Assembly: GCF_000143415.4 (NCBI RefSeq)
Contig: NW_003314410.1
Coordinates: forward strand, 1-64,000
From: Selaginella moellendorffii
Lineage: Eukaryota > Plantae > Lycopodiophyta
DNA length: 64,000 nt
Direction of reading: 5' to 3'
Shown here: positions 1 through 64,000 of the stretch, one piece after another
How the letters are laid out: the number at the start of each line of letters is the position of its first letter
How positions within the stretch are numbered: the first letter of the stretch is position 1
Notes under the pieces: generated by a model
What the model was told of the DNA's origin: nothing
Databases searched by the model: none
The model's input: the letters and a program-made list of their open reading frames with translations, nothing else
Made by a program: the position numbers and the translations under genes

Positions 1-505
1 ATCGTGTGGTGAGGAGTCCCAGAGGACCGTGGGACTTAGTGGTCGGGCCTATGGGCCTCGATCCAGTGGCAGTGTTGGCAAACACGGCCAAGGGCAGAAA
101 GGGACTTAATGGGGACTGACAGAGGAATATTGGGGAATGCTATTCCCCTTGTCGGTGGGCATCCTAAGGATGCTAAGGAGTGGATCTGAGATGACCACTC
201 ACAGATGGTTTGCCTAGTCTTGGAGAGCCAAGATTGTGATGCAAGTGGTATTGGACTACCAGTGTGGCAAAGGTGATTGGGCATGGCCTTAGCGTAACAA
301 GCTGCCATGTCGGTGGTACCTTTGAGTGTCGGTCATGGGATCGGACACGTGGAGCACTTGGACCAAGTGCAAATGTTGAGTGGCATGGATGCCATTTTCG
401 GGACTAGCAAGTCCCAAGTCTGGAATTGGACTTATGGAGGTTGTGAATGAGACTCCTCCAAGTGGTTAAGTGACTAAAGTAGAATGGAAAATTTAGTCGC
501 TTACA
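1..505 (+). repeat. 5' LTR (3' portion) of element 1
   Basis: Direct repeat of ~5881-6398; ends in CA, followed 3 nt later by the PBS. Confidence 0.9.
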
Positions 506-508
506 ATT

Positions 509-520
509 TGGTATCAGAGC
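509..520 (+). promoter_or_regulatory. Primer-binding site complementary to the 3' end of initiator tRNA-Met
   Basis: TGGTATCAGAGC immediately after the LTR terminus. Confidence 0.95.
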
Positions 521-3500
521 TGTTCCTTAGTCCGACTTTTATTGGTGCTCAAGTATATCACCATTGATGTTGGCATCGGAAGGTCCTAGGAGTGGGCCTA
601 TCCTTGAGGAGTAGCATGTCGAGAGGACATGGCTCTCCACTCAAGTTCATGTGTGAACTTGGGCACAATGTGGTGGATAGAAAAGGGCTAATAATGGAAC
701 GACTTTGGGATCTTGGGAACAGTATAAGGTCTCCACAGAGAGCTGAGGATGTGATCAAAATGAGCATTTGACGCAGCAAACGGGCTAACGTAGTTGTGAT
801 AAACAACTATAGTTGGGATCACGGGAAAGATGTAGACTCCAAAACAATAAAGGAGTCACAAGATTATCCTCATATAGTTGAGGTTGGTGTTCATGAATGT
901 GAGACCAGAGGTAATGACCGTGGGAGGTCAAATACGGAAGAGGACACAAGTCCTTGAAATGGTAGCCGGGGCTACCTTTAATAAATGCTGGAACAACCCA
1001 AGGAGTTGGGGGGTGTACTTAGAGATGAGTTGGTATTCTCATCGCATGGACAAGTAGTCCTAAGGGGCAAAGGTTGCCCCCAGAGAACAAAATCAAGTGT
1101 CAGAGTAACACTTGTGAAAATAGTCCTTTTGAGTAGGACAGGAATGCAAAAAGTGTATTCCAGTGAGCTAGTGCCTCACAAGTAGGACCTTACGAGTCTG
1201 TGGATTAACCAAGTCCAAAACTGTTGGATGACTCAAGTAGAGTCAAGGGATGGTCCTAAAAGGACTGATGGAAGCATCTAGACTAAGGTGTATTGTACCC
1301 CACAAAGGATGGGGGGGGATCATAGGATCCAAGGATGAGAATAAAGGGTATCTCATCGATGGCAAAATGTGCCATGCTAAAGTCGTGGGAAAGGTGTTCC
1401 CAAAAAGAAAACAACTTTGACACAAAGTTGTGTGTGACCTCTATGATGCAGTGCTAATGGATGGTTGGCATGAGAAAGAGTGGTATTGGTCTTGGCAAAG
1501 ACTTAGACACAAAGATGAAATGTCATAGAGGTAGGCTCATAGAGCCGATGGTGTGGAGACACCAAATGTGCCAAGGTGTGATACCTTGAGGCTATGTTGG
1601 TGGGTTCATGAGAACCCCTTGCCAAAGGAATCCCAATAGAAATGGGAATGGCATAGCCTAAGCTGCAGAGCATGCAGTTAGAGTGTGGTGACCCAGATAA
1701 TGATGGAGGTGTGGAAGCACCAGCAATGAGTTGTAGGACTTGACAACTACGAGGCAACTAAGCAAAAGGTGCAAAATAATTGGTTAAACAGGTAGAAGGT
1801 AGCTACCCAAGCTTTCTTAATGGCATAGGGAAGTTGGATATACCCTTACGGGGGATAAGTTGCTTATGTTGCGATATAGTAAGTCAATATCATAAAAGGA
1901 AATACTCATTATCAAGGAAGCCGTCATTGGGACACCCGAAAACTCTAGAACACCAGGAGGTGGTGTTTGATGTCGCGAGGGCAGTAGATAAGGCCCAAGG
2001 GACTAAGTCCCTAGCGAATGATGGATAGTAGGTGCTATCCAAATGTCCAAAGTGGTGGAGACAGGAGAAGACTATCTACTCGAATTGGACAAAGCCAAAA
2101 ATGGAATTTTGGCAAGGCTAGCGATGGGCATGCAAAGGCCCATAAACAACAACGAAATCCTGGTGTGTGGGATTATAGGGTGAGCATACCTAGATTGAGG
2201 AACCACTCCCTAGGCTATCGGGTAGGTTCATCCCTAAGAATACTTGCTAAGGCATGATAGAAAGTGCAAAGCTATCCTCCTGGTCTGGAGGAGAATGACC
2301 GAAGGAAAGGTGTGAAGCAAAAAGCAAGAAGTAAGGGGATAGAACCGAACCATAGGAATCGAAGGGCATAACCAAGGTTGGTTATGCCAGCTGGGAGTGG
2401 AGAATCAAGTGGGGGCTCGAGGGTGTTGCCGCTAGCAACCGTGATGCCATGGAGAGTCTAAAATATGGAATTGTCCATGTTAGACTATATGGTAATTGGA
2501 AAGCTTGCAAAAAATAGGGCCTTAACAAGCTAAGGGACAGAGTTCCTTCAAGGTTCCCAAAGAGGATTCTAGGTAGCTTAGTACCTAGAAAGGCCAAGCA
2601 TAAATAGTTCAAGGAACGCGCGAAATTAGAGTGGCATAGCAGAAGCATGGTCTTGAAGCTTGCCATGAGGCAAGGCTATCAAGGTTAGGGAAGTAGTTCC
2701 CGAGTGTTCAAAGAGAAGGCTTTGAACAAAAGTCGATGATCAAGGGCTTTCACGCTTGTGCAGAAACCATGTTACAGTGGTCGAAGGACTTGCCAAAGCG
2801 AGATTGGCAAGTCAGGGGAACAAATACCCTAGTTGAAGGTGATAACTTCAAAAAGGGTGGGCCATGGGGCCAAACATGGAGGAGTCCATGCATGATCACA
2901 GGCTTGTCAAGTGAGAGAACTTGGCAGTGGGGAGGAACTAGGTTCCTAAGCTGTGATCTATAGCGCGCTTTAAGTATAAGTTGGTGCACTGGCGTGGGGA
3001 GTCACGCCAGGCATCCTAGGTGATGCTGTCCGTAGATGCATATACGGAGGTTGGGTTCGAGTCCCGACCCTCTAGTGCTTGGGTTCGAGTCCCAAATCAC
3101 TAGGGCGTGGTGATGGTTTGGAATATGAGGACACTCATATTTCGGTGGTCATGGACTCTCAATGAGGATATTGGCTTGGGCACACCGCCAAGCGGGGGAT
3201 GCCCCGAAGTCGTGATGCACAGTTAGATTGCTTAGTGTGGCTCAGCATATCTAACTTGAACACTTTGGTGCTAGTGATACCAAGGATGTGGTGAATGAGA
3301 TGGGGACACCCAGTCTCAGTTGCTATGGACCCTTGGACGAAAGGGCTGGCTTGGGCGCACTGCCAAGTGTGGGGGATGTCCCCGGGGTCGTAGTTAACAA
3401 GTTAAAGGTCTAGAAGACCTAGTACCTATTGGCAAACCTATTAAGGTGCCGAGGTGAGATCATTAGGTGATCTTGTGGCTAAATAAGGACAAGGTCCTTG

Positions 3501-4420
3501 TTTGGGTTAAGGAATAAGGTTCCTAATTCAAAGTGTTGATTTGAACTATTGATGATGGTGTGGCTTGGTCAAGGTGACCAAGTGGGAAAAGCACCTTAGG
3601 GAAATGAGCTATGTCATTGCGATGGCATAGTGTGTCCAAGGAAAGTAGTCTCTAAAGAGACCCATAGGAGGGTCACAAAGTTGGGCCGTGGATAGAGCCC
3701 ACAGCAGAAGATGCTAAAGAGACTTATTAGGGGTGAACACCCTAGTCTTGGCAAAGCAGAGCCTTTGCTATGGAATCAAAAGAATACCTCAAGGAGGGAA
3801 GTAGAGATTTGATGTTGCTTGGTACAACAATCAACGGATAGGAGCAAAAGATGAGTGGCCAAGATAGGGCCGTGGAATCCCTTGGAAGGAATCCAAGTGA
3901 CAAAGTTAGACGAGGAACACTAATGTGTTGGACGCTAATAAATTGCGGGAAAGGAAGTGTGTTTCCAAAGATGGATTCCGAATTGCTCCGATTTGGCGAA
4001 AGTGGAAGCTCCAAGGGAGGGAGCGATAAGGTAGCCAAATGATAGGGCCATGGACAGCCCTAGTACAAAGTATGATAAATGGAACTTAGTGCCCAAGGTG
4101 GCACGAAATAGAACAGAGGATGATGGTGCCTTCAAGTAATGAACTTCCTAGGATGGGGAAATGGAGTTACACAATCTGTGCAATGCAAGGTGTTGGAGAC
4201 ACCTAGGAAATTGACTTCCAAAAGTCAAAAGAGTAAAAGTTCCAAGGTGCAAACGTTTAATAGATGGAAATTGAGACTACTCGAGAAGGAGTAGTGGGAT
4301 TGACTTAGAGAAGGGTCTCTAAGAGGTTTAGCGAGAACTAAACCAATAAAAGGAGAGAACCACTACATGTGGTCCAATCAGTCTTTAAGTTGGAGAGACT
4401 GCCCTCCTTAGAGGATAGGC

Positions 4421-4550
4421 AAGGCATAGTGAGCCTTTGGTGTCAAACCATTGAGGAATATGCAAAAGGCATGGTGAGCCTTTAATGTCAAACCATTGAC
4501 GAATATGGAGAAGGCATGGTGAGCCTTCAATGTCAAACCATTGACAAATA
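4421..4550 (+). repeat. 45-bp tandem repeat x3 upstream of the PPT
   Basis: AGGCATRGTGAGCCTTYRRTGTCAAACCATTGA... three times at 45-bp spacing. Confidence 0.9.
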
Positions 4551-4643
4551 TTAGCTAGGTGCCAAGGATGGAAATGGTAACACATGCGGGTGTTACTTTA
4601 TAAAATGGTTTACCGTTCGATGAGGACATCGAACTTCGTCTAT

Positions 4644-4655
4644 GGGTGGTGGAGT
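4644..4655 (+). promoter_or_regulatory. Polypurine tract of element 1
   Basis: GGGTGGTGGAGT directly before the TG start of the 3' LTR, preceded by a GAGGAC motif common at gypsy 3' ends. Confidence 0.7.
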
Positions 4656-6398
4656 TGTGAGACACAAAATCCCTAGGCCCCAAAGTGGAGTTGGAAGGGC
4701 GCCACGTGGTAGTGGCCGAAGCGAAAGCCAAACAAGCGTAACACATTTGGAATAAAAGCTCCGACTTGAAAGGTCGAGAGTGGGAGTGGAACTCCCAACA
4801 AAGTGCTCGAGGAATGAGCACGAAGCGAGCCATCAGCGAGGCTCTAAAAAGGGACCCGAAAGGACCAACACATGACACGTGGAAGTGTCCGAGATGGAGT
4901 CCAAGGCGGACCCAAGATGGAGTCCCAGATGAACTCGAAGTGGAGTCCGATATGGAGTCCGAGATGGAGTCCGAGATGGACCCGAAGTGAAGTCCGATAT
5001 GGAGTCCGAGATGGAGTCCAAGATGGACCCGAAATGGAGTCCGATATGGAGTCCGAGATGGAGTCCGAAAGGGAGTCCGATATGGAGTCCGATATGGAGT
5101 CCGAGATGGAGTCCGATATGGAGTCCGAGATGGACCAAGATGGAGTCCGAGATGGACCCGAGATGGAGCCCGAGATGGACCCAAGATGGAGTCCGAGATG
5201 GACCCAAGATGGAGTCTGAGATGGACCCAAGGTGGAGTCCGAGATGGAGTCCGAGATGGAACTGAGACCAGGACCGGGACCGAGACCGAGATCGAGACCG
5301 AGACCGAGACCGAGTCCGAGTCCAAATCCGGGACCGAGACCGAGTCCGAGTCCGAGTCCGAGTCCGAGTCTGAATACTAATACAGGCAGTTGGGTGAAAG
5401 CCCAAAGCGATCGTCCCCCAAGGGGGGGGGGGGCTGCGGGGGGTTCCAAAAGTATAGTAGGGAGAGTGTGGGGGTTGGAGCCCAGTGGAGCCAGTTTGGC
5501 CAGGAAAGGCCAGTTTGGCCTAGGCAGGCCAGACCCAGTGTTGGGTGATGAGCTGACCACTGGGAAGTCCAAAACTAGAGTGAACACGGACCGACAAGCT
5601 GGGTAGCTTGGTGAAGTGTTCAAGAGCCGGCTCTAGTTCCCCCGGGAGATCGACTGGCCAATGCTCCCAGTCCAAGTGTGGGTGGCACTACCTACTTGGA
5701 TACCAAGCGTGGCTCAATGGAACCTTGCTCTAAGCCCATGGCTAGAGCACCCAAAGGCGGAAGGCGGGGAGAGTACCCAGGTGGCTCACGTAAGGCCACG
5801 GTGTTCCGAAATGTTGTCCCAAAGGCCCAGACTGTGGAAAGGAAGAGGAGCAGTCCTCTGGGGCAGTGACCAAGGACATAGTCGTGTGGTGAGGAAGTCC
5901 CAGAGGACCGTGGGACTTAGTGGTCGGGCCTGTGGGCCTCGATCTAGTGGCAGTGTTGGCAAACACGGCCAAAGGCAGAAAGGGACTTAGTGGGGACTGA
6001 CAGAGGGATATTGGGGAAGGCTATTCCCCTTGTCGGTGGGCATCCTAAGGATGCTAAAGAGTGGATCTGAGATGACCACTCATGGATGGTTTGCCTAGTC
6101 TTGGAGAGCCAAGATTGTGATGCAAGTGGTATTGGACTACCAGTGTGGCAAAGGTGATTAGGCATGGCCTTAGCGTAACAAGCTGCCATGTCAGTGGTAC
6201 CTTTGAGTGTCGGTCATGGGATCGGACACGTGGAGCACTTGGACCAAGTGCAAATGTTGAGTGGTATGGATGCCATTCTTGGGGCTAGCAAGTCCCAAGT
6301 CCTGAATTGGACTTATGGAGGTTGTGAATGAGACTCCTCCAAGTGGTCGGAGGTGTGGTTAAGTGACTAAAGTAGAATGGAAAATTTAGTCGCTTACA
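4656..6398 (+). repeat. 3' LTR of element 1 (~1.74 kb, TG...CA)
   Basis: Starts TGTGAGAC after the PPT; ends GCTTACA identical to the 5' LTR end. Confidence 0.8.
4888..5370 (+). repeat. Minisatellite inside LTR: 12-bp (GGAGTCCGAGAT) array grading into 6-bp (CCGAGA/CCGAGT) array
   Basis: Directly visible periodicity. Confidence 0.95.
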
Positions 6399-8521
6399 TT
6401 TATGTGATTATCAAGTGCTAACTTGATTCGACAAAATGTAACATAAATGCCACACTCCACCGATAGAGATTTACAACACTCAACACCACTAACTTTTGTT
6501 CACAACACGGACAAGCTCATGCCACTCTCTTTCCGACCAAACTCAAAACTAATCCAACACCAAGCTACTCAAGGAGCAATAGCAAGGTTCCTTGGAAAAG
6601 AATTGAGCATTGCAACCCAAGTCTTCCAACAGCAAGCCTAGACAAAATGGTATAGCGCTTCACCACTATCCATCCCATGACTCACCACTTGTAAGACCAT
6701 CATTTCCAACATGCATCAAGGTAGGGACTCTTGATTGCATATTGTGAACACGAGCAATGAGTCACACATCATTGTGAATCATCTCTCCAAGAAGAGAAGA
6801 TGATTTACGTGTTCGATCCTTCGTCCCTGATGACTCTCTTTTCAGTCTCTACTTTGACCAAACCTCAAGCTTGCTTTCACATTGCCTTCAGTTCAATCCA
6901 AGAAAAGTTTATGAGAGAGCACGGCAATGATTACTTGAATTAATAGACTAATCCCTATAGTCTTGATTGATCCACTTGTAACCATGCCTAAGAAGGATCC
7001 ACTAGTGCCGTGCTAAATAGCTACGGACCAGCCTATTTGCCACTCATAGCAAACCCAGGGAAGGTTTACTTTTTCCCATGGTACATGGAACAACTCATGG
7101 AACCACTAATAGGCTAACATTAATCCTGCCAACTAAAAGTGTAACCTCAAGTTGCTAATGTGCCTCACTCACGAGCCCAAGCTCAAACTTGTGCGAACGG
7201 AACAACTCAATGTCTCTTGTGAGCCCAAGCTCAAGCTCACAAAATATGGTACAACAAGGTAACCAAATCCATACACAAGGAACAATTGCGAAGCCTTTAC
7301 ACCCAAACGTGTACCCACTCGGATCATCGTATTCATCTCTGCGTATGCAACGAGACTAGTTGCCCAATCTCATTGTATAGTACTCGCTCAAAGTCCTTCT
7401 CTGATACCAAGTGTAGCGCACGTGGTTTTGACCCTTTATCCTATGGTGATTTACCATAGGATAGCACCACAAAGCGGAACCTAACCCTCTTTGTGCCATG
7501 TGACAGATGCCACATGTCACATGCCACGTGTCCATAGGAACCCGAGGTTCAGGGCCTTGGGCCACTGAACGAAGGAACGGTGCCAAACTCCCAAGCACGA
7601 AGCCAAGGAGTGACGGAACCGAGCCACGAAGCAACTCCCGAGCATAAAGCCCAAGGAGCGAAGGGATAGGAGCCCGGAGTGACTTGGAACAGTCCTAGAG
7701 TAACCAGCATCCCAATGCCAGGACTAACACGCAAAATGGAGCCAAACAAAGTCTGGCGTTATTTCGGCATACTGGTGGCCTAATGCGAGGACATGGGTAC
7801 TCCACCAGCTAGCATGGAATAGAACTTGGGCTTAGACCCAAGCCAGACGCAGAACAAGGATAGGCATGCAAGTGGGAGCTAGATTATGCCTCAGGTTGGT
7901 TGGCCATGCCCAACCTACCCACTATCACAGCCCCCCCCCCCCTTGAGGAACACACGCTTTGGGCTTTCACCCCAAGCCTCCCTTAGTATCAGGAGTTAGT
8001 CTCTGGAACAAGCTCGAAACTTACTAAATATAGAATGGCGCTAAATTGCGAATTTGGATACGGGACGAACACCATTGTGTTCAGGCCGATCTCTACATTC
8101 CGTAGATATGCCAAATGAGCAAATCTGGACACTTTCCATAAATAGCATTTGGGACCAAAATGAGACCAACACAAAGCGCATGATAGTGAGGGTGTTTGGC
8201 AGACACGGTAAGCTATCATGTAGCGATATTGAGGGACCAATCTCAATACGCGAGGGTTCTTGTCACTAGCAAGTGCAAGACATAACGAGACGGGAACTCC
8301 TTACCAGGCTAAGTATGCTTAGCTAATAACACGTAGGAATTCCGTCCTTATGCTCGTCCGGTCTAAGTACACTTGAAATGCCCAGTTAACTCCACTAGCA
8401 CAAGAGGGACTAATAAAGGGTTCAGCAATACCGACCTCCTACCATCGTGGCAGTAAGGTAAGAGTGTCCGTAAGGACTAGTCGACAGGTAACTTTCGATA
8501 CCCGAAGTCACATTCGCGACA
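6399..8521 (-). mobile_element. Second non-coding LTR element (element 2): 5' LTR, PBS and start of internal region, apparently interrupted by element 1
   Basis: Minus-strand PBS TGGTATCAGAG at 7399-7409 abuts an LTR 7412-8521 with imperfect inverted termini TGTAGCG...CGCGACA. Internal sequence runs to element 1's 3' end at 6398. Confidence 0.8.
7412..8521 (-). repeat. 5' LTR of element 2 (~1.11 kb)
   Basis: TG...CA termini, 6/7 inverted match, adjacent PBS. Confidence 0.75.
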
Positions 8522-9388
8522 CTTGCCTAGGCAAAAAGCAAATCAAAACTACAGAAAAAAAACAATTTCAAAACCATACATAGATAAAATCTTCAGCTCA
8601 AGAATCATGGTTGCTGTCCTCTTTGCTTGTGAAACTACAAAACCAAAAAGAAATAAATCAAGAAATACTAAAGAATAAAGAGAAAAACCAAATCTTCATA
8701 AGAACTTGTTTCTGTAAACAAATCTTGACGACTGAACAATATCCATAGCACAATCCAAATCTGACATATCTATGTGATTGATTAAACAGAATTACCTCTA
8801 GTTAATTTATACTAGTAAAAAGAGCAAAAAATAAATTAGACTTCACTTTGAAGAATCGAAAACAAAAAAGAATAAAACTTTGAGCAAAATCTGTCAACTT
8901 GGTGACAAACCTTTTCAACCTTTTCAACCTTTTCATGCACTGACTCTTCTTGTTATAAACATCCTTGCCAGATACTTCTCATCATCATCCAAGCTGAAGC
9001 TAGAAGCAGCCTGACTCTACTCCTCAGCTGCTACAATCTCCCTCTGTCCGTCGCTTTAAAAAAGAGGAATGAATAGGAATAGAAAGATTGTTGTTTGCAT
9101 GGACTTGCGTGTCCAAGTCAAAGCCCAGCATTTATGTCATGGTTTCCTTCAAAACTCAAGGTTCGGTCACCATCCATCAATTGAGCCTCAATTTGTTCTT
9201 CCCAACAACTCCTCTTTGAAAAGACTCTCCCTCCTCCATTGATCTTTGTTTTCTACCCACTGCCCACTCGCATAATAGGGAGCCATACAAAGGAAGATCT
9301 AAGCTCCATCCATGGATGCATTCCAGGTTGATTGATTGATTCTGGGAAATCAATCAATACTGCCATGGTGGGTTTCTGATCCTGGATC

Positions 9389-9850
9389 GTGGCTCTCAGC
9401 TCAAACCTCCAGGGAGAGGCAATCCTCAATCAATTCACTAGTCCAAATATGATTTTCTTGACACTTTCCAGGGACAAGAGCAATCCATTGGAGCCAGTGG
9501 AGAATGTGGTGGCCGGGAACAACAATAGCATCATGATTGATCTTGAGGGGGCCTTGCTCAAATCCCTGAGCTGGTTTCAATGCTTCATGCATGTCACAAT
9601 TGAGGCTGGAAGCCCCCTATGAGCACTCCTCTTTTTCATTCTTCCCTTCACATGGATTACTGGCTGCCTCATCCATCCAGCCTTGGCTCCAGATTCTCCA
9701 GATTCATCCAGCTTCATGGCGGTGCCTGGATTGAGGGCCTTGGCAGTGGAACTTTGAGAGCTCTCTTGCAATTGCCAATCTGGACATAGAACCCAACCAA
9801 TGCATTGTACATTACATAGTTTCTTTGGCTCATGCTCCAAAAACCACACA
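9389..9850 (+). pseudogene. Glycerol-3-phosphate acyltransferase (sn-2 GPAT family) N-terminal fragment
   Basis: SIMIDLEGALLKSLSWFQCFMHVTIEAGSPL*ALLFFILPF resembles the GPAT motif DLDGTLL.S.S.FPYFMLVA.EAGS.LR; in-frame stops, no C-terminal domain. Confidence 0.7.
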
Positions 9851-11313
9851 CACTCATGATGATACAAAGTGGTTAGAAAAGTTTATAAATTATAAATATG
9901 GAATTCATCTAAATGAATAACCACCATTGGATGATAGAATATCTTAGAATATCCAAGCATATTCTAAGTATATTCATTACCATCCCCTACAGGTTTGCTT
10001 AAGCAAACCAAAAATAGTTTTTATCTCCTATGGGAGTTTTTTTTATCATAGTTCTCTTTTATAAATAATATATTAGATTAATAGTCTAGCTTTATTTCTT
10101 AAAATATAAAATTATAAAATTATATATTCATGTGATGTTGCTTAAAATGATTTAAAACGATTTTTTTAATTAAAAAATTAGAGTTATAACTAGAGTTATA
10201 TCCATGATTTAATAAAGTCAAATTAGACAATTAATACTAATTAAAATTGAAATAAATTATATTAAACATTTCTTTTTATTTATGAAATTATTGAAATTTA
10301 ATATATTAAATTCTAATGAGAAAGATACTTTAGTTAATCATCTGAAAAGAACTACATCCTGGTCTTCATATAATTTGTATACTTTTTCAGCCTTTGTAAT
10401 CTCTTTTTCTTATGATAAAATTTATATTAACTTTAGTTAAATTACTCTAAGTACAATATCCTAAAAACCCTAGTTTATAAGTTCTTATTCCACATCTACA
10501 TTTTATAATAAAGGAAAATATATTGTTCTAATATACTTAATATATAAAAGATGGATTGAACGCAATAGAAGATTGAAGTTGTTCTTGAAGCTTATAAATT
10601 TAACTTCTTACTTTTATAAAAATTTAAAAGTTTACTCAATTCAATAAACATGTTTTTCTTTTTTTGGCTGTAAAAATCTTAATAATTGAAGTTTTTAGAA
10701 TATTGTAACATTTCTAATCTTTTATTTGATCAAATTTCAAGCGTTTTAGGACCCCATTTTGCCATCACAATAACAGTTTATTATAGAAGGATTTTGGGAG
10801 ATTGTTACTTTTCAGGGTGCTGAATTCAGGCCTTGGGCCAGCTTGTCTGAGGTACAATCAACTAAAAGAGTTTGTGCCAATAGAATTAAATCAAACTGGT
10901 TTCTCACACATAGCAGGTAACCTCTCCAAAGTTGCTACATGGACAGAACAAGAAGCCTTTGACACAAGTAAAAGTGTGCAAGATCGAGCATGCAGGAGGA
11001 TCGTTGTGGCCAGTTCTAAACTTGCTGTGGATGTAGAAAGAAATTGAGGACAGACAACCAATTTTGAATCCTACCATTACTGATGAAAGGTATTGCGAGG
11101 TCCTGAAAGTTCTAGAGCTAGAGCACAACATTAACATTGCGAGTTCACCGCCCAAGCGTACCACCAGGTGGAACGCACCTCGAGCAGCTTGAATAACCCA
11201 AAAACCACAAATCAGCAAACCATACCAGCTTGAAAAATAAAAAATCGGTAAACTATGGCGTTGTTCAAACTATATACAGTTTTTATTAGTATAATTTTCC
11301 GTGATTCGAGCTG

Positions 11314-12886
11314 CTAATTATTGTCTTGTTTGTTATCCGGAAGAATCTGCGTCGGCCGTCCGTAAAATCCTCTCCTCGAGTACTCTCTCCATCTTCGTGC
11401 TGCTGCAGCCGCTCGGTTGCGCTTCTCCCCAGCTTGTTTTTCCCATTCTTCTGTTATGCCACACTCAGTTTGATAGATGCGATGAGAGAGGAAGGGCTAG
11501 AATGCGAGACTTGCCTGGTCTTGTTCCCATGGTTTGGTTCCACATACCCTGCCACCAAGGATGCATGGAGCTATTCCGGGCGTTCGCAGCTCTATTCATT
11601 GCACGAATCTGCAGTGAGAAGAGAAGATGGTTAACTCATTTGGACAAACTGTAGGGAGAGTACCCGGGCTTTTGCTTGCTTCTTCTCCCACCTCGTACTG
11701 GCCTGGCAAGAGAAAACATTTCTGTGTGCTCGATTTTGCCTCAAATGTAGAGAGCTTACCGTTGCAAAAACGTCTGCGGATTGATAACCCATGCCTGAAA
11801 GCATGACGCCAACCTGTGAGAGCTCAGTTAATCACGAAGTTATAGATAGCCGGCCAGCCACTTACACTCACGCGCTCCACTCTTCGCATTTCATCCTCTA
11901 AAAGAGCGAGCTGAGGAGCAGAAACCCAGTGGATACAGTCCACGGGGCTTTGAAAACAGTTCGCGTTAGCTAGAAATGAAACTAGACACCAGCAAAACTT
12001 ACAAGAGAATAGGCAACGAAGTTACCATGATTCTATAGCAATCTGTGAAAGCGATGCGTCGCCAGATTGCGAAACAACTCGTGCTCTTCCGTGTTCTTCC
12101 TCAATTGCGAACGTACAAGGCGCTGTATTCACACAGTTCTTACATCCTATCCTTCGAGACACGACTATACATTAGAAAGTGAAAGAGAGAGAACACAAAA
12201 GCTTGATACGTACCGATGCATGAAACCTCGTCCACAAACACTCGATCCTTGGTACACGTAACACTCAAGAAAGGGTTCTTTGAAGTCAGGGCGTAGCCAT
12301 TTATCTCGTCATACACCATCCTCTGCTCCGGATCACTCAGCACCTATCACACACCAATTCTTTTCATTGTGAGCTGAGAAAAAACACACACAAAAAAAAG
12401 AACGCACACAAAAAAAGAACGTTTTTACCTCGTACACTTCATTCACAAACATACAAAAATTTGTAGCTCCAGAGTCATCTCCAATCAAATCGGGATGGCA
12501 TTCTTTCATACAGGAGTAGTAAGCCTTTCTAATGTCCTCGGACGTAGCATCGGGCTCCTAGAAAAAACATGAACAAATGAAAGAAAGGAACTGAAAACAT
12601 AAAAAGGAACAACAAAGAACCATACCAATCCTAGAACCGAGTAGTAGTCCTCTTCAGGCGCCTCAGTCCCAATGGAAGAGCTATCGTCCACTGTTGCTCT
12701 TGCTGCCACCGAACGACTATAATTTCTATAAGATCGGAGCTTCCTTCCAAATACCGAGGAAGAACATTCTCTAACAGCTCTCCCTAAATCTCGTCCAATT
12801 ACACTATTCGAATGATCTACAGGAAGAATTGTCTTTCTCCTTGGATCTAGCGCCGACACGCAGCGATTGACAGCCGTGGCGGCCAT
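11314..12886 (-). CDS. DJC77: Chloroplast DnaJ protein with C-terminal 4Fe-4S ferredoxin domain (DJC77/CDJ3-4 type), multi-exon
   Basis: Transit peptide, J-domain (DYYSVLGL...CHPD...VLSDP), ferredoxin motif FVDEVSCIGCKNC...CPVDCIHWV, C-terminal AAAAARRWREYSRRG. Confidence 0.9.
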
Positions 12887-13039
12887 TTCTTTGATTGATC
12901 TAGCTGCTATAGCGCATAGAAAATGAATCTCTAGAGCTTGCCTGGCGCCATGGCCTCGTCTTACCTAGCCTAGAAATATTCTCGCAACGAGAACGAAATT
13001 TTTGTGTGCGTGGAGAGCACACTCAAAGTATCTCCACGC

Positions 13040-13150
13040 ACGCGTCGCCACGTGGACGTAAGCCACGTGTCAAATACGTGGATTTATCTAGGGCACACTT
13101 GTTAGAAAGAGCATTTGGTATATTCTTGGGACACGTCACGGAGTTTAAAA
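13040..13150. promoter_or_regulatory. G-box/ABRE cluster in a divergent promoter between DJC77 and TL19
   Basis: GCCACGTGG, GCCACGTGTC and GACACGTCA within a 290-bp head-to-head gap. Confidence 0.65.
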
Positions 13151-13176
13151 ACTTTGCCAATGCGGATATAGTGGCC

Positions 13177-13929
13177 ATGGCGGCAATGGCTTGTATTTCC
13201 CTCGCCACTCTCCCCAGGTCTTCTAAGGCTAGGGTTTTCGCGGCGGCAGGAAGAGGAGGATCGATCGCCTCGGCATCCACAGCTACATGCGGTAGGCGGC
13301 AGGCACTAGCGCTGCTAGCGCTTGCGTCGTCCACGGCATTTGGATCGAATTCGAAGGCGGCATTCTCTCTCGATTCCCCGGTGGCGGCAGCGGCGGAAGA
13401 GGGATCCTCGCCGTTTGAGACGTATTACGGCACAGCCGCGAGCGCGTCCAGCTATGGCGGCTATGGCGGGAATGCGAGCAAGAAGGACTCGGCCGAGTAT
13501 ATCTTCGAGGTGCCCCAGGGATGGAAGGAGCGCCTCATCTCCAAGGTCGAGAAGGGCACGAATGGGACCGACTCGGAGTTTTACAACCCACGCAGGAAAG
13601 GTGAGAAGACTTACCTCACATACTTGGCAGGATTTCGCAAGCTCGCCAACCGAGACAACGTCCTCAACGATCTCTCCCTCTCGGACGTGAGCTTGCAAGA
13701 CGATATCTCCCAGGCCGATAGCATCAAGGCCTCGGACAAGCAAAACGATTCCGGCCAGCTCTACTACGAGTATGAGATCCAGGGGCCGGTGGCTCACAGC
13801 CTCATCTTCGTTACGTGCGCCAAGAACAAGCTCTACGCCCACTACGTGAGAGCTCCCACGCAGGACTGGACGAGAGACGAGCCCATGCTAAGGCACGTTC
13901 ATGAATCCTTCATGACTGTGGGAGCGTGA
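13177..13929 (+). CDS. TL19: Thylakoid lumenal 19 kDa protein (PsbP family), single exon
   Basis: Bipartite transit peptide with twin-Arg (GRRQALALL); YYGTAASASSYGGYGGN...AEYIFEVPQGWKERLISKVEKGTNGTDSEFYNP. Confidence 0.9.
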   Translation: MAAMACISLATLPRSSKARVFAAAGRGGSIASASTATCGRRQALALLALASSTAFGSNSKAAFSLDSPVAAAAEEGSSPFETYYGTAASASSYGGYGGNASKKDSAEYIFEVPQGWKERLISKVEKGTNGTDSEFYNPRRKGEKTYLTYLAGFRKLANRDNVLNDLSLSDVSLQDDISQADSIKASDKQNDSGQLYYEYEIQGPVAHSLIFVTCAKNKLYAHYVRAPTQDWTRDEPMLRHVHESFMTVGA

Positions 13930-14135
13930 AAGATTACCAGGTGTGGTTTTCATGGTTTTTTCTTCATTGCTTAAGAAAGTTTGATTTTCCTTATGCAGTG
14001 GTTTTGATCCAAGTTGTCTCGATCATACGGCTCTTGTCATTGTATAGTTATGGTTTTACATACAGTTAGAAGTTGTTCTTACGCCCACTTCCTATTCACA
14101 AGACAAAAAGTTCGCCAGGATGAAGAAAAAGTCGC

Positions 14136-15098
14136 TCAAGCTACAGGAGGCCTCAAGAGAGAATCCTCCGTCGAAGTGGACGACGAAGGCATCCATTGCC
14201 ACATCCCGCCTGCCGGGAAGGCCGACACCGTCTCGAGCTTGAGCTTTTCGGAGGGTGGAAGCGAGTGGTTTTGAGCAGCCAGTGCCGCGGCCGCGGCCGC
14301 TGCTTGGTACGCGGGATGAGGGACGAAGGAGACCGAGAACGTCTTTAGCTGCTCTTCGAGCCTCTCCTTCTCGGCTTTTAGTCTGAGCTTCTCGTCCCGG
14401 AGTTCGTTCTTCTCAATCTGCGGAAGCGAGCGAGAGTAATTGCTTTGCTTTGCTCTGCTGTGTCGCACTAACGAACCTTTAAGTCTTTAACAGCTTCACG
14501 GAGCTTGTCGTTGGATTCCTTGAGCTGCTGGGCCTCTTGTCGCAGCTGCAGCAAAACGCATGCCGCTTCGATGAGGATGGCGGATTTGTCGGACTTGAGA
14601 GGCCTTCCCGGTTCCAGTGCGCCGCTCAATTCGAAAAACCTGTCAAGAGTACAAAAGGGAATTTTTCAACACAGGAGTCCCGTGGAAACAGTGAGGCACT
14701 CACTTATCATTGAGCTTATCCCGTCTCATCTTCTCTCGGACAGCCTTGGAGGACGTTGCGTCGTCCCGCGGCCTGCAAGAAGAACAAGCAAAACTTGTCA
14801 ACCAAATTTCAAACTCAGGGACTCGGAAGAAATGAGCTAAAAGAAAAGCCGACCTTTTGCGAGGCGATTTGTCAAGCTTTAGAGACTCGGCTCTGTAAAA
14901 GACGCGATTGCGATGAATCCGAGGTGAAAATGAAAGTTGGAGTTACCTGAAACAAGAACCATGTTGCAATTGGACCTGTTCTTGCTGCTCCGAAGAGAGA
15001 ACAAGAATCGGCTGCGGCTTGGTGAGCTCCTCCAGTAAACTCTCGTCCAGAAAAGCTAGCCACTGCCTGCTCTGTGCCGAGAAGCAAGAATAAGCCAT
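14136..15098 (-). CDS. bHLH subgroup IVc transcription factor (ILR3/bHLH104/115/34-like), 5 coding exons
   Basis: SKAVREKMRRDKLNDKF.EL...LEPGRP.KSDK.AIL, leucine zipper EKNELRDEK.RLKAEKERLE, C-terminal MWQWMP...LRPPVA. Confidence 0.9.
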
Positions 15099-16243
15099 TT
15101 AATTCTCCACCTTGATCGGCTCCGGGAAGAAAAAAAATCGATTGTTGAGACTCCCTCTTCCAGCCCCAACCTGTTCACAAATTTCCTTCTTTGTTTCTCT
15201 GTGTCCCTGTGTGTTCTTCAGCCCTCACCGGGCTTGCCTCCTCGTAGACACAAATGGCCCACAAATACAGTGTTTACACCACCAAACTTGGTGATGCTGG
15301 CTTTACCACCCTTGGCCTTCACCTTTGTTTTGGCGGCAAGGGGAAAAGCTTACCGCTAGCATCATCGTCGTTGCTAGCTATCCCTCTCAATCATTCAACT
15401 CCGCATTGGAAACAGTATCATATAGCTGCAAACTCGAAGAAAAACGAACTCGTTAAAACAAGGAGTGGCCCAGCTTTTGAGAGCACCTGTTTGTCGTCGT
15501 AGAGGGCCACTTGAGCTAACTTGTCGGTATCGACCAAGCGCTTGTGTCGGCCTCAAACCTCGCCATCAATCTCGAGCTAAAAGAAAAATCGGCAAGATAT
15601 AAGAAGGGAAAAGATAACACGAGCCTTGAAGATTCTTAACTATGGCATTTCAACGCGCTTAGGTGGAATAAACATACAACAAAAAACACACTGCATTCAA
15701 CGCAGTAACAAGGGATTAGTTTACGAGACGAGATAAAACCTTTACCTTGGAATCGGAACAGAGCTCCCAAGTTCATGAAGTATCATGAATGAGAGCAATG
15801 TGTTTCGCTTTTGATGTCAGAGGACTAAACTCGAACCAGCCAAGCTGCCACCACTCAACAACATGCAACCGAATGTGACTTTTGTCTGTTTGAGCAACTT
15901 GCTAAGCGGGCCACCTGGAAAACTGGATAAGTACGCGATTTTAAGCTATCAGATCTTGTATAAGAACAAAGAATACCTGGCCCACGCTGCTATCGTATGC
16001 TTGGGCCACCTTCGCAAATTATTCTTCCGGCGCTTCTAAAATCCTCCCCCTCCCAGGAAGGATGCATCTGAAGGCTGAGTGGCGCGTTGAAATATCTGCC
16101 GGTTAAAGATTTCCATGCTTCTTGCAGAAGTCAGAAGCTAGGCGAGACGTCTGAAAACAATACCAAAATCATTCAGCGTGCACACGTTGCAAAGAGAAAA
16201 AGAATAAGAATTCCAGTACTGACCAGGTCAGAGATCCGAGCAG

Positions 16244-19200
16244 CTACTTCATATCCTTCGCAAGTGTCATCAAAGCTTCGGTCACAACCACGTCGAAAGA
16301 GGCTACCATGCGGGAAATCGTCTCGCAGAGGTAGAAAAGAGAGCTCTCTCTCAGCCTTTCAGGGTCGAAGCTTTCCCTCTTCTGCCTCTGCTGCTGTTGC
16401 TGTGCTTCCAGGTAGCGTTTCAGTGCAAAGTGCGATATGTTCCACGTAGCAAAAGACTGTGGCACTCGCATGAGTTGGAGCACCAAGCTGGCAGCAGCTC
16501 CATAGTGACGTCCTCTCGTCATCTCCGAGACGAAGTATGGCACGATGACGTTCAGAGATGGAGCTCCAAGGCTGTCTTCGGGTAACAGTATTCCTGCCTG
16601 AGACTTGTGAAGGAGCTCCGCAAAACCTTTCGAGAGAGCCGAGAAAAGACCGGTTAAGGTTGAAGCACTAGCGATGGTTGGAAGAAGTCGTGCAGAAAGA
16701 AGTAAAACCATAGCGGCTTTGTCCAGAACCGCACCCTGACTCTGTAACTCAGCCTCAACACGATCCATATAAGTGCTCCTCAGAGATTCATAGGGGAGCA
16801 AGAGTGCAAACTTCAGCCCCAACAGTGGATTCTCTTGTGCTGCACAGTGGACAAATTCCTCGGCTTCGTCCTTGTTGAGTAGAGCGGATGAGCTCGTAGA
16901 CCACCTATCCAGCACGCTCAGAGCTGCTTCAAGGCCTCGGTACTGGATCAGCTTCTGGCAGGCTATCTTCCAAAGTGATTGTAGCTTGGGAGCTTCTACC
17001 GTCTCAGCAACGTCAAAATCTTGCCACCCGTCGCCCCAGCCATCCTCACCACCCTTGTCTTCAGCTCGTTGCAAGTCGTCTTCATTGTCTTCCTTGGTCT
17101 CAAAGACAGTTTCCCACTCCTCAAGCAGTAGCTTTAGAGCCGCGGCTTGTTTCTTCGTCGAAGTATTCTCGGCTAGCCTCGAAAAACAGTGCCATGCATC
17201 CTCTACGCTCGCCAGGTCAGCTTCTGTAACTTCACCGTCTGCAAACTCCTGAGCAACTATGTCCCTGGACCTCCGGGCGGCAACGGCTAGTTTTCTTTCA
17301 GTAGGCTCCAGCGAGCTTATATTCGTAGGCGTCTCGTCCAGCTCGGTTAAAGGCTCATCGTCCTGCAAAACAACCTTGATATCAAAACACCAAGGAACCA
17401 AAAGCAACTAACAGACCTTTGGCGTCGTAACATCGTCTTGGAGAAAATCGTCTGGTGCGCCTACTTCCTCCTTTTCTGATCCCTCAGTGGAGGCAGATCC
17501 CTCTGTGGAGGCAGAGTCAGACACCTCTAGAAGTGTCACTGGTAAATACTCATCTACCAAGTCGAACTCCTTCCACGCAGACAGTAGCTCTCCAATAGAC
17601 TCGCCGTCGCAATGGCGGAGTGAAAAGCTGATGAGCTCCTTCCGGGACTTAATATCTAGTCTCTCCGCATCGGGACCCCGTCCAATAGCTGCGCAAAGGT
17701 CCCAGACTTTGCCATGGTCTTTCCTTGCCAGGCTAAGGCACAGCTCTTGAGCCACAGCAACATCCCCGTGAGCGGCTGCTTCTCGAGCAAGTGCTTCCTC
17801 GACAAAGGCCATCTGACTGGTATCTTTGTAACCAAGCAGTCTCGCCACCTCGAACACTTCCTCGAGCGGAACGTGAGACTCCTTGTGAGACTCAATAGCC
17901 ATTTTCAGAACTTCCATCGGATCCTTGATCTGACGAAACTGCGCTGGCAGCATCGTCACACCCAGATATGGTAGCCTTTCGGTGACGGCTACAATGATAT
18001 CACGTTCAGCTATCCCAGACCCGGAATCTGGTATGAGGCTTAAACAGTCCTTAGCCCTGTCAATCTGCAAGAGACACGAACTTCAGCATCAAATACAGCT
18101 TCAAGGCGAAAGACTTACGTCAGGAGAATCCAGAGTGTTTGCAGAGTAGAAGAACTCTCGACTCGTTTGCAGCACGAGGCTTTCGATCTTTTCCTCGCTG
18201 AGAAGAGCAACTCCAGGATCCTTAAAATATGATTTTGCCAGGTGAAATCTTCCAGCTTTTAGAAGGCCCCGGCAAAACTCAGAAAGTAAATAGTCCTTCT
18301 CAAGAAATGTGAAGGCTTTTTCCTGAAGAACCTGTAAGTCCCGCCATAGTGCATTCCATTCCCCGTCCGATCGGCCTGGATGCTTCCGCAAAAACTTTGA
18401 CAATAATATACGAAGCATCTGTTTGGTTCCTTTCACATCCTCATTGGATGAAGCCAAGAATCCTATTTTCGTTGGAAGCTGCCAACAGCACTAGTAAGTT
18501 AGCGAACATATAATAGAGCTCGAAACATACCTGATAGCGAAACAAAATCTTTCCAGCCTGTATGTGTCCTTCGGCTGTCCTCAACCGTCTCGCAAGTTCA
18601 TCGCTGATTGCAGGATACCTTTTCGTCGGGCTCACGTTGAAAGGTGCATCCATCGATGTGTCTGTTAATGTTCTGTTAGGATATCGCAGTGCATTCACAA
18701 AACCTCTCCGTAAACCCCTTTCGCCATAAGTATCACTGGCCTTCTGCTGCTGCTTGTCATCTTCCCACGGTAACCTTGAAAGAATAGAGGCCATGAGCTC
18801 CCACTCATCTGTCTGGGAAGAGCTATAGATGCAGTCCAGACCCGCAGCAATTATCTCCGCTTCGTCCTTGAACAGCACACCCTTGTATGGTGGCTTGCAC
18901 GAATCCTCCAAGACAACCGCACAAAGTTGCAAGTTCGCTGACGCAACCTCCTTGAGATATCGAACGAGAAAGCTCTGCTGCGTCTCTCCTTGCTCAGCCA
19001 GCCCTTGTACGAAAGGAACTGCAACCTCCATCAGCCTGTCCACAACGTTGTCCTCGGTCACGCCCCTCAGCATCATCTTAAACTTGTCAAACGCATCCAG
19101 AGCTTCCCACGTTGCCAGTGCCAAGCTCGCGTCGTCCTCTTTGCACTCGGCATTCGAGAAGGACACCCTGCAAAGGTCCGCAACGTCCTTCCACAGATCG

Positions 19201-20083
19201 TTCAATCCGCTGACGCCCTTTTGTATCCCAGCATCCAGAAGAAACAAGCTGTTCTCGAGCTGACCACTCAGCTGGTCTATTCTTCTCGCTCGCTGCAGAT
19301 ACCACGAAGTTATCTCTTCCGCCGCAGGCCACCTTAAACCTCTGGACAAGTTCACCATAAACTCGGTAGACTCGTGAAGATCAACCTCGCCGGAGACTCC
19401 AGCATCTGCCAGCCTCACCACAGCTTCGCTTTCAATCCAGTCTTGGCCCCGACGAGGAAGTAAAACTTGAGGTGGTGACAACCTCGGAAGAAGCTGCTCG
19501 TAAGTGTGAGGTGAAAGCGTCTCTGGAATCCCGTCCAAAATGCTCAAGACGTGAGGAGCTAGAGCATAGCCGTGACGCTTCATTAGCAGCTCGAGAGCAC
19601 CCGTCTTCCCGTGCTCGGCGAAGGTAGACGCAAGCCTGTGCAAGCTGGTCGATCGAAAGATCATGTACTTTTGAGGATCATACCTGGGAAGTATAGCACT
19701 ACATTGAGAAAACGAGAAAGAAAAAGGAAACGAAAGAGCAAGACTAACCTCCCCATATGAATCCCCAGGTATGTGTCGAGGCGATCCTTGAATTGGAGCA
19801 AACGCAATCTCCCGAGAAGAAAGAATCTCCTCTCGTCGTCGCCTCCTCCAGCCTGATCCCTGAATTTCTCTGTCTCCGCCAGGCCGTAAGCTAGCAGCGC
19901 CGCCATGGCTTCGGATGTAGAGCACAGCCTCCGCAAGCACTCGCTCACGACCCATCGCCTGTCCCGGACGAATTCCAGGTTCTCCTGGATCGCATTGGCC
20001 CCGAAATCCGACTTTTTCCAGCGATCCCTGTAGAAATCCTGCGATGCATTTCCAGCGCCGCCAAGCGCCGATTGCCGCCCCAT
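16244..20083 (-). CDS. MIP2: MAG2-interacting protein 2 / NBAS-Sec39 family protein, shortened; start uncertain
   Basis: RLRLLQFKDRLDTYLGIHMGR, WYLQRARRIDQLSGQLENSL, LWRDLQVLQEKAF.FLE.DY.L.EFCRGLLKAGRF.LAK.Y, WDLCAAIGRGP; 5 exons. Confidence 0.85.
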
Positions 20084-21189
20084 GGATCGATGGATCCGCG
20101 CGTATTACATCTCTACGCTCACCTCCTCGATTCCAAAACCCTGTTGTTTTAGGGCTCTTGGGGCAACCCATAACTTTCATATTGTCCTGTGCTCTAACGG
20201 AGCTCCAGGAAGCACGAGAGCTTGCCGGACGAAACTCGAGCAACTGGAGGCTGATCGATTGGAGCTCCTCAAGCAAATACCGGGATTGAATCTATCGCCA
20301 GAAAGGGAAATGTGTCTCTGGAGTAGGAGTTTCAAAACAAAATCTCGCGGGGAGGTTGATGGAGAGTTCTAGCAACAGCTTTTTTGGCCCGAAAGGAGTA
20401 AAAGAGAAAAAATGGGAAGCTTTCGCTCACCACGCTAGCATTGACAGCGTTGATCGGATGGCGGAGGATATAGTATCCATCAAGAATTTGACTGAAAAAA
20501 AAGGCTTCCCTCGAAGCTTGGTGCTTGGAACAATTTCTTCGCCAGCACTATTTAGGCCGCCAAATACACCGTTTTGGAGGTCCAAAAGCGTTGGAGTGTG
20601 GTGACGAGCTTTATCTCAATTTTCTTAAAGTGGACTTCTCATTCATCTGAGGAACAAGTTACAAGAGAATGCGCTAATTTAATTACAACTACTAAGGGCC
20701 TCGATTGTTGCTTTGTTATGAATAACACGCTCAAACATGATAGACAACAAGACTATAAGCCAAACTATAAGCCATGGAGTCTTACGAAAGCTTTGACTCG
20801 AGGATCCAGATTAGATGCCAGACTTCCCAACAACGAAGCGTTTACGAGTCTTAATCTGGACCAAACCCATTCCTCGAGTCAAAGTTTTCGTGGCTTATAG
20901 TTCGTACGCAAGTAAAGTTGGCACACGCCCAGAACACTTTGGAGGGGCTCCAAGATAATGAACTTGGACAACGATTCCCATTTTTCGATGATGGAAGAAC
21001 GCCGGGCGTCTTTATAAAAGCACGAAAAAAACGTAAGGGTCTTTAACTGTGTCAAAAGCTAGGAGGCAAATTCTTGCAATGGACACAATGCAGTGATACG
21101 ACACGCAAATGCGATCAGACAGCAATCGTTCATTTTGTAGAAATGATCTTGGGACACCTCTTATTTTAGGGTTCCTGTGGAGAAGGGCA

Positions 21190-22216
21190 ATGGCGACCAC
21201 GCTGGCCAAGAGGCCAAAGCTGTCGGGGCTGGGCGAGTCGCCAGGCGCTCCAAGCGCGGCGCCATTCTCATCGCCCTACTCGCCCATCTCGCTCACATTC
21301 ACCCTCAACGTTATTTCCTGTGGCTTCTGCAAGGAGGTTCTCGTCAGCTGCATTTACCAGGTATCTCGTTCTCTTCTTGTGATCTTGTTCGTTTAAGATT
21401 GTGAGATCTTATGGCTGTGTTCTATTTGCATAACTCTCTCGTTTTGGCTTGCGAGAATCTATTAACTGCTTGCGAGATCTTTGGCTATTACTGTTACTCA
21501 TGCTTCGGGCTTGCTAGATCTTTGTTTTGTGTTCTATTCTTGCAACTCATAGCATTATCTTCGATTGAATTGCTCGTTTCCAGTGCCGGAACCATCACCT
21601 CGTCTGCGCGCATTGCCGCAACACCGAGCGGAGGTGGTGCTCATGCCCCGGCACCGTCGAGAGCTTCCGGAACGAGGCGCTGGAGCGGCTGGTTGGCTGC
21701 TTCTCCGTGCTGTGCTCCAACTCGTCCTTTGGCTGCCCGGACGCGTTCCCAATCTATGCGCGGCGAGCTCACGAGGCCAGGTGCTCCTTCGCCCCCCGGA
21801 GGTGTGCGAGCTGCAGCTTCACCGGCGCGGCGTCGCAGTTTAGCTCCCACTTCAGCGACCACCACCGCTGGAACATCATCGACATCCCGGACTACAACGT
21901 CGAGTTCGGCATGGCGCTCAAGGGCAGCGAGGCGAGGGTCATCCCCGTCCGGATTGGATCGTCCGAGGCGATGTTCCTCATCCACTTCGAGCAGCAGGGA
22001 TCCTCCGGCCGCCTCTATCCGTCCGAGGTTGCTCGCCACCAGGAGAACGTCAAGGTGAGCATCTCGGTTTTCAAGGGCGGGGAGGTGGAGCTGTGGATGA
22101 AGTGCGTGCCAAAGAGCATGGCCAAGGCGGAAGCAGGGCCGTATTTGTGCGTTCCAGACTACTGTCATCTTCCTGATGGACGCATATGGACCGAGATTTG
22201 CATCAAGCGCGGCTAG
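21190..22216 (+). CDS. SINA-like E3 ubiquitin ligase (RING + SIAH zinc finger), 2 exons (intron 21361-21583)
   Basis: CGFC...IYQ/CRNHHLVCAHC...RNEALERLV...C.NSSFGC...HEARCSFAP..C..C.F.G...HFSDHH. Confidence 0.85.
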
Positions 22217-22620
22217 AACAGCGCTAGCCTACTCGGTAAGCTTTGAAGAGTTTTTCCTTTTTTCTGTTCTTCCAGATGATTGTAGTTTCTTTCTCGTTGA
22301 TTTCTTCTTGTCGAGATGACTAACAGCTTCTTCACGTCATGCAGAGATTCCGCTTTGGTTTTTTTTTTTTTCTTGGCTCATACCCGGAAGATCAGCGTAG
22401 ACTTTTCATTTGTAGCACATGTAAATAGACTTGTGAGACGTGGTGCTCGCAATACGCGTGAAGGAACGCTTCTCAGCGTTTTTTCGTTGTCGTTTCGTAG
22501 AAGCTTTTCTTCGTCAAACAAGATCTCCAAACAGTTGCTCTCCGAGAATGAGAATGGCGGGCTCGAGAAAGAGTAAAAGGTTTTCTCCGCGAGATTGAGA
22601 GGAGAGAAACTCTTCCTTTC

Positions 22621-23187
22621 ATGGCCAACGGAAGCATCTACGACAATAACTCCCGTCACACCGTGAGGAACGTCCATGGAATCGTGTGCGCGCTCTCGTG
22701 GGGGATCTTGATCCCGCTGGTGATCCGCTGGTATGGATTCGTGACGCGCCTCCAGGTCCAGGGGAGGCACCTCAAGCTCTTCTACGCCGTGAGGATCATC
22801 GCCTACACGCTGGGCTTTGGCGGCACGATCGTCGGCCTGTGGCTCGCCGGCGACGCGGGAGAGATTGGAAACAAGGCGCACTTTAGCATCGCGATCGCGC
22901 TGCTGGTGCTGGGAGGGATAGGGGCGATCGGATTCCAGTGCTACTGCTGCTGCCCGGTGGATGGAGTGGCGTGGGCGGTGATGATCATGGGGATCGTCAA
23001 TGTTTTCAAGGGATTCGACATGCTGGATCCTCCGCGCGGCTATAGGATTGCGTACACCGTTGTGCTATCGCTGGGATGCGTTGCTGGGGTCGCCGCGGAG
23101 ATTCTCATGTGTGTGCTGCGTCCCTTCCAGAGTGGCTACATTCACCGCCAGGAGAGCGCTACGTTCACCACATCCTACGGAGTCTAG
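22621..23187 (+). CDS. Cytochrome b561-like membrane protein (CYBDOM-type domain without DOMON), single exon
   Basis: RNVHGIVCALSWGILIPL, KAHFSIAI, NVFKGFDMLDP motifs of CYBDOM b561 domains. Confidence 0.75.
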   Translation: MANGSIYDNNSRHTVRNVHGIVCALSWGILIPLVIRWYGFVTRLQVQGRHLKLFYAVRIIAYTLGFGGTIVGLWLAGDAGEIGNKAHFSIAIALLVLGGIGAIGFQCYCCCPVDGVAWAVMIMGIVNVFKGFDMLDPPRGYRIAYTVVLSLGCVAGVAAEILMCVLRPFQSGYIHRQESATFTTSYGV

Positions 23188-23243
23188 AGAAGGAATTAGC
23201 GAATTCTTGGAGGAATTGAGCGATTCCAATCCAATTCCCCTGT

Positions 23244-23429
23244 TCTTGAAGAAATTGATGAAATTCCATTGCTCTGTTTCGCAAGAGCCCAGTGTGATCA
23301 AGGCTAGAATTCATCCTCGGCCTATTTAGCCAATTCCTAGAGCGAGATCCACTCTGTTTTCTTGAAGAAATTGAAGAAATTCCATTGCTCTGTCTCGCAA
23401 GATCAAAGCTAGAAATCATCCTCGGCCTG
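23244..23429. repeat. Direct duplication (~70-80 bp x2) between the convergent b561-like genes
   Basis: TCTTGAAGAAATTGA.GAAATTCCATTGCTCTGT.TCGCAAGA...GCTAGAA.TCATCCTCGGCCT at ~23244 and ~23360. Confidence 0.85.
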
Positions 23430-23978
23430 TACATGCCTCCTAAACGTAAAGAAACAGAGCACCCCTCCCTGGAAGCAGCAGTAGAGGCAGCACATCGAGC
23501 AGCCCACAATGGCGATGAGCGTGGCGATGATCGAAACGTAGGCGATTCGCCACACGCGGTGCGGCCGGAGGATCCCGAATCCACCAAACACATCGGTGAT
23601 GGCGAGAACCATGACGACGAGACCAAAGATTTCGATGCCCCACACCCGATGTTTGACTCCCACCAGGTGGAGAAATGCCATCGCCAGCAGCGCGATCGCG
23701 ATGCCGAAGTGGGCTTTGTGGTTGGCGATGCCGCCGTGAGAGATCACGCTCGCCCAGAACCCGATCGCCGTCGCGGCCGCGGCGATGGCGTAGAGCGCCG
23801 CCTTGAGAAGGATGTGAGATCGCGGCAGGGGACTGGGCAGGAAATTCTCCCTGTAGACGAGCATTGGGACGAGGATCCCCCATGAAATCGCGCAAGCCAG
23901 GGCGTGGCCGGACCTCAGTAGCGACTCATCATTGTGGGAATCTGGAAATGGAGCTGGAGCTGGAGCTGGAGCCGCCAT
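23409..23978 (-). CDS. Cytochrome b561-like membrane protein, paralog of 22621-23187
   Basis: GHALACAISWGILVPM, NHKAHFGIAIALL, DVFGGFGILRP..WRIAY; first ATG at 23978. Confidence 0.7.
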   Translation of the reverse strand: MAAPAPAPAPFPDSHNDESLLRSGHALACAISWGILVPMLVYRENFLPSPLPRSHILLKAALYAIAAAATAIGFWASVISHGGIANHKAHFGIAIALLAMAFLHLVGVKHRVWGIEIFGLVVMVLAITDVFGGFGILRPHRVWRIAYVSIIATLIAIVGCSMCCLYCCFQGGVLCFFTFRRHVQAEDDF

Positions 23979-24103
23979 CCGTGTTCTTCCACCGTGTGCT
24001 TCCACCGTGTTAAAACCTTATAGAATATTCCATTCTTAAAAAGCTAACGAATTAATCAATTAATACTTATTAAATTCCCATTTCAAGTGAGTACAATCAA
24101 CTT

Positions 24104-24177
24104 GCTGGAGTAGCTCAGTTGGTCAGAGCGTGTGGCTGTTAACCACAAGGTCGGAGGTTCGAGCCCTCCTTCTAGCG
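24104..24177 (+). tRNA. trnN-GUU: tRNA-Asn (GTT)
   Basis: Cloverleaf with acceptor GCTGGAG/TTCTAGC, A box TAGCTCAGTTGG, anticodon arm TGTGG-CTGTTAA-CCACA, B box GGTTCGAGCCC. Confidence 0.97.
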
Positions 24178-25544
24178 AGAAAATAAATCCTATTTATCAT
24201 TATTAAATCAAAATTCAATATTTTATTTCCAACTAATATCTTATGATTATGATAAAGTAACAACTTTTAAAGTGAAGTGTCAGTGTATAAGATCCCTGAA
24301 TCCCTAGCAATGCCATAATATCCCATTCAAGGAGAAGAAAGGGCCTTCTCTCAACTCGGAAAAGCCCAGACTGTGTTTGCATGTTCGTTTTGTCACCTTA
24401 TAGACAGGCGACCCATGATTTGCTGGCTCTTTGCTCGCAGCCCTTGTCGGTAACTCGGTCAAACTCCCCACCACTCACTCAATCCATGGATTTGATCGAT
24501 CCAGCCTCTCCAGCCATAGAAAACAAGCTAAAGAACAAAAATTTGGCCTAGATGAAATCAAGCTCTCTCCCAATCTCGTGTGTTCAATGCAATCGCTCCA
24601 CCCATTGGCCGAGTTAATGGTAATATAATCACAATGTGGGGGGCTCTTATGATAAGCGTGGCGGGCGCGCGATTCTTTCTCCAAATGGGTTTTATAAACA
24701 TCGTCACACGATCTGGGGCGTGGTGTCCTAAAAGTATAGCAAAATTTAATCGCAAATATCCTCAATACAATCCAAAGCGCTGCGCTGTGATGGAAAAATG
24801 AGCGTTACACAACAGCGCCACATGCATGGAGGAATATCCACCGACCAAGTGGGCGCTGCAGCGCATCCGCACCGTCAAATTTGGCGGGAAAATGTTTTTC
24901 GTCCATGGCTATGGAGGAACAGAAAACAAAAGGGGGGTATCGTCACCCGCTGGGTCAGTACGTATACGGATAAGGCATAAATCAATCAAGTTGCCATCCA
25001 CGTACAATACTATGGGACCTCTACGATACGGCCTCAAGCACCCTAAAAGAGGCACGTTTGTACGGTGTTCTTGGCTCCCTCTCACCTCAGCTAGCGGCTT
25101 GAATGCCGGCACACAGGCGCCAGCTCCATCCCGATGGCGCTGCCCTTGATCGAGCGATATTACGAGGTATTGGCTTGTGATTTCTTCGAATCGGTGTGCG
25201 AGGCCATGGATTTCCAGAGGTTTTCAGGGACCGTCGGCGTTGCAAATCCACATTTCCGCGGAGCTGTGGATTTCGCTATCGCACTCGTGAAATGTGAGTG
25301 ATCAATGCCGTGCTTCTCGAAGGCGGGGTAGATCGGTAGTTCTGGGACCCTGGCAGACAGGGGAAGTGAATCTTCGTCGGGATAGTGCATATATTTCGGA
25401 GCGAGAGGCAAGTACCGGGGACACTCTCGATTTTCCTGCTCTCCTCTTTCTCCCTTCTTTGTCTTTGCTTTTGCCTTGCACATCGTAATATTTTCCAAAT
25501 CATGTCCCTTCTTTTCTCTTCCTCACCCTTTGGTTTTCAGGAGC

Positions 25545-28500
25545 ATGGGAAACGAGTACCATCAATCGTATCAGCAAGGCGCTGTACACAACTCCTCGAA
25601 GGCCAAGTCACAGTTTCAAAGGCAGCCGCAGCAGAGAGTGGGAGCTCCGGATCCTCTACTCAGAGAGTTGTCCGCTCTAAGTCGGGCGCCATCGCTGAGG
25701 GATCCGTCTACGAGCTCCGTTTGGAAGTCGGGCTTGCCTCCTCAACATAACAGCACCAACAATAGGCTAGACAAGGAGCTCCCTGCTCGTCTTCGTGGAC
25801 GAGAAGCCAAGCTTGCGAAAGCGGCAGCAAGTTTTCAAGGGGAAAGTGTGGATCAAGATGGCTACGGAGAGGAGGAGATTGAGCAGGATCAACTTAGAAC
25901 GGAATGGCAGGACAAAGTCGTCAACTGGATAGATGGTGGTCTTCGGGAAGGTGAGCGAAAGCAGGCGCTTCTTCGGAGCATCAGCGAGATACTGAATCAA
26001 AAGATGGATGCTCCGGATAGTAGCTCCAGCGCCAACACAAAGCTGCGGAAAATTGGATCCCTGGAGCACCAGAGGCCTCCGCAAAACTTGAGAAGGAACA
26101 GGCACCAGAAGGAAGGTGGCAGCAGAAGAGGCGGAAGAATTGCGTGGAGGGAGCAAGAGGAGGAAGGGTATGAACTGGAGAAAGCATTGGCCGTGACAAG
26201 GCACGAAGCGGATCCAGGCTACGATTACGAGGAGTCCGACAGTTCTTCCGACGACGAAACAGACGGCTTAGTTTCTCACTTGCACTCTCCGTTACTTGCC
26301 ATGCAGAAAGAGCGGAGGGTGAGACGCCATAGAAAGCTAGCGACGGGGGACCTCGGATGTGCAAACTTTGGCTTTTCTATGGGTTCCCATCCATACAAGA
26401 AGTTCCTGCCACGAAAGGGCCATGAAGCCGATGCTTACGACGGGACTGAAGGCAGTCACGGGTGCGGCCTCCCATGGTCTTACTGGCCAAGGCACAAAGG
26501 AAAGAACCTCCTCGAAGTAGCCGGGAAAAGTCTCTCCTGCTATCCGGACATTCCAAGGAGGAAGATCACGGGTCAAGAGATGATCCCGGCTCCTGGGAAC
26601 ATACCGGTTTCTGCAAACACAGATAGTGCTGCTGCTATCTCGAACCTGTCACTTTTGGCTGGTAGTTTGGAGACGGATTTGGACAGGCTCTCGAATGGGA
26701 AAAGGCACAGGAGCTTGAGCCAGAAGTACCGTCCCAAGACCTTCAGGGATATAGTTGGACAGAACATGTTGGTGCAAGCTCTTGGCAATGCCGTGACCAG
26801 GGGGAGGATAGCACCGGTATATTTGTTCCATGGGCCTCGTGGAACTGGAAAGACTTCGGCTGCTAAAATCTTGGCGGCGGCATTGAACTGCGTCTCTGTG
26901 GAAGATACTCGGCCCTGTGGAGTCTGCAGAGAGTGCTTGCTTCTCTGCCTGGGGAAAAGCGGAGACGTGAAAGAAGTGGACGTTGCAAGTCACGACTCAA
27001 CAAGTCTAATGAAGAAGCTGCTAATGGACGCTGTGGTTGGGCCGTCATCAGGTCGTTACAAAGTTTTCATCATTGACGAGTGCCACACACTCACAGCAGA
27101 GGGGTGGAACGTGTTTCTGAAATGCCTCGAAGAACCCCCAGAGCACGCGGTTTTCATTCTCACCACGACTGACACGGAGCAGTTGCCACATCCGGCGTCA
27201 ACAAGGTGTCAAAAGTTCCATTTTCCCAAGATCAAGGACTCGGACGTGGTGAGCAGGTTGCAGGCTCTCGCTGCAAAGGAAAGCTTGGAGGTGGAGAAAG
27301 ATGCGCTCGACCTCATCGCGGCAAGGTCTGGTGGTTCGCTCAGGGATGCTGAAACAACACTGGATCAACTTAGTCTCGTGGGACAGAAGATCACTCTAGA
27401 AGTGGTGCAAGAGCTTGTATGTTTCAGGGGTTAGTGTGCTGTGGTTTCTAGTTTATTCTTAGAGATTTTTTCTAGATCATGACTAACATTGTACGAATTT
27501 TTTTCAGGTTGGGCTGGTGTCCAATGCAAAGCTGGCGGATTTGCTGGACATGGCTCTTACTGGGGACACACTGAACACTGTCAAGTGCATTAGAGAGTTC
27601 ATGGACGCAGGTGTTGAGCCACTAGCTCTCATGTCCCAGATCGCCACCCTGATAACGGACATCCTAGCAGGTGGATACATGCCAGCAAGCGACAAGGGAT
27701 TTTTTCATAAGCACGCATGTGAGTATTATCTTGAGTTTTTTCAAACAGTTTCTAAACAAATTTGAACTTTATGTCGTCAGTGTCTAAAGATCAGCTGGAG
27801 AAGCTGCGACATGCTCTCAAAACGCTGTCGGAATCTGAGAAGCAAATACGATCTTCTCAAGATCAGACAACATGGCTGACGGCCGCTTTACTACAGTTTG
27901 CTCCTGATCCTCACTCTGGATTTCCTGGGTCCTCTGGTAGAACAAGCAATACACCCAGCATATTAGCAGCTAATGACACGAGCGAGAAGGAGACAATAGA
28001 GTGGGAACCTCCGCTAACAAAAGAGTCCTGGGATGACGTAGAACATCAGCACCAAGCTGTTCTCTCTGGACACCTGAATTCCCTTCAGATTGACGCAGAG
28101 AACAACTTAAAGCACCAAGCTGTTCTCTCTGGACACCTGAATTCCCTTCAGGTTGACGCTGAGAACAACTTAAATGGTCAGGACACCACAGCACAACAAC
28201 CATCGGCACTTGGAGAAGGTTGGAACTTTGAGTGGTAGAATTTCTTTGTTTCCTACGTGTTCTTCCATGCGCAGGTGACAGGGTTGCGCTCGAGCGTCAG
28301 CAAAAGCTACTGGACACTTGGATACGGGTTCTGGAAGTCAGCCAGTCCAGCATTCTCAAGCAGCTTCTTTGGAACCACAGTAGACTGTCGTCAATATCAA
28401 TTGAAGGAGGTAAATGACCGTTGAAATGCTTTCTCCTCTTCACAAAATGGTTTACTCAGGTCGTGCAGTAGCACATTTGGAATTTCTACAGGCTGACCAC

Positions 28501-29205
28501 AGAACAAGCGCCGAGAGGTCAAAAACCAGCATATCTCACGCGTTTCAACTAGTTCTCGGCTTTCCGGTAGAGATTCGCCTCCACCTCTCTGGAGACGAAG
28601 ATACCAAGTCCAAAAGCCACGAGCAGAAACTCTTGCCCGTTTCAGCGGAGTTCAAAGTTCCGGCCTCGCCTGCAAAGTCATCCGTACCGCAAGCCGAGTA
28701 TCTCAACTCTCGGTCATTTCCCGTCTTCATCGGGAACGTCAAGCGCGAGGGCGACGAGTTCCCGAAAGGCTCGTGGGACTTTGAAGACTTTTCGCACAGA
28801 AAGTCTGGCAGCTCCGAGAACCACTCGGAGAACGATGGCACCAAAGGTTGGGGACTGCGTCAACAAGGCAGACAAATGCTCCAGATTCAAGGCAGACGGT
28901 TCAAGCTTAAGACGGTGCGAAACTTTAGCACGGATCTTTGCTCGGAAGCGGGGCAGCACGTCGAGTCCAAGAACCAGTTGAGTAGTGATTATCTTTTGCT
29001 ACTACTAGTGTTAACAGTTAGTTTTTCTTGTCCTTCCAGGAAACCAAGTGCTCGGCAAAAGCAAGGTGCCAGTCTACTCTGCTGGAAGACAAACAAAGTG
29101 GATGAAGACGACGAAGAAGTAAGAAGCGATTTGGTACGAATGCAAAGGTTCTAAGTTATCTTCTCTCATTCTCAGGAAGCAGAGCAAGAGGCCGCGCGAC
29201 CATAA
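25545..29205 (+). CDS. STI: STICHEL-like protein (DNA polymerase III gamma/tau-like AAA+ domain), ~7 exons
   Basis: SLRDP motif, GCGLPWSYW, RSLSQKYRPKTF.DIVGQ, Walker A GPRGTGKT, VFIIDECH, GSLRDAE. Confidence 0.9.
28048..28173 (+). repeat. In-frame 63-bp tandem duplication in an STI exon
   Basis: HQAVLSGHLNSLQ(I/V)DAENNL occurs twice. Confidence 0.95.
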
Positions 29206-29522
29206 GTTACGAGTAGGTAAGCAAATGAATAGTATAATATCAATGGTGTTATTCGCCAGGAAAGTATGAGCACGACTGTGTTTATTTACTCGGAGATGGC
29301 AACAAAACTATTGAGAGAAGTAAGGTTATAGAAACATCGTAGACTAGGAACTAGAAGATAGCTACGGACGTACGTTAGGCACTGTTTGTTTAGCAGGAAC
29401 TCGAGAGAGACTAATACATAACGATGATGTTGCAGCGTCCTCTGATCAAAGAATTGAGTCACACAAACAAAGCACGGCCAGATCCCAGCGCTCTCTTTTA
29501 CTTGGGAAGGCTTTATAGACGT

Positions 29523-30154
29523 CTAGCGCCCCACAATGACATAGACGGCGTAGATGATCCCAGGGATGTAGCCGAAGACCGTGAGCAGCAGGCAAATCCA
29601 GAACTCGATCTGCCACGGAAGAGATTCCAGGCGGGCCGGAGACGAAACAAACAGAAGAAACAAAACCACCATCAACATCAGGCCAGAAACAAAGACAATC
29701 TAAAAGTCTACAGCGTTTATTTCACAGCTCTTGGAAACAAGAGTGGCGGTGGAAGAAAGAGAGTGGAGTGACTCTCAGCGGACGAGAGGCTCACGCCCGA
29801 AGCTACGACGCCTGCAAAGTATGACATAGACTGCGAAGGCGATCCCCGGCAAGTAACCGAGAACCGTGAAGAGCAGGCAGATCCAAAACTCGACCTGGTC
29901 GGAAACGGGAAGAAAAAGTGAGGCGGGATCATGACGATGAGAGTCAACAAAGCAGAGCACGTCCCTCTAATCTACTTTACTTTCCTCTAAGTGGCTACAG
30001 AGAAAAGCAAACGCAGAAAAAAAAAGGGCTGAGAAAAGAGTGGGAAAGTTTTTGGCGAGCCTACCTCACATCCATACTTGAAGAAAACCCCCACTGGCGG
30101 GAGAAGAATCGCCAGGAGGATTTCCAGGCATGTCGCCGTGGTGCTATCGTCCAT
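29523..30154 (-). CDS. RCI2: RCI2/PMP3 small membrane protein A, short isoform (exon 30065-30154 + exon 29523-29609, 58 aa)
   Basis: MDDSTTATCLEILLAILLPPVGVFFKYGCE / IEFWICLLLTVFGYIPGIIYAVYVIVGR*; phase-0 GT-AG. Confidence 0.75.
29775..30154 (-). CDS. RCI2: RCI2/PMP3 protein A, tailed isoform (exon 30065-30154 + exon 29775-29894, 69 aa)
   Basis: Same first exon / VEFWICLLFTVLGYLPGIAFAVYVILCRRRSFGREPLVR*; AATAAA downstream. Confidence 0.8.
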
Positions 30155-30603
30155 GCCGCTGCCGCCGCCGCCGCCGCCGCGAGAAATCTCTTCTGCTACA
30201 CAACGAGAACGATCCAAATCGATCGCCGAGCTCGCAATTAGAATGTACCTCTTGTAGCGCCGAGATCGCCCCGCCCCGCCTCGCCAAGATAGAAACCCTA
30301 AGCTCCACAATGCAAAAACACACACTAAAAACAGCTAGCTAGCAATGCCACGTGGCGGGCTGGCTGGCTGAAAACGCAGGTGTACCAAATGGATAGATTC
30401 CTCGAAGTAAAATCACCACAACATTTTTTACTCTACGCGAGAAAAAATTCCACCATTATGGTAGCATCCAATTTAACAAGAGCTTATTAGGCGTTGCTAC
30501 CTTCGTAACTGTTTTTTTTTCTCCCCCCTATTTTTTCCGTTTCGTTCGCTTCCAATCCAGGCTAAGTATCTACAGCGACGAGGGAGCACCACAACGAAGT
30601 CAC

Positions 30604-30865
30604 TTATCCAACCAGCACGTAGATTGCGTAGATGATCCCCGGGATGTAGCCGAGAATTGTGAGCAGCAGACATATCCAGAACTCAATCTGAGAGAAAACC
30701 ACAAACCACCGAATTAGCTCCAGCTTTGGAACGCATTCAAGCGGAAACGACTTCGAAAGAGCAAGAGAAAGATCAAAAACTCACCGCGCAGCCGAATCTT
30801 AGGAAAACCCCCAGCGGAGGGAGGATGATGGCCAGCAAAACATCGATGAAAGTGGCGCCAGCCAT
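30604..30865 (-). CDS. RCI2: RCI2/PMP3 protein B (exons 30785-30865, 30604-30687; 54 aa)
   Basis: MAGATFIDVLLAIILPPLGVFLRFGCA / IEFWICLLLTILGYIPGIIYAIYVLVG*; TATA-like sequence ~30965-30974 and ABRE CACGTGTC ~31062 upstream. Confidence 0.92.
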
Positions 30866-31435
30866 TTCGATCGCCTGCGACTCCCACTTAGAATCAAAGC
30901 TGCGATGGATAGAGATGAGCCAGGAAACAAGAAAAGCACAACACTTGCCTCTGCTTCCCACGAATTATATAAAAGGCGACACGGCAGCTAACACGCGGCA
31001 GAGGATGGCACTGGACACGCTTCCAGCTGGCGCGATCGCGTCTGTCGAGCAACGACTGGCCCACGTGTCACAACCATAGCAACAGGCATCGTACTCCAAA
31101 AATAAAAAAGAGGCCGAAAAACAGCAAAAAAAAAAAAAATGTTGAGAGAGACATACCGGCCGAACGAAAATCTCCCGTGGATATGGATGATGGATATACG
31201 CATCGCTAATGGCACCTGCAATCCAGCATTCACTAGCGAGTGAATAGCTCCAGACAAAAGAGAGAGAGCCAAGCTGAAGCTATCGACGAGAATTGCAATG
31301 TACCGTGTTGGCTCGCGACCAGAAAACCGAGGAGCGGCAGTAGAACACGACACTTTTAAAGTTGCGAGAGTTGGAGCTCCCGACTCGATGTTCCGGAGCT
31401 ACTGCATGGGCTGTGCGTGCCGAACTAGAGCGGAC

Positions 31436-32949
31436 ATGGACTTGGACGCGAGATCCACGCGCTCGGCGCTACAATTCCCGTCTGTGCGAGAGGCTGTTAG
31501 CAACTATGGCGAGAAAGTGGTGGAAAAAGCACCGAAACCAAACGTGGTGGAGGTGAGTTACCTTCTTGTTCCTTTTTCTTCTGACTCGTTCAACCTTGTT
31601 AGAAACTGGCTGCGGTGGAGCAGGAGCTGAAAACTGCCAAGAACGAGATTGCGAAACTTAAAACCGAGTTAGCTTTGTCAGAAGAAAAATGGTTACAGGC
31701 AGTCAAGGAAGGTAACGAGACTAAGAAGATGGCGAGTGAGATGGCGAATGAAATGGCAAATAAGCTCGATGCAGCCATGATCGCAGTACAGGTTTGTGAT
31801 AGCGCTAGAGTCGAGGCTCAGAAGCACAGCGAAATGGTGACCCAAGCAGCACAGACAGCACGCTCAGCTTTGAAGGAGGAAGCAGAAATGATGAAGACTG
31901 AGCATCGAAAGCAAACCGAAGAACTCCAGGCGGAGGTTGCAAAAGTTGAGAAGCTCGTCACAGACCTGACGGGAAGCGAGAACATCGCTGAAGGGCTGGC
32001 TAAACTGCAGCAGCTGGCGTTTGATACGATGCAAGAGCTTGCCGGCGCGAATGATTTGTTGGATAGCCTGGCGCGAGAGCTAGAAGAGTCGAGGAGGGAA
32101 CTGCACAGGTTAATGGACACGGGAGATGAGATGGAAATGATCAGATCTACAAAGAGGACGTTAGAGCTGGCCAACACTGACTATAAATCTCTATTTGGAG
32201 AGGTAGCAAGGCTTAAGCTGAAAAGCCTTACCTTGAGAGGCGAACTGGCAGAAGCACAAGAGGTTGTGAAGGCCACAACAGCGGAGCTGAACGAGGTAAG
32301 GCTCCAGCAATCCGGCCTGGTCGATGAACATGCAAAAGAAACAGCAGAGTTAGCGAGCAAGCTCAGCGCCCTCAAAGAAAGAGAGAAGCTGCTCCAGGAA
32401 GAACACTCAAAGTTGAAGGACGCTTTGATGCATGCAAACACTGAAGCAGATGAACTGAAGGCCGCTCTGATAGCGGAGAAAGAAAAAGCCAGAGTAGAAG
32501 GCGAGCAACTCAAATCCAGTATGGAGAACAACGCAGATAAGCTCAGTTCTATAGAGCAGCTCTTCATTGATTTTAAGAAGTCACTGGACGTGAAAGAATC
32601 GTCAGCAAACCGAAAGATAACAGCAGCGCTTAGCGAGGCCAGCGCCGCCAGGATTCGAGAACAACACATGATGATCAGGCTAGACGCACTGAGGGAGGAG
32701 CTGGACGAAGCCAAGATGGCAGCAAACAGAGCATCTAGGAAAGCGGAGACCACGGAAGCTGAGAAGCTGATCATAGAGAGCGAGCTGAAGAGGTGGAGAA
32801 AAGCATCCAAGCTTCTCAGTGACCGGAGCACTAACAGCAAACACCACCGAAGAACAGCACTGGACGAAGAAGAGTCGCCAGAGTCGGAGCTTGAACAGAG
32901 CAAGAGTATACTGGGAACATACCTCTCCAGGAAGAAAGCATCACGCTAA
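31436..32949 (+). CDS. WEB1/PMI2-family coiled-coil protein, 2 exons; start could be 31388
   Basis: N-terminal FPSVREAVSNYGEK (WEB F.SV.EAV..FG motif), long coiled coil, C-terminal AE.AE.EK...ESELKRWR. Confidence 0.75.
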
Positions 32950-33239
32950 GCTTTGGCCTTGCTTGCATCCCTGCACAAAGAGTAAAAAGGAACTTTTAAA
33001 TCATAAACTAGTGAACATTACCACTCGACTAGAACATAGGAGAGCACCAAATCTATTCTGGAAGTGCTCCTCTCCAAGCTCTTCCAAGCCAAAAGCTGAG
33101 AGCATATCCTATAGGCAGGCTTCATAGTCAGTCTACAAAAGAAACTCTGCCACTCAATATAAACAGACTAATCGTCCTCCCCCTCAAAGAATGCCAGAAA
33201 ATCTTACGTCCAGCCGACCTTGCGAGGAGATTGTCTCCG

Positions 33240-36200
33240 TTAGTTGCCGGGGGAACCTGCCGATTGCTTCGTCTCCGCGAGGTGCTTTTCCACAAATTTG
33301 TCGACGAGTTCTCTTATCTGCAACAGTTCATCATCATTATAGGCTACAAACAGGAAGAACAAAACACAAAACACAAACCTTATTCTTCCTCTTGCCGTTA
33401 AGATAGTCTGAAATGTTTACGTCAGTATCGCGTATCCCATCTCGTTCCATCACCTATACCAATAATCACTAAATCAACAAGTGCAAGTAGAGTTTTTTTA
33501 CCTTCATGGTTGTCTTTTTTGCGATGGCTTTGAACGCGTCCTTCTGGATCTTTCTGGTCTTGTACAAAGGTGTCAATAAATGGACAACGTACTCTGATAA
33601 AGCCTTCTTGATCTGATCCGGAGTGCAACGGTCCTTAACTTCATAGGATTCGGATGGAAATCCCCGTCGTTTCCTGTCATCCCTCAGCCTATCGCCCACA
33701 CTAAAAGTTTCGAAGTTTGCTGTCCCTTTCCCAACCATCTCTGCATCTATAACCTGTTCCTGATGCTGCGGTCCGAGATACTCACCCATGACCTGTGAAT
33801 TACCTTCGCCTTGCAGAACAACGTTCGGACTACTTGCGTTACTACAGCTGCCACTGAGATCTAAAGGCAAGCCCGAAAGTCTCCGAGAGCCATCGCTCGG
33901 CCTCCGATTCAGAACCTCGGGGAATTTCCTTCTCTTCAGGTCCACTGGAACATCTTTCGTCACGACCTTTTCCCGCTTTGCAAATTTGTGAAAAGACAAG
34001 ATCTTCGGGGGTTCAGGGAGAGCTGTTCGCTCGGCTTCGGCATTTGCATACGCCTACAGAAAAAAAGGTAAGTATCCACAAGGTTTGAGAGATAACGTAA
34101 AACCTCAGCAGCAGCAAGAGCGGCAGCTTGACACGCTTCCGCCCTGGCACGAGCAGCAGCCTCCAAGTCCGAAATAAGAGGCTCGTTTTCTCCGGATTCA
34201 AATTCTACCGGACCTTCTGAACTCGAAGCACCGTTTTTCTGCTCGTGTCTACTGGTCGCCTGTTCAGCATTTCCGTGGCTGTGGTCCCTTTGCGACGATG
34301 AGCATGCGGGAGCAGAAGAAACAGCAGTATCGTCCTCCTTTTTCACGACGTTTTTCCTAAACTGCTTCAGCATGGCCTTTTCCCGACGGTAAAACTCGCA
34401 CCACATCGCCACCAGTTGGCCTGCCAATGCGCGGATATCTCTCGATGTGTGTTGGCATACTTTTTCTTTAATTGTTCTTCCAATACCTGTACGTCGACTA
34501 TTAGAATAAATATGGACAAAGAAAAGCGTACCAGAAAGACGAACAGCAAGCATATCCGTAGCTACGGTAAGAAGAAGACGAAGACAGAGTCGTAAGAGTT
34601 GTGTTCCATCCTTTCCCATAGAATCCTGCACCAAACCATGAGTTTAAAGCATAAGGAAAATTACAATGGCGTACCAGTATCCATGAGTTCAATATTGAGA
34701 GTCCAGTTTTAGTTCCCACAAAACCCTTCACGGAGGACGCTGACAGTCCGGTCATCTCTTTTGCCAGAAACAATTTTCCGGCTGTAGTCTTAGCGTTTCG
34801 GAACATGTCTTTTAAGAGGTCCGCTCTCGTGAAAGGCTCATCCTCGCCATCCAAAGAGTTTCCTTCCCTGTACTTATTGTTTGCATACTCGGCAGCCTGA
34901 ATCCTGATTTGCATGTCTCTAACTTCGTTTCTCTCGCTGTCAGGTTGCCTCTGTGCGGCAGTCATTTCCTCAGCCTCTTCAATCAGGTCCCCTCTGTTTT
35001 CCAAAATATCAAGTATCCGCACAGCCTCTTTCAGACCACTCAAAATGGCTCCTCCCACGGTATCAGGGTGCTCCTTGCAAGTTGCCTCACCCGCGAAAAA
35101 CACGCAATCTTCCACAGGTCGTCCCAGTATATCGTAGTCTTCGCCAGAAGCACCAACAGCTACGTAAGAATACGCACCTCTGCTGTACTGATCTGATCCC
35201 CAGTCTGTCACTTTAAAAGTCTTGGGCTCCGGAACTTTCGTACGACCGTAAAGCTTCCGAAGGATCTCAACAGCATGAGACACGAGGAAAGACGAGCCAG
35301 ACTTTGCGTCGTCCACTGCAGCTTTCCCCACTACGAGCGCTATCAGAACCGGAGCACCGACTGTCTTGACCAGATTCCAGAACATAAAACATCTGCCGCG
35401 GGACTCTGTGTCTTCCCCAGTAGCACCAAATATATCCACGTTCTCATCCCAGAACACGGTCTCGAATTCGAGCACGACCTTGTTCAGCGTACCAAAGCCA
35501 AGCCGACTAATGGAACCGGACTTCCAGGACGGTAGTTGCGGGACGAACTTGATGGACTGGGCTTTCAAGCACCCAAGCGGAACTGTTACCAGAACAGCGT
35601 CGCACATGTGGACTTCGCCATCCTCTGTCTTCACTCTCACTTGCTTCTTTTTCCCGGTTTTGATATGGACGTCCTTTGCAGTGTATGAAACTTCTGTAAC
35701 TACTCTCCCGAGCTTCACGTCCAAACCTTGAGCTAAAGCTTCCACCAAAGTGCCATACCCGCCCTTTATCATGCAGTGTGGCCCAGCAAAACCGCCGTAA
35801 GTATCGTCCTGGTTCCAGTAGGCGAGGGATACTTTCTCCAGCTGAGCAGCGCAGCCGTACTCCAGGTTCGCAAAATGCCAATCCATGATTCGTCTTTCAA
35901 GCTCAAGCGAACAGCTTAAACCGTCTTGTTGATGCAGTACACCGTCCTCAGTCGAAGGATCTGGAGCACTGCTCGCAAGCTCAGTTATCTTCGCCTGCGT
36001 CACATCCGCGACTGTAACTTGACTTTGGTCGAGGATTGTGCTCTTCGGTATATGTAATCCCTTCCGCTTCGAAAGCGCTTGCTCAAGACCCTCCTCAAGT
36101 GACATTCGTAGTGCCGCGTCGCTGTTTTGAGCCACTATGGTAATAGTATCATCCAGTAGAGTATTCAGCTTGTCCTCGAGAGCTGCGTCTATGTCAGCCG

Positions 36201-37498
36201 GAACCTTACGACCTGTTACACTATCATACAGCGGACAATCCCCCCGAACCGACGTTAGTCCGAGACCAAGCTGCCTGCAGATCAAAGCCGAAGGGTCCGC
36301 TCTTCTTTCCGCATCAGCTTCTACACCTGTAATAATGCTAGCTCCCAAATCTACCGGCACTGAAAACGTCGAGCGATCAGTATACACTCGACCGCCAACT
36401 CTATCCCGAGCCTCAAGAATCATTACGTCGAAGTTCATACGCTGCATATGCCTCGCGGCAACTAATCCAGCCGGACCACCACCTACAACTATAATCCGTT
36501 TCCTATCATGGCCCTTCTCCCTGTCACTTGAAACATCTGCGCTGCCATCTATATCCATTGGTGTTGTGGCATCTGAAGCAGGAATATGTCCGTTTTCCTG
36601 TACTTTGTGGATGAAGCCCAAGGGTTCATCCCCTGTCCCTTCCCTGAATTCTTCACCCTGTTGTTCTTCGAACTTGACTCTTTTCACGATGCCAGTGTTA
36701 ATGTATCCCTGAAAAGCTCAAGAACGTTACTACTTTTGAAGAAACTAGAAAAGGCTTCGGACGCTTACGTGATAGTCTAGAAACTCATGAATGTTTCGGA
36801 CAAGTCCAGCTCGAGGCGGTTCGTTGAGCTGCGCTACCTCACTCACGCCACAGTCCGCGACAGTCAAATGGCGCCGCACATCTTTCGTCCACAGCTGCAA
36901 TATAAAGTTCCTGCAGCAAAGCTTGCAGACCAATAAGCCTTCAGCAGTAAAGCAGCCGAGAAAAACAGCACAGTTACCTGCATTCCAGATACTCGGCAAC
37001 CTTCGTCTTGCGCTTCACAACCTCTTTGAAACGAACCCTCTCGGTGGAGCTGAGCTGATCCGGCTTCAAGCCCACGGACACGGCCGGAAAAGCCTCACAC
37101 TCTTGCTGAGCCGGCATCTTGTCCGCGCTCCCCATCAAAACCTCGAAGTCGAGTTCTCCGCTAACATCCCTCTTGCGCTTCTTATACTCCCTCAGAGGCT
37201 GCGTCGCCTTGAGCACCGGCAAGACGCTCTCCTCGAGCTCCTCCAATTTCACCTCGTCCGGCTGCCTTCCATCACTGCCTTCTTCCGACTTAACCGAGTC
37301 GCTAGCGGCCACAACCACGTCCCCGTCCATCCTAGTTTCCACCTTACCCTCGAAAACCACGGTAGCCGAGCTCAATCTCTGCTCCATCACTTTGCCCCCG
37401 GAGATCGATTCCAGAGCCGGTGCGGCGTCGTCCCCGGCCTCGTCGGGCGAGGCGGCCGCCACGGACTCGCCGCATGCACACTCGTGCTCCTCCATCAT
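33240..37498 (-). CDS. LDL3: Lysine-specific histone demethylase 1 homolog 3 (SWIRM + amine oxidase + TFIIS-N + SRI-like)
   Basis: AVSVGLK...E...FKEV.KRK..V.EYLECR, IIVVGGGPAGL, LEARDRVGGRV, MDWHFANLEYGCAA, FFAGEATCKEHPDTVGGA, YVVHLLTPLYKTRKI. Confidence 0.95.
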
Positions 37499-39342
37499 GG
37501 CCTCAAAACCCTAAAAAGGAAGAGGAGGTCGCCTGGCACCTCAGAAAAGAGAGCTGCCATCACCGCCGCGCTCCCGGCAGCTCGAATCGAAACCCTCGTA
37601 CCTGGATCTCGGGCCGCCGCGGCTCTCCCCCGCATTCCTGTCGCGACGAGGAAGCCCTAGAGCTCATTGCCCAGGGCGGAAATCCGCGGATCGATTCCCG
37701 TGACAAAACAAAAACAGCCGGTGACTATTTCTGCTTAACCTAATCTCCCGGATGTACGGACACTTTCTAGAGGCGTACGGCCGTGACTACCACCAGGAGG
37801 AACTTTTCGTTGGACAGATCGACGGATAAGAGGGGTTCGTCGGGCTTCCAATGCGATTGGCACACGTGGCGGAAGGAAAGCGCGCGCCCGAGGGCGATAA
37901 GGTGGCCACTTTTCCTCCCCTGGATGGATGAGGTTATGGAGATTTTTCCATCCACTTTTAACTAGGGTTTGAGCGGCGTACGGAAGAATTCCTAGGTGGG
38001 GAATGGGACATTTTGTCAGCGAGGGGGACGTCTCAGTCTCCGCCCAGAGAGAGCGAGAAAGAAAGAAAGAGTGAGCTTTGATTGATAGATCAGAGAGGAG
38101 ACAAGTAAGAATGGGGCTAAACAACTCATCAGAGTGGGGTCGAGATCACGCTAGAATTTCAACGCCAATCCCGCAAATGCCGTTTCGTGGCAAATTAGCC
38201 CATCTCTGCTGCAAATAAACTGTGGGCCGCGTCGAGATCACCACTTAATGCTCTCTCATTTCGTCTCGCCCGTCTCTCTGAAAGCCCCTGACCCTGACTT
38301 GCGCGGAATGGCGCGAGCTGATGATGATCAGGTAAGGGCGAGAGACAGAGCACCCTGCAACAAGCAAGAAAGCAAAGAATCCATCAATCAACGCAGCAGC
38401 AGCAGCGGCAGCGGCAGCAGGACTGATGAAATCCATTTGTTTTGACGTTTGCATGCAGGGGGCGCTGTTTTGCTCGTCACAAAGCCCACACAGCAGACGA
38501 ACGAAGAGGGCATCCAACAGCGACATCTAACGAGCCAATTTTTTCCAATGCAGAAAAATGCAAACTTTGAAAAGAACACAGAGAGAGGGAAAAAGTAGGA
38601 AGAAGAAAAGGTGGCGGGCAGAAAATGAAAGCCAAGCCCTTTGCATTCAAACACCCACCACCATTTCCCCATTTCTTAGTCCGTCCCGTCCCACGCCACG
38701 TTGTTGGTTGTGGTCGGCCGGCCCCACGAGAACCAGATGCCTCGATGATATACCATAAAGGTGGCGGGCAATGAAAACACACTTAGGTTTCAAGAACTTA
38801 TTGGGGCAGAGGGTGGTGAGATCTCAGTGAACTGAGTCTGTACAACACAACCATTAGACAAAAGGGGAAGAAAAACCAAATATCTTATCATTTTGGTTCC
38901 CTTCAAGCTTCAGTGCCCTTGGGCAGTGGGCTGCATTTTCCTGTGCTTCTGTAAACGAATGAGAGGTTAGCACTTGTATGGATCTTACAGGCGATTCCTG
39001 GAAAAAGAAAACGTTGATTTGTATACTGGGGCCGATTCCTGTAAATTGACTGCAGCGCAATCGCGGCCGTCGGATGGCGGCATATGCGACGAATGTGCGC
39101 CGAGCTCGATGGCCCTGGCAATTTCTTTATGGGAAAAAGAGGACCCAGAAGAGAGAGAGGGAGAGGAAAGGAGGGGCATGAAGACAGGAGAACGAAAGCA
39201 AAAGGATGAGAGGGATTCACAAACTTAATTCATTGCAGGGAGAGAGAGAGACAGAGAGAGGAGCTGAAGAGAGCGAGGCAGCGAGATGAGAGGAGCTGAA
39301 GGAGAGCGATGGCAGCGAGATCAAGCGAGAAGTTTACAGAGC

Positions 39343-39367
39343 AGAGAGAGAGAGAGAGAGAGAGAGA
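39343..39367 (+). repeat. (GA)n microsatellite upstream of the COL gene; (GCT)n follows at ~39528-39550
   Basis: Visible dinucleotide and trinucleotide runs. Confidence 0.9.
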
Positions 39368-39778
39368 TATTGGAATTGTCGTGTCCTTGCCCCTGGCATT
39401 CTTGATTCTTCATTCTAGAGTAGCTCTCCTTTTCCTGGCATTTTGATCTAGAACCAAGGATAGAGAGGTACCTCTTTGATCTGTTTTTGGAAATGGAGCT
39501 ACTTGCTCCAAGATTTGTCGACGCTACTGCTGCTGCTGCTGCTGCTGCTGATCCTAGAGGCTTGGAACTTTCGAGCTTGCTCCAGCGCACTGGGCAGCAA
39601 TTGGGATCCAACTCTAGGGGCCTGTCAAGTCCCGAGAGGTGTTGAGAAGAGAAGGGAAGATCTTACCATGAGCCGCCGGCGCCTAGCGATGATCCGGAAG
39701 AAGCTAAAGTAGTCTCCTCTCCAGCGCACTTCCTTGATACTTTCGTACACAATTTCCTTTAGGGGCCATCGACCGAGG

Positions 39779-42430
39779 ATGAATCGCTGCGCGACGACGT
39801 CGCTTCCTCCAGCGGTCTCGGACGAGGAGGAAGATCTGAGGAGCAACAGCAGCACCGCCTCGGTGGTGTCCTCCTCCTCGTCCTTGCATCTCCATCACCA
39901 GGCACAGCTCCAGCAGCCAACTCCAGCTCCGCAGATGGCCGCTCTAGCCAGCTCTGGAAGATCGATCCGCAGGAAGAAGAAGCGCGACGATCTGTGCGAC
40001 GCATGCAAGGCCAAGAGCGCGCTCTGGTTCTGCCCCGCCGACGATGCCTACCTCTGCCACTCCTGCGATCAATCCGTGCACTCGGCCAATGCTTTCTCGC
40101 TGCGCCACGAGCGCGTCAGCCTTCAAGTGGAGGCCGTGGAACCCGTGAAGACGAACTCCTCGGCCGCCTCCAAGAAAGAAGAGGATGCCTGCCAGGAGCA
40201 GGAGAAGGATTCGTGGGATTCTTGCGGCAAGAACAAGCGGCCGCGCCGAAATATCTCCTTCTCCTCCCCAATCTGCAAGAACAACAGGATGATCAAGCCT
40301 TTGGACGAGGAGACGACGTCGCAGCGCCAGGTTACCGGTGAGAATGAGTCGTCCAGTCCATCGCAATCGCCAGAGGGCTCCAAGAACTGCAACAGCCGCG
40401 AGGAAGGGGAGAATCGCCGGCGAGAAGATCAACACGAGGAGGAATTGGCGCACACGGTGCCGGTGTTCGTCCAGCCAGTGGAGCCGGATCGATCGAGCGA
40501 GGAGGACAAGGAGCAGCATTCGCACTCGCCAGCGTCTGGAATCGCGACGGATCTGGGAGATTGCGACGAGGAATCCGACGATGCCGGCGACATCGATCGC
40601 TTCCTCAACGCGGATCACGTCCTGTCCGAGGACGACGATTACTCCCATCCGCAAGAACACAAGAGAGAGGGCCACGACCATGCCGAGCAAGGGCGAGGCT
40701 TGATCGTGGCGCCCACGGCCGCCACGTGCGAGGATCTCAACGGCCTCCTGGGCCTAGGGAGCAATTCCCTGGAGGAGCTCGTGGACGACGATGGTGACGA
40801 TGACGACGAGCAGCGCTTCGACTTTGCGATCCGGAAGAACCAGGCGATGCGCAAGCAGCAGCGCATTCCAGAATTCGGCAACCTGGGGATGGACGGCAGC
40901 GATGGTGAGGGTGGATTCCACCGCGGGAGGGTCAAGGCCGAGGAGCACGACCCCTACATTGTAGGGCTTGGGGAGGAGGAATTTCTCAAGCCATGCCGGG
41001 AGGGCATCCTGGGCGAGATTTTAGGGCTCAAGCTCGGGGAGAGCTGCTACGACCGCGATCTCCAGCAGATGCACGCCCAGCATTTGCAGCGCCGGATTTG
41101 CCTCCGCCTGGATTACGAGGACGTGCTGAATGCGTGGTCGGATCGGCGGCCATTTCTCACGGATTCCAGCTCCGCGGCGATGGCGGCAGCGGCGGCGGGG
41201 CGAATCAATCATCAGATGCCAGAGGACTCGACATCCGACGCTGCAGTAAGTGTTCTTCCTCCTCGCTTTCTTGGGTTTAGGGTTTAGTGGTGCTCTTTTT
41301 TTTTTTCCTTTGATTTCCAGTAATTGTTCTTCCTCGGCATTAGCAGCGAATCCCGCATGAACAATTGTTTTATCGTTGATTGAAAGTCTCAACTTTCTCT
41401 CTTCGTTTGTTTAATCTTTCCTTTCCCTCTTTTCTTTGTTTGCCTTTGTTTAGTGTCCGAGCTTTTGTTTGGTAGCCAGTAGCTCAGTTGCTCGTTCCCT
41501 TGCTGTTGCATATTCAATTCTTTGTCAGCTCGTTTAAACATTTTTACTGGATTGCTCGCGATATGGTGTCTTGTTGTCAGCAGCCTCCGATTTGACGGCG
41601 TGATTTTTCTGTCGTTGAAAGTTTGTCCTGTTCTCCTCGTCTGGAAAGCTTTTCTCCCTCGATCTTGAGTTTCTCGTCGTTAGAAGCTCCTTTTCGTCCT
41701 ATGCTTTGCTCGTGATTGCTTATGCTTATCTTAGTCTTTGATGTGGTTATCTCGTTTTTCCAGCTTGTTCGGGTCTTTGTGTTTAATAGTTTTCCTGTGA
41801 ACTTTTACGTGTCTGTGATCTCTGGATTTGATGGTGTGGTTGTTTGATGCATTTGAAACAGGGCAGCTCGGATGTTGGTGTCGTTCCAGACTTGAGCAGT
41901 GCGGCGAGCCGGCGAAGCGGACGGCCGTGCGCGGTGGAACAGGCAGGCCGAGTGCCAGTGGTGACGCGCATGGAGCTCCACGACGGGCCAAATGCGGAAA
42001 CACCAGGAGGAGGAGAAGCGGCGGCAGCAGCGATTGGAGCAATGGCAGCAAGCACAGGAAGCGGAGGACGCGAGGCACGGGTGTCCCGCTACCGCGAAAA
42101 GCGTCGGACTCGCCTCTTCTCCAAAAAGATCAGATATGAAGTCCGCAAGCTCAATGCCGAGAGGCGGCCTCGGCTCAAGGTTCGTTTCCGTCCATCACGT
42201 TTGCTTGCCTTTCTGTCGTCTTTGTTTTGCTGGTCTAGTTTCTGGTTTGATCTTAGCTGGCCGCTTTTGTTATAGTTGGGTTGTCATGTCCGATCGTGAG
42301 TTGTTCTATCGTCCTCGTTTTCGTGTGGGTTTAAGGCTGGTGTTCTTCCTTTTCGTTCCGGTTTCAAGTTTTAAAGTTTCCGGTTTCTACTATGCAGGGT
42401 CGTTTCGTGAAGAGATCGCCAGTTGGTTGA
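39779..42430 (+). CDS. CONSTANS-like B-box/CCT protein, single-B-box group (COL6/COL16, BBX14-17-like); exons 39779-41245, 41862-42179, 42398-42430
   Basis: [98 protein letters not shown]. Confidence 0.93.
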
Positions 42431-42912
42431 AGTGCGAGCAGTCGCGCTCATGCTTGTCACCGTCATCTCCCTCGGCTGTGATGAAGCGAGCCAATAACTT
42501 CTCCCTTCGTGATCGAAAGGAGACAAAAGTGCCGCCGCTGCGTGCTCAAAAGCTCGCTCTGCTGCTCTTGGAGATCCAACAGCGGAAAGCAAAAAAAAGT
42601 GACAAATAACTTTAACTCTGGCCGCGGGAAGCGAAGACGACGCGCCTCGACGAGGGGCTCAGTGCACTGCTGTGTTTGTACAGACGAGGAAACAATCCAT
42701 TGGCGTGAAGACTGTGAAGTGGGAACACACTCTACGGAATGTTTTAAGAGCCACCTCCTGCAGCAAGGAAGAAAAGAAAACTCGACGTCACCAAAGCATG
42801 AACTCACGCTTACATCAGTCCAGTCACTGCTGCTACTGCTGTGCAGCCTTGTCCATCTAGAGCTGTGTAATAAAAATCCTGGCCTTTTCTAACAAATGCC
42901 TCTGGTGATCAG

Positions 42913-45331
42913 TCATCTTCCAGCCTGCAAGAGGTTTTGATGTCAACAATTCGCTAGAAAAAAGAGACAAAAGAAACCAAAAAACAAGACGCTTCTTTAC
43001 CGCTGATGATATAGAGTCGCGGTTTGAAGGCCCGGATTCGCTCCTTCTCCCTCCGGCTGAAGCGTCAGAAGGCCGCCTATACGGAGACATGGACCTGGAC
43101 AGTGTCCCCGAGCCCAGCTTGCTCAGTACGTAGTCTTCTTCTCTGTTCAAAGGGAGCAAGCCACTGCTCATTGATCTCACTCTGCACACGCAAGCAATGT
43201 GGGTGAGGCGAAAAGATAGAAAAAGTTATTCTCCGGCACCTTGCCCATGGTGGCAAAAAATACGCTCTGGTGGATCTTCCTGGTCTGAACTGTACGAGCT
43301 GCTTCAATGTCCGCGGGGAGATCACATAACTATCTGCATGCCGTATGTTAGAGGAGAGTCAAGTGGTCGCTCTCGCCTTTCTTCCTTAGCTCCTTTACTT
43401 TAGTTTTGCGCAGATAGTGTCGTGGTACCTGGATATTCTGCATAGAAGCTGTGGGGGAACCTGAGAGAAACCAGCAAGGAAAGTCACTTAGATACTGGCA
43501 AAGAACGAAAACCGAGTAACTCACTTTCCACGAGCTTTCAACTTCTCCCTTCTTGCAGTGATGCCGCGGAGGTAAGTCGTCTGACCAATCTCAAGCATTT
43601 TATGTCTCAAAAGGACATTCTCTCTTCGTAGCCTTGCCAATTCACCCTCTTTCAAGCCTCCTGGAACACAAAAACCCCTTAGGCAATATTTTTTAAGTCC
43701 CCTAAGGCTGGCACGCACCTACCACCGTGTGTTGATAGTTGCGAGCTTTCACTGGATCAATTCGCAGCATCAAATACATTTTCTTGTCTAGATTACCAGC
43801 CTGAGCTCAGAAAACTTCATCGCAAGTGAGGTATTCGTGAGCAAGAAGTTCAAAGGGATTACCGAATAAACATCACTGTCGAGATGCATCAACGTCCACC
43901 ACAAACCAGTCTCTGGATATCTCACGTTGCAGTCCGCCAATGCACTTTGGATTGAGCAGATAAGGTTCCTCCTGCAACGAAAAATCACAACTTCAATCGG
44001 AATGACATTACACCGAAGAGTACTCACGCATGTGCATAAAACAAGCAGAAGCAAACGTAACGATTCATGCAGGTTTGTGCACGCCCAGGCGTTGCACTGC
44101 AAGACACACAAGAGGACTTAGTCATTAGGAGATCGAAAACCAAGGGAAGAACGGACTCACTGTGCCACAATCTCGTTGATCGTTTTAACGGTGTCCAAAA
44201 ACTCCTCCACGCTCACAAAATCATGGAGGTGCTCACTAAAATACAAGTCCGAAGGATCAAAGATGCCGCCGGTAACGCACGAGCACGTCCCTGCAAAAAC
44301 ACATTCCCCGAATCGTCCCTGTAATTTAATAAGCAGCAGGATGGAGCAAGCAACAACACAAAAACAAATATAAAAACTTCCACCAGACAAAGTGGCACTC
44401 ACCTCCAGGATCAGCTCCAACAAACTGTGAAGCGATGATGATGGGATCATCGATGTCCGGAATGTCGCAGTCGTCTTGATACGGTGCGAATTCCGTTTGA
44501 AGCATGCCTGCTCCTCGTTTCCCACCATACTTCACAATTAGCTCCCTCAGCAAGAAACAAGGATGCACGTACTCGATTGGCCGGTCACACGTCGGGCATC
44601 TGGATAAAGCAGCCAGCAAACGAAGTTCTCACTCGCAATGTCAAACAAAAGAAAAAAAGAAAAGAAAAAAACAAAATCAGCAAGGAAGAACAAACAAAAG
44701 CTATCAGCAAAACAAGGTCTAGCAGGACCTATGAAAAAACCAAAAGATATCAGCAAAAAGAGTTCTAGCAGGAGAACAAAAGCTATCAGCAACCAAAGTT
44801 CTAGCAGGAGAACAAAAAATACCAGCAAAAAAAGTTCTAGCAAACAAAAGCTATCAAAAAACAAGTTCTAGCTATACTGCTCACAAGGGACAAGCACCAA
44901 ACTAAATTCTAGCTATCTCTCACGAGATCAAAGTAGAAGAAAAATCAAGTAACAGTCTCTCACCCTTTGGATCTGGTGAAGCTGTTTTGGAGGCATCGCG
45001 CACAGAATACGTGCCCACACCCGGTCTCCACCGCGTGCTTGAAGACCTTGGAGCACAAAGGACAGTTCAAGAACCTTACATTCTTGTCGCCGCGCAGAGA
45101 GATGCTCGACTTCCTCACGGACGACGATCGCGATCCTCGAGCTGGCGTTGCCGACCCCGCCAATGGCGATGCTACCGCTACTGGCGATGCTGGCACTGCT
45201 GCTGAGCCCGATGCCGATGCCGAGGCCTCCGGCTTGGATTCTCCCTTCTTGTCACCGCCGCTGACGCTGCCGATCCTGCTACTCCTGGTGCTGCTGTTGG
45301 CGGAGCTCGGCCTCTTGGTTGGATTCTCCAT
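42913..45331 (-). CDS. RING-HC (C3HC4) protein with a GOLGA7/ERF4-like domain; ~11 exons, 3' exons uncertain
   Basis: CPLC...CGHVFCARC...CPTC, then HLHDFVSVEEFLDTVKTINEIVAHA...CFCLFY...IQSALADCNVRYPETGLWWT; splice sites join in frame. Confidence 0.7.
44693..44873. repeat. Degenerate ~35-40 bp tandem repeat (~5 copies) in intron 1 of the RING gene
   Basis: ACAAAAGCTATCAGCAA...GTTCTAGCAGGAGA recurs. Confidence 0.85.
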
Positions 45332-45620
45332 CGCTAATTCGCTCTCATCGATCGAGCTCCAGCTGCCGCCCTCCCCTCCAAAGAGGAGTCACGCCCTTCG
45401 AGTTTTTAGGGCAAAGACAAACGAGTCCGTTTAATTTTAAAAAACCCTAATTGGCGGGAATTCAATTTCTTTGTTAGTTTCCAAAAAGCAAAACCAGAAA
45501 AGCCGGATTTTTTCCTTTCTTTTTGCCGAGAGAGCAAACGAGCGAGAAGAAGTTCTTCTTCTCCTTCTTCGTCCTCTGGAGAGAGAGAGAGAGAGAGAGA
45601 GAGGAACAGCAAAGTGAAAC

Positions 45621-48253
45621 TTAGCTCTTTGGAGTGGCAGTTCTTTTGATCTTGAGCCGGACATTTGGCGTGTGCATGTGTTGCCGTGTATAGAACTCGG
45701 AGAAATCCAGCCGGAAGGACAAGAACTTGAGATCGACGTGCTGCTGGACGGGGAGCTGGGCGATAAATCCTTCCAGCAGCGACGAGTACTCGGCAGCAAT
45801 CGCCACCATCTCTTCGCCCATGGTGGCAAAAAACTCGGTGGTGTGCTGCTTGGTCGCGTTTCTACCCCTGAGTAAACAAGCCAGGAAAGGAACTTAGAAA
45901 ACCTCCATCTTCGAGCACCAGCGAAGGAAGAAAAGTATTTCACGTACCTGGTCTGGACCTCTCGAGCATTCTCGTACAGCCGATCCGCGAGGCCTCGGAA
46001 GCGCAGGATGAGATCAAACAGCGTGAAGAGCGTCTTGGACAGCAGCTGGGATCGCTCTCCGAGCAGCGCCTTCTCCATGATCGATCCCAAGTACTTCTCG
46101 TGAGCGGCGATCAGCTCGTCCAGGTCGTGGGCCTCCTCCATCTCTTCCAGAAAGTTGGCCCACGAGTACTCGAGCACCTCGAACATGATGTAGTACTGGA
46201 GGTTCGTGACGAAGTGGTTCATCTCCGTCCGGAGAGTCTGGCACCGCCGCAGCACCGCAACCAGCTGCGACTTCACGGCCGCGTCCACGACGCTCGTCCA
46301 CGGCCGCCCGAGCGAGCAATTCGGTTTCATCGTCTGCCAGGTCGCGCTCAGTGCGTGCTCCACTCGCTTGAGCCTCCAGAGGAAGTTGAAGATACGAAGG
46401 TAGCTCCCCATGACTTGCTCGGTGAAGATGGTCGTCAGGGGGTCCCTTGCGTTGTACTCGAGAGAGAAAACGTCCCAGCCTCGGTCTCCGTCGCCGTGAG
46501 GCATCATCTTTACTCTCAGCCGGTCGAGAACTTCGGTGTCGTCATACTGTGCATTCAAGGCTCGGATGGCGCTCTCCAAAAGCCCCGCCAGCTTGAATGA
46601 GCTCACGGTGTTTGCCGGCTGCGAGAGGTCGGGTCCGACGAGATCCATCAGATACTGAATGAAGTCCCCTTGGCCCAGTAGAAGGTACCTCTTGATAGCC
46701 AAGCAGTGGTCTCGAAACTTGTAACGCTCGTATATGATCTTGATGACGTGACGGTCGATCCTTCCGGCTGCCTCGACCACCAGAGTCTCGAGAACTTCCG
46801 TCTCTCCGTATCCCAGGCTCCCCGCATTGGCAGAAGCTCCAGCAGCCGCCAGAGCCTCCGCGGCCTCCGTCGCCCACTGCTGGTCTTCGCAGCAGACCCG
46901 CAGAAAGTTGATGGACTTCCCCGTTCTCAGTATCCTCTGAGCAAGCGGCTCTGGAATGAAAGACGGTAGCATTCCACTCTGCAAGCTATATCCTTCCCTC
47001 CACAGCGCCTCAGCCTTGACCGGTTGAGCCAGAATGAAAAATTCTCCATACAAGTCGTCCACTTCGCCTTCCAGCACCCAGCGTCTCACCATCTCGAACA
47101 AGGGAGAGCAAACTCTTCGCAGAAGCCGGCTCATGAAACTCCTCACCAGCGGGTCACCGTGCTGAGCGTGGGCGTGTATGGCTCCGGCCATGGCTCCCCC
47201 TCTCAAACACTTACAATCGTCAACCAGCACAGCCATCAACCTCATTCGTGCCAGAGGCTCGGCCAGCCACACCCACAGCCTCCGCAACGAGAGATAGTTC
47301 CCAACGCTCTTCCCGGTCTCTCCTACAGCCAGGAACGGTATCTGGTTGTGGAGTTGCGCCTCGAGCACGGCCATAAGTCGATAGTACTCGGATAGCTCCT
47401 CTTGTAGCGCCGAGCTCAGTGCTTGCCCGACCGTCCCAATCACTTCCATAGTAGCCTGCTCGAGCGTCTCGGAGATGTGCCCCTGGACGCGCTTGAAGAG
47501 CCAGCCAACCTCGCAGAGCCGCCGGACGAGCACCCTCGTCGCTCTTGGGATCCTCAAGCTCTCGTCCACGATGTATCCATCGGCCTCCTTGTCAAACCTT
47601 ACGTACCGGCCATCTATCCCCTGGCAAGCGTACAAAATGTCCCGGACAAGCGCCGCCTCGGAGAGCTCAAAGGATTCCTGTGTAAGATCGCCAAACTCTC
47701 GGAGAGCGGTGGCCTTGACGGTGTCCGAGTCCCTAGCAAGAACGAGCACTCCGCCACCACCACCACCATTTTGAGGTGCTGCTACAAGCCTCTCGTTCGT
47801 GGAATCCGGCAATGCTGGTAGCCCTCCAGCGGCAGCGTGGGCGGAGATTGTGGACGTGAGCGGCACCGCCGTGCCCCTCGTCTCGGCTCTTTCCCGCCGC
47901 TGGTCCTCCGCCACGGCCCTGAGAAGATAGAGTACCGCCCAGCGGTTCTCGATGCTGCCCGGGCCGCTCAGTGCCGCCAGGCGGCGGTGCAAATCCGCGA
48001 ACGTGAGGGCGTCCGAGGAGCGCCCCTCCATCACCAGCTGCCGCTTGATAGACTCGGCCATGGCCGCCTCGTCGCTGGCCAGCGACGACACAATGCGGGA
48101 TCCCACGATGCGCATTGCGTACCTGAAGGCTTGATCCGCCACAACGTCCAGATCGCCATCGCCGCGCTGCTGTTGCTGATGCTGCTTGGCCGCCGGGAAA
48201 ATCCGCTGGACGAGCTGCTTGACGAGACCAGCAACACCATCGCCGGCTTCCAT
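45621..48253 (-). CDS. GCP3: Gamma-tubulin complex component 3 (Spc98), 2 exons
   Basis: LVRDILYACQGIDG, HAQHGDP, ILRTGKSINFL, IKRYLLLGQGDF, GWDVFSLEY, YLRIFNFLWRLKRVE, LKFLSFRLDFSEFY. Confidence 0.95.
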
Positions 48254-48474
48254 CGCCCAGAGACGAAAAGAGCTTCGCCCTAGCCCTAGAACCCAAGCTG
48301 TGCTACATTCCCGCTTCTTTACGTTATCCTGCTGGGAATCGAAACCGTGCCTCTGGAGTTTTAAGCTGCTGGGATTCGAAACCCCGACGTCTGCCCTAAA
48401 ATTTTAGTTCTTCCTCTTTCGCGAGGGAGCATTCGTGGCGCTAGGGTTTTTGGCGCTCGTGGCGCTGCGTGGCG

Positions 48475-49999
48475 ATGGCGGCCGTCACGTACCTGGAGCA
48501 GCAGAGCCGATTGGAGCCGGATCTTGCCGAGTGGTACAATGATCTGGCGCATCTATACCGGCACAAGCTCTGGCATCAGCTCACGCTCAAGCTCGAGAAA
48601 TTCTTCCAGCACCTCCGGGTAGGCAATCTCTCGCCCTCTCGCTCCCTCTCCGGAGATTTTGGTGAAAATCTGGTGATATTATGGTGGGTTGCTTGCAGGA
48701 TGGCAATGACATGATCAATCTCTACCACGAATTCATCACGGACTTCGAGTCCAAGATCAATCACCTCAAGCTCGCTCACTTCGCGGTGATCGTGTCGCAG
48801 CACTACGAGGAGAAGGAGGTAGCGATCTCCTACTTGGAGGGCGTGATTGGCAAGCTCCGGGCGACTGGCGACAGGCGCGTGGAGGAGCCCGTGCTGTACG
48901 TGAAGATGCAAATAGCCGCATTGAAGCTCCAGAAGGGGGAGCTAAAGGAATGCAAGGTGCTGCTGGATGAGGGCAAGAGCACACTCGAGAGCATGACCGA
49001 CGTTGATCCGTCGGTGCACGCCAGCGTCCATTGGGTGTCTTCACAGTACCACAAGTCCAAGCAAGAGTTCACTGGCTTCTATCGAAGCGCTCTTCTCTAC
49101 TTGGCTTACACGTCAGTGGAGAGCCTGTCGGATTCCTTCAAGCTGGTAAGATTCCCTCCACTTTTTCTTTCTGTCTTTATTTTTTTTGCTTGATTCTGGG
49201 CTAAAGCTCTTTCGCTATGGTTGTGTCTGTATGTAGGACCTGGCTTTCGACTTGTCCTTGGCAGCGCTCTTAGGAGATAACATTTACAACTTTGGAGAAC
49301 TTCTTGCGCACCCTATAGTAAGCAGCTGGTGTTTCTTTCTTGTCTTTTTTCCTCGTGTACTGAGAGGTTTTTGTTCTTCTATCCCAGGTAAACAGCCTTC
49401 AAGGCTCCTCTGTGGAGTGGCTGTACCACATTCTGATGGCGTTCAACACTGGCGATTTGGCAAAGTACCAAGTACTCTGCGAGAGATGGGCAGACGCTCT
49501 GTCCGCGCAACCGTCCCTCGTGGAGAACAAGAAGAAGCTGTGGGAGAAGATCAACATACTGTGCTTGATGGAAATCATCTTCAGGTAAGAGCAAAGCTTC
49601 TCACAGGAAGACAACCACATTTTCTTTCTCTCGCAGCCGCCCCTCCGACGAGAGGACCATCCCTCTGGCGCTCATCGCCGAGCGAACGACTCTACCGCTG
49701 GAAGAGGTGGAGCATCTCTTGATCAAGAGCCTATCGGTACTGTCTCAAAGTTTCTAGCATTAGAATCATGGCCGATGATCACGGATTCATTCACTCCCTT
49801 TTCTCGCTCGCAGGTCCATCTCATCGAAGGCATCATCGATCAGGTGGATGGAACCGTCCGTATCTCGTGGGTCCAACCGAGAGTTCTGGGAATCCCGCAG
49901 ATTGCAGCGTTGCGTGATCGACTCGACAATTGGTTGCTAAAGGTTCACTCGACGTTGTTAGCTGTGGAGTCTGAAATTCCAGACTTGGTCACAACTTAG
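48475..49999 (+). CDS. RPN9: 26S proteasome regulatory subunit RPN9 (PSMD13), multi-exon
   Basis: LYRHKLWHQLT, FESKIN.LKL, FYRSALLYL, AALLGDNIYNFGELLAHP, G.IDQVDG.V.ISWVQPRVL. Confidence 0.95.
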
Positions 50000-50172
50000 C
50001 TTGCGCCAAAATCTTCTCTTCTCCTTTTTTGTGTTGTGCCGAGAACAATTCATTTGACAAAAGAGAGTCGTTTCTTAGACGAATAAGGTATCCAATCGAA
50101 CGGCTAGGATTGTTCCCAGCGATACAAGAAACGTTATATAAGATTCGTTAAGCTGATCATTGGAGGGGGCGA

Positions 50173-51484
50173 ATGGCGTCTTGGAGCTCCAGCTCTTTGA
50201 GCGCGATCTATCAAATTCTTGGATGGTTTGCGTTTGCAGTGTGGTCGATCAGCTTCTACCCGCAAGTGTTGCTCAATTACCGGCGAAAGAGGTACGCATT
50301 GATAGCTGCCGCAAGAAAACTGTTCCAATTCTCGCTTCGTCCCCTTTGCGCTTTTCTCAAGCTAGTTTTTGATTGCTTGCAGCGTCGTAGGATTGAACTT
50401 CGATTTCCAGCTGCTCAACTTCACCAAGCATTCCTCGTATCTCATCTACAACGCCGCCGTCTTCTTCAGCCCTGTCGTTCAAAGGCAGTACCACGAGAAG
50501 TATGGTCGTGACGAGGTGCGTAATTGAGAGATGGACGAAGACCCCTGAATCCTTCTCCACGTTCCAGCTGATTCCAGTTGCTGCAAACGACGTTGCGTTC
50601 TCGATCCACGCCGTGCTCCTCGCAGGATTCACAATTGTGCAAATTTTCCTGTACGAGGTAACAAAGCAAGCTGAAGAGAAAGGTGACAAGCTTACTTTGG
50701 TGTCCCTTTTAGAGAGGAGGACAAAGGGTGTCCGAGGCTGGAGTTTTGGTGTCCCTGGGAGCTTGGCTAGCCGGATTGACCGGTCTCATCGTCGCATTTC
50801 CCAGCGGCCGCTGGCTATGGCTCGTCCAAGTTTTCAAGTAAGATCCAATTCTCTTAATCTGTTAGTTGCTTGAACACTCTTAATCTTGCGCAGCATCATA
50901 CAAATGGTGATGGCAGTGATCAAGTACATCCCTCAGGTAATAAAGCTGTGATCACATCACCCAAAGTGTCGAGATCGTTTTCATGCGATCAACAGGCTTG
51001 GATGAACTTCAGGAGGAAGAGCACCGTTGGCTGGAGCATAGCAACCATTCCCCTCGATTTGTCGGGGGGAATCGCCAACATTCTCCAGATGGCCGTGCAA
51101 TCCATCGACCAACGTAAGCCTCTCGAGTTTTGTGGCTTTAGAGATCTTGACTCTCCAATCGCACAGGCTCCACCATGAACTTCTCCGGGAACGTTGGCAA
51201 ACTGGGAATCTCGCTGGTATGTTTCTACGTCACTGCAATTCTAGTCTTCCACGTTCCCTGTATACACGTTTCTAATCTTCCACGTTCATACTCTTCCACG
51301 TTCCCTGTATTCTACGTAGGAATGCATCGCTTTCGACATTCTCTTCATCTTTCAGCACTACTTCCTCTACTACAAAGCTGACAAGGTCGATGAGCTTGAT
51401 GCCACTTACTACTACGAAGTCCTGGAGAACGACCCAGAGCAGGCCAAGACCGGCCAAGTCAATGATCAGATAAAAAAACCGTGA
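50173..51484 (+). CDS. Cystinosin homolog (PQ-loop transporter), copy 1
   Basis: [54 protein letters not shown]; intact splice sites. Confidence 0.85.
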
Positions 51485-51567
51485 CACAGAACATTTGTAT
51501 ATATATATGACCAGTCGGTTTTTACAAAAAGAGGGAGCAACGAAACCACGAGATTGGTGATAGTCGC

Positions 51568-51740
51568 TCACACCTTTCGGTGCTCCTTTGCCACTTCCTC
51601 ATCTGATAGAGGGTCGTAGCTCTGATCTTCCTGGAGCCGCTTCCGCTGGCTTGCCTTGCTGAAGAAGACGAGACACAGAATTAATCACTAAACTTCTCAT
51701 GAACCTATCTTTCACGGCCAGTGACTGGAAGTGTATGGAG
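51568..51740 (-). pseudogene. Decayed duplicate of the 3' end of the TOL gene
   Basis: Aligns to ~60819-61030 with several deletions. Confidence 0.85.
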
Positions 51741-52539
51741 CTCTACACTTTTGATTCCTTCTTTTTCTTTTTTTGTTTCTTTTTGTGCTTTAGTTGTTGC
51801 AGTGGTTGATGCCTCAACTACTCTGGCCCTTTTTTAATGACCTTTCACCTGATTTCAGTTTGTAAAGATATAATAATAATAATGCATGAATCTAGAAAAT
51901 ATTTTTAATTAAGAGTGTGAAAGTCCTCCATACTCTTTCCATCATAATTTTTAGTCTTCTTGATGATAGAGATAGAGCACTTAAAAGAACATCTTTTATT
52001 TATCATAGCCTTAGGTATGGTAAGCAATTTGTGATAGCAACTTTTGTCCCAAAAAAAAAAGTATATTTGGGGTGGGTGGCCTGGCAAAAAACTTATAGTA
52101 ACCTCCAAAATATATTTAAAAAAACACAGACGTGCTTAAACTATTATATGTGTTACTTGCAAAATAATATTTTAAACACAATATTTTTTTATGAATAAGT
52201 ATGCATTGGTGTTTGTAATGTATGTAAGGCAAAGTCCAAGTGCAATTTTTATGCTATGTAAATCTTTACATTAGTTCTTTTTTCTACACATTAATAAGGT
52301 TTAGACTTAAAGCTTGTAGACATAATATTTTCCAACAAGCAAGCTGGATTTTTTAGCACATTTTAAATATTGTGGACTAAGCTTGCCATTATTGTGTGCT
52401 TAGTTAACTAACTATTACAATGCCAAATAATTTAGCATATGATTAAGAATGTGAAAAATCCATTTAAGAACAGACAGTACAAAACAGTGTTAAAACTATT
52501 TCAAGCTATACAATCTAAACGTTATATGCCAAATTCACG

Positions 52540-53270
52540 AAACTATGCGATTACTTTCAAGGAGTGCTTGAGTTCTTTCTAATAAAGAAGAAAGTAGGGA
52601 CATAGATAGAGGTTTTGTGAAATTAGTGGCACTGAAGCAAAGCATGGCTTTGCATTGTTAGACAGCTCAAAGTAACAAAATTGGTAATGAGGACTTAAAG
52701 CTTGCAATAGCATTAGTGCTTGGCAATTGGGATGAAGAGTTCATGTAGAGATTTGCTACTATGGACTGAAGAGCAACTAGGTCATTTGTAAAGTTCGAAG
52801 AATAGTCCCATCTCAACAGGTTTTCAACTTGATGTTGTCAAATATCTTATAGCTTGGACAACACTTGTAGATAGATATAGCATTAAAGAGATATTGCTTC
52901 CTTGTTTGAAAGCTTTCATAACATACAAAATCTTAGCCTTCATCCCAATACATCAATGCTTGTAGCCATATAAAGCTTATGAAACAAGCAAAGTATGCAA
53001 TAGAGATGAAGTATAGGATCTATGTTAGGCATGAGCACTACCATGGAGTGATTAATCTCTTGGAACAAGTAAACCATTTAGATGAGGCAATGATGGTGTT
53101 AAAATCTATGCCTCTAGAGCCGAGATTTGTAACTTGAACTACCATTCTGAGTGCATATAAAAGGTGGAAAAATGTGAAGGTTTGAAAGATTGTTACAACA
53201 CTTTATTGATAAAAGTAATAAAGTTACATATATGCTTATAGCTAATTTATATGGAAATTAATATTTACAT
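52540..53270 (+). pseudogene. PLS-class (E-type) pentatricopeptide repeat pseudogene
   Basis: INACSH...HEHYHGVINLLEQVNHLDEAMMVLKSMPLEPRFVT*TTILSAYKRWKNV with stops and frameshifts. Confidence 0.8.
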
Positions 53271-56200
53271 GCTTGTTGAAGGAACACCATGACCAAGAAA
53301 GCACTAATTAGGCACTCTATTAATGTGTGATGCTATGACAAAACAAGAAACTCCCATTCAATATAGTGCTTTTTATCCTATTGCTCCACATATTATTCAT
53401 AAATTTCATCTTTATATGACATTGTAAAAGAAAAAGAAGAGTTGTGGAATATTTTTCTCACATAATATAAATGTGCATTACATACTTGCTTGCATAAAAC
53501 TTGCATTACATATTTACCTACGTAAACCCTCACTAGATTTGTGGTGGATGTGGCATCAATCTTATATGGCAGTATGAGGTGTCATGCCCCATGCATACAT
53601 GGCATAACCCATGACAAAAATATTATATACATAGTCATGTTTTAATTGTTTATAGAGCAATTGAAAAGTGATTGTGTGCATAATATTTTTGCATGCAACT
53701 CAAAACAAAGAAATAAATCCACGTGTGTAAATATATAATACTCCCATCTGTAATTACTTTTTTTTTTTTAATACCCAAGGCTCTAATAGAGCTAAAAATT
53801 TCTTCTTACTGATTTATAACTTGAATGTGATTTACATCCAAATGAATAATACTAATAACTTGATGGCAAAATTATGGCTAAAGTGCAACTATTAAGGATG
53901 TATGGAAAAAGAAAAGAAGAGTTTTGCTAAAGATTTGGTTATACTATAAATCATGGATCACACTTTGACACATTTTTAATAGTGATAGGATGTTTAATGT
54001 CTAGATCTACATTTAATTTTCTCTATTGTAAAATTTTATATAAGCTTAAGAAGTAGGTTCAAAAAACAATTAGATGTGGAGACGAAGTTTGCAATTGTTT
54101 TAACCTCGTATTAACTGGTTGCTACTAAGTTTGGAATTTGTTTTTGAGAAATTGTTGACTAAGTTATATATGAAATAATCATTGAAAAGCAAGTTACAAT
54201 CCCTTACTTTTGATCAAGTTTGAAGCATTATCTGCATGTGGTTAATAGCCATATAATTCTAAGAGCCTTTTCACACCAATATTTACCCTTAAATTCAGTT
54301 TTGACTGACACCATAAAAGGATAGTAAAAAATAATTACATTTTCCTAGCCTTATGTGGTTTTATCCTAATAAGCTTCAATTATATAATGTGACTTTCCAT
54401 CTCTGTTATTGGACTTGCCAGAACATTAACTTTTCCTAAAAAAATTAAATCTAGCCACATAAGTGTTAGATGGAGACAATTTCCTGGCATGGTGAGAACA
54501 TGCTCAATTCTATCTGATGTCATTACTAGCCTTTGGCCATTGACTAATGTCTGACTAGAAAAGGAAAAACCTTGATTAGGGTGATTGCCCTTCAGATTAT
54601 TAGACCTGGCTGCTCACTCTAACAGTTCTTGGATTGTTGTACATTGATGTCTCAAAATCTGCCATTATGCATGAAGGATGATTACTAAAACAGGCTGGGA
54701 ACTTGGAGTCTATTCCTCTTTCAGAGATGATGTAGTCTTGCTATGGAACGATCCTGGATGAATGTGAACCAAGTTATGGGAGCCCATGTGACAGAAGATG
54801 TATATCATCATTTGGCATGATGAATTTTACAAGAGCTTGGAGAACCAGTTTAGAAATTCATCACTTGGATGTAAAGGAAGGCTCTAGATAAATTAAAATT
54901 CAACACAGTCTTACATGCAATATGCTTTTACTTGTGGCCTCCTAGCAAGCAAGAGACCCACACTCAACAACATTTTATGACAGAGCTGGTCCAATATGAG
55001 AAATCACTAGTTTGTTGTGAAGGCTAGATTACCAGCATTTCTATGGTGACACAAGGATCAAAGTCGTGCCATTATTTTCTTTAGTGTCTAGGTTCGAAGT
55101 AGTTATCATCTCAAGAGCATGGTGGTGACAATATTAATGCAAGAAAGGTGAGTGGTGTGACTTCAACTTGCAGTGTGGCACTTGTCAACAAGAAGGGACC
55201 CAGTTAAACAACGATGAAATGAAGCTTGAAGGCAAGACCTCTAGTAGTCCTAAAAGGGGCAATGCCAACCGGATGACAATCACAACTTTGATGGAGCCAC
55301 CAGTATGGCATGGATGACATGTTTAGTGGACATCCTGAGTACACTACACACCTTGTGGTTGTTGTAAGGGAGCTCTTTGTGACACTCTAGCCCTTCTCTA
55401 GTGATGACATGATCCATTATTTCTTGGCACTAGATCAATTCATATTCAGCATCCAAATGGCAAAGATATGATGATTTATGATGTCTAGCTAAACACTTCA
55501 TTTCAATTGGCTAGATGGTAGAACATTAGTTTTTGCTACTCTTATTGAGCAATGGATACTAGTCAACGAAGGTTGGCAGGCTTTTAGATTGGATTGCTGG
55601 AGCTAAGACAAACATATATATACATTCCCCATGTCCCAATGGGACTAATATAAAAAATTGGGCAGACAAGTTATTCTATGTGATCCTCTGGTGTCTTAAT
55701 TGGACCTATTTTTGGAGTAGAAGTGGATGTAGTTGTTTCCATTGGATCGTGTTAATGTCCATGTCTCCCCTTGAGCCGAGCGTAGAAGAAAGTCGGGGGG
55801 TGCCACTACCAATGGATCTCGCCATCTAACATTCTACTAAGACATGGGAGCCATCTACTCATCCACTCTTCAAGTTGACTCAGTTTTGCCTGCTCTTTTA
55901 GGATGATGTAATGAAGATGTATTGCTGCAAGAGTGAGTCTCCACTATGATGCCACCATCTCAAATATCCTCACTTGTTGTTCATCGAAGTGACAGTGGTT
56001 CCATGCCTCCTAAAGTGCTTGTACACCTGTGGCTCTCTAGATAGATTAACACTTGTGCCCATTGCCTCCTATATGGACATACCAACTTCAACCCCTGTCA
56101 TGTCCCACTAGACTTGCATGCTCCATCCATGTCAGCCTCAATGCTGAATATGTCTCCATGCCGAACCAGTGGCCAAACCTTAAGCTCCTTCAAACCAATA

Positions 56201-57399
56201 GAGAATATCCCACTCTGAGTTCCAAACTTTGGGACATCTCCTAATTCCTGTGACACTTTGAGAATCTGACGCCATACCTCTCTTGTCACATTACAATCTT
56301 ATAGAACGTGTTGTATCATCTTTAGTTTGCCACACTCCTTGCATCATTGGCATACTTCCTCCTAGAACTACTGGCCCATTGGCAGCCCATTGTTTGCCAC
56401 CAACCAAAAGGTGGCTTTGACATTCTTTTATACCAATAGTTTCTAGAAAGCAAGTGTATTGTCCACAACTTAGTTCACCTCAACTCCTTGCCCGATCCAC
56501 CTCCTCCAAAGCTTAGGGATCTCCCCACAAGCTTCCTCCCTACTTGTCAAGAAGCCATCCTTGTGCTTCCTTGACTTTAAATGAGAAGAAGTTCCTCACA
56601 CCATATTTCCATGTTGTAGGATTGAATTTAGATCTTCAATGAGCTACTGTCACCACCAACTAAGAGTGCCATCCCCCTCAAATGTGGCCTTTGATTGAAC
56701 CATTACCAATTGTTTTGGGGCCTACTGTACTACTTGAATCCTACCCTTCATCATTTGTCACCATTGGCATGGCCTATTTGTCCCCATCTGGCAACAACAT
56801 GTCACCTCTCACAACACGAAAGGGATGACCTACATTCTGTTTGAGAGATACTACAAACCATACCTCCACATCTCCATCGTCCCATGCTGGTGTAGGGGCT
56901 GTGAACACCTGTGTCCGGGCTCCTAGTCTAACTTACTCCCTGTCCAATTTAGCATCGCATTGCAATGTTACAAAATCTCTAAATTCGAGGCCTTAATTGG
57001 GCCAGAGCTGCCCCCTCTTTACTTCAGTCACTAAGTTGATGATGTGAAGAAGGTCTAGATGAACCTTCCTCGACCGCTTTAGGCTGAAGACTTGCATGCA
57101 CCTCATTGTCTTCCTCACATCCTTGTCTAGCACTCCCATCAGTTGCTTGAGAGTTTGAAAAGCCTCCTCTATGCAGCTTCTTCCATATTGTGTAGTGTTC
57201 CTCTTTACCTAGTGTCGTGTTGTCAACTTTGAAGAGATCATTGAAGAAAAGAGGTTGGTTCAGCTAGTCCTTGGCTTGCCCTAGTAGCTCTCAACTGACT
57301 AGAACTCATACCATAGCCTAAGAATCCTTTGGACCAGCATGCCTCCCTTGACTATTTACTTTGGCCCTTTAGCAAATAACCAATGTGGATCTTCCACCC

Positions 57400-57860
57400 A
57401 TGGTCTCGCAAGGGTTAGATTGCAAACAAATTTTGGCTGAACATAAGTTTCCATAGTTGGTTACTTGTTTAGAGGCCCAATAAGAGAATCTTATATTATA
57501 GTGCCTTTGCAATGTCGCTCGGGTCAATAATTCCAAGTCCTCCTAACACTCTTGGGCATGCTATGCACTACCACACAACCTTTGCCATGATTCACTCTGT
57601 GACAAGTGCACTCTACAACATATACTTATGTACCATTGAGCATACCTTTTTAAGAGTGTGTTCAAGTATTGGCCAAATCGAGATGTGGTACCAAATATTG
57701 GGCAAAATGACACTTTTGGCCACAACTGTTCTCGCTGGCAAACCAAGTTTCCTAGGAGCCCATTTCTATATTGATGTTCATATCCTCTAGAACAAAGTAT
57801 CATCCTGAAGTGTTGCATTGAATCTCGTTCCAACCTAAATCCCCAATGTATCTAATGTCT
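57400..57860 (-). mobile_element. L1-type LINE ORF2 remnant
   Basis: Minus-strand KWAPRKLGLPARTVVAKSVILPNIWY and AKVVW*CIACPRVLGGLGIIDP..AKAL, typical of the region downstream of the LINE RT. Confidence 0.7.
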
Positions 57861-57959
57861 TCCCTTGGTTTGAGCCACTAGAAGCCAATATCTTGACCCC
57901 AAGACTCGATGCCTAGATTGCTAGAGCTAAGACACCAAGGGGGAGCAATAGATATTTGG

Positions 57960-59225
57960 CTTGGCACATTTATTCAGATGGCTTAAATGATGTTTGTTCA
58001 TGTCAAAAAAAAAGGTTTTTATTGATGACACTATCAAGCCTGATGGGGTGGGGAATACACTTCTAGAGCTTTTGCAGTGTTATGTGAGGAAGTAGGAATC
58101 CAGAGATAAGTCACAGTCTCGTATACTCCTTGGATGAACGGGGTAGGCTTCAACTGCTATGACAGCTATGACTCATCTCTCCTACCAAGCTTTTGGGATT
58201 GTACTGTGGTTACAGACGTGTATGTCCTAAATAAGATGTTAACCATAGTACTTGAACAGGCATGGGGAAATAACTTCGTAGATTTGGCTGCTTGGCATTG
58301 CTCATATCCCAGACGAGAGGCATAAGTTGGATGTGAAGTCCAGTGTCTTCATCAGCTATGATGACATTTATAAAACTTATCAATTGCTGGACTTGGATTG
58401 CTGGATTGAGCTGGTTAGCATACATGTGGTGTTTCATGAGAATCACATGTACTCTCAACTTCACAACAAAGCTGTGTTACCTCCAGCTAGAGAACCTCCA
58501 GGCATTCCAGCATCTATGCCTCTGACTCCTTGGAAGGATGAAGACAAAGAGTTTCTAGTTTTTGCAGGTGTCTCTTCAGCAGAATTCTCGTGGTGCTTCA
58601 ACTTCAGGGTAGAGTATTCAGCTACTGACTCTTCAGGGGAGAGCATACAATCAACAACTTCTTCACTCAGAGTGCCCCTAAACATTCTCCCAGCTAAAAG
58701 TGGATGGTGATTTACAACGAGCTAGCTGTGGTGCATCCAGCTCCAGTGATACTAGATCCTCCTGCTCCTGAGCGTGTTAGGTGTTCCTGGTTTTATATAT
58801 ATCCAGGGGAACAGAGTATTATCAAGAGCTTGTTGAGAAGACACAGATACGAGTTTTAATCCTCGTCAAGCCATGTTTACTGCTGCTTCCTTCCACAATC
58901 CTTGAAGCTAAGACGTCTCCTCAAGCAGCATAATGGCTGGCAGTAGCCTGGCAGCTGTTAATCAAGCTCATCACAATCACCACAATCAGACATGGTTTCG
59001 TCCACATCATGTGGTATCCTTGAAGCTGATCTTGTGCATGAAGATGGGTCCAGGTGGTGAGGTCGTGCGTTTCAAAGCGAGACTGGTCACTAGAGGCTTC
59101 ACACAAATTGAGGGCATGGAGTTTACTCACTCTAGTAGTTACAGTGGCATCAAACAGGCTTTTGCTAGGTTCTAAGCATATGGACGTGAAGACAGCCTTC
59201 TTTAATGGCGAACCTCAAGAGGATC
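57960..59225 (+). mobile_element. Ty1/copia pol remnant (integrase C-terminus and RT fragments)
   Basis: LPSFW...VYVLN, LDVKSSVFISY...Y.LLD...VSIHVVFHE, GEVVRFKARLVTRGFTQIEG, HMDVKTAFFNG. Confidence 0.85.
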
Positions 59226-59461
59226 CAAGGTACATATCCCTCACAACAAACTTGCAAACTTGTTTGCATAGTCTCATGCTTTGTTAGATCTGTTGGTACG
59301 AGCAGCCATCATTCAAATGTGTAGTGAAATTTTCAAACAGATTAATGCCAATTCATTTCAGATTATCGAACGGCTAGGATTGTCCCCCTGGGTTTTGGGC
59401 CAGGTACAAGGAACCTCGGGGGTGTACATAAAGTTGATTAGGGGTTTTCGAGGGAGAAAGA

Positions 59462-60717
59462 ATGGCGTCTTGGCATTCCAGCGCCTTGGCCGTGATCTAT
59501 CAAATTCTCGGATGGTTTGCATTCACGGTGTGGTCGATCAGCTTCTATCCGCAAGTGCTGCTCAATTTCCGGCGAAAGAGGTACGCATTCGATCGCGGGA
59601 AGAATACTTCCTCGCTCCCTCAGGCCCTTTGCGTTTTTTTGCTTTCTTTTCTCGAGCTAGTTTTCGATTGCTTGCAGCGTCGTGGGGCTCAACTTCGATT
59701 TCCTGTTGCTCAACTTCACCAAGCATTCCTCGTATCTCATCTACAACGCCGCCGTCTTCTTCAGCCCTGTCGTCCAAAGGCAGTACCACGACAAGTATGG
59801 CGCTGATGAGGTGCGTAATTGAGCGACAGACGAAGAACGCTGAATCCTTTTTTCACCTTCCAGATGATTCCAGTTGCTCCAAACGACATTGCTTTCTCGA
59901 TCCATGCCGTGCTCCTCACAGGATTCACTATCCTGCAAGTTTTCCTGTATGAGGTAAGAAAGAAGAAGAAGGTGACAAGCTTACGTTTGTGTCGCTTTAG
60001 AGAGGAGGACAAAGGGTGTCCAAGGCCGGAGCTTTGGTGTCCCTGGGAGCTTGGCTAGCCGGATTGATCTGTCTCATCGTAGCATTTCCCAGCGGCCGCT
60101 GGCTATGGCTCGTCCAAGTTTTCAAGTAAGATCCAATCTCTTTCTGTGAACAGTCTTGGCATGAAAAATCCTTGCGCAGCATCATACAACTGGTGATGAC
60201 AGCGATCAAGTACATCCCTCAGGTAAACTTCCCTGCAAATCACATCACCCAGAGTGTTAACGACACCGTTTTCATGCGATTAAAACTCAGGCTTGGATGA
60301 ACTTCAGGAGGAAGAGCACTGTTGGCTGGAGCATAGGAAACATTCTCCTGGACTTGTCGGGTGGAATCGCCAACATTCTCCAGATGGCGGTGCAATCCAT
60401 CGACCAACGTAAGCCTTTCGAGTTTTCGTTTTCGGTTAAAGATCTAACTCTCCTATCGCACAGACTCCACCGAGAACTTCTCCGGGAACGTTGGCAAACT
60501 GGGACTCTCGCTGGTATGTTTGCTCTTGTTACTGTGATTCTAATCTTCGCGTTCTCTGTAGGAAAGCATCGCCTTCGACATTCTCTTCGTCTTCCAGCAC
60601 TACTTCCTCTACTACGAAGCTGACAAGGTCGAGGAGGTTGCCGCTAACACCTACGAAGCCCTGGAGAACGATCCAGAGCAGGCCAAGACCAGCGAAGAGC
60701 ATCCCAAAAATCCGTGA
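59462..60717 (+). CDS. Cystinosin homolog, copy 2
   Basis: Same exon structure as copy 1; retains [14 protein letters not shown]. Confidence 0.9.
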
Positions 60718-60818
60718 GAAAGAATGGCTGCAAAGTCTCTTTAGCGGCGATTGTATATATGATCGTTCGGTTCCTACAAAAAGAGGGAGCAATATGAAAC
60801 CACGATGATAATCTTTCA

Positions 60819-62012
60819 TCACACCTTTCGGTGCGCCTTTGCCACTTCCTCTTCTTCGTCGAGATCTGATAGCGGGTCATAGCTCTGATCTTCCTGGACG
60901 AAGGCTGTCACGAGAGCCGGTTCCGCTGGCTTGCTTTGCTGCGACGAAGAGGACGAGACACAGAACTCGCTAAACTTCTCAAGAACCTGGTCTAGCTCGT
61001 CGTTCACGGCCAGTGCCTGGAAGAGTATGGGGTCGCCCTCGCCAGCTCTTTGAGCTACTTGCTGCACTCTACGCTGCGCTTGCTTGCATTGCTCGACCAA
61101 AGACATGGTAAGCTCGTCCTGGAACATCCAGGAGAAGGCATAATATAAAAACCAAACGAAAAGGCTTTGGAAACACTCACTTTGGAAACATCCTGGTGCT
61201 GATCGGAGGATGTTAGTACGTTTGAGAGAACTTCGACGCTGTTCTTGGCAACGTCCAAAGTGGCACTGTCCGAAAGACGTCCCATGTCGATCACGCTAGC
61301 CCCGGAGAAACCACTCGCGCTATTTGGCAGAGAAGGAGCCGAAGGTGACGATTTGGGCGTAAAGATGGGAGACAAGCTCGAAGGGTCGCGGCCAGGAAAT
61401 CTCACTCCCCGTGCTCTCATGCTCTGGAAAAGAAGTCAAAACTAAGCAACCGAGCTCTAGAAAATAAAAGCTCTTTCCGTCTCTTACCTTGTAAGTCTCC
61501 TCGTAGACGGGCAAGTAGCCAAGCTCCTCGGTAGCCTCCCCCCAGGCCTCGATCATCGCCAGCGCCTTGTCCCGGCAGCGCGGCCAGGCCTGTGGATCCT
61601 CGGCCATCCTCACCATGTCGTCCAGAATCCTCTCCGACGCAATCTCCGAGAACATCTTCTCGTGGTTCTTGACGCACGCCTCCAGCAGCGCCAGCGCCAG
61701 CAGCTGAACGCCCGCATTCTTGTTCGCGATCCTCTTCTTGATCCCGCGCGCTACGTCCTGCCCGGAGACCCGGCCATCGCCGAGCATGTCGCAGATTTCC
61801 ATGAACCTCCCCCAGTCCGGCGATCGCAGGTTCGCGGCCGTCGCCTCCTCGATCATCCGCTCGCTCGGCGATGGCGGCTGGAACAGCTCCTTGACCCTAC
61901 CTCCCACCACGGTCATCCGCGCCGAGACCTTGCGGCCGACCTCGGCGCCGCCGATCTTGAGCTTGCTCCCCATCGCAGTGAATCGCTCCTTGAGATTCTC
62001 GGGGATTTCCAT
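60819..62012 (-). CDS. TOL: TOM1-like (VHS-GAT) protein, 3 exons
   Basis: IEEATAANLRSPDW...ICD, IKKRI..KN..VQLLAL.LLEACVKN, RARGVRFP, GAT domain LVEQCKQ...LFQALAVNDEL. Confidence 0.9.
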
Positions 62013-62175
62013 AGCTCTCGCCCGCCAAGCGCACAAGAAGAAAAAACAATATTACTCACTGGTCTTTGCCCTCATTCAAACAACGGTATATTCCTGCACT
62101 GACGGCAGATTCTTGTAACAGAATATTCTATAAGCTAAGCAAGTTTTACTATACACGTTGGAAGATCTTCCTGTT

Positions 62176-64000
62176 TTAAGCTTCTTCCGACACTGTCACC
62201 ATGTTTCTCTGCACGGCCGCTTGCAACGCAGCCTCAGCTTCTACTCGATCGAGCTCCGCTTCGTTTAGATTCTGCGAAAGAACAAGGTTGTTAGTGAAAC
62301 TCTCAAGAATTAAAAACAACGCTAAGGGCTCAAGAAGAAACTTGGAAGAGTAACTTAGACCACTTAGCTCAAGTATGAAAAACCAAAAAAAGAAAACTCT
62401 AAGAAGCTCAGCAAGATTAACTTAGAACCAATTAGCTCAAAAATGAAAAACTCAAAGAAAAGCATTAAGAAACTTAGAACCACTTACCTCAAGAACAAAC
62501 TTGGAAGAGTAACTTAGAACCACTTACCTGTTGGAAGTGATTGAGCAGCCTCTTCATGTTCTTGAGCTCTCTGGTGATATCAGACGCTGCCTTGGACTGC
62601 TCCTTCAATTTATCCATCTGGTTCTCGAGAAGGAGAGAAGAAAACTTATGTTAGCGACGGACGAGCGGCTTGAGTACCTGACGCTTGAGTGTTTGTTTTT
62701 GTTCCACATTAGATGAGACGACGCCCTCAAACTTTCTAGCCAGAGAGGCTACCTCGGCATTTACCTGGTGGATGCTTCCCATCCTCGTCTCGGCCGAGTC
62801 GATGACGGTCCCCATCACGACCATCTGCTGCTTGAGCTTCCCCATCTCGCTCTCCGCCGCCGAGAGCTCGTCCTCGAGCTTCCGAGCCTTGGAGACCGAG
62901 CCTTCTCGCTCTCGCACCACCTTTGTAAGCTCCCCCTCCGCGAAGCTCGCCTTGTCCTTGAACTTCCTGGCCACCTTCGCCTCCTTGGCGAGTGCGTCCT
63001 GGAGGATGGCCTTCTCCGTCTCCAGCGACGCCACCTTGACGTTTGCGTCTTGCAAGTCCTTGGACAGAGCGTTGAGGTGCTTGCGGAGGTCGTTCATGGC
63101 GTCCATGGCCTTGGAGAACTCGGACCTCAAGCTCTGGACGAGTAGCTCCTCCCTGGCCAGAGCCTTTTGCGTCTCCATGTACTGCTGCTCCGCCAGCGCC
63201 ACCTTCTTCTTCTCGTCGTTTAGAAGAGCCAGGGTGCCGTCGGCCGTCTGGCGGACGTCTTCTAGCTCCTCTTGGACCTTCTTGTTCACCAGGAACGTTT
63301 CTTTCAGCTTCTCGCTCAGGGACTTCACCTCCATCGACGACGCCTGGAAGCTCGTCCGCGTGTTGTCCAGCTCCTGCTTCATCTGGCTCGTCACCAGTTG
63401 CTCTGCTTGCAGTGACTCTCGCAGCGATTTCAGCTTTGTCTCCGTCATCGCCTTGCTCTCCTCCTTTTGCTTCCTCAGGGACTCTATTTCCTTCTGGTAG
63501 GACGTCAGCTCGGCGCCCAGTGCCGACGCCTCGTTCGTCTTCGCTCGAAGGCTATTGACTGCGGAGTTCAGATCTTCTGTCAACTTTTGCACTGACTCGT
63601 GCTCCCGTGCCACAATTCGCTCCAGTTCTTCCACTTGCTGCTGGAAGTTCTCTATGACGAGGCCGGATTGTTTAGCCTCGGCACGAGCGGCATCCAGCTC
63701 CAAGTTTGCTGCCTGTACTTCGCCTTCCTTGGAAGCTAGTGCCGCATTTACAACTTGAAGCTGCTCCTTGCTCACAGCTTGGAGCTCAGTCAGTTCCTCC
63801 TGTGCTTTGGCCAAGCTTTGCTGCGCTTGCTCTGCTCTCGCTGTTGCCTGCGCGAGACGTTCCTCCAAATCATGCACAGTGTCCCCTCTCTCCTCCAGAC
63901 ATGACTGCGATACGATCAACTCTTTCACGAGGTTTTGTATCCTGTCCTCGGCGTCGACCAACGCAGTTCTCGTAGTGAAAATGTCTGACCGTAGCTCTTG
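62176..64000 (-). CDS. Long coiled-coil protein, MFP1 (MAR-binding filament-like)-like; 5' end outside window
   Basis: Over 430 aa of heptad repeats plus small 3' exons; family assignment rests on composition only. Confidence 0.55.

Follow-up and report, generated by a model that had tools for sequence, protein, structure and literature searches.

An RCI2/PMP3 gene of Selaginella moellendorffii with one first exon and two anciently duplicated terminal exons

Introduction

Can a single RCI2 gene supply both a tail-less and a tailed protein? Among the RCI2 proteins of Arabidopsis, AtRCI2A, AtRCI2B, AtRCI2C and AtRCI2H form a tail-less class, while AtRCI2D to AtRCI2G carry a hydrophilic C-terminal tail (PMC7835403). 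What the C-terminal tail does in RCI2/PMP3 proteins is still under question: yeast pmp3 mutants are not complemented by the tailed RCI2 proteins of Arabidopsis and camelina until the tail has been taken off, and in the yeast SNA proteins sorting is directed by tails (PMC7835403).

The question is raised by a small RCI2 cluster of the lycophyte Selaginella moellendorffii, located on the minus strand of a 64,000-nt stretch of DNA (contig NW_003314410.1, positions 1 to 64,000; hereafter the window, in whose positions all coordinates are given unless stated otherwise). The initial annotation, which was made from the sequence by itself, described one first exon followed by two last exons, one with a basic tail and one without, and proposed that both protein classes come from one gene by alternative splicing and polyadenylation, possibly switched by stress. 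It set this arrangement against the normal one, in which tailed and tail-less RCI2 proteins are encoded by separate genes, and such is indeed the case in the described families.

Results

Two RCI2 genes adjoin each other in the cluster. Gene A (30604..30865) is a complete two-exon, tail-less RCI2 paralogue of 54 aa, in which exon 1 (A1, 30865-30785; 27 aa) encodes the first transmembrane segment of Pmp3 (TM1) and exon 2 (A2, 30687-30604; 27 aa and a stop) encodes the second (TM2). Gene B begins with the common first exon B1 (30065..30154), which comprises the ATG, 30 codons and TM1 and ends at a GT donor (30064-30063). Two exons encoding TM2 follow. The proximal one, B2 (29775..29894; 39 codons and a stop), lies outside the annotated coding sequence, continues past TM2 into a tail and is separated from B1 by a T-rich intron of 170 nt (29895..30064; 36% T). 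The distal one, C2 (29523..29609; 28 codons and a stop), is tail-less and is the annotated last exon. Between B2 and C2 lies a spacer of 165 nt (29610..29774) with an intron-like composition (39% T). Each of the two acceptors consists of a pyrimidine-rich tract ending in CAG and matches the B1 donor in phase 0, so that the products would be proteins of 69 aa (30 + 39, B1+B2) and 58 aa (30 + 28, B1+C2). One upstream donor therefore faces two acceptor-led exons, each with its own stop, which is the layout of alternative last exons. The initial annotation counted two first and three second exons, and both its count (A1 and B1 for TM1; A2, B2 and C2 for TM2, all on the minus strand) and its coordinates were right; the polypyrimidine-CAG acceptors, phase, intact frames and stops that it described for B2 and C2 were confirmed from the sequence, and the sizes of its basic-tailed and tail-less products agree by codon count.

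A candidate proximal poly(A) signal, AATAAA (29716..29721, minus strand), is located in the spacer 54 nt past the B2 stop, and a candidate distal one (29281..29286, minus strand) 237 nt past the C2 stop. The proximal signal is a consensus hexamer match only, for which the chance of occurrence on that strand within 165 nt is roughly 0.04-0.06. The earlier observation that the gap contains an AATAAA and no TM1-coding exon was reproduced (hexamer at 29721-29716; six-frame scan). In the B2 form the spacer would serve as 3' UTR, and in the C2 form it would make up the end of the 455-nt intron.

All five exons, scanned singly, exceed the curated cut-off of the Pfam Pmp3 family (PF01679; 22.9 bits), with scores of 33.1 bits for B1, 33.6 for B2, 41.0 for C2, 30.2 for A1 and 40.5 for A2. 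Both first exons span positions 2-22 of the profile and the three second exons positions 25-49, and the annotated B1+C2 protein reaches 79.3 bits over positions 2-49. The three predicted products (54, 58 and 69 aa) are small two-helix proteins, and a phase-0 intron separates their TM1 and TM2 sequences. When the 64 kb was scanned in six frames by tblastn and for motifs, no Pmp3 exon emerged beyond these two TM1 and three TM2 exons; neither B2 nor C2 has a TM1 partner available other than B1. The spacer gave no alignment above shuffled controls with either exon 1, either intron or either 5' flank, and comparison of the three copies in their introns and flanks likewise gave no homology above such controls.

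The tail of B2 extends for 13 codons beyond the point where A2 and C2 stop and is basic, with five Arg and one Glu. It is a hydrophilic C-terminal extension past TM2, as in the tailed (group II) proteins. No similarity to it was found in the tails among 150 family representatives, and the B2 tail is therefore of the same type as other tails and not demonstrably homologous to them. A possible birth of the tail by frameshift was considered and set aside, since aligning the 3' ends of the three copies at the DNA level was uninformative.

Seen from the B1 donor, the B2 acceptor is the nearest, across an intron of 170 nt compared with 455 nt to C2, and it is strong, at least equal to the acceptor of C2. 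Of the two exons, B2 is also the better-looking partner for this donor. In a short-intron genome, nearness of the acceptor to the donor counts. On reading the sequence 3' of B2 we found no convincing GT donor, which makes a form with all three exons unlikely. With a stop in each exon and no convincing donor after B2, the pair is best described as alternative terminal exons, or else as alternative 3' splice sites. The earlier designation, mutually exclusive homologous exons, does not apply in the strict sense, given that each exon carries a stop and that no common downstream exon is rejoined.

An RNA stem that would loop out B2 was also considered. A 12-nt inverted repeat (29935-29946 and 29769-29780; 11 of 12 positions complementary) runs around B2 from the likely branch-point region to the stop codon, and it pairs in the local MFE fold (z = -1.1). 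A fold of 476 nt no longer contains the pairing, and chance alone would supply about 0.5 such repeats; the repeat was therefore rejected as evidence.

Upstream of gene B, the ABRE reported at 30347 proved to be a palindromic G-box/ABRE-like decamer (30347..30356, minus strand; core 30348-30355), which lies ~195 nt upstream of the B1 ATG. The motif CCACGTGG occurs three times in the window, as against 0.45 occurrences expected. The hexamer CACGTG is present upstream of both genes, at 30349-30354 for gene B and 31062-31067 for gene A, in both cases ~195-200 nt upstream of the ATG, and is found only 13 times in the 64 kb. Based on this scarcity and on the matching distance, we suggest that CACGTG is probably a promoter element shared by the two RCI2 paralogues and kept since the gene duplication.

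A second copy of the locus (L001, GL377569.1:2284635-2291266) is 97.2% identical to window 28048-33160, from which we conclude that the window represents the other, second haplotype of the same S. moellendorffii locus. The L001 annotation lists a 54-aa Pmp3 protein for gene A, and gene B there covers 632 nt, as it does here. The annotated 58-aa protein of gene B (P0001; EFJ05789.1/SELMODRAFT_136629 and RefSeq XP_024524426.1, 'low temperature-induced protein lt101.2-like') corresponds to B1 followed by C2, residue for residue. This exact match means that both pipelines (GenBank/JGI and RefSeq) skip B2, which falls inside the 455-nt intron. The tail-less form is thus already annotated, while the B2-containing form is absent from databases.

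The two haplotypes are identical in B1 (0 differences in 90 nt) and in B2 (0 in 120 nt). Two differences were found in C2, both at third positions and synonymous, and none that is non-synonymous. The B1-B2 intron has accumulated two SNPs and one indel and the spacer five SNPs and one indel, and the B2 acceptor, the proximal AATAAA and the G-box element are the same in both haplotypes. Non-coding parts of the cluster carry 3.6% SNPs and 0.7% indel events, the indels at the locus thus amounting to about one fifth of the SNP rate. B2, together with 58 nt of its acceptor region, makes up a difference-free run of 193 nt (29760-29952). Under a Poisson model 5.1 changes would be expected in B2, where none was seen (P = 0.006); as an empirical control, about 10% of the 120-nt non-coding windows at the locus are also free of differences (p ~0.1).

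Further differences between the haplotypes lie outside gene B. The only amino-acid polymorphism across the five RCI2 exons is in gene A, where the first codon of exon 2 (window 30687) encodes Ile here and Val in L001. A neighbouring STICHEL-like gene (Pfam DnaA_N-like_STI) contains an in-frame tandem repeat of 63 nt (21 codons), which is present in two copies here (28048-28174) and in three copies in L001 (4975-5164 of that sequence), and is thus a coding copy-number polymorphism. On the other side of the cluster, upstream of gene A and divergent from it, lies an open frame of 444 codons (31615-32949, plus strand) with a coiled coil and a weak match to WEMBL (weak chloroplast movement under blue light); in L001 this frame is part of an annotated gene of 533 aa.

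The exon copies are old. Synonymous distances (dS) between them range from 0.76 to 1.05, near saturation, and among the three TM2 copies such saturated distances leave the order of duplication unresolved. B2 and C2 differ from each other with a pairwise dN/dS of 0.26 at a dS of 0.76; the high dS indicates that their duplication is old, and B2 is still without a stop or frameshift. Gene B is therefore a duplicated-terminal-exon gene, with one TM1 exon and two diverged, tandem, anciently duplicated TM2 terminal exons. On the C2 lineage one non-synonymous change was reconstructed against four synonymous ones (pN/pS 0.06, p = 0.003), demonstrating strong long-term purifying selection, the strongest of the three copies; A2 is likewise under purifying selection. 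That C2 is really used is the point on which all the available evidence agrees, namely its annotation, the selection acting on it and the silent nature of its haplotype changes.

The use of B2 is less certain. B2 may be a pseudo-exon, the decaying relic of an old duplication inside the B1+C2 intron, which is spliced never or as noise, and we consider this possible but less likely than not. Its lineage shows nine non-synonymous changes against three synonymous ones, a pN/pS of 0.59 that fits neutrality (p = 0.41), and it is the most derived copy, every plant representative being closer to C2 or to A2. Such a rate is compatible with a relic; however, the 26-codon core of B2 has undergone 15% lineage-specific change and contains no stop and no frameshift, despite the indels that occur at the locus, and its Pmp3 score remains well above the family cut-off. 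The lack of a homologue for the tail and the omission of the exon by both annotation pipelines would also be expected of a relic, and orphan copies of exon 2 do arise by partial duplication, as in Salix dunnii (L003, see below). A relic does not, on the other hand, readily account for a strong proximal acceptor followed by a well-placed AATAAA, nor for the complete identity of B2 and its acceptor between the haplotypes. Taken together, these features make constraint on B2 only suggestive, and we favour the reading in which B2 is used as a terminal exon.

The search for products bears on the same choice. No B2-containing protein was present in a collection of 5.8 billion proteins, which was searched in length windows of 33-105, 34-107 and 62-196 aa. 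Contiguous protein word queries were made from B1 with its flanks, from B2 with its upstream intron and from the 112-aa 5'-extended frame of B1, and the annotated 58-aa protein was the only one to be returned. For this protein RefSeq lists no second isoform, and its name bears no isoform label. An exact look-up of the annotated protein yielded the genome scaffold only and no RNA-derived contig. Single-exon 33-mers from the 3' end of B1 and the 5' end of B2 were absent from metagenome contigs (the B1 33-mer matches the window). No match was obtained for an antisense ORF that spans C2 together with the gap, such as would be carried by a B2 transcript retaining that stretch, or for B1 read through into the intron, a query meant to pick up genomic or unspliced contigs as a positive control. 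Since the annotated isoform, too, is without an RNA contig, no conclusion on expression follows from the missing B2 form. The proposal that both classes come from one gene is therefore upheld in part: B1 is the sole TM1 partner of both exons and its junction with C2 is annotated, but no database protein contains B2.

We also weighed the reverse assignment, in which B1+B2 is the real gene, C2 is the orphan last exon of a third tandem gene and the B1+C2 model is a homology-driven artefact. B2 has the acceptor nearest to B1, and C2 is more similar to A2 (85% amino-acid identity) than to B2 (71%). The dN values could be read in the same way, as A1-B1 (0.26) resembles A2-B2 (0.24) and not A2-C2 (0.08), but selection is strongest in the very exon that would be orphaned, and the haplotype differences in that exon are only synonymous. 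A third gene should moreover have had an exon 1 and a promoter, of which no trace was detected in the 165-nt gap, and two independent pipelines picked C2. In a set of 105 RCI2 representatives from plants, proteins whose first half resembles B1 tend to have a second half of the C2 and not of the A2 type (rho 0.28, p = 0.004), and no link of B1-like first halves with B2-like second halves was found in this set. The pairing weakly favours B1+C2 as the original gene, with B2 as a later, faster-evolving internal duplicate. We therefore regard an orphan C2 as quite improbable. A profile-free search of 1.84 billion representatives found no other lycophyte locus, and returned only angiosperm-like relatives with at most 80% identity.

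That C2 is translated by itself from an ATG at 29678, as a separate mini-gene with an unspliced ORF of 51 aa, is scarcely credible: the ATG-initiated frame (29678-29523) is open, has a hydrophobic start and is intact in both haplotypes, but its in-frame pyrimidine tract yields Phe, Leu, Ser and Val by default, its 23-codon extension has no match to the Pmp3 TM1 profile and, with two non-synonymous haplotype differences against none in C2, behaves as intron and not as coding sequence, and 165 nt leaves no room for a promoter.

Discussion

Our favoured explanation is that gene B uses both of its terminal exons, and the features of the locus make it fairly probable that both mRNAs, B1-B2 and B1-C2, are made. 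We propose that one promoter and one TM1 exon serve two competing terminal exons. Joining of the B1 donor to the C2 acceptor, with B2 skipped as part of the 455-nt intron, would give the canonical 58-aa tail-less proteolipid, while joining of the same donor to the B2 acceptor would give an mRNA whose 69-aa product ends in a short basic tail, probably on the cytosolic side. The latter mRNA could be cleaved near the proximal AAUAAA or end further on, in which case C2 would be kept as 3' UTR. By analogy with other RCI2 and SNA proteins, a tail facing the cytosol could alter the activity or the sorting of the protein.

A regulated functional switch between the two forms is a separate claim, and we hold it to be much less probable than the use of both exons. 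In its most specific form, a single RCI2 gene would switch between the tail-less protein and a basic-tailed one that differs from it in activity or targeting, under cold, salt or ABA, driven from the G-box promoter and decided by competition between acceptors and poly(A) sites, a scenario that we judge unlikely.

Should both forms come from one promoter, the locus would be a natural experiment on the role of the tail, and it would provide a compact model for terminal-exon choice in a plant with short introns. If the switch were also true, one gene would do the work that seed plants split between tailed and tail-less genes. If, conversely, B2 is unused, what is left is a plain annotated gene whose intron harbours a fossil exon.

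Alternative terminal exons and isoforms derived from duplication are well known in general. The classic case of a skipped terminal exon, in which intronic polyadenylation competes with splicing, is the IgM heavy chain with its secreted and membrane forms. As in IgM, a single donor is followed by a proximal terminal exon that has a stop and an AAUAAA and is embedded in the intron preceding the distal exon, and only the C-terminus of the protein would change; the gene described here differs in that its terminal exons are homologous duplicates and in that use of the proximal one is inferred. The birth of alternative exons by tandem exon duplication is likewise a general phenomenon, and, as in such cases, the diverged tandem copies in gene B agree in phase and have one upstream partner in common. 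Classic mutually exclusive exons, in contrast, occupy internal positions and are spliced on to one shared downstream exon, whereas the RCI2 pair is terminal and each member has its own stop.

Within the RCI2 family, two other gene models combine TM1 with two TM2 copies, those of Salix dunnii (KAF9669795.1) and Tetracentron sinense (KAF8393012.1). Judged from their genomic sequences, both look like annotation artefacts. In S. dunnii (L003 5448-5650, CM027671.1) the additional segment is a copy of exon 2 with a six-codon stub of exon 1, at 100% amino-acid identity, and in T. sinense (L002, CM026565.1) the model fuses two complete tandem genes that lie 10 kb apart. The former copy is thus recent and the latter model a chimera, and neither is an old diverged pair separated by 165 nt, as in Selaginella. 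Isoform X2 of wheat LTI6A was considered as a further parallel and rejected, because the gene spans only 338 nt and therefore has no duplicated exon.

A report of alternative last exons in an RCI2 gene, or of one gene giving rise to both a tailed and a tail-less form, was not found in the literature, and the RCI2 review makes no mention of splicing, exons or introns (PMC7835403). In other respects the locus agrees with the plant RCI2/PMP3 (LTI6, PF01679) families: the protein is the same two-TM proteolipid, the gene has the same two-exon TM1/TM2 layout, gene A is an ordinary member, and the same two protein classes, tail-less and tailed, would be encoded. In the described families, however, these classes are separate genes, whereas here one first exon is the only available partner for both last exons.

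What the first reader, a model, noticed from the sequence alone, without database searches (positions are those of the whole stretch)
43700..45331. RING E3 domain fused to a GOLGA7/ERF4-like palmitoyltransferase-cofactor domain
Seen: joining the short exons gives, after a C3HC4 RING, FSEHLHDFVSVEEFLDTVKTINEIVAHATPGRAQTCMNRYVCFCLFYAHARNLICSIQSALADCNVRYPETGLWWTL...MYLMLRI. Known (from memory): this follows the GOLGA7/GCP16 pattern F..EL...I....FEETV.TLN..YAEA....Q....CL.C...Y...I.EQN...Y...GL..T. Erf4/GOLGA7 is the accessory subunit of Erf2/ZDHHC9 S-acyltransferases and protects Erf2 from ubiquitin-dependent turnover. I am not aware of a characterised plant ERF4 or a RING-ERF4 fusion. Inference: a module coupling ubiquitination to S-acylation, perhaps retained in non-seed plants. 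It is invisible in the ORF track because it is split over many exons.
Basis: partly seen in the sequence, partly recalled or inferred. Interest (0 to 1): 0.75.

Follow-up and report, generated by a model that had tools for sequence, protein, structure and literature searches.

The report
Selaginella RING ligase with Erf4-like domain
This expressed Selaginella gene joins a standard ubiquitin-ligase RING finger to a cysteine-rich domain that probably, but not provably here, is a very divergent relative of the Erf4/GOLGA7 helper subunit of protein palmitoyltransferases, a combination I found only in this plant.

Summary
The window is Selaginella moellendorffii scaffold GL377714.1. Spliced contigs from four sequencing runs of four studies carry the RING exons and the downstream domain exons in one molecule.

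The RING is a canonical C3HC4 finger, closest to RNF4 and COP1 among solved structures.

The Erf4/GOLGA7 reading is suggestive but below every formal threshold:
- Pfam PF10256 is the only non-RING family hit in two paralogs, at E about 0.01 and 16 bits against a cut-off of 29.3. It covers only the N-terminal half of the profile.
- Protein-language-model neighbours with a family are Erf4 clusters.
- A low-confidence AlphaFold model (pLDDT 53) has the GCP16 order of strands and helices.
- That model places human GCP16 (8hf3_B) at Foldseek rank 2 of 350,542 chains, and yeast Erf4 (8hfc_B) at rank 25 of 48,161 in a separate search. Both scores lie in the noise range.

Only three paralogs turned up, all in S. 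moellendorffii. All three share the order RING, domain, coiled coil, conserved tail. Databases annotate only the RING.

Verdict: a real, expressed, lineage-restricted RING E3 family with a probable (about 0.7 to 0.8) divergent Erf4-like module. Any link to S-acylation is inference.

The parts
44964..45331 (-). Exon 1: ATG, Ser/Ala-rich low-complexity N-terminus, first six RING ligands (C90 to C113 of P0004). The 5' UTR reaches at least 45388.
   Evidence: Translation; Pfam RING hits above cut-off (zf-RING_UBOX 30.2 bits, zf-C3HC4_2 30.0 bits); RNA contigs cover 44964-45388.
44587..45064 (-). C3HC4 RING finger (P0004 residues 90-127), interrupted by intron 1 (44600-44963).
   Evidence: Regex match; closest solved RINGs are RNF4 (E 1e-16), COP1, RING2, BRE1, BRCA1 and RNF8; intron 1 joint 44599/44964 seen in 4 runs.
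44403..44599 (-). Exon 2: last CPxC of the RING, the conserved post-RING segment IEYVHP..LREL, an acidic linker, and the start of the Erf4-like domain (the DPIxIA strand).
   Evidence: invariant columns; joints.
43720..44448 (-). Erf4/GOLGA7-like domain (P0004 about 174-318), spread over the end of exon 2 and exons 3-6. It includes an invariant Cys cluster (C241, C247, C249, C269) inside a hydrophobic segment.
   Evidence: Pfam PF10256 at E 0.0099 and 0.0091; paralog conservation; hydropathy; AF2 secondary-structure order; 8hf3_B and 8hfc_B matches.
44161..44290 (-). Exon 3: the part that matches Erf4 profile positions 21-45.
   Evidence: in the exhaustive protein search it found only P0001 and P0002.
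44028..44096 (-). Exon 4: Cys-rich hydrophobic segment.
   Evidence: Joints 44096/44161 and 43970/44027; tblastn 100%.
43863..43971 (-). Exon 5: helix ending in DCN, and the PETGLxWTL strand.
43719..43800 (-). Exon 6: the YLxLRxD strand and the KARxYQ helix. Intron 5 (43801-43862) is spliced in runs X2 and X3 and retained in the X1 contig.
43525..43660 (-). Exon 7: predicted helical, coiled-coil-like segment conserved in the paralogs. The in-frame TGA just after it is removed by splicing.
   Evidence: joint 43458/43523, cut +2.
42913..43460 (-). Exons 8-11: conserved C-terminal tail (EYPD..VISP.TL, F.PPW.R.RS.S.G.LP..REED) ending AGR-stop. The contigs laid keep 43240-43458 unspliced, which gives the 383-aa isoform X1 with its stop at 43402-43400.

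Best explanation
The gene encodes a RING-HC (C3HC4) E3 ubiquitin ligase. Its RING is followed on the same polypeptide by a domain of about 145 residues that is most likely a very divergent Erf4/GOLGA7 (GCP16)-type module. That module reads: one N-terminal strand, a long helix, a short Cys-rich hydrophobic helix, another helix and a two-strand hairpin. A coiled-coil-like helix and a conserved Ser-rich tail come after it.

Shown: the gene model, its transcription and splicing, the RING, and conservation of the whole architecture in three S. moellendorffii paralogs.

Inferred: the Cys-rich hydrophobic segment (C241, C247, C249) is S-acylated or dips into the membrane, as the corresponding alpha2'/alpha3' region of GCP16 does. 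This would put the RING on the cytosolic face of an endomembrane. It might dock beside a DHHC S-acyltransferase, where the RING would ubiquitinate the enzyme, its substrates or itself.
For: - The gene and the fusion are real. Spliced contigs from 4 runs of 4 studies join the RING and domain exons, and RefSeq and JGI proteins P0003-P0006 match the window.
- The RING is canonical, by Pfam scores above cut-off, PDB relatives RNF4 and COP1 and ligand spacing.
- PF10256 is the only non-RING Pfam family for two paralogs that are 45% identical. It hits the same profile register in both, at E 0.0099 and 0.0091.
- ESM Atlas feature neighbours score 0.88-0.90, and every neighbour with a family is Erf4 (also rank 5).
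- The AF2 model of paralog P0002 has the order E6-13, H44-59, H65-75, H82-99, E105-111, E124-131. This equals the GCP16 topology described in bioRxiv 10.1101/2022.12.12.520165.
- In the Foldseek-free search, yeast Erf4 (8hfc_B) is rank 25 of 48,161, with 108 residues aligned at 13% identity.
- The invariant cysteines sit in the second most hydrophobic stretch of the domain. This parallels the S-acylated C69/C72 of GCP16, which lie in its hydrophobic helices (PMC13499115).
Against: - No test reaches significance by its own standard. Pfam gives 16 bits against a cut-off of 29.3 and covers only profile positions 21-68.
- The C-terminal halves and the third paralog's exon give no Pfam hit.
- phmmer and hmmsearch against PDB sequences miss GCP16 and Erf4.
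- The models have pLDDT 39 and 53, and the Atlas fold search was uninformative.
- The Pfam, language-model and Foldseek (3Di plus amino acid) signals all use the same sequence, so they are not independent.
- The stretch between the first long helix and the next is only about 20 residues and forms one helix in the model. GCP16 has two membrane-inserted helices there, carrying the DHHC9 contacts Y76 and Y86. Docking to a PAT may therefore not be conserved.
- No partner, acylation or ligase activity was tested.
Confidence: 0.6

Rival explanations
1. The post-RING domain is a lineage-specific, Cys-rich domain unrelated to Erf4/GOLGA7, and the resemblance is chance plus a common small alpha/beta arrangement. 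The protein is then simply a Selaginella-specific RING E3 with an unknown substrate-binding domain.
For: All Erf4 signals are sub-threshold. No homolog outside S. moellendorffii connects the family to canonical Erf4. The model is of low confidence. The top Atlas neighbour is a Streptophyta cluster with no Pfam family.
Against: Four different methods point to the same pre-specified family out of 24,736 Pfam models, 350,542 PDB chains and 48,161 PDB chains: the Pfam profile, language-model features, Foldseek and VIA-align. The matches are collinear over nearly the whole domain, and the Cys cluster lies where GCP16 is S-acylated.
Confidence: 0.25
2. The conserved cysteines (C241, C247, C249, C269) form a second zinc-binding module. 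The protein would then be TRIM-like: RING, then a zinc module, then a coiled coil.
For: The domain order is RING, Cys-rich region, coiled-coil-like helix, and four cysteines are invariant.
Against: There is no Pfam B-box or other zinc-finger hit beyond the RING. No histidine is conserved. The cysteines lie inside a hydrophobic helix rather than in loops or knuckles.
Confidence: 0.07
3. The fusion is a gene-model artefact and the RING and the domain belong to separate transcripts.
For: JGI models of this family contain errors: P0006 drops 11 RING residues, P0007 lacks an exon and P0002 is truncated.
Against: Single spliced contigs span exons 1 to 10 (X1 record 1) and exons 1 to 5 (X4 record 15), with GT..AG joints seen in four studies. 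Three paralogs have the same architecture.
Confidence: 0.02

Closest known systems
GOLGA7/GCP16 and yeast Erf4 (Pfam PF10256), accessory subunits of the ZDHHC9/14/18/5/8 and Erf2 S-acyltransferases
   Same: Domain size is about 120-150 residues. The order of elements is the same: strand, long helix, Cys-bearing hydrophobic helix, helix, two-strand hairpin. The only Pfam hit beyond the RING is to this family. Its two PDB representatives rank 2 of 350,542 and 25 of 48,161 against the model.
   Different: The score is far below the family cut-off. The domain is fused behind a RING and followed by a coiled coil and tail, whereas the solved GCP16 and Erf4 are stand-alone subunits. The hydrophobic hairpin is shorter by roughly 8-10 residues; this count rests on my by-eye alignment to the human sequence from memory, which the papers confirm at 12 named positions. 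There is an insertion of roughly 8 residues after the first strand. No PAT partner is known.
RNF4 / COP1 / RING2 / BRE1-type RING-HC E3 ligases
   Same: C3HC4 ligands with canonical spacing, and the best PDB sequence matches (E 1e-16 to 1e-7).
   Different: None of these carries an Erf4-like domain. The similarity is confined to the RING and the short helix after it.
Arabidopsis PIRE (At3g48070)
   Same: A plant RING E3.
   Different: PIRE has a C-terminal modified RING-C2 at residues 244-290 and a Ser/Asp-rich low-complexity region, with no N-terminal RING-HC. My remembered link between At3g48070 and an Erf4 domain was wrong.

Membership tests
RING-HC (C3HC4) E3 ubiquitin ligases | Eight Cys/His zinc ligands with spacing C-x2-C-x9-39-C-x1-3-H-x2-3-C-x2-C-x4-48-C-x2-C | tested here: met
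   The regex matches P0004 residues 90-127, and all ligands are invariant in the three paralogs.
RING-HC (C3HC4) E3 ubiquitin ligases | Pfam RING models above their gathering score | tested here: met
   zf-C3HC4_2 scores 30.0 bits against 27, and zf-RING_UBOX 30.2 against 25.2, on exon 1 alone. P0002 scores 35.0 bits.
RING-HC (C3HC4) E3 ubiquitin ligases | E2-dependent ubiquitin transfer | not testable with these tools
   Needs an in vitro auto-ubiquitination assay.
Erf4/GOLGA7 (PF10256) | Pfam profile match at or above the gathering score (29.3 bits) | tested here: not met
   16.3 and 16.4 bits (E about 0.01) for the domain alone in two paralogs, covering profile 21-68 of 116 only. No hit for the third paralog's exon or for the C-terminal halves.
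Erf4/GOLGA7 (PF10256) | Fold: three-stranded antiparallel sheet (beta1', beta3', beta2') plus two cytoplasmic helices, as in 8HF3 chain B and 8HFC chain B | tested here: inconclusive
Erf4/GOLGA7 (PF10256) | Two membrane-inserted helices (alpha2', alpha3') carrying the S-acylated cysteines | tested here: inconclusive
   A hydrophobic Cys cluster is present at the equivalent place. However, only about 20 residues and one predicted helix (H65-75) lie there, so the second helix may be missing.
Erf4/GOLGA7 (PF10256) | Forms a complex with, and stabilises, an Erf2/ZDHHC9-class acyltransferase | not testable with these tools
   Needs co-immunoprecipitation, complex prediction with Selaginella DHHC proteins, or erf4 complementation in yeast.
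PIRE-type plant RING E3 (At3g48070) | C-terminal modified RING-C2 plus a central Ser/Asp low-complexity region | tested here: not met
   Here the RING is N-terminal and of the C3HC4 type.

The most novel reading that the evidence does not exclude
The Erf4-like module really docks this RING onto an Erf2/ZDHHC9-class S-acyltransferase. That would make these proteins the first plant Erf4-type PAT partners, and the first case of an E3 ligase built into a palmitoyltransferase accessory subunit. It would invert the known role of Erf4, which shields Erf2 from ubiquitination.
Probability: 0.22. Interest if true: 0.75.

Novelty: new variant of a known kind. Interest (0 to 1): 0.5.

Why it matters
Erf4/GCP16 subunits stabilise their DHHC enzymes. 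Loss of Erf4 raises ubiquitination of Erf2 (PMC13499115). The papers I could search describe no plant counterpart. A RING ligase carrying an Erf4-like module would be a direct physical link between ubiquitination and S-acylation, and it gives a concrete set of three Selaginella genes to test. If the resemblance is only a shared fold, the result is still a small, expressed, lycophyte-restricted E3 family whose second domain no database annotates. The family's apparent restriction to one species limits its general importance.

Tried and rejected
- **PIRE lead.** I remembered Arabidopsis At3g48070/At5g62910 as RING plus Erf4 proteins. The papers show At3g48070 is PIRE, with a C-terminal RING-C2, so it is unrelated.
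- **Exon-by-exon Pfam scan.** Only the RING and one weak Erf4 hit on exon 3 appeared.
- **Exhaustive search with exon 3.** It found only P0001 and P0002.
- **Three word-index searches.** These used P0001 85-330, P0002 390-625 and the domain-only alignment A2. Nothing turned up outside S. moellendorffii, and nothing at E<=1 for domain-sized proteins.
- **Metagenome scan with A3.** 269 pattern matches, none a relative.
- **PDB sequence searches** with exon 3 and with profile A2. No GCP16 or Erf4 hit.
- **First AF2 model.** pLDDT 39, and its Foldseek hits were meaningless.
- **Atlas fold search.** Uninformative.
- **Earlier notes of this scan.** Nothing relevant by place, words or sequence.
- **Steps not done.** I made no profile-profile comparison with canonical Erf4/GOLGA7, because no tool gave me such sequences by reference and I did not type them.

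Full report
**What is there.**
The window is identical to the first 64 kb of Selaginella moellendorffii scaffold GL377714.1. Between a gamma-tubulin-complex gene and a B-box/CCT gene lies a minus-strand gene, LOC9652649 / SELMODRAFT_431248.

I rebuilt its exons from the sequence: exon 1 45331..44964, exon 2 44599..44403, exon 3 44290..44161, exon 4 44096..44028, exon 5 43971..43863, exon 6 43800..43719, exon 7 43660..43525, then further exons down to about 42913. It equals RefSeq protein P0004 (XP_024522614.1).

**Expression and the fusion.**
Logan contigs from four runs belonging to four studies were laid on 42850-45450. They show every intron between exons 1 and 7 as a GT..AG joint. One contig of 1723 nt runs from exon 1 to exon 10, and another from the 5' UTR to exon 5.

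Details of splicing:
- Intron 5 is retained in one run's contig.
- The TGA after exon 7 is removed by a donor at 43525.
- The stretch 43240-43458 is unspliced in all laid contigs. That gives the 383-aa isoform X1.
- The 469-aa models splice out 43337-43429. The amino-acid sequence encoded downstream is conserved in the paralogs, so the long form is probably the functional one.

**The RING.**
Residues 90-127 of P0004 fit C-x2-C-x11-C-x-H-x2-C-x2-C-x10-C-x2-C. Pfam RING models pass their cut-offs. The nearest solved RINGs are RNF4, COP1, RING2, BRE1, BRCA1 and RNF8. The JGI model (P0006/P0001) wrongly deletes 11 residues that include the first CxxC. RefSeq and the RNA contigs keep them.

**The family.**
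The exhaustive search with exon 3 found only the gene's own cluster and one paralog, P0002, among 1.84 billion representatives. Word-index searches added a third paralog, P0007, and nothing outside S. moellendorffii. A domain-only profile found no domain-sized relatives, and a metagenome scan found none.

After correcting two faulty models from their loci, all three paralogs have the same order: RING, conserved post-RING helix, the domain, a coiled-coil-like helix and a Ser-rich tail. These searches cannot see relatives below roughly 40-50% identity, so absence elsewhere is not proven.

**Is the domain Erf4/GOLGA7-like?**

Evidence for:
- PF10256 is the only non-RING Pfam family. It appears for two paralogs that are 45% identical, in the same register, at E about 0.01.
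- ESM Atlas feature neighbours of the domain score 0.88-0.90, and all neighbours that carry a family carry Erf4.
- The second AlphaFold model (pLDDT 53) has strand, long helix, short Cys-rich helix, helix and two strands. This is the order described for GCP16 in the cryo-EM paper.
- With that model, human GCP16 (8hf3_B) is Foldseek rank 2 of 350,542 chains over 136 columns. VIA-align superposes 80 residues at 3.1 A, spanning both proteins end to end.
- In the independent exhaustive VIA search, yeast Erf4 (8hfc_B) is rank 25 of 48,161, with 108 aligned residues.
- Invariant cysteines C241, C247 and C249 lie in a hydrophobic stretch. The S-acylated C69 and C72 of GCP16 lie in the corresponding place.

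Evidence against:
- Only the N-terminal half of the Pfam profile aligns.
- PDB sequence searches miss the family.
- The model is of low confidence.
- The signals share one underlying sequence, so they are not independent.

By eye, against the human GOLGA7 sequence as I remember it, the match continues collinearly through the C-terminal half. My remembered sequence agrees with all 12 residue numbers named. The same comparison shows the hydrophobic hairpin 8-10 residues shorter in this protein. This part rests on memory, not on a tool. I put the probability of true Erf4-type homology or fold at about 0.7 to 0.8.

**Mechanism.**
Shown: an expressed RING-HC protein with a conserved Cys-rich hydrophobic domain.

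Inferred: the Cys cluster is S-acylated or membrane-inserted and holds the ligase on an endomembrane. It might dock to a DHHC acyltransferase, as GCP16 and Erf4 do, so that the RING acts on the enzyme or its clients. The shortened hairpin lacks a clear counterpart of the GCP16 helix that carries Y76 and Y86, which contact DHHC9. This makes the docking step the weakest link.

**Comparison and novelty.**
The solved GCP16 and Erf4 are stand-alone subunits, and I found no paper on a plant Erf4/GOLGA7 or a RING-Erf4 fusion. UniProt and RefSeq name these proteins only as RING-type or uncharacterised, and the precomputed Pfam lists hold only RING models. My remembered lead that Arabidopsis At3g48070 has this architecture was wrong. 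It is PIRE, with a C-terminal RING-C2.

I file the gene as a RING-HC E3 (membership met). I describe the second domain as Erf4-like without claiming family membership, because the Pfam threshold was tested and not met.

**Limits.**
No canonical Erf4/GOLGA7 sequence was available by reference, so the decisive profile-profile comparison was not run.

Noticed in passing
window 45043-45075 (-): The JGI gene models (P0006 here, P0001 on the other haplotype) splice out a 33-nt pseudo-intron. This deletes 11 residues, including the first CxxC of the RING. RefSeq models and the RNA contigs keep this stretch.
   Followed up: yes
window 43415 and 43337-43429 (-): All four runs carry a 2-nt insertion (AG on the + strand) after 43415 relative to the window. 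It lies inside the stretch that the 469-aa models treat as an intron but that the contigs keep unspliced. If the stretch is retained, the two alleles end the protein differently. Two further introns are spliced downstream of that stop, which would be typical of an intron-retaining, decay-prone isoform.
   Followed up: partly
window 43801-43862 (-): Intron 5 (62 nt) is retained in the main contig of run X1 but spliced in X2 and X3. Retention introduces a premature stop inside the Erf4-like domain.
   Followed up: partly
L001:3441-3620 (+) and L002:5300-6000 (+): The paralog models are faulty. P0007 lacks the equivalent of exon 3, which is present and contiguous with exon 2 in its locus. P0002 stops early although its locus encodes the coiled coil and the conserved tail.
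   Followed up: yes
window 44741-44872: Intron 1 contains a 36-nt tandem repeat (3.8 copies, 81% matches) and an A-rich 13-nt repeat at 44643-44676.
   Followed up: partly
P0003 residues 365-440; window 43460-43001 (-): The C-terminal tail has motifs conserved between paralogs (EYPD..VISP.TL..LV, F.PPW.R.RS.S.G.LP..REED). They match no Pfam family and may be phosphorylation or docking sites.
   Followed up: no
ESM Atlas: The nearest feature cluster to the domain is a Streptophyta family of about 211-aa hypothetical proteins (110 members, no Pfam family). These could be stand-alone plant relatives of the domain. Their sequences could not be fetched.
   Followed up: no
window 59460-60560 against 50171-51262: An 85%-identical repeat of about 1.1 kb links the PQ-loop gene region with a second place in the window (blastn).
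   Followed up: no
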